Shown: piece by piece, positions 1 through 38,547 of the stretch
How the letters are laid out: every line of letters begins with the position of its first letter
Position numbering within the stretch: position 1 is the first letter of the stretch
Source: Octopus bimaculoides
Taxonomy: Eukaryota
Assembly (NCBI RefSeq): GCF_001194135.2
Contig: NC_068986.1
Coordinates: 81,263,875 to 81,302,421, forward strand
DNA: 38,547 bases
Direction of reading: 5' to 3'
Notes under the pieces: model-generated
Seen by the model: only the letters and a program-made list of their open reading frames with translations
Databases searched by the model: none
Told to the model about the DNA's origin: nothing
Made by a program: the position numbers and the translations under genes

Positions 1-70
1 TTTCGGTCCAAAACATTCCTCTTCGCAGCATAAGATGTATTTTACTTTTTTAACTACTTTTTTTATTATG

Positions 71-134
71 GAGATGTACTTGCATGGTAAGTGACCTGAT
101 CTGAGATGTACTTGTATAGCAAGTGACCTGATCT
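71..134. repeat. 32-bp tandem duplication
   Basis: GAGATGTACTTGCATGGTAAGTGACCTGATCT (71-102) is followed by GAGATGTACTTGTATAGCAAGTGACCTGATCT (103-134), then a third GAGAT. Confidence 0.85.
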
Positions 135-245
135 GAGATCGTGCGCTGGAACGAAAACAATTGCAGCGTGGAAGGTGTTTATAAGTCATTTAAGAAACAC
201 ACAAAAACCGTTAGATTCACTTCCACATTTAAATTTAATTTAAAT

Positions 246-455
246 TCTTTTATTTGTTTCAATCATTTGACTGCGGGCATGCTGGAGCACAGCCTTGAAG
301 GACTTTAGTCGAGCAAATATACCCCGGGACCTATTTTTTAAGCCTAGTACTTATTCTATCAGACTCTTTTGCTGAGCTGCTAAGTCATGGGGACGTAAAC
401 ACACTAACACCAGTTGTCAAGCGGTGATGTGGTAGGGGGAAAAACAGGCACAAAG
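246..455 (-). mobile_element. tRNA-derived SINE family A, 3' half
   Basis: Matches the near-intact copy at 19081-19475 (CATGCTGGAGCAC, AGTCGAGCAAAT, AAGCCTAGTACTTATTCTATC, GGGGACGTAAACAC); runs into (CA)n and a gap. Confidence 0.85.
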
Positions 456-495
456 ACATACACTCATAGATACACACACGAACACACACGCACAC

Positions 496-563
<68 letters not shown>

Positions 564-1181
564 NNNNNNNNNNNNNNNNNNNNNNNNNNNNNNNNNNNNN
601 NNNNNNNNNNNNNNNNNNNNNNNNNNNNNNNNNNNNNNNNNNNNNNNNNNNNNNNNNNNNNNNNNNNNNNNNNNNNNNNNNNNNNNNNNNNNNNNNNNNN
701 NNNNNNNNNNNNNNNNNNNNNNNNNNNNNNNNNNNNNNNNNNNNNNNNNNNNNNNNNNNNNNNNNNNNNNNNNNNNNNNNNNNNNNNNNNNNNNNNNNNN
801 NNNNNNNNNNNNNNNNNNNNNNNNNNNNNNNNNNNNNNNNNNNNNNNNNNNNNNNNNNNNNNNNNNNNNNNNNNNNNNNNNNNNNNNNNNNNNNNNNNNN
901 NNNGTTTTTATTCTGTCTGTTTTCTTCGCATACTGTTTTTCTCTGTTATATTGGTGCGCTACGGTAGATTATTTAAGACTTGGCTCTTATTTCTAGCAGG
1001 TAGATGCTCATTAAGCATCATTACGATATTTCATAGCTCCTTAAAGCTATCATAACTGCGTTCCACCAATGCTACTACTGGTGATATCATTAAATTTTGA
1101 ATTTATCCACAGATGATATGAACAGTAGTGACATCTAACTTCAAATCTCAGTGTTTGAATATTTCATTTAAATATATATAT

Positions 1182-1342
1182 ACAAGTTTCTTTCAGTTTC
1201 CGCCTGTCAAATCCACTCACAAGGCTTTGGTCGGCCCGAAGCTATAGTAGAAGACGCTTGCCTAAGGTACCATGCAGTGGGAGTGAACCTGAAACCATGT
1301 GTTTGGGAAGCTAGCTTCTTACCACTCAGCCATGCCTGCGCC
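1182..1342 (-). mobile_element. SINE family A, 5' half with tRNA-like head
   Basis: TTTCTTTCAGTTTCCG...AAATCCACTCACAAGGCTTTGGTCGGCCCG...CCTGCGCCTA matches 19318-19475. Confidence 0.85.
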
Positions 1343-1658
1343 TATGTGTATTATATTTGCTGGCGCAAGTTATTACAAGTTTCCTCGGGTTCTACAGGTA
1401 GTGAGTCAGACACCAAAATCAATATGTTTAGGATTTCAGTTACCTTTGGTTTCTGTACTTCTACAGCTCAATGAGAATTCTGTAAATTCCAGTTCCTTCA
1501 TCTCATGCTCTTTCAGGAAAATGGAAACGATGTCTTAAAATGAAACAATTCTGTACATTCAATGATTCTTCCCATTCAGTCACAAAATGTCTTTGCATGT
1601 TATATTCTTTCAATATTTATCAAATCTGTTACTCAATTGCATTGTTGTTTTCAACTCT

Positions 1659-1709
1659 GCCGCTAAACATTTTATCCGGCGAGCTAACGATGTTGCCAGC
1701 TCGCTCCCC
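1659..1709 (-). mobile_element. SINE family B head fragment
   Basis: The reverse complement resembles the B head GCGAGCTGGCA...CGTTAGC...CCGG...AATG.TTAGCGGC seen at 30693-30760. Confidence 0.55.
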
Positions 1710-1710
1710 T

Positions 1711-1759
1711 AACAACAACAACAATAATATCATCATCATCATCATCATTGCTGTTGTTG

Positions 1760-1824
<65 letters not shown>
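1711..1824. repeat. Compound trinucleotide microsatellite (AAC/ATC/GTT/ATT)
   Basis: Read directly from the sequence. Confidence 0.95.
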
Positions 1825-1827
<3 letters not shown>

Positions 1828-1911
1828 TAGTTTTATTTTTATAACGTGCTTTCACTTCACTACCGAGCGCAACTCTGTGTGCCTTGGGTATATGCTGTGG
1901 TTTGCTGTGAT
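1825..1911 (-). mobile_element. 3' end of R4/Dong-like RLE retrotransposon, (AAT)n family; the rest lies in the gap
   Basis: Near-identical to 2440-2526 (CAGTAGTTTTATTTTTATAACGTGCTTTCACTTCACTACCGAGCG...) and abuts (TTA)n. Confidence 0.8.
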
Positions 1912-2172
1912 NNNNNNNNNNNNNNNNNNNNNNNNNNNNNNNNNNNNNNNNNNNNNNNNNNNNNNNNNNNNNNNNNNNNNNNNNNNNNNNNNNNNNNNNN
2001 NNNNNNNNNNNNNNNNNNNNNNNNNNNNNNNNNNNNNNNNNNNNNNNNNNNNNNNNNNNNNNNNNNNNNNNNNNNNNNNNNNNNNNNNNNNNNNNNNNNN
2101 NNNNNNNNNNNNNNNNNNNNNNNNNNNNNNNNNNNNNNNNNNNNNNNNNNNNNNNNNNNNNNNNNNNNNNNN

Positions 2173-2210
<38 letters not shown>

Positions 2211-2212
<2 letters not shown>

Positions 2213-2439
2213 GGCGACTAGCTGGCTGAATCGTTTGCATGCATGGCAAGATGTTTAGCCATATTTCGTCCGTCCTTATGTTCTGAGTTCAAATTCCGCC
2301 GAGGTCGACTTTTCCTATCATCCTTTCGGGGTCGATAAATTAAGTACCAGTGACTGGAGGTCAATGTAATCGACAATTCCCCTCCCTCCAAAAAATTTCA
2401 GGCCCTGTTCCTTTAGTAGAAAGGATTATTATTATTATT
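2211..2439 (+). mobile_element. SINE family B with (ATT)n tail, flanked by (TTA)n on both sides
   Basis: AAGGCG..AGCTGG head, B-box-like GAGTTCAAATTCC, GCCGAGGTCGAC...CATCCTTTCGGGGTCGATAAATTAAGTACCAG core; shared with copies at 6995, 9545, 16272, 30437, 32503 and 32861. Confidence 0.85.
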
Positions 2440-3288
2440 CAGTAGTTTTATTTTTATAACGTGCTTTCACTTCACTACCGAGCGTAGCTCTGTGTGCCTT
2501 GGGTATGTGCTACGGTTTGCTGTGATGTTCTTATGGTTACTGAAAGTGTTTTGCGTAGGATGTGTGCAGTGCCCAGTAGTGCAATTTTCTGTATGTTATA
2601 TATACTTGTAAGTCCTGGTGTTTTTTTGTTATGTATTTGTCTGAATTTTTTTTTTATCTTACCTAATGCACCTACTATGATAGGAATTGTTTCTGTTTTT
2701 AGATTCCACATTCGAGTTACCTCTATTTCTAGGTCTTTGTATTTTGAAAGTTTCTCCATTTCTGTTTGTCTTATCTTCAACATCCCTATGAAATTGTCCT
2801 TATCCTCAAGTCCTTGTACAGTGCTTTATCTTTGTAATCTGCCATCCTACACAAGCCTGACCTTCTTACTTCCATTAATTGCGGTTCTGTGGCATTTTTA
2901 CATGCCATACTATGTTGTTTTCTTCTGCTTTAATGCTGTGTTCGCATCCAATCAGTCCTCTTCCCCTCTATTTCTTGGTACATGCAGTTTGTCTGTATCA
3001 CTTTTTGGGCGGAATATCCTAAGTCTAGTCAGCAACTTTGTCTTTTTGTCTAAGCTGCTTAGTTCGTCTATTGTTCATACGATTACCCCTGCTCCATATC
3101 TAAGGAGTGAAACCACCCAGGTATTGATAACTTCAATCTTATTCTGTCCGTTTAATTTCGACATAAGCATCAGTCTGCGCAAGTACCTCCGACACTCGCA
3201 CAGCATTATTTTAAGCTTCATTTGTTTTTGGATAGATTTCGGATCAGTGTTTAATCACTCTCACATGTTAAACGTTCCCGGTGTTCTT

Positions 3289-3290
<2 letters not shown>
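2440..3290 (-). mobile_element. R4/Dong-like non-LTR retrotransposon fragment (post-RT thumb fused to RLE C-terminus), decayed
   Basis: Minus-strand translation gives SKLNGQNKIEVINTWVVSLLRYGAGVI...SDTDKLHVPRNRG/RGLIGCE (thumb region), then EKLSKYKDLEIEVTRMWNLKTETIPIIVGALG...IQKIALLGTAHILRKTL (RLE end typical of the R4/Dong clade). Stops and frameshifts present; (TTA)n on both flanks. Confidence 0.85.
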
Positions 3291-3368
<78 letters not shown>

Positions 3369-3420
3369 GTTATTATTATTATTATNNNNNNNNNNTCATC
3401 ATTATTATTATTATTATTAC

Positions 3421-3490
<70 letters not shown>

Positions 3491-3492
3491 TC
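3291..3492. repeat. (TTA)n microsatellite with 10-N gap
   Basis: Read directly from the sequence. Confidence 0.95.
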
Positions 3493-3550
3493 TATATTAG
3501 CCACACTGACCGAAAAAACATTTAAGACAACACAAAGACAAAGAGCAAAG

Positions 3551-3922
3551 ACAGTGGCTACATTGTAAGAAGTTTGTTTCCCAATTACAAGGTTCCAGAT
3601 TCAGTCCCACTCCGTGGTACTTTGAGCAGGTACCTTCCACTATAACTCTGGGCCAACCAAAGCTTTGTGAGATTTGCTAGATAGAAACTGAAAGAAGCCC
3701 GTCGTGCGTGTGTGTGAGTGCGTGTGTTTGTCCAATACCACCGCTTAACAACAGGTGTTGGTTTGTTTTGGTCCCTGTGACTTAGCGATTCGGCAAAAAG
3801 ATACCGATAGAATAAATACCAGGCTTTAAAAATATAACTACTGAGGTCGATTCTTCCGACTAAATCTCTTTAAGGCGGTGCACCAATATGGCTGCTGTGA
3901 AATGACTAAAACAAGTAAAAAA
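3551..3922 (+). mobile_element. SINE family A, diverged full-length copy
   Basis: B-box-like GATTCAGTCCC, GAAACTGAAAGAAGCCCGTCG, CTTAGCGATTCGGCAAAAAGATACCGATAGAATAA and AAATGACTAAAACAAGTAAAA. Confidence 0.8.
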
Positions 3923-4428
3923 AATGGGTTGGAGGAAAAACAATAAAACAATAACAGTTAACAAAAAATTGTTAATCGCAAAATTCCCGATATGAGAAGT
4001 ACCACCGACGAGCAACCAAGGAATCCCACTGATATTGCATCATCCCAACTGCCTAACATCTCTTATTAACTAATTCTAGTTTGTATAGATCCTGCTCTAG
4101 AAAGTCACATATTTAGCAAGTCATCTGCAACACATTTTAGCATAATCTATGAGAATGTGCACTGTGAGTGATTGAAGATTCTCATATTGTCTGTAATAAG
4201 CTTATATGAATTTCTGCTGACATTTTACCATGCGTAGGCCCAACCAAATATTGACAACGTGCTACTGCAAAGTGCCACCATCTAAAGAGTGGTATATTTA
4301 GTATGAGACATTATGTCACATAGTACTTATATAGAGGTGTTGCTTAAAAATAATAATATAGATTTGTTGCGTAAAATTTGTAATATATAGATCTGTTTTA
4401 TAAAGCGTAGTTATGTACGAGATCCATC

Positions 4429-4575
4429 AAGGCGATAGTCTGGCGAAACTGTTAAAATGTCGGACAGGTTGCGTGGTAGCATCTGTTCTCAATCTATCTG
4501 TTCTGGCGACAACACTTGTGACGTCACTGATGCCAAGCTGTGTCAGCCCTTGACTTGCTCTTGGATATCATCATC
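4429..4575 (+). mobile_element. Degenerate SINE, B-like head plus C-like body
   Basis: AAGGCGATAGTCTGGCG resembles the B head; GACGTCACTGATGCCAAGCTGTGTCAGCCCTTG matches GACATCACTGGTGCCAAGCTGTATCGGCCTTTG at about 5573-5605. Confidence 0.5.
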
Positions 4576-4601
4576 GTTGGAGTGGATACGGGATAAAATT
4601 G

Positions 4602-4667
<66 letters not shown>

Positions 4668-5441
4668 NNNNNNNNNNNNNNNNNNNNNNNNNNNNNNNNN
4701 NNNNNNNNNNNNNNNNNNNNNNNNNNNNNNNNNNNNNNNNNNNNNNNNNNNNNNNNNNNNNNNNNNNNNNNNNNNNNNNNNNNNNNNNNNNNNNNNNNNN
4801 NNNNNNNNNNNNNNNNNNNNNNNNNNNNNNNNNNNNNNNNNNNNNNNNNNNNNNNNNNNNNNNNNNNNNNNNNNNNNNNNNNNNNNNNNNNNNNNNNNNN
4901 NNNNNNNNNNNNNNNNNNNNNNNNNNNNNNNNNNNNNNNNNNNNNNNNNNNNNNNNNNNNNNNNNNNNNNNNNNNNNNNNNNNNNNNNNNNNNNNNNNNN
5001 NNNNNNNNNNNNNNNNNNNNNNNNNNNNNNNNNNNNNNNNNNNNNNNNNNNNNNNNNNNNNNNNNNNNNNNNNNNNNNNNNNNNNNNNNNNNNNNNNNNN
5101 NNNNNNNNNNNNNNNNNNNNNNNNNNNNNNNNNNNNNNNNNNNNNNNNNNNNNNNNNNNNNNNNNNNNNNNNNNNNNNNNNNNNNNNNNNNNNNNNNNNN
5201 NNNNNNNNNNNNNNNNNNNNNNNNNNNNNNNNNNNNNNNNNNNNNNNNNNNNNNNNNNNNNNNNNNNNNNNNNNNNNNNNNNNNNNNNNNNNNNNNNNNN
5301 NNNNNNNNNNNNNNNNNNNNNNNNNNNNNNNNNNNNNNNNNNNNNNNNNNNNNNNNNNNNNNNNNNNNNNNNNNNNNNNNNNNNNNNNNNNNNNNNNNNN
5401 NNNNNNNNNNNNNNNNNNNNNNNNNNNNNNNNNNNNNNNNN

Positions 5442-5756
5442 GTGGTTAAAGCGTCGAGCTTACAATCGTGAGGTTGTGAGTTCGATTCCCGGACCGGGCT
5501 GCGTGTTGTGTTCTTGAGCAAGACACTTTATTTTACGTTGCTTCAGTTCACTCAGCTGTAGAAATGAGTTGCGACATCACTGGTGCCAAGCTGTATCGGC
5601 CTTTGCCTTTCCCTTGGATAACATCAGTGGTGTGGACAGGGGAGGCTGGTAAGCATGGGTGACTACTGGCCTTCCATAAACAACCTTGCTCGGACTTGTG
5701 CCTCGGAGGGTAACTTTCTAGGTGCAATCCTATGGTCATTCATGACCGAAGGGGTT
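5442..5756 (+). mobile_element. tRNA-derived SINE family C
   Basis: GTGGTTAAAGCG (3' part of A box; the start is in the gap), B box GAGTTCGATTCC, anticodon-arm-like segment, then an unrelated body. Confidence 0.8.
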
Positions 5757-6185
5757 TTCCTCGTATAATATATATATAAATGGAAGGATATGCAAGAAAT
5801 TAAATATTAAGTTATTTTCTTTCTTTTGTTTAAAAGTGTTTTTCGAAAATGACTGGCAATGAGTTTTGTTTGTGATTGATTGTCATATATAAAAGCCAGT
5901 CAGGAAAGTAAAAGCTATATCGTATTTATGGGTATGTTTCTGTGTGGGCGTATGTACGTGTAAGTGAGTGTGTGTGTACGTGAGTGTATTCAGTATAGGT
6001 ATATTCGAGCTTCATTATTTCCGTTTATTTAGTTCACATAGGCATTATTTTAACCCCAATTAATTCCTAATTAGTCGATGAGCACTCTCGATAATTAAAT
6101 ATTTATATTGGACAAAATTAAGGTTCGCGTTGTGAAATTCATTTACACCTAATTACCATATAAAAGCTCCTAGGTATCTCAATAT

Positions 6186-6238
<53 letters not shown>

Positions 6239-6994
6239 NNNNNNNNNNNNNNNNNNNNNNNNNNNNNNNNNNNNNNNNNNNNNNNNNNNNNNNNNNNNNN
6301 NNNNNNNNNNNNNNNNNNNNNNNNNNNNNNNNNNNNNNNNNNNNNNNNNNNNNNNNNNNNNNNNNNNNNNNNNNNNNNNNNNNNNNNNNNNNNNNNNNNN
6401 NNNNNNNNNNNNNNNNNNNNNNNNNNNNNNNNNNNNNNNNNNNNNNNNNNNNNNNNNNNNNNNNNNNNNNNNNNNNNNNNNNNNNNNNNNNNNNNNNNNN
6501 NNNNNNNNNNNNNNNNNNNNNNNNNNNNNNNNNNNNNNNNNNNNNNNNNNNNNNNNNNNNNNNNNNNNNNNNNNNNNNNNNNNNNNNNNNNNNNNNNNNN
6601 NNNNNNNNNNNNNNNNNNNNNNNNNNNNNNNNNNNNNNNNNNNNNNNNNNNNNNNNNNNNNNNNNNNNNNNNNNNNNNNNNNNNNNNNNNNNNNNNNNNN
6701 NNNNNNNNNNNNNNNNNNNNNNNNNNNNNNNNNNNNNNNNNNNNNNNNNNNNNNNNNNNNNNNNNNNNNNNNNNGCTCAGGTCGATTTATATTCAACTCC
6801 TTGTAACTGACTGCTAGTTAAAGAAAATATCTTTACAAGAAATTGTCTCTTTTAACATTCGCCAAAGAAGCTAAATGATAGATAAACATCTTGAAGTCCC
6901 AGAAGGTTTATAGTAGAGTAATAAATACATAGTATCTTTATATGGATGTGTTCGAGAGTCATTATTTTTATTTATTTAGTTCAAATAGACATTG

Positions 6995-7104
6995 ATCGTA
7001 ACCCCAACTGATCGACCCCAGTACGCAACTGGTACTTAATTTATCGACCCCGAAAGGATGAAAGGCAAAGTCGACCTTGGCGGAATTCGAACTTAGAACG
7101 TAAA
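6995..7104 (-). mobile_element. SINE family B core fragment
   Basis: ACTGGTACTTAATTTATCGACCCCGAAAGGATGAAAGGCAAAGTCGACC is the reverse complement of the B core. Confidence 0.85.
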
Positions 7105-7892
7105 TATATAGCTTTTAAATGTCTTTCGCTCGGGAAATTCATTCAAACTAATGCGGTCTTGCTAAGTAAAGATGAAGCTAACATCTCTTGTCTTCTTGGA
7201 ATAATTTTATCATGTAGCTAGGCACCATCTCCGACCGTTAACCACAGAATCTTTATAGTCTGAAAAGGTATTGAACTTCGAGCATTTAATTACTTATCTA
7301 GAATGCTTAAGCTTCTCCTATAATTAATATTTTTATATCATTCATGCAACATCATTTTCCCTTCAACATTTTTCATTTTGTAGAATGATTTATGTGTACA
7401 GTCAAATCACTTTGAAGATCACTCATGGATATGAATAATTAGTGCTTCAGATGGATTCAAAATCTTTAATTCTTTCCTACATATCTTTTTGTACCTGGTT
7501 GAGATACTTCGTATAAATTATAAGTTTATCGCCTTTCATCGTTTTTGTGATCGCCTTTAAGTTTGGAAAAAGTAAAAGTCTCAACGTCCACTATTGAACA
7601 ACGATTTCGCTTTCTTTTTTAATAAAAGAAACGTTAGCTTTCTTGTAATCTACGAGGTTACAATTTTTGCTTTGTAATGTCTTGTTTAACAAATTAAATT
7701 CCTAGAAGACATTTTCCAATTGTCTGCTTTGCGCCAATGAATCTTACTCCATGCTCTTTATCATTCATGAAGGATACTATGCTGTCTCTGAATGTAATAA
7801 ATTATTGAAGACAGTTTTCCTTGGGAAGTCACCTCAGCCAGTTAGGCAACACACTCAAAGGTTTTGAGACGCCCTCACAAGTTTTTACTTAC

Positions 7893-7915
7893 AAAAGGCT
7901 CTCTCCACATCAACG
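7893..7915 (-). CDS. Candidate 23-nt microexon (VDVERAF), host unknown
   Basis: Minus strand: TATACTTTTCGTTCGTATTATTCAG | CGTTGATGTGGAGAGAGCCTTTT | GTAAGT. Splice-site pattern only. Confidence 0.25.
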
Positions 7916-8379
7916 CTGAATAATACGAACGAAAAGTATAATATTTTAAAGGGGCGATGAATATTTTGTATCCATTAAATATAGTACTAGCCTCTTTCAA
8001 TGTATCAGATCCCCGCTTTTCACAATTTTTACTCTGTGATCCCCTTCAAATATGTTAAGACCTAGAAAAAAAAAACCATGATTGATTTAGTTGTTTTTGA
8101 CTGCGTAATCCTAAAAGAAAATTACTAGTTTTGCTCTCCCTCGTTGTATTAATTAAACACACATTTATGTACGTATGTGCTTACAGTGTTGGTGGGTGTA
8201 CTTATGAATAGACGAGTGTGTACGCGTATATTTATGTATGCATGTGTTAAATAGAAGTAATTGCTTGTGGGCCTTATCTGTCAATCAATTATTGTTTTAT
8301 TTACATATCTTATCTATAGAATAATCTCTGTGTACATGAATTTATCTCTCTCCCTTCTCTCTCTTATATCTATCTGTAT

Positions 8380-8490
8380 ATCTATTAATCTATCTGCCAA
8401 TCTTTTCGAAATTTTATCTATGCACCCATCCATTTATCTACTTACCAATCCATCCGACCAACTATCTATCTCTGTCTATCTATCAATTTG

Positions 8491-8549
<59 letters not shown>

Positions 8550-8610
8550 CTATCTATCAATTTGTCTATCTATCAATTTGTCTATCTATCTATTTATCTA
8601 TCTATCTGTC

Positions 8611-8680
<70 letters not shown>

Positions 8681-8800
8681 CACACACACACACACACACT
8701 AAAAGAAGAAAGTAGAAGATATATATGTATAAAAATTTATATATATATATATACACACACACACATATATATATACATGTATATATATATACTTACCCAT
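8380..8800. repeat. Compound microsatellite (CTAT)n/(AT)n/(GT)n/(CA)n
   Basis: Read directly; source of the SIYL/YLSI ORFs. Confidence 0.95.
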
Positions 8801-9314
8801 CAATCTTGCGATCCATCTATCTCTCTCTTTATATATCTATATCTACCTCTGTGTATATGTGTGGTGTGTCCGTATGTTTGTGTGTATGCGTGTGTATGTA
8901 AGCATGTATGTATGGTTGTGTGTATGTATGTCCGCACGAACTATCTATCTTTGGGCATGGACATCAAACAAAGAAAAAGCCCATAAACCGTTATCCAGTT
9001 ATTCTGAGCTGATATAACTCCACAACAAAACACAAAAAGAATACAATTCGACTATAAACAACAGCAAACAATATTGGTTATAATACGGTGAGGGGTAGTA
9101 TGAATGAGAGATGCGTGGGGTGCCCAGTACCCTTGTAAAAAAGACCTAGGATCAGTGTTATCCTATGTTCTGAATATTTCGGTGTTAATATGTTAAGTAG
9201 GTTGAACCAGTGCAGTTTCCTTATTTCCCGGGTTACCGCAACTATTGTTAGCTTTGATCTTTAAGCCAGTGTCTTAGTGGTCGTCTTTTTGGTCGCTAAA
9301 TAGATTGGCCTTAC

Positions 9315-9457
9315 CGTTGCTGTTGTTGTAGTTGGGGTTTTTGTTGTAGTTGGGGTTTTTGTTGTGGTAGTGGTAGTGGTGGTTGTTATGGTACTTGTGG
9401 TTGTTATTGTAGTGTAGGTGATATTGTTGTTGTTGTTTGTTGTTGTTTGTTGTTGCC

Positions 9458-9488
<31 letters not shown>

Positions 9489-9497
9489 TTGTTGTTG
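9315..9497. repeat. Compound (GTT)n/(GTG)n/(GCT)n microsatellite
   Basis: Read directly; source of the poly-Q/poly-T ORF. Confidence 0.9.
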
Positions 9498-9544
9498 CTC
9501 TATTTCCGTTATTATTGCAAATTCTACATACTCGTCATCTTCGC

Positions 9545-9730
9545 GGACAACATGCTCAGCGGCATTTCTTCCGGCTTTTCTGTTCAAATTTTCTGAGTTC
9601 AAATCCCGCCGAGGTCGACTTTGCCTTTCCTCCTTTCGGGATCGATAAAACAAATTACCTGTTAATGTAATCAGCTAACCCCCTCCGCACAAAATTTTCA
9701 TCCCTTGTTGCTATATTACAGAAAAGGGTT
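9545..9730 (+). mobile_element. SINE family B, diverged
   Basis: CTGAGTTCAAATCCCGCCGAGGTCGACTTTGCCTTTCCTCCTTTCGGGATCGATAAAA. Confidence 0.8.
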
Positions 9731-9991
9731 ATTGATCTCTCTTATTTAACAAATGATGTTCAGTCAGAAAATAGCACTCCCCCGTCTTAAATACTGACAC
9801 CAACAGCCCACCGCAAAAGTACTTTCTCGTTAAAAGAATTTCCTTCACGCAGTCAAGATAGCATATGTTGTGATTTAGATCTCGATAATCTCACTCCTCA
9901 ACACTCGATAATCCTTTCCTGATATCCAATATACACACAGAACGGATAGTCACCTCTCTCTCTCTCACTCACTTACTCACTCTCTCTCTCT

Positions 9992-10032
<41 letters not shown>

Positions 10033-10289
10033 ACACTTATACACACACACACACACACACACAACCATACCTCATCTCTCTATTCCTCCCTTTCTCTCTC
10101 TCACACACACACATACCTCCTCTCTCTCTTTCTTCGTCTCTCTTTTCCTCTTACACATACACGCATGCATAAACACGCCCACACAATCATACTCATACAC
10201 ACTTACACATATGCTTATACACACATACACAAACACCCTCCCAGTATGGTACGTTGAATGTCATATCAGTTCTGACCACAAGTGTTCAA

Positions 10290-10490
10290 ATAATTCAGTC
10301 AACGGAACTGCATATTCATTCCATTGTACATAAGTGGCTGAGTATTCCTCACATTATGTGATATACAGCATAACAAACTGATTGATATGCTGTGTTACAT
10401 ACTGTATGATATTCTACTTGACATGGTGTGTGACAACATAATACGTGTCATGCTACGTGACAAGGTTAACCCTCTAAATAAAGCTACAAT
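10290..10490 (-). mobile_element. Degenerate SINE family D body
   Basis: AAGTGGCTGAGTATTC and GTGACAAGGTTAACCCTCTAAATAAAGCTACA resemble a recalled cephalopod SINE body; weakly similar (inverted) to 20580-20740. Confidence 0.4.
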
Positions 10491-12272
10491 CCATCATACG
10501 GGCTTCCACACAGTTTCTGTCCCTCACTGAAGTGGTTGAATAGACCTCGTATCTTTGACGTAATTATATGCAAAAATCAACGTATAATTTTATGAGTAAA
10601 ACCTGGTTCTCCGAATTACAGAAACTGTCCATGCAACGGGATTCCATATACCAACCCCATTTTCCTTAGAAGACGTGCGGCCCAATTTTCCTTAGAAGAT
10701 TTGCGTCACTCGCCCAAGATGCTACGCAGTGGAATCATAACGCAAGGCCGTATGATTGTGAAGCGAACATTTCATTCATGAGGTAATGCCTACATCAGAC
10801 ACGTAGAGCCTGGGAAGGCCTGCGAAGCCATATGTATAGCCTAGCCTTCCAGACTATACCAATAAATGACATACTGCGTTCTCAAACACACTTAAATACG
10901 CATCTTGATAATACTAAAACTCTAGGGGTATTTATCTGTACCCGAAATATCTCAAAAATAGTATATTTTATCTTAATTTGTTTCGCATATTTATTTTCAT
11001 ACTTACCTTCGGCAGTACTGTACAAATTTTTGTGACATTTGGATCTCTATTTATTAATGTAAACGAGTAAACACAATTTTTGTTAGCTATTTCTTGACGA
11101 GAAAAAAAAACATAGCTTCTGTGACTTCAACACATACACATATGCAGAATACACACACATATAATGAATGTCATGGCGTGTCAATCAACACAAACACACA
11201 TCCGCTATATGTGACATATATACAGACATAGTCTTCGCCATCTAAGAAAACAACGTCGACTTTTTGACGTACACTATATTTTAATCATTTAGAAATATTT
11301 TTAACTGAATGTGATTTCAAAAATGTAAATTTTTTGTACAGTAGATATTTATATTTTAGCTTTCTGTAAACAGACAATATTTTAATGTTCTTTTTTTAAA
11401 TTATTTTTAAGTCGTTAATTTCCGTAAAAAAAAAATGTTATTTATTTACAATTTGTTTTAAATTGAAAGAGAGGAGAAAGTGAACGATGTATGTTCGTGT
11501 ATATGAAATGGACGTGTGTGTTTGTGAAAGAGAGAGAGAGAGAGANNNNNNNNNNNNNNNNNNNNNNNNNNNNNNNNNNNNNNNNNNNNNNNNNNNNNNN
11601 NNNNNNNNNNNNNNNNNNNNNNNNNNNNNNNNNNNNNNNNNNNNNNNNNNNNNNNNNNNNNNNNNNNNNNNNNNNNNNNNNNNNNNNNNNNNNNNNNNNN
11701 NNNNNNNNNNNNNNNNNNNNNNNNNNNNNNNNNNNNNNNNNNNNNNNNNNNNNNNNNNNNNNNNNNNNNNNNNNNNNNNNNNNNNNNNNNNNNNNNNNNN
11801 NNNNNNNNNNNNNNNNNNNNNNNNNNNNNNNNNNNNNNNNNNNNNNNNNNNNNNNNNNNNNNNNNNNNNNNNNNNNNNNNNNNNNNNNNNNNNNNNNNNN
11901 NNNNNNNNNNNNNNNNNNNNNNNNNNNNNNNNNNNNNNNNNNNNNNNNNNNNNNNNNNNNNNNNNNNNNNNNNNNNNNNNNNNNNNNNNNNNNNNNNNNN
12001 NNNNNNNNNNNNNNNNNNNNNNNNNNNNNNNNNNNNNNNNNNNNNNNNNNNNNNNNNNNNNNNNNNNNNNNNNNNNNNNNNNNNNNNNNNNNNNNNNNNN
12101 NNNNNNNNNNNNNNNNNNNNNNNNNNNNNNNNNNNNNNNNNNNNNNNNNNNNNNNNNNNNNNNAAATTAACGAAGAAAACCAGCTGGTACGGATGACAGT
12201 TCTGAGAGTCAAAGCGAAAGATCGCCCCAAGGAAATACCATTACAAAAATTTTTTGGACATATCTCAGCTCC

Positions 12273-12391
12273 AAAGATTTGGCTGCTATTTCTTGCACGC
12301 CCTGCTACCACGTAACAGCTATTTGCGATAAAGGACCCGAAATACCTGTTATGTGGTAGCAGGACGTGGAAGAAATAGCAGCCAAATCTTT
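12273..12391. repeat. Inverted repeat: 46-bp arms, 27-nt loop
   Basis: Arms 12273-12318 and 12346-12391 pair at 43 of 46 Watson-Crick positions (counted by eye). Confidence 0.95.
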
Positions 12392-12503
12392 CCTTTTTCC
12401 GGGGAAAGGAGCCGTTTACGCGTGATTTCGATGTCACATTCGTTGAAAGCATGCGAAAGAACCTGGAAAAGAAAAGAAAAACTTATGAAACAAAATTTCG
12501 TTG

Positions 12504-12553
12504 CTGGGAAACTCAGACTTCCCAGGTGATCCAACGGGTCAGGGGTAGTCTAG
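12504..12553 (+). mobile_element. Helitron-like 3' terminus (hairpin + CTAG before T)
   Basis: GATCC-AAC-GGGTC hairpin (12528-12540) sits 9 nt before CTAG (12550-12553), followed by T and (AT)n; a second hairpin CTGGGAA/TTCCCAG lies at 12504-12525. Confidence 0.4.
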
Positions 12554-12859
12554 TATATATATATATATATATATAAACATAAACGCGTTCACGCAATGTT
12601 ATTAGTAACGTTCACTATCTTTTAAGTTGATGATCAATAATTCACTCATTGATACTTTGAATTCTGTCTCAATATCCCTCCTGTGTCCTATCATTGATTC
12701 TTCTACTGCTACTGAACTTACTCACTTTGCAGCCATTTTCCCGTTACTTGCACAGTTACTTGACTCTTTCACCTGATCTCTGATATATATACACATATAT
12801 ACATATATATATCGTGAAGAATATTTGCCACTTAAATGTGGCTAACCCTTTAAGGGTGG

Positions 12860-13040
12860 ATGCTACGGTAGCTTGTAACCCCAGGAGAACACCTCTTCCA
12901 GCTGGCTATTGACACTTTCTTTGCCCTATCAGTATTTGCAAAGGGAAGCCATCCTTCACATCTTCAACCTGACGTGATACACACGGACCCGAGTTTCTGG
13001 GTATTGACCCGTCATCAGCGTGTGACAATCACCGGTTGTC
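12860..13040. mobile_element. Penelope-type terminal repeat fragment carrying a hammerhead
   Basis: Shares two blocks with 31005-31160 and contains the hammerhead motif at 12980-13024. Confidence 0.6.
12980..13024 (-). ncRNA. Minimal type I hammerhead ribozyme (GUC site)
   Basis: Minus strand: CACACG CUGAUGA C-GGGU-caau-ACCC-A GAAA CUCGG GUC CGUGUG. Stem I is 6 perfect bp, core intact, C.A mismatch at 10.1-11.1, near-palindromic stem III ACUCGGGU. Confidence 0.75.
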
Positions 13041-13743
13041 TATGTGAAGTGGTTCCCAATGCAAATGTATATATACCCTTTTTCCAGTGAGGAAAAGTCA
13101 CTGATCTCGAAAAAGTGTATATATCAAAAGGATGTTTTGTAACACTATTCCACAGTCATATCAACAATCCAACATACTTCCATCATCAGCTGCTCCACGG
13201 ATATCATATGGTTTCGACACCTAGGTATTGCCATTCAATCCGGCGGTGTCAACAGCACTAAAATAAGTGTTGTTTGGGAACAAATAAACCCAAGAAATCA
13301 CAACTTTCAAACACGTTTACCTTACATGCAACCGTATCGATAAATAAATTCAATAAGTAAGATATNNNNNNNNNNNNNNNNNNNNNNNNNNNNNNNNNNN
13401 NNNNNNNNNNNNNNNNNNNNNNNNNNNNNNNNNNNNNNNNNNNNNNNNNNNNNNNNNNNNNNNNNNNNNNNNNNNNNNNNNNNNNNNNNNNNNNNNNNNN
13501 NNNNNNNNNNNNNNNNNNNNNNNNNNNNNNNNNNNNNNNNNNNNNNNNNNNNNNNNNNNNNNNNNNNNNNNNNNNNNNNNNNNNNNNNNNNNNNNNNNNN
13601 NNNNNNNNNNNNNNNNNNNNNNNNNNNNNNNNNNNNNNNNNNNNNNNNNNNNNNNNNNNNNNNNNNNNNNNNNNNNNNNNNNNNNNNNNNNNNNNNNNNN
13701 NNNNNNNNNNNNNNNNNNNNNNNNNNNNNNNNNNNNNNNNNNN

Positions 13744-15490
13744 ATCATCAAAACATTTTAACTGGAAAAATACAGACCTATTGGAGTTATGGGCATTCAA
13801 AGTGTAATGAAATTTAATTGAAAATCCTGCATGCATGGCCAGCATTTAGTTATTTGGAGATGTTGAAAAAATGTATGTTAATGCAATATGCAAATTAATT
13901 ACAGCAATATTATATAACTGTTTAGATATTGAATTAGAATAGACGTTCATCAAAATGTTGTATGAACTGTAAATAAGCAATAAATATTATGATTTGTAAA
14001 ATAAGTATAACTGATACAGGGTGTCGCAAGTCAATGTGGTGAGGAAGTTTGGTTTCATTTTTTAAGAATTTTAAGCATTCAAAGTAAGAGTTCATTGTAC
14101 TGGGTCAAACTTATGAAATACGTTGTGGAATGAAAAAGTTATCTACTATCATCGAAAAGTTTGTACTGGAAAACTGCAGAATTATTGGAGTCATGGGCAT
14201 GTGAAATTTGGCAATCGGGGATCGAATCCACGCTATGCCACAAATACGTTGTGGAATAAAAAATTTATTTACTGTCATGGAAAAAGTTTAACTGGAATAA
14301 TGCAGAATTATCAGAGTAATGAGCATTCAAAAAAGTATGTATGTATAGAAATGTATGAATGAAGTCTTTAAGGTTTAAGATTCAAATCAAGAAAGTGCAA
14401 TAATAATGTTTAGCAGTTCAAAACTGAGTAGTGGAATACAGAATTAGGTCGGCTGATCGTGAGAATCAAATATTGATCGCTTCGCTAAATACTGCAGGTG
14501 GTATGGATTATTTCCCTTGGGTTGTTCAAATAAAATATTAGTAATATGTAGTAGATATAAGGATCCATTGGAGGAGGCCCTATTATTGATATTTTTTTCA
14601 ACAATCTAAGTATGTCACGAGGTTTCCAGACATGAGTTCTATTCACGTGTCAAATAAAGTATAAAAGTTATATTGTCTACAAAAATTAGAAATTGGACAC
14701 ACAAAAAAATCAATATTCAAAGTAATCGAACATAAAGAATGAAACCTGTAAAATATTTCTAAATTCGATGGCTCAATTAGTTTCATGAAAATGTATGAAC
14801 TGTAAATAAGTAATAAATATTATGATTAATTAGTTTCATGAAAATATTATATGAACTGTAAATAAGCAATAAATATTATGATTTGTAAAATAAGTGATAC
14901 AGGATGTCCCAACTAAATGTGGTGTGGAAGTTTGGCTTCATTTTTTAAGAATTTGAAGCATTCAAAGTATGAGTTCATTGTATTGGGACACACTTATCAA
15001 ATACGTTCTTGAATCAAAAATTTATGTACTATCGTCGAAAAATTTTAACTGGAAAAATGCAGAATTATCGGAGTTACGGGCATTGAAAGTGTACATGCAT
15101 CAAGAAAGTGCAATAATAAGGTTTAGCGGTTCAAAACTGTGAGTAGTGAAATGCAAAATTAAGTCCGCTGATCGTGAGAATCAAATATTGAGCGCTTCGC
15201 TAAAAACTAACAACTGTAAGTGTAAGTGGCATGGTTATTTCCCTTGAGTGTTTAAAAAAAATTATGCAGTTGCTATGGGTTACTTCCCTTGGGTGCTTTT
15301 AAAAAAATATTAGTTAGATATAAAGATCCCTTCCAGGGGGCTGTATTATCGATTTTTCCAACAATCTAAGTATGTCACGAGGTTTCCAGACATGATTTCT
15401 ACTCACGTGTCAAGTTTCATGAAAATCAATAAAACGATGAAGGAGGAGTTAGCTAACAACGCCACAAACAAACACACACATTTTCCACGT
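13744..15490. repeat. Hierarchical tandem duplication (about 0.6-0.7 kb units with about 125-bp subunits) ending in a Helentron/HINE-like tail
   Basis: 13945-14653 aligns with 14833-15413 (e.g. CAACAATCTAAGTATGTCACGAGGTTTCCAGACATGA in both). The array ends AAGTTTCATGAAAAT...GGAGGAGTT...ACAAACAAACA. The HINE call itself is less certain than the duplication. Confidence 0.75.
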
Positions 15491-15624
15491 ATTTGTTAGT
15501 TATGATAACATTAACATTAATGTTATAAAACATAAAATACAACTGAACGTGAATGAAGTGTTCGAAGAACACATTTGGTTTTTGCTTTGTTTTGTTTTTT
15601 GTTTTTTGTTGCTTTTTCTTTTAT

Positions 15625-15735
15625 TGGTCAGTCCGAAGCTGGTAGACTACATTTACTCTAAGTGCTGTGTAGTGCGATCGAACTCGGAACCAAGTGCTTA
15701 CGAAGCTAATTTCTTAAAAACACAGCCGTACCTAC
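15625..15735 (-). mobile_element. Degenerate SINE family A head
   Basis: TTGGTCAGTCCGAAGCT...GATCGAACTCGGAACCA...ACACAGCC resembles 19360-19465. Confidence 0.5.
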
Positions 15736-15939
15736 ACACATTCACATATCCAACACTATGACAGGAGCACACATCACTATAAAGACTGAAATAATACATA
15801 TAGAATTTTTATGTTGTAATTTTTATGCTGAATTTCATTAATGTTTCTATGTACTATAGGAATCAGAAACCTGTTTCTTACAGGATGTAGTGCATGGAAA
15901 TAGTCAACGAAACATGGCACTATAAATTACAGCGGATCG

Positions 15940-16250
15940 GCATGCATAAGAATGCATGTGACGTGTCCTCAATTTCTCCGGCGCGTGCCTTCATACAATT
16001 GAAGAAATAGCAAATGATTTCAACCGCACCTGACAAGTTATCCGATCTTCACGATGAATCACCAAAGTTCTTCGTGACTGACTGAACGAAAAGCTTTAGT
16101 GAGATCAAGATTTTGTTCTTCCATTTTTCTTAGATTTCCTTCGCTGCAAATCTTATGTCAGTAGTATCTCTACCAGACCTGAATAAGTATTGACTTTCAG
16201 GAAAGGAAATATCGAAGTTGAGACAGAGAAGGTTGATGCTTTCTCTGTGA
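15940..16250 (-). pseudogene. RTE-clade LINE reverse transcriptase fragment (downstream part)
   Basis: Minus-strand PESQYLFRSGRDTTDIRFAAKEI*EKW, then after a frameshift DLTKAFRSVSHEELW, matches RTE RT motifs PESQCGFR..RSTTDMIFAARQLQEK / DLTKAFDSV. Confidence 0.75.
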
Positions 16251-16271
16251 TCATCCAAGTTCTTATCGTCA

Positions 16272-16492
16272 TTACTGACTTCAAATTTTGGCACAAGGCC
16301 AGCAAGTTCGGGAGATGAGGCTAGTCGATTACATTGATTCCAGCACTCAACTGGTACTTATTTTATCGACCCCGAAAGGATGAAAGGCAAAGTCGACCAC
16401 GGCGGAATTTGAACTCGGAACGTAAAGAGGGACGAAATGCCGCTTAGCATTTTTTGCCCGGCGTGCTAACGATTCGACCAGTTTCTTGCCTT
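16272..16492 (-). mobile_element. SINE family B, full length, inserted in the RTE RT
   Basis: Complete head-to-tail reverse-complement match to family B; RT homology on both sides. Confidence 0.85.
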
Positions 16493-16504
16493 AATCTTAA
16501 TATT

Positions 16505-16790
16505 AACGGTGGATAATCCCCGATGGCTATCGCACACCTGTCTATCTCTTTGCAGAGGCCAATGATAATAACGTTGTCTGAAATGTTGCGGATCGACCTC
16601 TTCTATTCACAACTGTCTGAAAAATAAAACGAGTTCTACCATGAGTGTGTCTCAACCATACTTGTAACTCCTGGTCGGATACTAACCTCACAGATTCTTT
16701 CCCACGATAAAGTTCCTTAATCTTCTCAGGTGTTTCTGTAGTCATTGGGTTTCTGTCAAATCATCAGACTCTGGAATATTTCCTTGATTG
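16505..16790 (-). pseudogene. RTE-clade LINE reverse transcriptase fragment (upstream part)
   Basis: Minus-strand VDPQHFR...DRQVCDSHRGLS matches the RTE VPQDFRDA...GDRSVCDNHRGISLL region, collinear with 15940-16250. Confidence 0.65.
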
Positions 16791-17124
16791 TTTTAACGGG
16801 GATTATTGATTAAGAAGATAAATAAAGTGCTGTGCTCACAGTTCTGTGATGAGTGCTAGTTATTTTATATTCAAATATATATANNNNNNNNNNNNNNNNN
16901 NNNNNNNNNNNNNNNNNNNNNNNNNNNNNNNNNNNNNNNNNNNNNNNNNNNNNNNNNNNNNNNNNNNNNNNNNNNNNNNNNNNNNNNNNNNNNNNNNNNN
17001 NNNNNNNNNNNNNNNNNNNNNNNNNNNNNNNNNNNNNNNNNNNNTAAAGAGAGAAAGAGTGAGAGAGAGAGAGAGTGAGAGAGAGAGTGAGAGAGAGAGA
17101 GAGAGTGAGAGAGAAAGAGAGCAT

Positions 17125-17385
17125 GTGATCACGTGATCACGTGACAAGCCAGGCTATCATATATTGTTACACATCGCTGGTCACAATGCGCTTTTGCTTT
17201 GTTTTAGCCTTTAAATGATGCCACCCCTCTGGCTAGGCGAGCAGGCCAACATTCCCCACTGATTGAAGGAGGACTAGAACAATGTGAAATATGTGAAATG
17301 AATTGTTTTGCTCAAGAACACAACACGCCGCCCTGTCAGTGAACCGAACCCACGATTTAGCGATCATGAGTGCAACAGCCTAACC
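17125..17385 (-). mobile_element. tRNA-derived SINE (C-like head, different 3' body)
   Basis: TTGCTCAAGAACACAACACGC...GAACCGAACCCACGAT...CCTAACCAC is the reverse complement of a head like 5442-5525; the body is unrelated to 5560-5756. Confidence 0.65.
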
Positions 17386-17437
17386 ACCATGTATGTATGT
17401 ATGTATGTATGTATGTATGTATGCATGTCATTGGACT

Positions 17438-17778
17438 CCCATTAAAGGCTTGTGATATGCAGGACACTGACTGGGAGAATAATGCCTGTCATCGTCACAG
17501 ATGGAGGAAGCAGGTTAAGGAGGGGATCAACACTTTCGAGAGAGAACGTATCCAGCATGAAGAATTTAAGCGAGCTACGCGAAAGTGCACGGCTCGTATA
17601 GTGAATGGGGAAAGCTTAATCTGCAATGTTTGCAGTCGTGTGTGCTTGTCAAGAACAGGGCTCATTAGCCACCAACGGAGCCATAAATGCAAAATGTAAG
17701 TTAGTACTAAAGCGCAGAATGTTCCTGAAGGTCGGCAATGGTCTTCCTCGGTCACGAGTGGACGGCCATCATCATCAT
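17438..17778 (+). mobile_element. 5'-truncated RTE LINE 3' end with (ATC)n tail and 14-bp TSD
   Basis: LKACDMQDTDWENNACHRHRWRKQVKEG...CNVCSRVCLSRTGLISHQRSH is an RTE-type C-terminus with a C2H2-like finger; CATGTCATTGGACT flanks at 17424-17437 and 17779-17792. Confidence 0.85.
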
Positions 17779-17782
17779 CATG

Positions 17783-17962
17783 TCATTGGACTACCGCCAT
17801 GCTAGTACACCACCTTCAGGGTTTTGGTCGAACAAATCGAGCTCAGTACTCATTTTTAAGTCTGGTGCTTATTCTGTCGGTTGTAAAGCAGTGGTGGTGG
17901 TGGACAAACACACACACATACATACATACATACATACATACATACATACATACATACATACA

Positions 17963-17998
<36 letters not shown>

Positions 17999-18183
17999 TA
18001 TGAAAACATGTATATAAATGGCTGGACCTCTGCACGGTTTCCGTCTCACAAATTTACTCGCAAGGTATCGGTCACCTCGGGGATCTAGTAGAAGACACTT
18101 GCGCAAGATGTCGCGCAGTGGGACTGAGCTTGAAACCACACAAATTTGCAAAGCAAGTTTCTTAACCATTAAGACAAGCCTGT
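17783..18183 (-). mobile_element. SINE family A with expanded central (TACA)n
   Basis: The 3' part (17783-17915) and 5' part (18015-18183) match 19081-19475. Confidence 0.8.
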
Positions 18184-18290
18184 GCCTATACACAGATTCA
18201 TATTAAATTACTGGTATGCGTACATAGACGTAATATTTCCCTGCGTGGTAACATACTGTGTTGGTTAAAATGCTATGTTATAAAAATTCT

Positions 18291-18520
18291 AAGAAACTAG
18301 CTTCCCAACCACATGTTCCGGGTTCAGTCCCACTGTGTGGCACTGCCGATCAAAGCCTTGTCTGTGATTTGGTAGACGTCCCCGTAACTTAGCGGTTCGG
18401 CAAAAAGAGACCGATAGAATAAGTACTAAGCTTATAAAGAATAAGTCCTGGGATCGATTTGTTTGACTAAAGACGGTGCTCCAGCATGGCCGCAGTCAAA
18501 TGACTGAAACAAAGAAAAGG
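18291..18520 (+). mobile_element. SINE family A with two internal deletions
   Basis: Head with GGGTTCAGTCCC; GATTTGGTAGACG joins directly to TCCCCGTAACTTAGCGG, so the central microsatellite segment is missing. Confidence 0.85.
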
Positions 18521-19080
18521 AAAAGTACATTATATACACACACACGCAAGCCCATATGTATGTATATAAACGAACATGTGTATGTGTGTGGATGTGATTG
18601 TGAGTGTGTGTATATGTGTGTGAATAAAGGACAGCTTTTCTTTAAATATGTTATATCAAGGACACTCTGTTCGACTGTAATATCTTTTATTAATGATTTT
18701 TCGTATTTCCTTGTTAATCCTTTATGTTTAGTATCAAACAACACGCTTTCTGAGTTTATTTACATTTCAAGACCTTCTTGGTCACATCATATGACTGAAA
18801 TGATAACGCTATTGAAGTGCTCTTCGCGCGCTTGGCAGTAGATCAAAAAAGATCAAGGGAATACTGTTGTATTTGATAAAATCGCCAATGCCAGATTTTA
18901 AATTGTTCAGCGGTTAATTCCAGTTAGACTTTGTACTATATATGCCCTGATTTTTGGATCGAATTTTGCTATAAAGCTTCAGTGGGTAATTTTCTCGTTG
19001 TTTTCTTTTTGTGGAGTTCTATACAGGATGGTAATGTTGATAAAATTGTTCTTCCATAAGTTATGTTTCATATACTTTTT

Positions 19081-19475
19081 TACTCTTTTACTTGTTTCAG
19101 TCATTTGGCTACGGCCATGCTGGAGCACCGCCTTTAGTCGAGCAAATCGACCCCAGGACTTATTCTTTGTAAGCCTAGTACTTATTCTATCGGTCTCTTT
19201 TGCCGAACCGCTAAGTTACGGGGACGTAAACACACCAGCATCGGTTGTCAAGCGATGTTGGGGGGACAAACACATACGCACAAACATATATATATATATA
19301 TACATATATACGACGGGTTTCTTTCAGTTTCCGTCTATCAAATCCACTCACAAGGCTTTGGTCAGCCTGAGGCTATAGTCGAAGACACTTGCCCAAGGTG
19401 CCACGCAGTGGGACTGAACCCGGAACCATGTGGTTGGTAAGCAAGCTACTTACCACACAGCCACTCCTGCGCCTA
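19081..19475 (-). mobile_element. SINE family A, near-intact reference copy
   Basis: Minus strand starts TAGGCGCAGGAGTGGCTGTGTGG (A box)...GGGTTCAGTCCC (B box), has a central (CA/TA)n, and ends ...GAAACAAGTAAAAGAGTA. Confidence 0.92.
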
Positions 19476-20482
19476 TCTTAATATTAGTTAAAATAATTTC
19501 TCATTCTGTCTCAACTTCCTTCCGTTTGCAGAGTGAAAATGTAGCATTCGAATGGCTCTCATCGGGGATCTAAGCCGGGCCTCATAATTCAAATAGAAGA
19601 TGACGGCAAAGAAATTTTATGAAAATAATTTCTTTTGTTTCTTCTTGTTTTATTTTCTTTTCTTTTCTTTTGCTGCTTTTTTTTTTAACTAAAATAACAT
19701 TGAGTACTCAATGCACTATTCACTACTTTTTTTTAACCACTCAAATACTTGATATCATTTACCTCAGACGTGAGAATAGCATTCCTGTGAATTTTGTTAT
19801 ATTTATAGACCGTTTAAACCTGTTTATAGACCTTTAAACCTGATACACATAGCGGCCAAATTTCCCTCTAGTCATTCGCAATAATGTTGATAAATTCACA
19901 CACATTAACCAATACTAACAGATTAATCTATACATATAAACACAAACAGATACAGATACAAACACACACAGACTTGTATGTATTTACGCATGCATGTATG
20001 TATGTGTGTATGTATGTATGTATGTATATATGTATATATGTATGTATGTATGCATGTATGTATGTATCTATGTATATATGTATGTATGCCTGCATATATA
20101 TATTTAGTCCTGCTGAGATTCCAGGCTGGCGCCCGGTGTGCTAAAAGACCACAGGGAGTAAGGCACCGCTCAGCTTTTGTTAAAGCATATCTCTAGGTCA
20201 TTCTGATATAAAGCCGGATATGCAGGAAATGGCATTGAATACTTTGGGGATCTTTTGCTTACGCTTGAGATCATGGCGCTCCCACACTCCAAACGACATC
20301 TGCACTAAATATCTTGCTTCGGTTTGTCTCTGGATCATGTTAATAGGGTGGAGAGGGCCTATAAGATGTCATACTGAAAATAATTTCTTTTGTTTCTTCT
20401 GCATGAGTATTGCTGCTTAATGGTCAATGATGGTCTTCCTCAGTCACAACTGGACAAACTTTATGTGTATTTAATAGGTTCA

Positions 20483-20750
20483 GACTGGCTGAATGGTCAA
20501 GAAGTTCGCTTCGCAACTACGTAGCCATCGGTTCGATCCTACTGCATAATATCATGAGTAGACGTAATTTTCTATAGTGACAGGTTGACTCATACTTTGT
20601 CAGAAAAATGTCACATTCAAATGTCACAGCCTTATCTGAGAATTACGTAAAGGATACACATGCCTGTAGAATGTTTGGTCACTTATACGTCGGTTCCGAA
20701 GTAGGTGATTCAGTTGCTTGATCAATTGGGTCATCATTAGATGGCGATGT
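20483..20750 (+). mobile_element. Degenerate SINE, A-like tRNA head plus D-like body
   Basis: TGGCTGAATGGTCAAGAAGTTCGCTTCGCAACTACG...GGTTCGATCCTACTGC head; the body TGTCACAGCCTTATCTGAGAATTACGTAAAGGATACAC does not match the family A body. Confidence 0.5.
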
Positions 20751-20780
20751 TTCATTGCTGAACTGCTAAATTACCAGGAC

Positions 20781-20814
<34 letters not shown>

Positions 20815-21037
20815 AAGCACATGGACAAATAAATAAAAACAAATTAAACGAACGTGTATAAACAGGGAATACAAATAATACAGGCACTCCCCATACACAC
20901 ACACGCACTTACTAAACATAGACACACATAGGGGGATACGCATGCGCAAATAAAGACACATACAATAGGAACACAAATTACAAAATGGTTGATCGTTAGT
21001 AAGGAAAGACACACAAATTGGAAAAGAAGAAAGCAAA

Positions 21038-21082
21038 GGACCACTGATGAGGTCACAGAAGTGTGACGAAAGAACTCTGGCC
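21038..21082 (+). ncRNA. Minimal type I hammerhead ribozyme (CUC site)
   Basis: GGACCA CUGAUGA G GUCACA-gaag-UGUGAC GAAA GAA CUC UGGCC. Intact core, perfect 6-bp stem II, stem I with one bulge, predicted cut after 21077. Confidence 0.75.
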
Positions 21083-21949
21083 GAAATATGATTAATGTAA
21101 TGTAAAATAAAGCTGAAGTGAATTAATACCAAATATATAGTGCGTTTGTTTTTATTGGCTAAACTGGCAACATGACCATCCCCANNNNNNNNNNNNNNNN
21201 NNNNNNNNNNNNNNNNNNNNNNNNNNNNNNNNNNNNNNNNNNNNNNNNNNNNNNNNNNNNNNNNNNNNNNNNNNNNNNNNNNNNNNNNNNNNNNNNNNNN
21301 NNNNNNNNNNNNNNNNNNNNNNNNNNNNNNNNNNNNNNNNNNNNNNNNNNNNNNNNNNNNNNNNNNNNNNNNNNNNNNNNNNNNNNNNNNNNNNNNNNNN
21401 NNNNNNNNNNNNNNNNNNNNNNNNNNNNNNNTATATATATATAGTTTTCTGCAGCTGCTGAATTTGTTGTGTATATGAACAGATTGGGTGTTTTTTTCTC
21501 TGGGGTTGGGTTGGGCTGGTCAATCTAGGTGTGATTATGTAACCTATATAGTTGATACATAAACAGAAATTTTAATTACTTTTCTGTGTAGCTGGGATTT
21601 ATTTAACTTTTCTTTACTATGCAGGAAGCAAGCTGGTCGCTAGGAATGCAGCATGGCTCTTTTATTTAGAGTAAGACAGTTCTTGAGGTTTGTGGTTAAC
21701 TGAACTGGTTGATGTATGCATACATGTGTGTGTGTCGTGCATATGCTCGTGCTTCATAAACTTACACTCCTGGTTGTGCGTTTTACAATGGAACACAAGT
21801 GTATGTGTGTATGTGTGTGTGTGCGCGCGCGTGTGTGTGTGTGTGTGTGTTTCATTACTGCTTATGCGTGTGTGCTTGTACATACCATATATAGGAGTGA
21901 TTGTGTGCATATGGTGATCCACTGACCTTAAATGAAGAATCCCTGAAAT

Positions 21950-22640
21950 GTGTATTTCGAGAATGAGAATCAGTCTGTTCTGTTCTTTTTCAAAGAACTC
22001 AAGCAACTGTAGTCTTTTTACACATTTCGGTTGTTACGTAACCAATGCACCTAGGATAATAAGAAAGAATGAAAATCTATAGCTTGGATTTAAGAGCTAC
22101 GAAGTTCTTATAAGTTTTCCATATATGTTCTCCCTTTCCCCAGTTTTTGGTGAAACATTCATATCCTCCGAGTAGTTGATTTCTAATACGGTGCCCGACT
22201 TTTGCTCCCAGCTCCATACAACAACATCTATCCTGTTGTACTTGCAGCGGGTTGCTGTTTTTATTGAAACTATTCTATACTTTTAAAGGTGTGGATAATG
22301 TTTGGTTCTTGTGTGCCTTTTGCAGAAAAGACAATCCTTTCTACTTACACTGTCTTGTAGACTGTCTTGGCGACAATGTGATGTCTCGTGAAAAGGTAGA
22401 ATTTCACGGATACTTTTGAAAAGATGTGAATAATATAAGTGATATCTTCCACACTGGTATGGTACAATCGACATTTTCTGTCACAACGTAGAAGTCAAGA
22501 AGCATCTTTATCTCTCTTATTGATCAGGTATTTTGTTGCTGTCTCCTGTTCTTGGATAGCAAAGAAACTGTAGCCTTTCTAAGGTGAGATGTTCTTATCG
22601 TACGTCCAGAGGGGCTACTATTCGTGTCAATGCTGTTGCA
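21950..22640 (-). mobile_element. R4/Dong-like RLE retrotransposon fragment, (CATA)n family, strongly decayed
   Basis: Minus strand: IQEQETATKYLINKRDKD...RKCRLYHTSVEDITYII...IKTATRCKYNRIDVVVW...ENIYGKL (CCHC knuckle plus RLE region), collinear with 22915-23672; the 5' truncation abuts (TATG)n. Confidence 0.7.
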
Positions 22641-22643
22641 AAG

Positions 22644-22674
<31 letters not shown>

Positions 22675-22914
22675 TGTATGTACGTACGAATGTATGTATG
22701 TGTGTATGTATGTCATTATTCAGTTTGATTTCAAGATTTCTTGCCAATAGAGAAAAAGCAAGTTTCTAACCTAAGCCCAAGGCTCCTTCATTGGAACTTC
22801 AACATTAACTGGGTATGTATGTATGTATGTATGTACGTATGCATGTATGTTTGTATGTATGTATGTTTGTATGTATGTATGTGTAGATTTGTATGTTTTA
22901 TGTATGTATTTTCA

Positions 22915-23672
22915 TACATATAGTTGCATATCTAGACTTGTTCATATATATTTAAGTGATGAGCTTCTGGAAAGTTTTACAGATTTTTACAGTTACAGTG
23001 ATGGATTAGATCTGTAGTCTTCGAATTAGCTTTCTCCTTTCTGCTTTTGAGAAGCCTAATTTGGTATTTAGGTAGTGTGTTACATATCACAGGGCCCCAA
23101 TAATTACAGGTATAAACCTGAACTTGTAATCTGGATAGAGTAACTATAGATTTCTCAATAGTTCAGCATAGGTGTTCTCTTTTTCACTGATCTTCAGCTT
23201 TTATGTTAACATCCGCCTGGCTGCTAATTTCCACAACTGTACACAGTTTCTTTTCTCTATCCCAAATCGTTATATCAGGTCTGTTGTGCTTACATTTTAT
23301 TGAGGTCTTCACTGGTACATTCCACCAGTATTCCTTTTTATTATGAGTGTCTATGGCTTCTACCATATAGAGGGTTCTTCTTTCTTTGTCCTCGGGATTA
23401 TCCTTCTGATGGATTTCATTATAGAGTGTCTTAGCTACAACGTCATGTCTTATCGGTAGATAATACCATGATGACATTTTCGGACAACTGCTTATGATAT
23501 GGGTAATATCTTCAGTGTGTACTCCACAAAATCAATCTGCATCGGCTTTTCCTGCATTTCTATCTTCTATCCCTTTTGTGCATCAGGTATTTGGCTGATA
23601 TTTCCTGTTCCAAGATTGCAAACGCATACCCTTCAAAGTGGGAGGTAGTAATCCATGATAACTGCTTTGATG
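22915..23672 (-). mobile_element. R4/Dong-like RLE retrotransposon 3' portion, (CATA)n family
   Basis: FEGYAFAILEQEISAKYL...EDITHIISSCPKMSSWYYLPIRHDVVAKTLY...WWNVPVKTSIKCKHNRPDITIWDREKKLCTVVEIS...KENTYAEL...FIPVIIGAL...TVKICKTF: zinc knuckle, RHD and PD-(D/E)xK RLE motifs; (TATG)n on both sides. Confidence 0.88.
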
Positions 23673-23674
23673 AT

Positions 23675-23960
23675 GTATGTATGTATGTATGTATGTATGT
23701 ATGTATTTATGTATGTATGTATGTATGTATGTATGTATGTATGTATGTACGTATGTATGTATGTATTTATGTATGTGTGTATGCATGTATGTATGTATGT
23801 ATGTATGTATGTATGCATGCATGCATGCATGTATGTATGTATCGCTGGCAGGCTGGCAGGCTGGTAGGCTGGCTGGCAGGATAGATAGATGGATAGCTGG
23901 TTGGATGAATGGATGGATGGATGGATGGATGGATGGATGGATGGATGGATGGATGCTTAT
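23675..23960. repeat. (TATG)n / (GGCT)n / (GGAT)n compound microsatellite
   Basis: Read directly from the sequence. Confidence 0.95.
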
Positions 23961-24253
23961 ATGTATTTATGAATGGATGGGTGTGTGGGCGGCTGTATAG
24001 AAACTCATTTACAAATGCTCTCACACATATATATATATATACGAGTGTATGTTTCCGTATGTTTTTAATCGTTTACAATACGGTAAGGTCAGAAGGGAAT
24101 CATTAATCTGTAAAGCAACAATTACTAAAAAAGAGGATGAAAGGTGGAAGAAAAGGAGGAGGAAGAGTAACACTATAGTCATAACTGTTGTCATATCCCC
24201 TACTGTTGGCATTAACATGCTGTGTATTCCTCTGATAAATGTTGTCTCATAAC

Positions 24254-24720
24254 ATACACCACCACCACCACCACCACCACCAATACCAATACCACCATCA
24301 TCACCACCACCACCAACACTGCCATCACCACCACCACCGCCGCCGCCACCNNNNNNNNNNNNNNNNNNNNNNNNNNNNNNNNNNNNNNNNNNNNNNNNNN
24401 NNNNNNNNNNNNNNNNNNNNNNNNNNNNNNNNNNNNNNNNNNNNNNNNNNNNNNNNNNNNNNNNNNNNNNNNNNNNNNNNNNNNNNNNNNNNNNNNNNNN
24501 NNNNNNNNNCACCACCACCGCCGTCGCCGCAGCCAGCACCACCACCACCACCACCACCGCTGCTGCTGTCACCTCCACCATCAAGGTCAATAACACTGCT
24601 GCTATCACTTCTCCAACCGACACCACTACGGCTATCAATTCCAATCCCACTCCACTGCTACCACCACTGTCCATCATACTACTATCACCGCCACCGCCAC
24701 AACCACCACCCTCTACCACC
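24254..24720. repeat. (CAC)n-based degenerate trinucleotide tract spanning a gap
   Basis: Read directly; source of the poly-His/Thr/Pro/Gly ORFs. Confidence 0.85.
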
Positions 24721-25151
24721 AATGCCGCTCTATAGTCACCATGGTAATCATGTTTAGTATTGACTTTTTGAGTTTTCATTTTCAAAATAAGATTGTGTAT
24801 GTGCGTGTGCATGTGCACGTGTGTATGTGTGTGTATGTTGTGTGTATGTGTGTTTGTGTGAGTGTGTGTGTGTGTGTGTGTGAGTGTGTGCGTGCGTGTG
24901 AGTGTGCGTGTGTTTATTACATGCTACGTCTGAATGAGGTGGCAGCGCCCATGGCTTTCGCAGGTTCACCGGCACCGGTGAGATTGATGCCTGGTTAATA
25001 TATTAGATGAGTGAAACGGACGGCCTCTCCGTAGAGGCTACTTCCTGTCAAAATAACACATACACACAACACAACACGCCCGCCCGCCCATGCACGCACG
25101 CGCACACACGCGCGCACAACACATACATACATACATACATACATACATATC

Positions 25152-25280
25152 CAATCAATCAATGGAACTGTAAAAATCTGTAAGACTTTCCAGAAGTTTA
25201 TCATTTAAATACATATGAGCATATCTAGTTATGCAAATGTATGCACGAGAATACATACAAAAAACATACATATCTGCACT
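25152..25280 (+). mobile_element. Short 3' end of the (CATA)n-family RLE retrotransposon
   Basis: ACTGTAAAAATCTGTAAGACTTTCCAGAAG...TCA.TTAAATA.ATATGA.CA..TCTAG.TATGCAA is the reverse complement of about 22920-22995; (TACA)n on both sides. Confidence 0.85.
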
Positions 25281-25597
25281 ACATACATACATACATACAT
25301 ACATACATACATACATACATACATACATACATACATACATACACACACACACATACATACATACTTACATACATACGTACATACATACATACATACATAC
25401 ATACATACATACACACATACATACATACATACATACATACATACATACATACATACATACACACACACACATACATACATACATACATACATCCACACAT
25501 ACACACATACATATATACATACATACACACATACATACATACTTACATACATACGTACATACATACATACATACATACATACATACATAATACATGC

Positions 25598-25628
<31 letters not shown>
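25281..25628. repeat. (TACA)n microsatellite, about 350 bp
   Basis: Read directly from the sequence. Confidence 0.95.
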
Positions 25629-26110
25629 GGAGGAACCTAGTTTCAATGTGGGTAGCCTACAAGAAAGCTTTTGACTCTGTTCCCCACTCATGGATGCTAG
25701 AAGTCCTTCAACTTGCTGAAGTTCCAGTGAGCATAATCAAAGCCATAGCTGACCTGACTTCATCGTGGGCCACTATCTTGAAATTAAAACACAAAGAGTG
25801 ATTGCATTATCACTGATAAAATACAGTACCGCCAAGGCCAAGTATTATCATAGATAAAATACAGTACCGCAAAAGTACCAAGTGAACAACCTCTCTGTGA
25901 TGTTTATACTTTCTGTATACTCCTTGTAATTCATATTAAGGAAATCTGAAGGATATCTCACTGGTTCACAAGGAAACTGGAATACCAAAATTACACACAG
26001 AGTCAGTACTCATACCAACATTTGGGCTGCTTGACTGGATGCTTGATGAGATCCGAGCCAGTGATGTAAAAACCTGAAAAATACTAACAAGCACACATAA
26101 TTTCCACATA
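25629..26110 (+). pseudogene. R4/Dong-like reverse transcriptase fragment, 5'-joined to (TACA)n
   Basis: RRNLVSMWVAYKKAFDSVPHSWMLEVLQLAEVP (DYxKAFDSVPH motif), followed by decayed later RT/thumb segments (FGLLDWMLDEIRASDVKT*KILTSTHNFH). I could not find the YxDD block. Confidence 0.8.
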
Positions 26111-26395
26111 AACAGTGTCGTACCTAAAACGTACCTGTTTTCGTATACATTCGTTTACTTTCTTCCAAGGAGTCTAGTGCTCTTAGCTTAGATTATCTTG
26201 GGGACGGCCAGATTGGAGCAGTCTCGAGTGTAACCGGTCGAAACTGCAAAGATGATCTGGAACTCGACTGAAGATAGGAAGCTCCGAATGACCCGTCCTT
26301 GTTTTTCCTGTCCTTTTTTGCATCGTCTAACTGTCCGGATGTTTTGTTATCGCTTGTTACGTTCTTGTTCCATTTTTTTGCTTTCTACATATATT

Positions 26396-26429
<34 letters not shown>

Positions 26430-26569
26430 NNNNNNNNNNNNNNNNNNNNNNNNNNNNNNNNNNNNNNNNNNNNNNNNNNNNNNNNNNNNNNNNNNNNNNN
26501 NNNNNNNNNNNNNNNNNNNNNNNNNNNNNNNNNNNNNNNNNNNNNNNNNNNNNNNNNNNNNNNNNNNNN

Positions 26570-26613
<44 letters not shown>

Positions 26614-26614
26614 C

Positions 26615-26810
26615 CAATTCAAATGAATAAACAATTCGAATAAAGGAATAAAAAAACGAATGTGACTATGTGCACAAGAAGCATATTAGCTTGATGCTCT
26701 GTGAAAGGAGAGAGTTTAACGTTTGGAGCATAGCTCTTCGTCGGAAAGGAGAAAGGGAAAAGTCCAAAGAAGGAGGAAAGAAGAAATCGCCAACGGACCA
26801 CATTTAGTTA
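26615..26810 (-). mobile_element. Penelope-type terminus with decayed hammerhead (26715-26747)
   Basis: Minus strand: UUU CCGACGA A GAGC-uau-GCUC CAAA C GUU AAA, a hammerhead layout with U4C and G12C changes. Confidence 0.5.
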
Positions 26811-27035
26811 TCGCTAATGACGAAATTTTACTCTGCTTGCTGGCTATTTACGACAGCAGTTATTTCTCAGTCACTATTTTTCTATATCGTAGAGGGTAAA
26901 TTTGTCTAAGCATGCGGTTGATAGTGGATATTTGCTACTGATGACGCGCAAAGACAGTGAAATCTAGATTTAGTAATTCCACCACCGCTGCTGGACGCTT
27001 TCTGGCTCAAGCTGATACACTTCTGTGCTTTTTAG

Positions 27036-27112
27036 CTCTATACATCTATACGAGATGCTTTCTCAAGACGAATACCGCAGTTTTGTGGCTTTCTACAACG
27101 TATCCACATTAA
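27036..27112 (+). CDS. Candidate 77-nt internal exon (SIHLYEMLSQDEYRSFVAFYNVSTL), host unknown
   Basis: CTTCTGTGCTTTTTAG | open frame | TAA-GTAAGA, in non-repetitive sequence; no family recognised. Confidence 0.3.
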
Positions 27113-27710
27113 GTAAGATATACAGAATGGTATATGTGTGTGTACATATATTCATATGTTTACGCATGTATGTGTGTGTGCGTATATGTGTGTGTGTGTA
27201 TGTCTGTGTCTGTATCTATGTCTTTGTGTGTCTGTGTGTGTGCCTGTCTGTATGCATGTATTATATATCTATTTATTTATATAGTTCAATTAAATTATTA
27301 TACTGTTTGTACACAGTAATGGAAACTCTGTTTTCATAAAATTTACAGCTTTCATGTTCGCTCAGCAAGCTTTATTATTCCATCAGTGATTTGACTTCTA
27401 GGTGTGAAGTATTTGTTACCAATTATGGCGCTTTTATGTTATTTTTATTGCATATGATGCAGCAGACATTATCTCTAGAGCTGTGTGTACACTGTACCGT
27501 GGTTTGTGATTTCCCTGAAGGTTATTTCATCCATGCCCATATTTAATGTACATCTGATTTAAGTAATACGATTTATATACTTTAACTACGAATGACAAAA
27601 TCGAAAAGGTGAAAACTGAGCAGAGCTGTGTTTTTAATCTAACGCGTTTTTAAAATCATTTCTATTAAACAGATCTGCTATTTCAGATGTTTCCACTGAG
27701 ATTCTTTTGT

Positions 27711-28101
27711 CTTTTACTTGCTTCCGTCATCAGGCTGCGCCCATGCTGGGGCACCACCTTGAAGAATTTTTAGTCAAGTGAATCGACCCCAGTTCTTATT
27801 TTTGATAAGCCTGATACTTATTCTATCGGTCTCTTTTCTGCCGAACCGCTAAGTTACGGGGACGAGAACACACCAACGCCGGTTGTCAAGCGGTGGTGCG
27901 GGACAAACGCAGACACAAGGAAACCCACTCATATGTGCGTGTGTGTGTGTGCGCGCGTGCGCGCGCGCGTGTGTGTGTGTACATAAATACATATGAAAGA
28001 CGGGCTTATTTCAGTTTTAAGTCTACCACATCCACTCACTAGGCTTTGCACAAGTTGCATGCCGTGGGACCGAACCTGGAACCATGTGGTTGGGAAGCAT
28101 G
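27711..28101 (-). mobile_element. SINE family A
   Basis: TACTTATTCTATCGGTCTCTTTTCTGCCGAACCGCTAAGTTACGGGGACG and GGGACCGAACCTGGAACCATGTGGTTGG match 19081-19475; central (GT)n(GC)n. Confidence 0.85.
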
Positions 28102-28725
28102 GATGTGTCCATACCACAAGAACCAGTGAGATTGGCACAGTCAACTCTTTGTCTGACCTCTGTATCACATGTGATACACAGTATATATTTCTCTAGTCTG
28201 CATGTATCGTAGATTATACATATTCCCAATTTTTTTTTCAACCACCAGACTTCGGAGCAGAAGGGTGCTTCAGAATATTCTAAATGGGTACTAATTTGTA
28301 ATAATGGTAAAGTGGAGTTTCAAAATAAGTTTATCATTGTAAATCTGAGGATGCACCATTGAATAGTGAAGGGACAGTGCCGTCCAATGCACTCCCTTAG
28401 CGACGGGTATGCACTAAAGTAACTTGCAACTTATGAAAGGAAAGGTTTATTTTAGTGAGAACGTATGAAACAAGTCTGCGAACAAGCATGGACTTTTAGG
28501 GCAAACTTATGAAAGTGCCTTGGATAAGTAAAGGTTCCATATTCCTATCGAATGGTCACAAGTTGGTAACTAAGGAAACAACATGGACTAAGAGTTGGAG
28601 ATTCTTGAAGGTCGATGTTCTGGAGATAAAGAACTGGATATTGTGATTAGTGCGGGACTTGAAGTAAACGCAATATGTAACCTTATCCCATAGTCCATCA
28701 GCGCCTATATGTCTCCTTTCGACTA

Positions 28726-29009
28726 TGTTTACAAGTTCTATTTACCACTACCACAGGGTCCACCTGTGTATACATGTCTCCTTTAACATTACAACTCTGT
28801 CGATTATGTCTACATGTCCCATGTACCACTATGACACTGTCCACATGTGCTCACATGTTCCATGTAACACTACAACACTGTCGACAATGTCCACATGTTC
28901 CATGTACCCCAACCACATTGTTCACTTTTGTCTACATGTTCCTGTAGCACTAAAACATTGTTGACAATGTCTACATGTCCCATAGACACTGTTCACTTGT
29001 GTCTACATA
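28726..29009. repeat. Minisatellite, about 40-bp units alternating as an about 80-bp A/B dimer
   Basis: Seven units begin TGT(C/T/A)(T/C)ACA.GT; units end alternately ...GT(C/T)CAC(N) and ...GT(C/T)GA(C/T)(A/T)A. Confidence 0.8.
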
Positions 29010-29139
29010 ACTCCCATACAGGGCACTGTAATATACTAAAGCTGTTTATTATTCATTTTAATCAATAATTCCGGCAACTTCAAATCAATCACTGCTGACA
29101 GGAATAGAACAATAAGCACCTATCAAACCGAATCACCGA

Positions 29140-29345
29140 GAGAGCCTCTATGCTATCACTAGATTAGAAGAAATAACAGCCAAATCAACTTCAACTTAGA
29201 CTCTGTGGTCTTAGAGAAAGAAAGGCAACATTGAACATTATTGTAGAAGATACTTTTTTATGGGATGATCATGACTGGAATGCTTTTGGTCACATATCTT
29301 GTCTGTCGCAGACAGATCTGACTCGGGGCTAAACAGTAACAACAA
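29140..29345 (+). mobile_element. Interspersed repeat (SINE-like) ending in (AAC)n
   Basis: GAAGAAATAACAGCCAAATC (29167-29186) matches 19/20 to the hairpin arm at 12369-12388; ends CTGACTCGGGGCTAAACAGTAACAACAAAAATAACAACAAC. Confidence 0.5.
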
Positions 29346-29925
29346 AAATAACAACAACAATGACAACAACGATGATGACTTCAGCCAGATATCATTGGCC
29401 AATTTCACTAAAGGTAATTAGGACTGTTTCACCTGTCACCTTTTGAAAATGTCGATAGATTTGATGACCTTTCCTAATTATCTGATATTAAATGTCTTCG
29501 GAAGATAATGGTCATATCTATTGATAAAATAACTAAATATTTTCCTTACTTCTGAGTTTTTCGACAAGCAACTACTTCTCATTTGTCTTTCTAGAAAAAC
29601 TCCCATACATATACACATTTATAGACACACACTCACAGACATATACACGGAGATACGCACTCATGCACAAACACACACACATTTACAAATATATAGATTT
29701 CAAACATAACTACAAGGTCAAACATTTTGGGGCGAGAGATATTTTATCAAGCCACAACGATGTAAGATAAAGTAGACCCCGGTAAGATTTAACCTCAGAA
29801 CGCAAAGGACTGCAGTTGAATACCGTAATTCATTTTGCCCTGTGCTCCCAGGTGCCTTCACAGACACACACACACGCACACATACTGCTATTAGCTAATA
29901 TATTAGTCAACCTTTGTAACGAATA

Positions 29926-30166
29926 TTAATTAGCACATCCGGCATAAGTTAGATGTGTTGTTTATAACGCCTAGGACGATAAACGTCCCGAGAAATTATC
30001 TCATGTACGCGACAAATGTTCAAAAGCTTTGATGATATCAGTTGATATTGCGTCAGCACCGGTAGATGGTACTGTGGTATCACGGAATTTCACTATATTA
30101 AGTATTTGTCGAGACGTTTACTGCAGTCATAAACAACACATACAAATTATGTTGGATGTGCTAATT

Positions 30167-30168
<2 letters not shown>
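29926..30168. mobile_element. MITE, about 243 bp, with 43-bp terminal inverted repeats
   Basis: TTAATTAGCACATCCGGCATAAGTTAGATGTGTTGTTTATAAC (29926-29968) vs the reverse complement of 30126-30168: 37/43 identity. TTAA (or TA) at both ends; no coding content. Confidence 0.75.
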
Positions 30169-30199
<31 letters not shown>

Positions 30200-30436
30200 C
30201 AGAAAATGGCGTTCACGAAATTTTTTATTCAAAACCACAGCAATTGCCTCGATTTACTCTCGCACCTGTTGTTCATAGGTGAGATGCGATGCATTCAATT
30301 GTCTTGCATCACAGGTGTAGAATGTCCCACCTCAGGTGACATTTTAAAATAAGTTTCTCACTATAACTTCTCGTCATTTCACTTTGCCTTATAATAACGT
30401 ATAGATGGGTAGGTGTTGCATTCTAGTAGTTCTCAG

Positions 30437-30640
30437 AGCTGACAGAATCCTTAACACGACGGAAAATGCTTAGCGGCATTTCGTCCGTCTTTACATTCTG
30501 AGTTCAAATTTCTCCGAGATGGATTTTGCCTTTCATCCTTTCGTGGGTCGATAAAATAAGTATCAGTCAACTACTGGGATCGATATAATTGAATTACCTC
30601 TCCCTCGAAATTGCTAGACTTGTGCCAAAATATGAAACCG

Positions 30641-30686
<46 letters not shown>
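30437..30686 (+). mobile_element. SINE family B with (ATT)n tail
   Basis: AAATGCTTAGCGGCATTTCGTCCGTC...CTGAGTTCAAATT...GTCGATAAAATAAGTATCAG...CCAAAATATGAAACC followed by (ATT)n. Confidence 0.85.
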
Positions 30687-30687
<1 letters not shown>

Positions 30688-30692
30688 TGATG

Positions 30693-30792
30693 AAAGGTGG
30701 CGAGCTGGGAGAATCGTTACCGCACCGGACAAAATGCTTAGCGGCATTTCTTCCGGCTTTACGTTCTAAGTTCAAATTCCGCCGAGGTCGAC
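30693..30792 (+). mobile_element. SINE family B 5' half, 3'-truncated, directly after the previous copy's tail
   Basis: AAGGTGGCGAGCTGGGAGAATCGTTACCGCACCGG...GTTCAAATTCCGCCGAGGTCGAC, then unrelated sequence. Confidence 0.85.
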
Positions 30793-31004
30793 CAATCAAT
30801 GAAGAACAAGAAAGTGACCGCTGTTGTTTTGAACGACAGAAACAGCATACGCACATTCCCAAATTGTCGCTGCTACATATCTGGACTGTTTTAACCAAAG
30901 AATATATCTACTTTTCAGACTTTCCAAAGTGTTTCGGGTCATCTATAAACAGAAGATGGTTTATGAACAATTCTTTCTTTAACATAACTGTCAACCAAGT
31001 ATGG

Positions 31005-31160
31005 CTACTGACGTTTATAGCCCCAGGAAGACATCTCTTCCAGCTGGCTAACGGCGCATATAGTATTTTGCGAGTGGAATGAGTTTTCATTACTAGCTGG
31101 TGATTAACACACACTGAGGATGGGTAACCCAGAAACTCGAGTCCATGTGTATCACGTAAG
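31005..31160. mobile_element. Penelope-type terminal repeat fragment carrying a hammerhead
   Basis: Homologous to 12860-13040 (27/30 identity in block 31021-31050 vs 12879-12908). Confidence 0.6.
31108..31149 (+). ncRNA. Minimal type I hammerhead ribozyme (GUC site), stem I decayed
   Basis: CACACA CUGAGGA UGGG-uaa-CCCA GAAA CUCGA GUC CAUGUG. Core intact, palindromic stem III ACUCGAGU, two mismatches at the base of stem I. Confidence 0.7.
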
Positions 31161-31224
31161 GCTATAAACGTTAGTAGCACTGTCCTGTATAGGACGCCAC
31201 ACTTGTTTGGCAATTATATGTTAC

Positions 31225-31405
31225 GATTCCGTATTGCTCAGAGATTTAATATAGCTTATTTCTCCCAGTTCTTTCTTTGGTTGGTAATCAATTTTAACTT
31301 TCCTAAGTGTCACTTTTATAGGCATAAGTGCTATGGCAAATATTAATGGTGAAAAAGATTCACCTTGGAAGATACCCGTTTTGATTTCTACTTCTCTGAG
31401 GAATA
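31225..31405 (-). pseudogene. R4/Dong-like reverse transcriptase fragment (motif B region)
   Basis: EVEIKTGIFQGESFSPLIFAIALMPIKVTL...ISY matches RGIFQGDSLSPLLF...ISHL; no intact YxDD after it. Confidence 0.8.
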
Positions 31406-31496
31406 CATAGCTCGACATACTATTCGACATACTATTCAGAAAATGCGTGATATTTACATTATTCGACGGATATTTGTCCTCATTTTGTTTGTTGTT

Positions 31497-31542
31497 AACA
31501 TAACGTTTCGGCTGATGTACCCTCCAGCCTTCTTCAGGTGTC
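31497..31542 (-). ncRNA. Minimal type I hammerhead ribozyme in the Penelope 3' region (GUU site)
   Basis: Minus strand: GACAC CUGAAGA A GGCUG-gagggUACAU-CAGCC GAAA C GUU AUGUU. Core intact, 5-bp stem II, palindromic ACGU stem III, C.A mismatch at the first stem I pair. Confidence 0.7.
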
Positions 31543-31600
31543 TTGGGGAAATTTCGAACCTGGGTTCTCATTCTTAAGGTATTTTTCAATGTTGTTGTTG

Positions 31601-31641
<41 letters not shown>

Positions 31642-31664
31642 ATCCTTATTAATAATAATTAATT

Positions 31665-38547: not shown

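Follow-up and report, generated by a model that had tools for sequence, protein, structure and literature searches.

Relics of Dong/R4-like RLE retrotransposons in Octopus bimaculoides and their probable directional integration into (CATA)n microsatellites

Background

In a 38,547-nucleotide stretch of the Octopus bimaculoides genome (contig NC_068986.1, hereafter the window), decayed pieces of non-LTR retrotransposons that code for a restriction-like endonuclease (RLE) lie directly against (CATA)n microsatellite tracts. The question raised by this locus is whether the repeat was the insertion target of the elements or only a tail that they made themselves. Target-primed reverse transcription (TPRT) has its model in the site-specific RLE retrotransposons, R2 and its relatives, which are now being engineered for gene insertion (PMC13586686, PMC13580325). 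In Octopus vulgaris Dong-R4 is by far the commonest RLE LINE class among recently active annotated insertions (PMC13282606).

Results

Element pieces in the window

Between 21851 and 26135 lie decayed, independent pieces of RLE non-LTR retrotransposons, four or perhaps five in number. The four pieces (A to D) reported by an earlier sequence-only reading were all recovered, with limits refined as given below, and all are dead. Copy A (21851-22644, minus strand) is 5'-truncated and runs from the CCHC motif through the RLE to the C-terminus; its stop codon (21928-21930) is followed by a 77-nt UTR ending ...GTAATGAA. Copy B (22881-23675, minus strand), also 5'-truncated, contains the CCHC motif, the RPD...E...D endonuclease core and the C-terminus, then a stop (22952-22954) and a 71-nt 3' UTR ending ...ATCTACAC. 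Its reading frame is broken by two frameshifts and several in-frame stops; it is 75% identical to P0001 and 66% to O. bimaculoides LOC106878562, and in alignment A1, whose (near-)invariant columns are C..C...H....C, RHD, NRPD, E(IS), (A)D(V)N and K, it keeps HTEDITHIISSC...RPDITIW...VEIS..ADVN. Copies A and B are members of different subfamilies, with 40% amino-acid identity and a DNA identity of only 75% over 61 bp.

Copy C (25150-25279, plus strand) is a 130-bp copy of a 3' end, consisting of the last 16 codons, the stop (25206-25208) and the 3' UTR, and stands between (ACAT)7 on its upstream side and (TACA)n on its downstream side. Its identity to B is 83%, and the two end at one and the same 3' terminus. 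Copy D (25625-~26135, plus strand) carries the RT motif ...KKAFDSVPHSW... and the post-RT linker ...VLIPTFGLLDW..., which map to residues ~580-692 and ~807-860 of the full-length relative L008; about 115 codons are deleted internally and the copy is 3'-truncated. It includes ...WVAYKKAFDSVPHSW... and shows 60% identity to P0024 over 50 aa; at its end it matches O. bimaculoides locus L001 with 94% identity.

Protein domains and class

Pfam searches with the raw window pieces gave sub-threshold matches only. Full-length relatives match RVT_1 at 1e-25 and 6e-24, the only other Pfam match being a weak one to zf-RVT, with no Exo_endo_phos; the nearest solved structures are R2 proteins (PDB 9nl2, 9dou, 8gh6), with E-values of 1e-21 to 1e-15 over the RT region. 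Every full-length relative has a single CCHC motif, placed upstream of its RLE. Five of these (L006, L008, L009, L014, L015) have one ORF each, of 1134-1213 aa, with no C2H2 pattern in the first 450 residues; this check concerns the relatives, the window copies being without their 5' parts. The window pieces are relics of RLE-type non-LTR retrotransposons with RT, CCHC and PD-(D/E)xK motifs, and the term "R4/Dong-like" appears to fit both the architecture and the annotation of octopus RLE LINEs (PMC13282606). A place in the R4/Dong clade is putative, with indirect support from the abundance of Dong-R4 in O. vulgaris (PMC13282606) and from (TAA)n-flanked relatives that can be aligned in one group with the present elements.

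An N-terminal motif, R.NR....W.Y.L..D.....(G)[YF]..R.K..WD..HP......L..Q, is found in all full-length relatives. A diverged N-terminal Myb/SANT-like domain is described for the R4/Dong clade (PMC7998251); the motif gave nothing significant with HMMER (Pfam, PDB) or with hhalign against c-Myb R2R3. It follows the overall phylogeny and not the target, the (CATA)n-type L027 being nearer to the (ACTT)n-type L006 and L009 than to the (CATA)n-type L008, which speaks against the motif alone encoding the target. An HDV-like self-cleaving ribozyme at the 5' end has been reported for Dong and R4 (PMC3774820). For this hard-to-detect class, Rfam gave no match at E<=1 (only spurious mir-297 matches on the repeat), and a crude nested-helix descriptor gave none above shuffles.

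Junctions with the (CATA)n tracts

Read in element sense, with a slash at the break, the 5' junctions are ...ACATACATACAT/CATCAAAGCAG for copy B, ...CATACATACATA/TCTTTGCAAC for A, ...CATACATACATA/TCCAATCAATC for C and ...CATACATACATA/GGAGGAACC for D. All four 5' truncation points, each at a different position of the element, therefore adjoin sense-oriented (CATA)n, as the sequence-only reading had noticed. The tracts directly upstream, all detected by TRF, are 22645-22712 for A (minus strand), 23673-23842 for B (minus strand, about 42 units in element sense) and a perfect (ACAT)7 at 25121-25149 for C (plus strand); D is preceded by the (TACA)n tract 25280-25628 (plus strand), about 350 bp long with (CA)n interruptions and also found by TRF, which is the tail or downstream target of C as well as the 5' flank of D.

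The 3' junctions are ...ATCTACAC/ATACATACATAC for B and ...ATCTGCAC/TACATACATAC for C, with a common terminus ...ATCTRCAC (...AAAACATACAWATCTRCAC) followed by (CATA)n. The earlier statement that both recognisable 3' ends run into a tract is thus correct, except that B ends at 22881 and not near 22915. The imperfect (CATA)n after the end of B (22813-22880, minus strand) is either the tail of B or the downstream half of its target. Copy A is followed by a (CA)n/CG-rich tract (21799-21850, minus strand) with merely scattered CATA beyond, and since this flank is not clean (CATA)n, A backs the pattern on its 5' side only.

A perfect (CATA)3 stands immediately upstream of only 0.78% of the position-strands in the window, so that four of four such junctions would arise by random placement with a probability of ~3.7e-9. 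As A and D sit in the tails of B/island and of C, respectively, only B and C were taken as independent in a conservative estimate, which gives ~6e-5. The orientation of (CATA)n is uniform in the ten copies considered (A-D and the relatives L008, L015 and L025-L028). The phase of the repeat at the 5' junction differs between copies, so that no fixed second-strand cut site is evident. A constant "...CATA/" had been considered as a sign of a defined second-strand cut and was rejected, L026 and L028 showing "...CATAC/" and L025 breaking outside the repeat.

Island, gaps and other tracts of the window

A 100-bp island (22713-22812, minus strand) is bordered by (CATA)n on both sides. It had been proposed as the true end of the 3' UTR of the element; this was abandoned, because C reaches the terminus of B and enters (TACA)n directly without it, which makes the island a separate insert. 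Its 3' end (...AATAATGA/CATAC) resembles those of L004 (...TTAATGAA/CATAC) and of copy A, and the local alignment scored 51, where shuffles gave a mean of 24.6 and a maximum of 39, the repeat contributing part of the score. It may, with low confidence, be a UTR-only copy of another family.

The assembly gap 24351-24509 lies within an imperfect (CAC)n/(GCC)n array, ~510 bp from the upstream tract of B and ~610 bp from that of C, outside every element piece and every reading frame of interest. Other N gaps in or beside repeats are found at 26430-26569 and 1912-2172. Of the octopus family itself, only four copies have informative flanks, and as they fall into two clusters, the number of independent target tracts is in effect two.

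The element accounts for the abundance of CATA tracts in this microsatellite-rich window (135 TRF rows) in part only: the share of their bases that adjoins the pieces is about 63%. The remaining third or so lies elsewhere: two tracts (35583-35614 and 38090-38133) form part of the interior of a SINE-like repeat that is abundant, and the other non-adjacent CATA tracts of the window showed no RLE or RT homology beside them. At 1763-3490 the window holds a different RLE family, flanked by (TAA)n on either side.

Flanks of relatives elsewhere

For the octopus family itself, the homologs found were P0001, P0002 and P0124 only. In the tree, B groups with L008, P0015/L004 and P0001 (bootstrap 100). 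L008 (4.5 kb, 1213-aa ORF) and L015 (3.9 kb, 1134-aa ORF) both have (CATA)n at their two ends. In P0024/P0026, a related family, (CATA)n was found on both sides of all four copies (L025, L026, L027 and L028), whose 5' ends correspond to L008 residues ~484, ~858, ~18 and ~157, respectively, L027 being near full length; no shared upstream element that would turn their 5' tracts into tails was found. L025 has a target-site duplication, ACATACATACATATATATTT, of which the last 7 nt are unique flank, the top-strand break lying outside the repeat. Because the duplication includes unique flank, the repeat was present at the target before insertion.

Other, related lineages are flanked by (ACTT)n (L006/L009) or by (TAA)n, so that a switch of microsatellite target has taken place inside the group; in the clade of B, L004 reads ACATACATAC and then (AGAC)n. 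The C-terminal identity to (TAA)n-type relatives is only 23-28%. In every lineage examined, the flanking repeat is the one found at the element's own 3' end, be it (CATA)n, (ACTT)n or (TAA)n.

Several loci have uninformative flanks. This holds for L001, L002 and L003, which are short or rearranged. In L001, the O. bimaculoides copy (~9905-10866) is truncated at both ends with no flanking microsatellite; it lies in a zinc-finger gene array and is probably rearranged. The copy in L003 is bounded by an inverted duplication, recognised by eye. The boundaries of L005 are ambiguous owing to another LINE with an (ACTT)n tail upstream, and the Hydractinia locus L029 is an internal fragment without flanking repeat. 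An exact-pattern scan of metagenome contigs for the 3' end of B and C returned no match.

Discussion

Probable directional integration into (CATA)n

The window pieces are best read as relics left by two or more subfamilies of one single-ORF RLE (Dong/R4-like) lineage that integrates directionally into (CATA)n by TPRT, to which we assign a probability of about 0.78. This reading rests mainly on the relatives, namely the flanks of L008, L015 and L025-L028 together with the L025 duplication, and these support the earlier proposal that the strand-consistent repeat is an insertion target and not only a tail. In the cycle that we propose, the element RNA would close with a short UTR and, after it, (CAUA)n. 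Within a (CATA)n tract the element protein would nick the strand that reads (TATG)n, presumably before the other strand, and the freed DNA 3' end would pair with the (CAUA)n tail and prime cDNA synthesis. Reverse transcription would frequently stop early, yielding 5'-truncated copies, and the cDNA would be linked by its end to the half of that tract lying upstream. (CATA)n, read in the sense of the copy, would thereby stand on either side of each one, and the tail of an older copy could take up a younger one, as with A behind B/island and with D behind C. Several observations weigh against this reading: informative copies of the octopus family are few (four, in two clusters), the L001 copy has no microsatellite at its ends, the L003 copy has an inverted duplication, the 3' flank of A is (CA)n-rich, L004 is followed by (AGAC)n, the 5' junction phase varies, and the N-terminal motif does not follow the target.

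A competing account is that insertion was nearly random, that the (CATA)n tail was made by stuttering of the reverse transcriptase, and that the 5' tracts are the tails of upstream neighbours. Self-generated microsatellite tails are indeed common in LINEs and SINEs (PMC3812793), the upstream tracts of A and D coincide with the downstream tracts of B/island and C, and the L001 copy has no flanking repeat. However, no recognisable element 3' end precedes the upstream tracts of B and C, and two exact landings in a neighbour's tail would be improbable in themselves. The unique flank in the L025 duplication shows a repeat that pre-existed, and upstream (CATA)n recurs in all four copies of the related family as well as in L008 and L015. 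This account is already disfavoured, and we consider it highly improbable. Still less credence is given to passive accumulation of fragments in a region that is rich in microsatellites, recombines little or is poorly assembled, or to mis-joins of element fragments to collapsed repeats in a gapped short-read assembly. The wealth of TRF rows and the N gaps in or beside repeats would suit such an origin, and Drosophila Waldo-A/B have been read as accumulating passively near CA repeats (PMC3812793). Against it stand the exact junctions at varied element positions, always in one orientation, the absence of the copies' family from the (TAA)n, (AC)n, (GGAT)n and (CAC)n tracts of the same window, and the equal architecture of the related family in multi-megabase ENA contigs.

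A further possibility is a variant of directional (CATA)n integration and does not exclude it: nicking would be loose, and reverse transcription would start only where the nicked DNA pairs with the (CAUA)n tail, so that the target would be dictated by the element's own tail and would switch when the tail mutates. The match between flanking and 3'-end repeats in every lineage is in favour of it, as are the different targets of close relatives with a similar N-terminal motif ((CATA)n in the P0024 family, (ACTT)n in L006/L009) and the top-strand break of L025 outside the repeat. R2, the best-studied RLE element, instead uses protein-DNA recognition through its N-terminal domains, according to work mentioned in PMC7998251. 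We regard tail-dictated targeting as rather unlikely. Within the directional integration reading, the endonuclease itself may cut (CATA)n, but the RNA tail could just as well determine the specificity by pairing with the target; the source of the specificity would be either the protein (RLE and N-terminal DNA-binding region) or the pairing of tail and target, two mechanisms that sequence alone cannot separate.

On a wider scale, the data may reflect a widespread animal Dong-like RLE clade that was repeatedly re-targeted, to (TAA)n, to (CATA)n at least twice, to (ACTT)n at least twice and perhaps to (ACAG)n, with a target that matches the element's own 3' repeat; this is put forward tentatively, at somewhat less than even odds.

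Implications

Close natural relatives with (CATA)n, (ACTT)n and (TAA)n targets would offer a compact system in which protein and RNA-tail pairing can be compared as the address of insertion. Under the tentative re-targeting scenario, if insertion is addressed by the RNA tail and not by a dedicated DNA-binding domain, altering the tail would suffice to switch the target; the elements would then also lengthen their home tracts (tracts of 0.35-1.1 kb flank C/D and L028), and would both consume and produce tetranucleotide microsatellites in octopus and other invertebrate genomes. In cephalopods, part of the striking microsatellite load would be linked to Dong-R4, among the most active LINE groups, and element-repeat junctions would be biological features and not assembly noise. 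Should Repbase or Dfam already record a (CATA)n target, the finding would amount to a correct annotation only.

Comparison with known systems

R2 resembles the present lineage in its RT-CCHC-RLE order and in integration by TPRT, but its N-terminus carries zinc-finger and Myb domains and its target, in the 28S rDNA, is unique, whereas the present lineage has a microsatellite target. Waldo elements of the R1 clade (WaldoAg1/2, WaldoFs1) are listed as targeting (ACAY)n, which includes (ACAT)n, that is (CATA)n, in the account that PMC3812793 gives after Kojima & Fujiwara 2003. They belong to a distant clade with an N-terminal endonuclease of the apurinic/apyrimidinic type, whereas the present elements have a C-terminal RLE, and any target common to the two is convergent. 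Some HERO/NeSL-related RLE elements are also microsatellite-specific, e.g. Togen for (TG)n (PMC4640811); the targets reported for these families are other than that of the present lineage.

There is a close likeness to Dong of Bombyx mori and to the R4-clade elements DongAg, DongBg and Darwinula Dong1/2, which share a single ORF with a central RT followed by CCHC and a C-terminal RLE, the lack of N-terminal zinc fingers, orientation-specific insertion into a microsatellite whose repeat is also the 3' tail, and frequent 5' truncation (PMC3812793, PMC7998251). The Dong target is (TAA)n, in most insects, molluscs and cnidarians (PMC7998251), and the (TAA)n-flanked family at 1763-3490 of the window is as published for Dong (PMC7998251, PMC3812793). 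The present lineage differs in using the tetranucleotide (CATA)n. The sequence-only reading had known of no family specific for this repeat, and our literature search, with Repbase and Dfam outside its scope, found no (CATA)n-specific RLE family described.

Retrotransposon pieces in the window

The window is repeat-rich animal sequence (135 tandem-repeat rows), and its retrotransposon pieces find their nearest matches in Octopus bimaculoides. The limits of four pieces of non-LTR retrotransposons with a restriction-like endonuclease (RLE) were set by six-frame translation, tblastn searches with 125 relatives and frameshift-aware stitching. Piece A (21851-22644, minus strand) carries the CCHC motif and the RLE to the C-terminus, with a stop at 21928-21930 and a UTR ending in ...GTAATGAA; piece B (22881-23675, minus strand) covers the same domains in another subfamily (40% amino-acid identity to A), with a stop at 22952-22954 and a 71-nt UTR. 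Piece C (25150-25279, plus strand) consists of the last 16 codons and the UTR, is 83% identical to B and has its 3' terminus at the same nucleotide. Piece D (25625 to about 26135, plus strand) has RT motifs fused to the post-RT linker via an internal deletion and is truncated on its 3' side; its end is 94% identical to locus L001, from GCA_001194135.2. Since stops and frameshifts run through all four, the pieces are relics; the endonuclease columns (CCHC and RPD...E...D) are still kept in B.

The annotated "protein" LOC106878562 (P0002), encoded at L001, is a retrotransposon fragment and no host gene; a tandem C2H2 zinc-finger array with an 84-bp period (L001 8117-9900) lies directly upstream of this O. 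bimaculoides copy. At the internal deletion of D (window 25998-26003) and in the copy of locus L003 (283-310, 114-140), upstream homology ends at nearly the same point of the element, immediately ahead of ...GTCAGTASTCATACCAACATTTGGGCTGC, and L003 also holds an inverted duplicate of that start; the shared break may mark a place prone to recombination, or else a derived subfamily.

The minus-strand (A, B) and plus-strand (C, D) clusters are neighbours provided that the scaffold join is right. A run of N (24351-24509) interrupts an imperfect (CAC)n/(GCC)n array present on either side; the run is several hundred bases off the nearest tract or piece and is crossed by no frame of interest.

Classification

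The single ORF of the full-length relatives matches RVT_1 (1e-25) and, weakly, zf-RVT; it also encodes one CCHC motif and an RLE, and the nearest solved structures are R2 proteins. No N-terminal C2H2 fingers were present in these relatives; they share an N-terminal motif, W...GY..R.K..WD..HP. A diverged Myb/SANT-like domain has been reported for R4/Dong (PMC7998251), and the motif may correspond to it, an identity that HMMER and hhalign did not confirm. Dong and R4 carry a 5' HDV-like ribozyme (PMC3774820); none was found here with Rfam or a crude nested-helix descriptor, such ribozymes being hard to detect. The elements are likely Dong/R4-like, and a place in HERO (PMC4640811) instead is possible.

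Junctions with (CATA)n

The sequence-only reading had held that all four 5' truncation points join a tetranucleotide tract that reads (CATA)n on the sense (coding) strand of the element, and this was confirmed at 4/4 junctions. (CATA)3 stands just upstream of only 0.78% of window position-strands, so that the chance of 4/4 is about 4e-9, or 6e-5 with only B and C counted as independent, the upstream tracts of A and D being also the downstream tracts of B/the island and C. B and C share the terminus ...ATCTRCAC, followed by (CATA)n; the 3' flank of A is (CA)n/CG-rich, not a clean (CATA)n. Directly upstream of the (CATA)n tract of B is a compound array at 23844-23955, (GCTGGCAG)n then (GGAT)n; the RLE copies thus sit within a larger block of juxtaposed microsatellites.

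The 100-bp island between the tracts of A and B (22713-22812), earlier proposed as the possible true end of the 3' UTR of the family, does not belong to the UTR of B, since it is missing from C. At its 3' end it bears a weak resemblance to the 3' ends of A and of locus L004, and on this ground it may represent a third family, copied in its UTR alone.

The suggestion that the element helps explain the abundance of TACA/TATG tracts held in part. Of all bases in CATA tracts of the window, about 63% adjoin pieces A-D. Two other tracts (35583-35614 and 38090-38133) lie within an abundant SINE-like repeat, whose variable internal microsatellite they form, and are independent of the RLE elements; beside the remaining window tracts no RLE or RT homology was found. 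The SINE-like repeat (244-563, 3723-3920, 18376-18519, 19084-19304, 27710-27980, 35584-35850, 37817-38133) has a highly variable ACA-rich internal microsatellite, being (AC)n, (ACAT)n or (AT)n by copy.

Target or tail

Since the octopus family itself has hardly any members in the protein collection, and its other loci are too short or have been rearranged, flanks were examined in relatives. A scan of metagenome contigs gave 19 loci, among which L008 and L015 are complete single-ORF elements (1213 and 1134 aa) whose contigs each start and end with sense (CATA)n. In a tree built by neighbour joining from 261 C-terminal columns, B clusters with L008, P0015/L004 and P0001 (bootstrap 100); a second (CATA)n lineage, L015, stands far off, nearer the (ACTT)n and (TAA)n types. 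The tree places the P0024/P0026 family near the B/L008 clade, without bootstrap support. Four copies of this family (L025-L028), from two ENA assemblies (megabase contigs of ERZ25878469 and a 266-kb contig of ERZ25067561), have sense (CATA)n on both flanks in 4/4, with 5' ends at L008 residues about 484, 858, 18 and 157 and, in L028, tracts of up to about 0.7 kb (5') and 1.1 kb (3').

These flanks bear on whether the element inserts roughly anywhere and makes its own (CATA)n 3' tail. L025 has the 20-bp ACATACATACATATATATTT at both ends, its last 7 nt being unique flank, which identifies a target-site duplication and places the repeat at the target before insertion. Orientation is uniform over ten copies from the window and relatives, so that a self-made tail at arbitrary sites is rejected for the lineage, and insertion by (CATA)n targeting is the best reading for the window copies.

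Other repeats flank further relatives. L009 has (CTTA)n on either end, L006 has (ACTT)n upstream, L010, L011 and L016 have (CTTA)n downstream, and L014 and L020, with near-identical 3' UTRs, have a 5' (TACT)n and a 3' (ACTT)n tract, respectively; L022 terminates in (AAT)n. Within this group of elements (ACTT)n/(CTTA)n makes a second type of tetranucleotide target, and the relatives so flanked (these and L005, L022 excepted) occupy two separate tree branches. Among intact relatives, L004 (P0015) is closest to B in C-terminal identity (62%); it ends (L004 983-1028) in ...TTAATGAA, then CATACATAC, then (AGAC)n, which is a compound repeat or else one more target variant.

Proposed mechanism

In the simplest model the RLE would nick the (TATG)n strand, and the freed DNA end would pair with the (CAUA)n tail of the element RNA; target-primed reverse transcription would then run, frequently aborting early, and the cDNA would be joined to the upstream repeat. 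The phase of the 5' junction within the repeat varies among copies, and in L025 the second break fell outside it. To judge from sequence comparison, the RNA tail may be as important for the target as the protein, because the flanking repeat is always the element's own terminal repeat and because the N-terminal motif tracks phylogeny, not target: that of (CATA)n-type L027 resembles that of (ACTT)n-type L006/L009.

Comparison with known systems

A second RLE family, which serves as an internal control, is present in the window in two copies (1763-3490, minus strand; best matches P0118/P0119), with (AAT)n, equivalent to (TAA)n, on both sides. The 3' ends, at about 2440 and 1826, both read ...GTTATAAAAATAAAACTACTG then (AAT)n, and the longer copy is preceded by (AAT)n as well (3291-3490); two assembly gaps (1912-2172 and 3386-3395) fall within or next to these tracts. 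A tRNA-derived SINE at 2212-2425 (plus strand) stands between (ATT)n tracts, which in SINE sense are the complement of Dong-type (TAA)n; it has relatives at 7011-7104, 9544-9733, 16280-16506, 30437-30792, 32502-32700 and 32904-33061, and several window copies are associated with TTA/TAT tracts.

No (CATA)n- or (ACTT)n-specific RLE family was found in the searchable literature. A (CATA)n-specific family is apparently undescribed, with earlier annotation possible because Repbase, Dfam and several subscription papers were outside the literature searched. Among known elements, R4 is reported to target rDNA, Togen (TG)n (PMC4640811) and the unrelated, APE-type Waldo (ACAY)n (PMC3812793). Dong is reported to target (TAA)n in insects, molluscs, cnidarians and an ostracod, and its published (TAA)n flanking on both sides (PMC3812793, PMC7998251) is the same as that of the family at 1763-3490.
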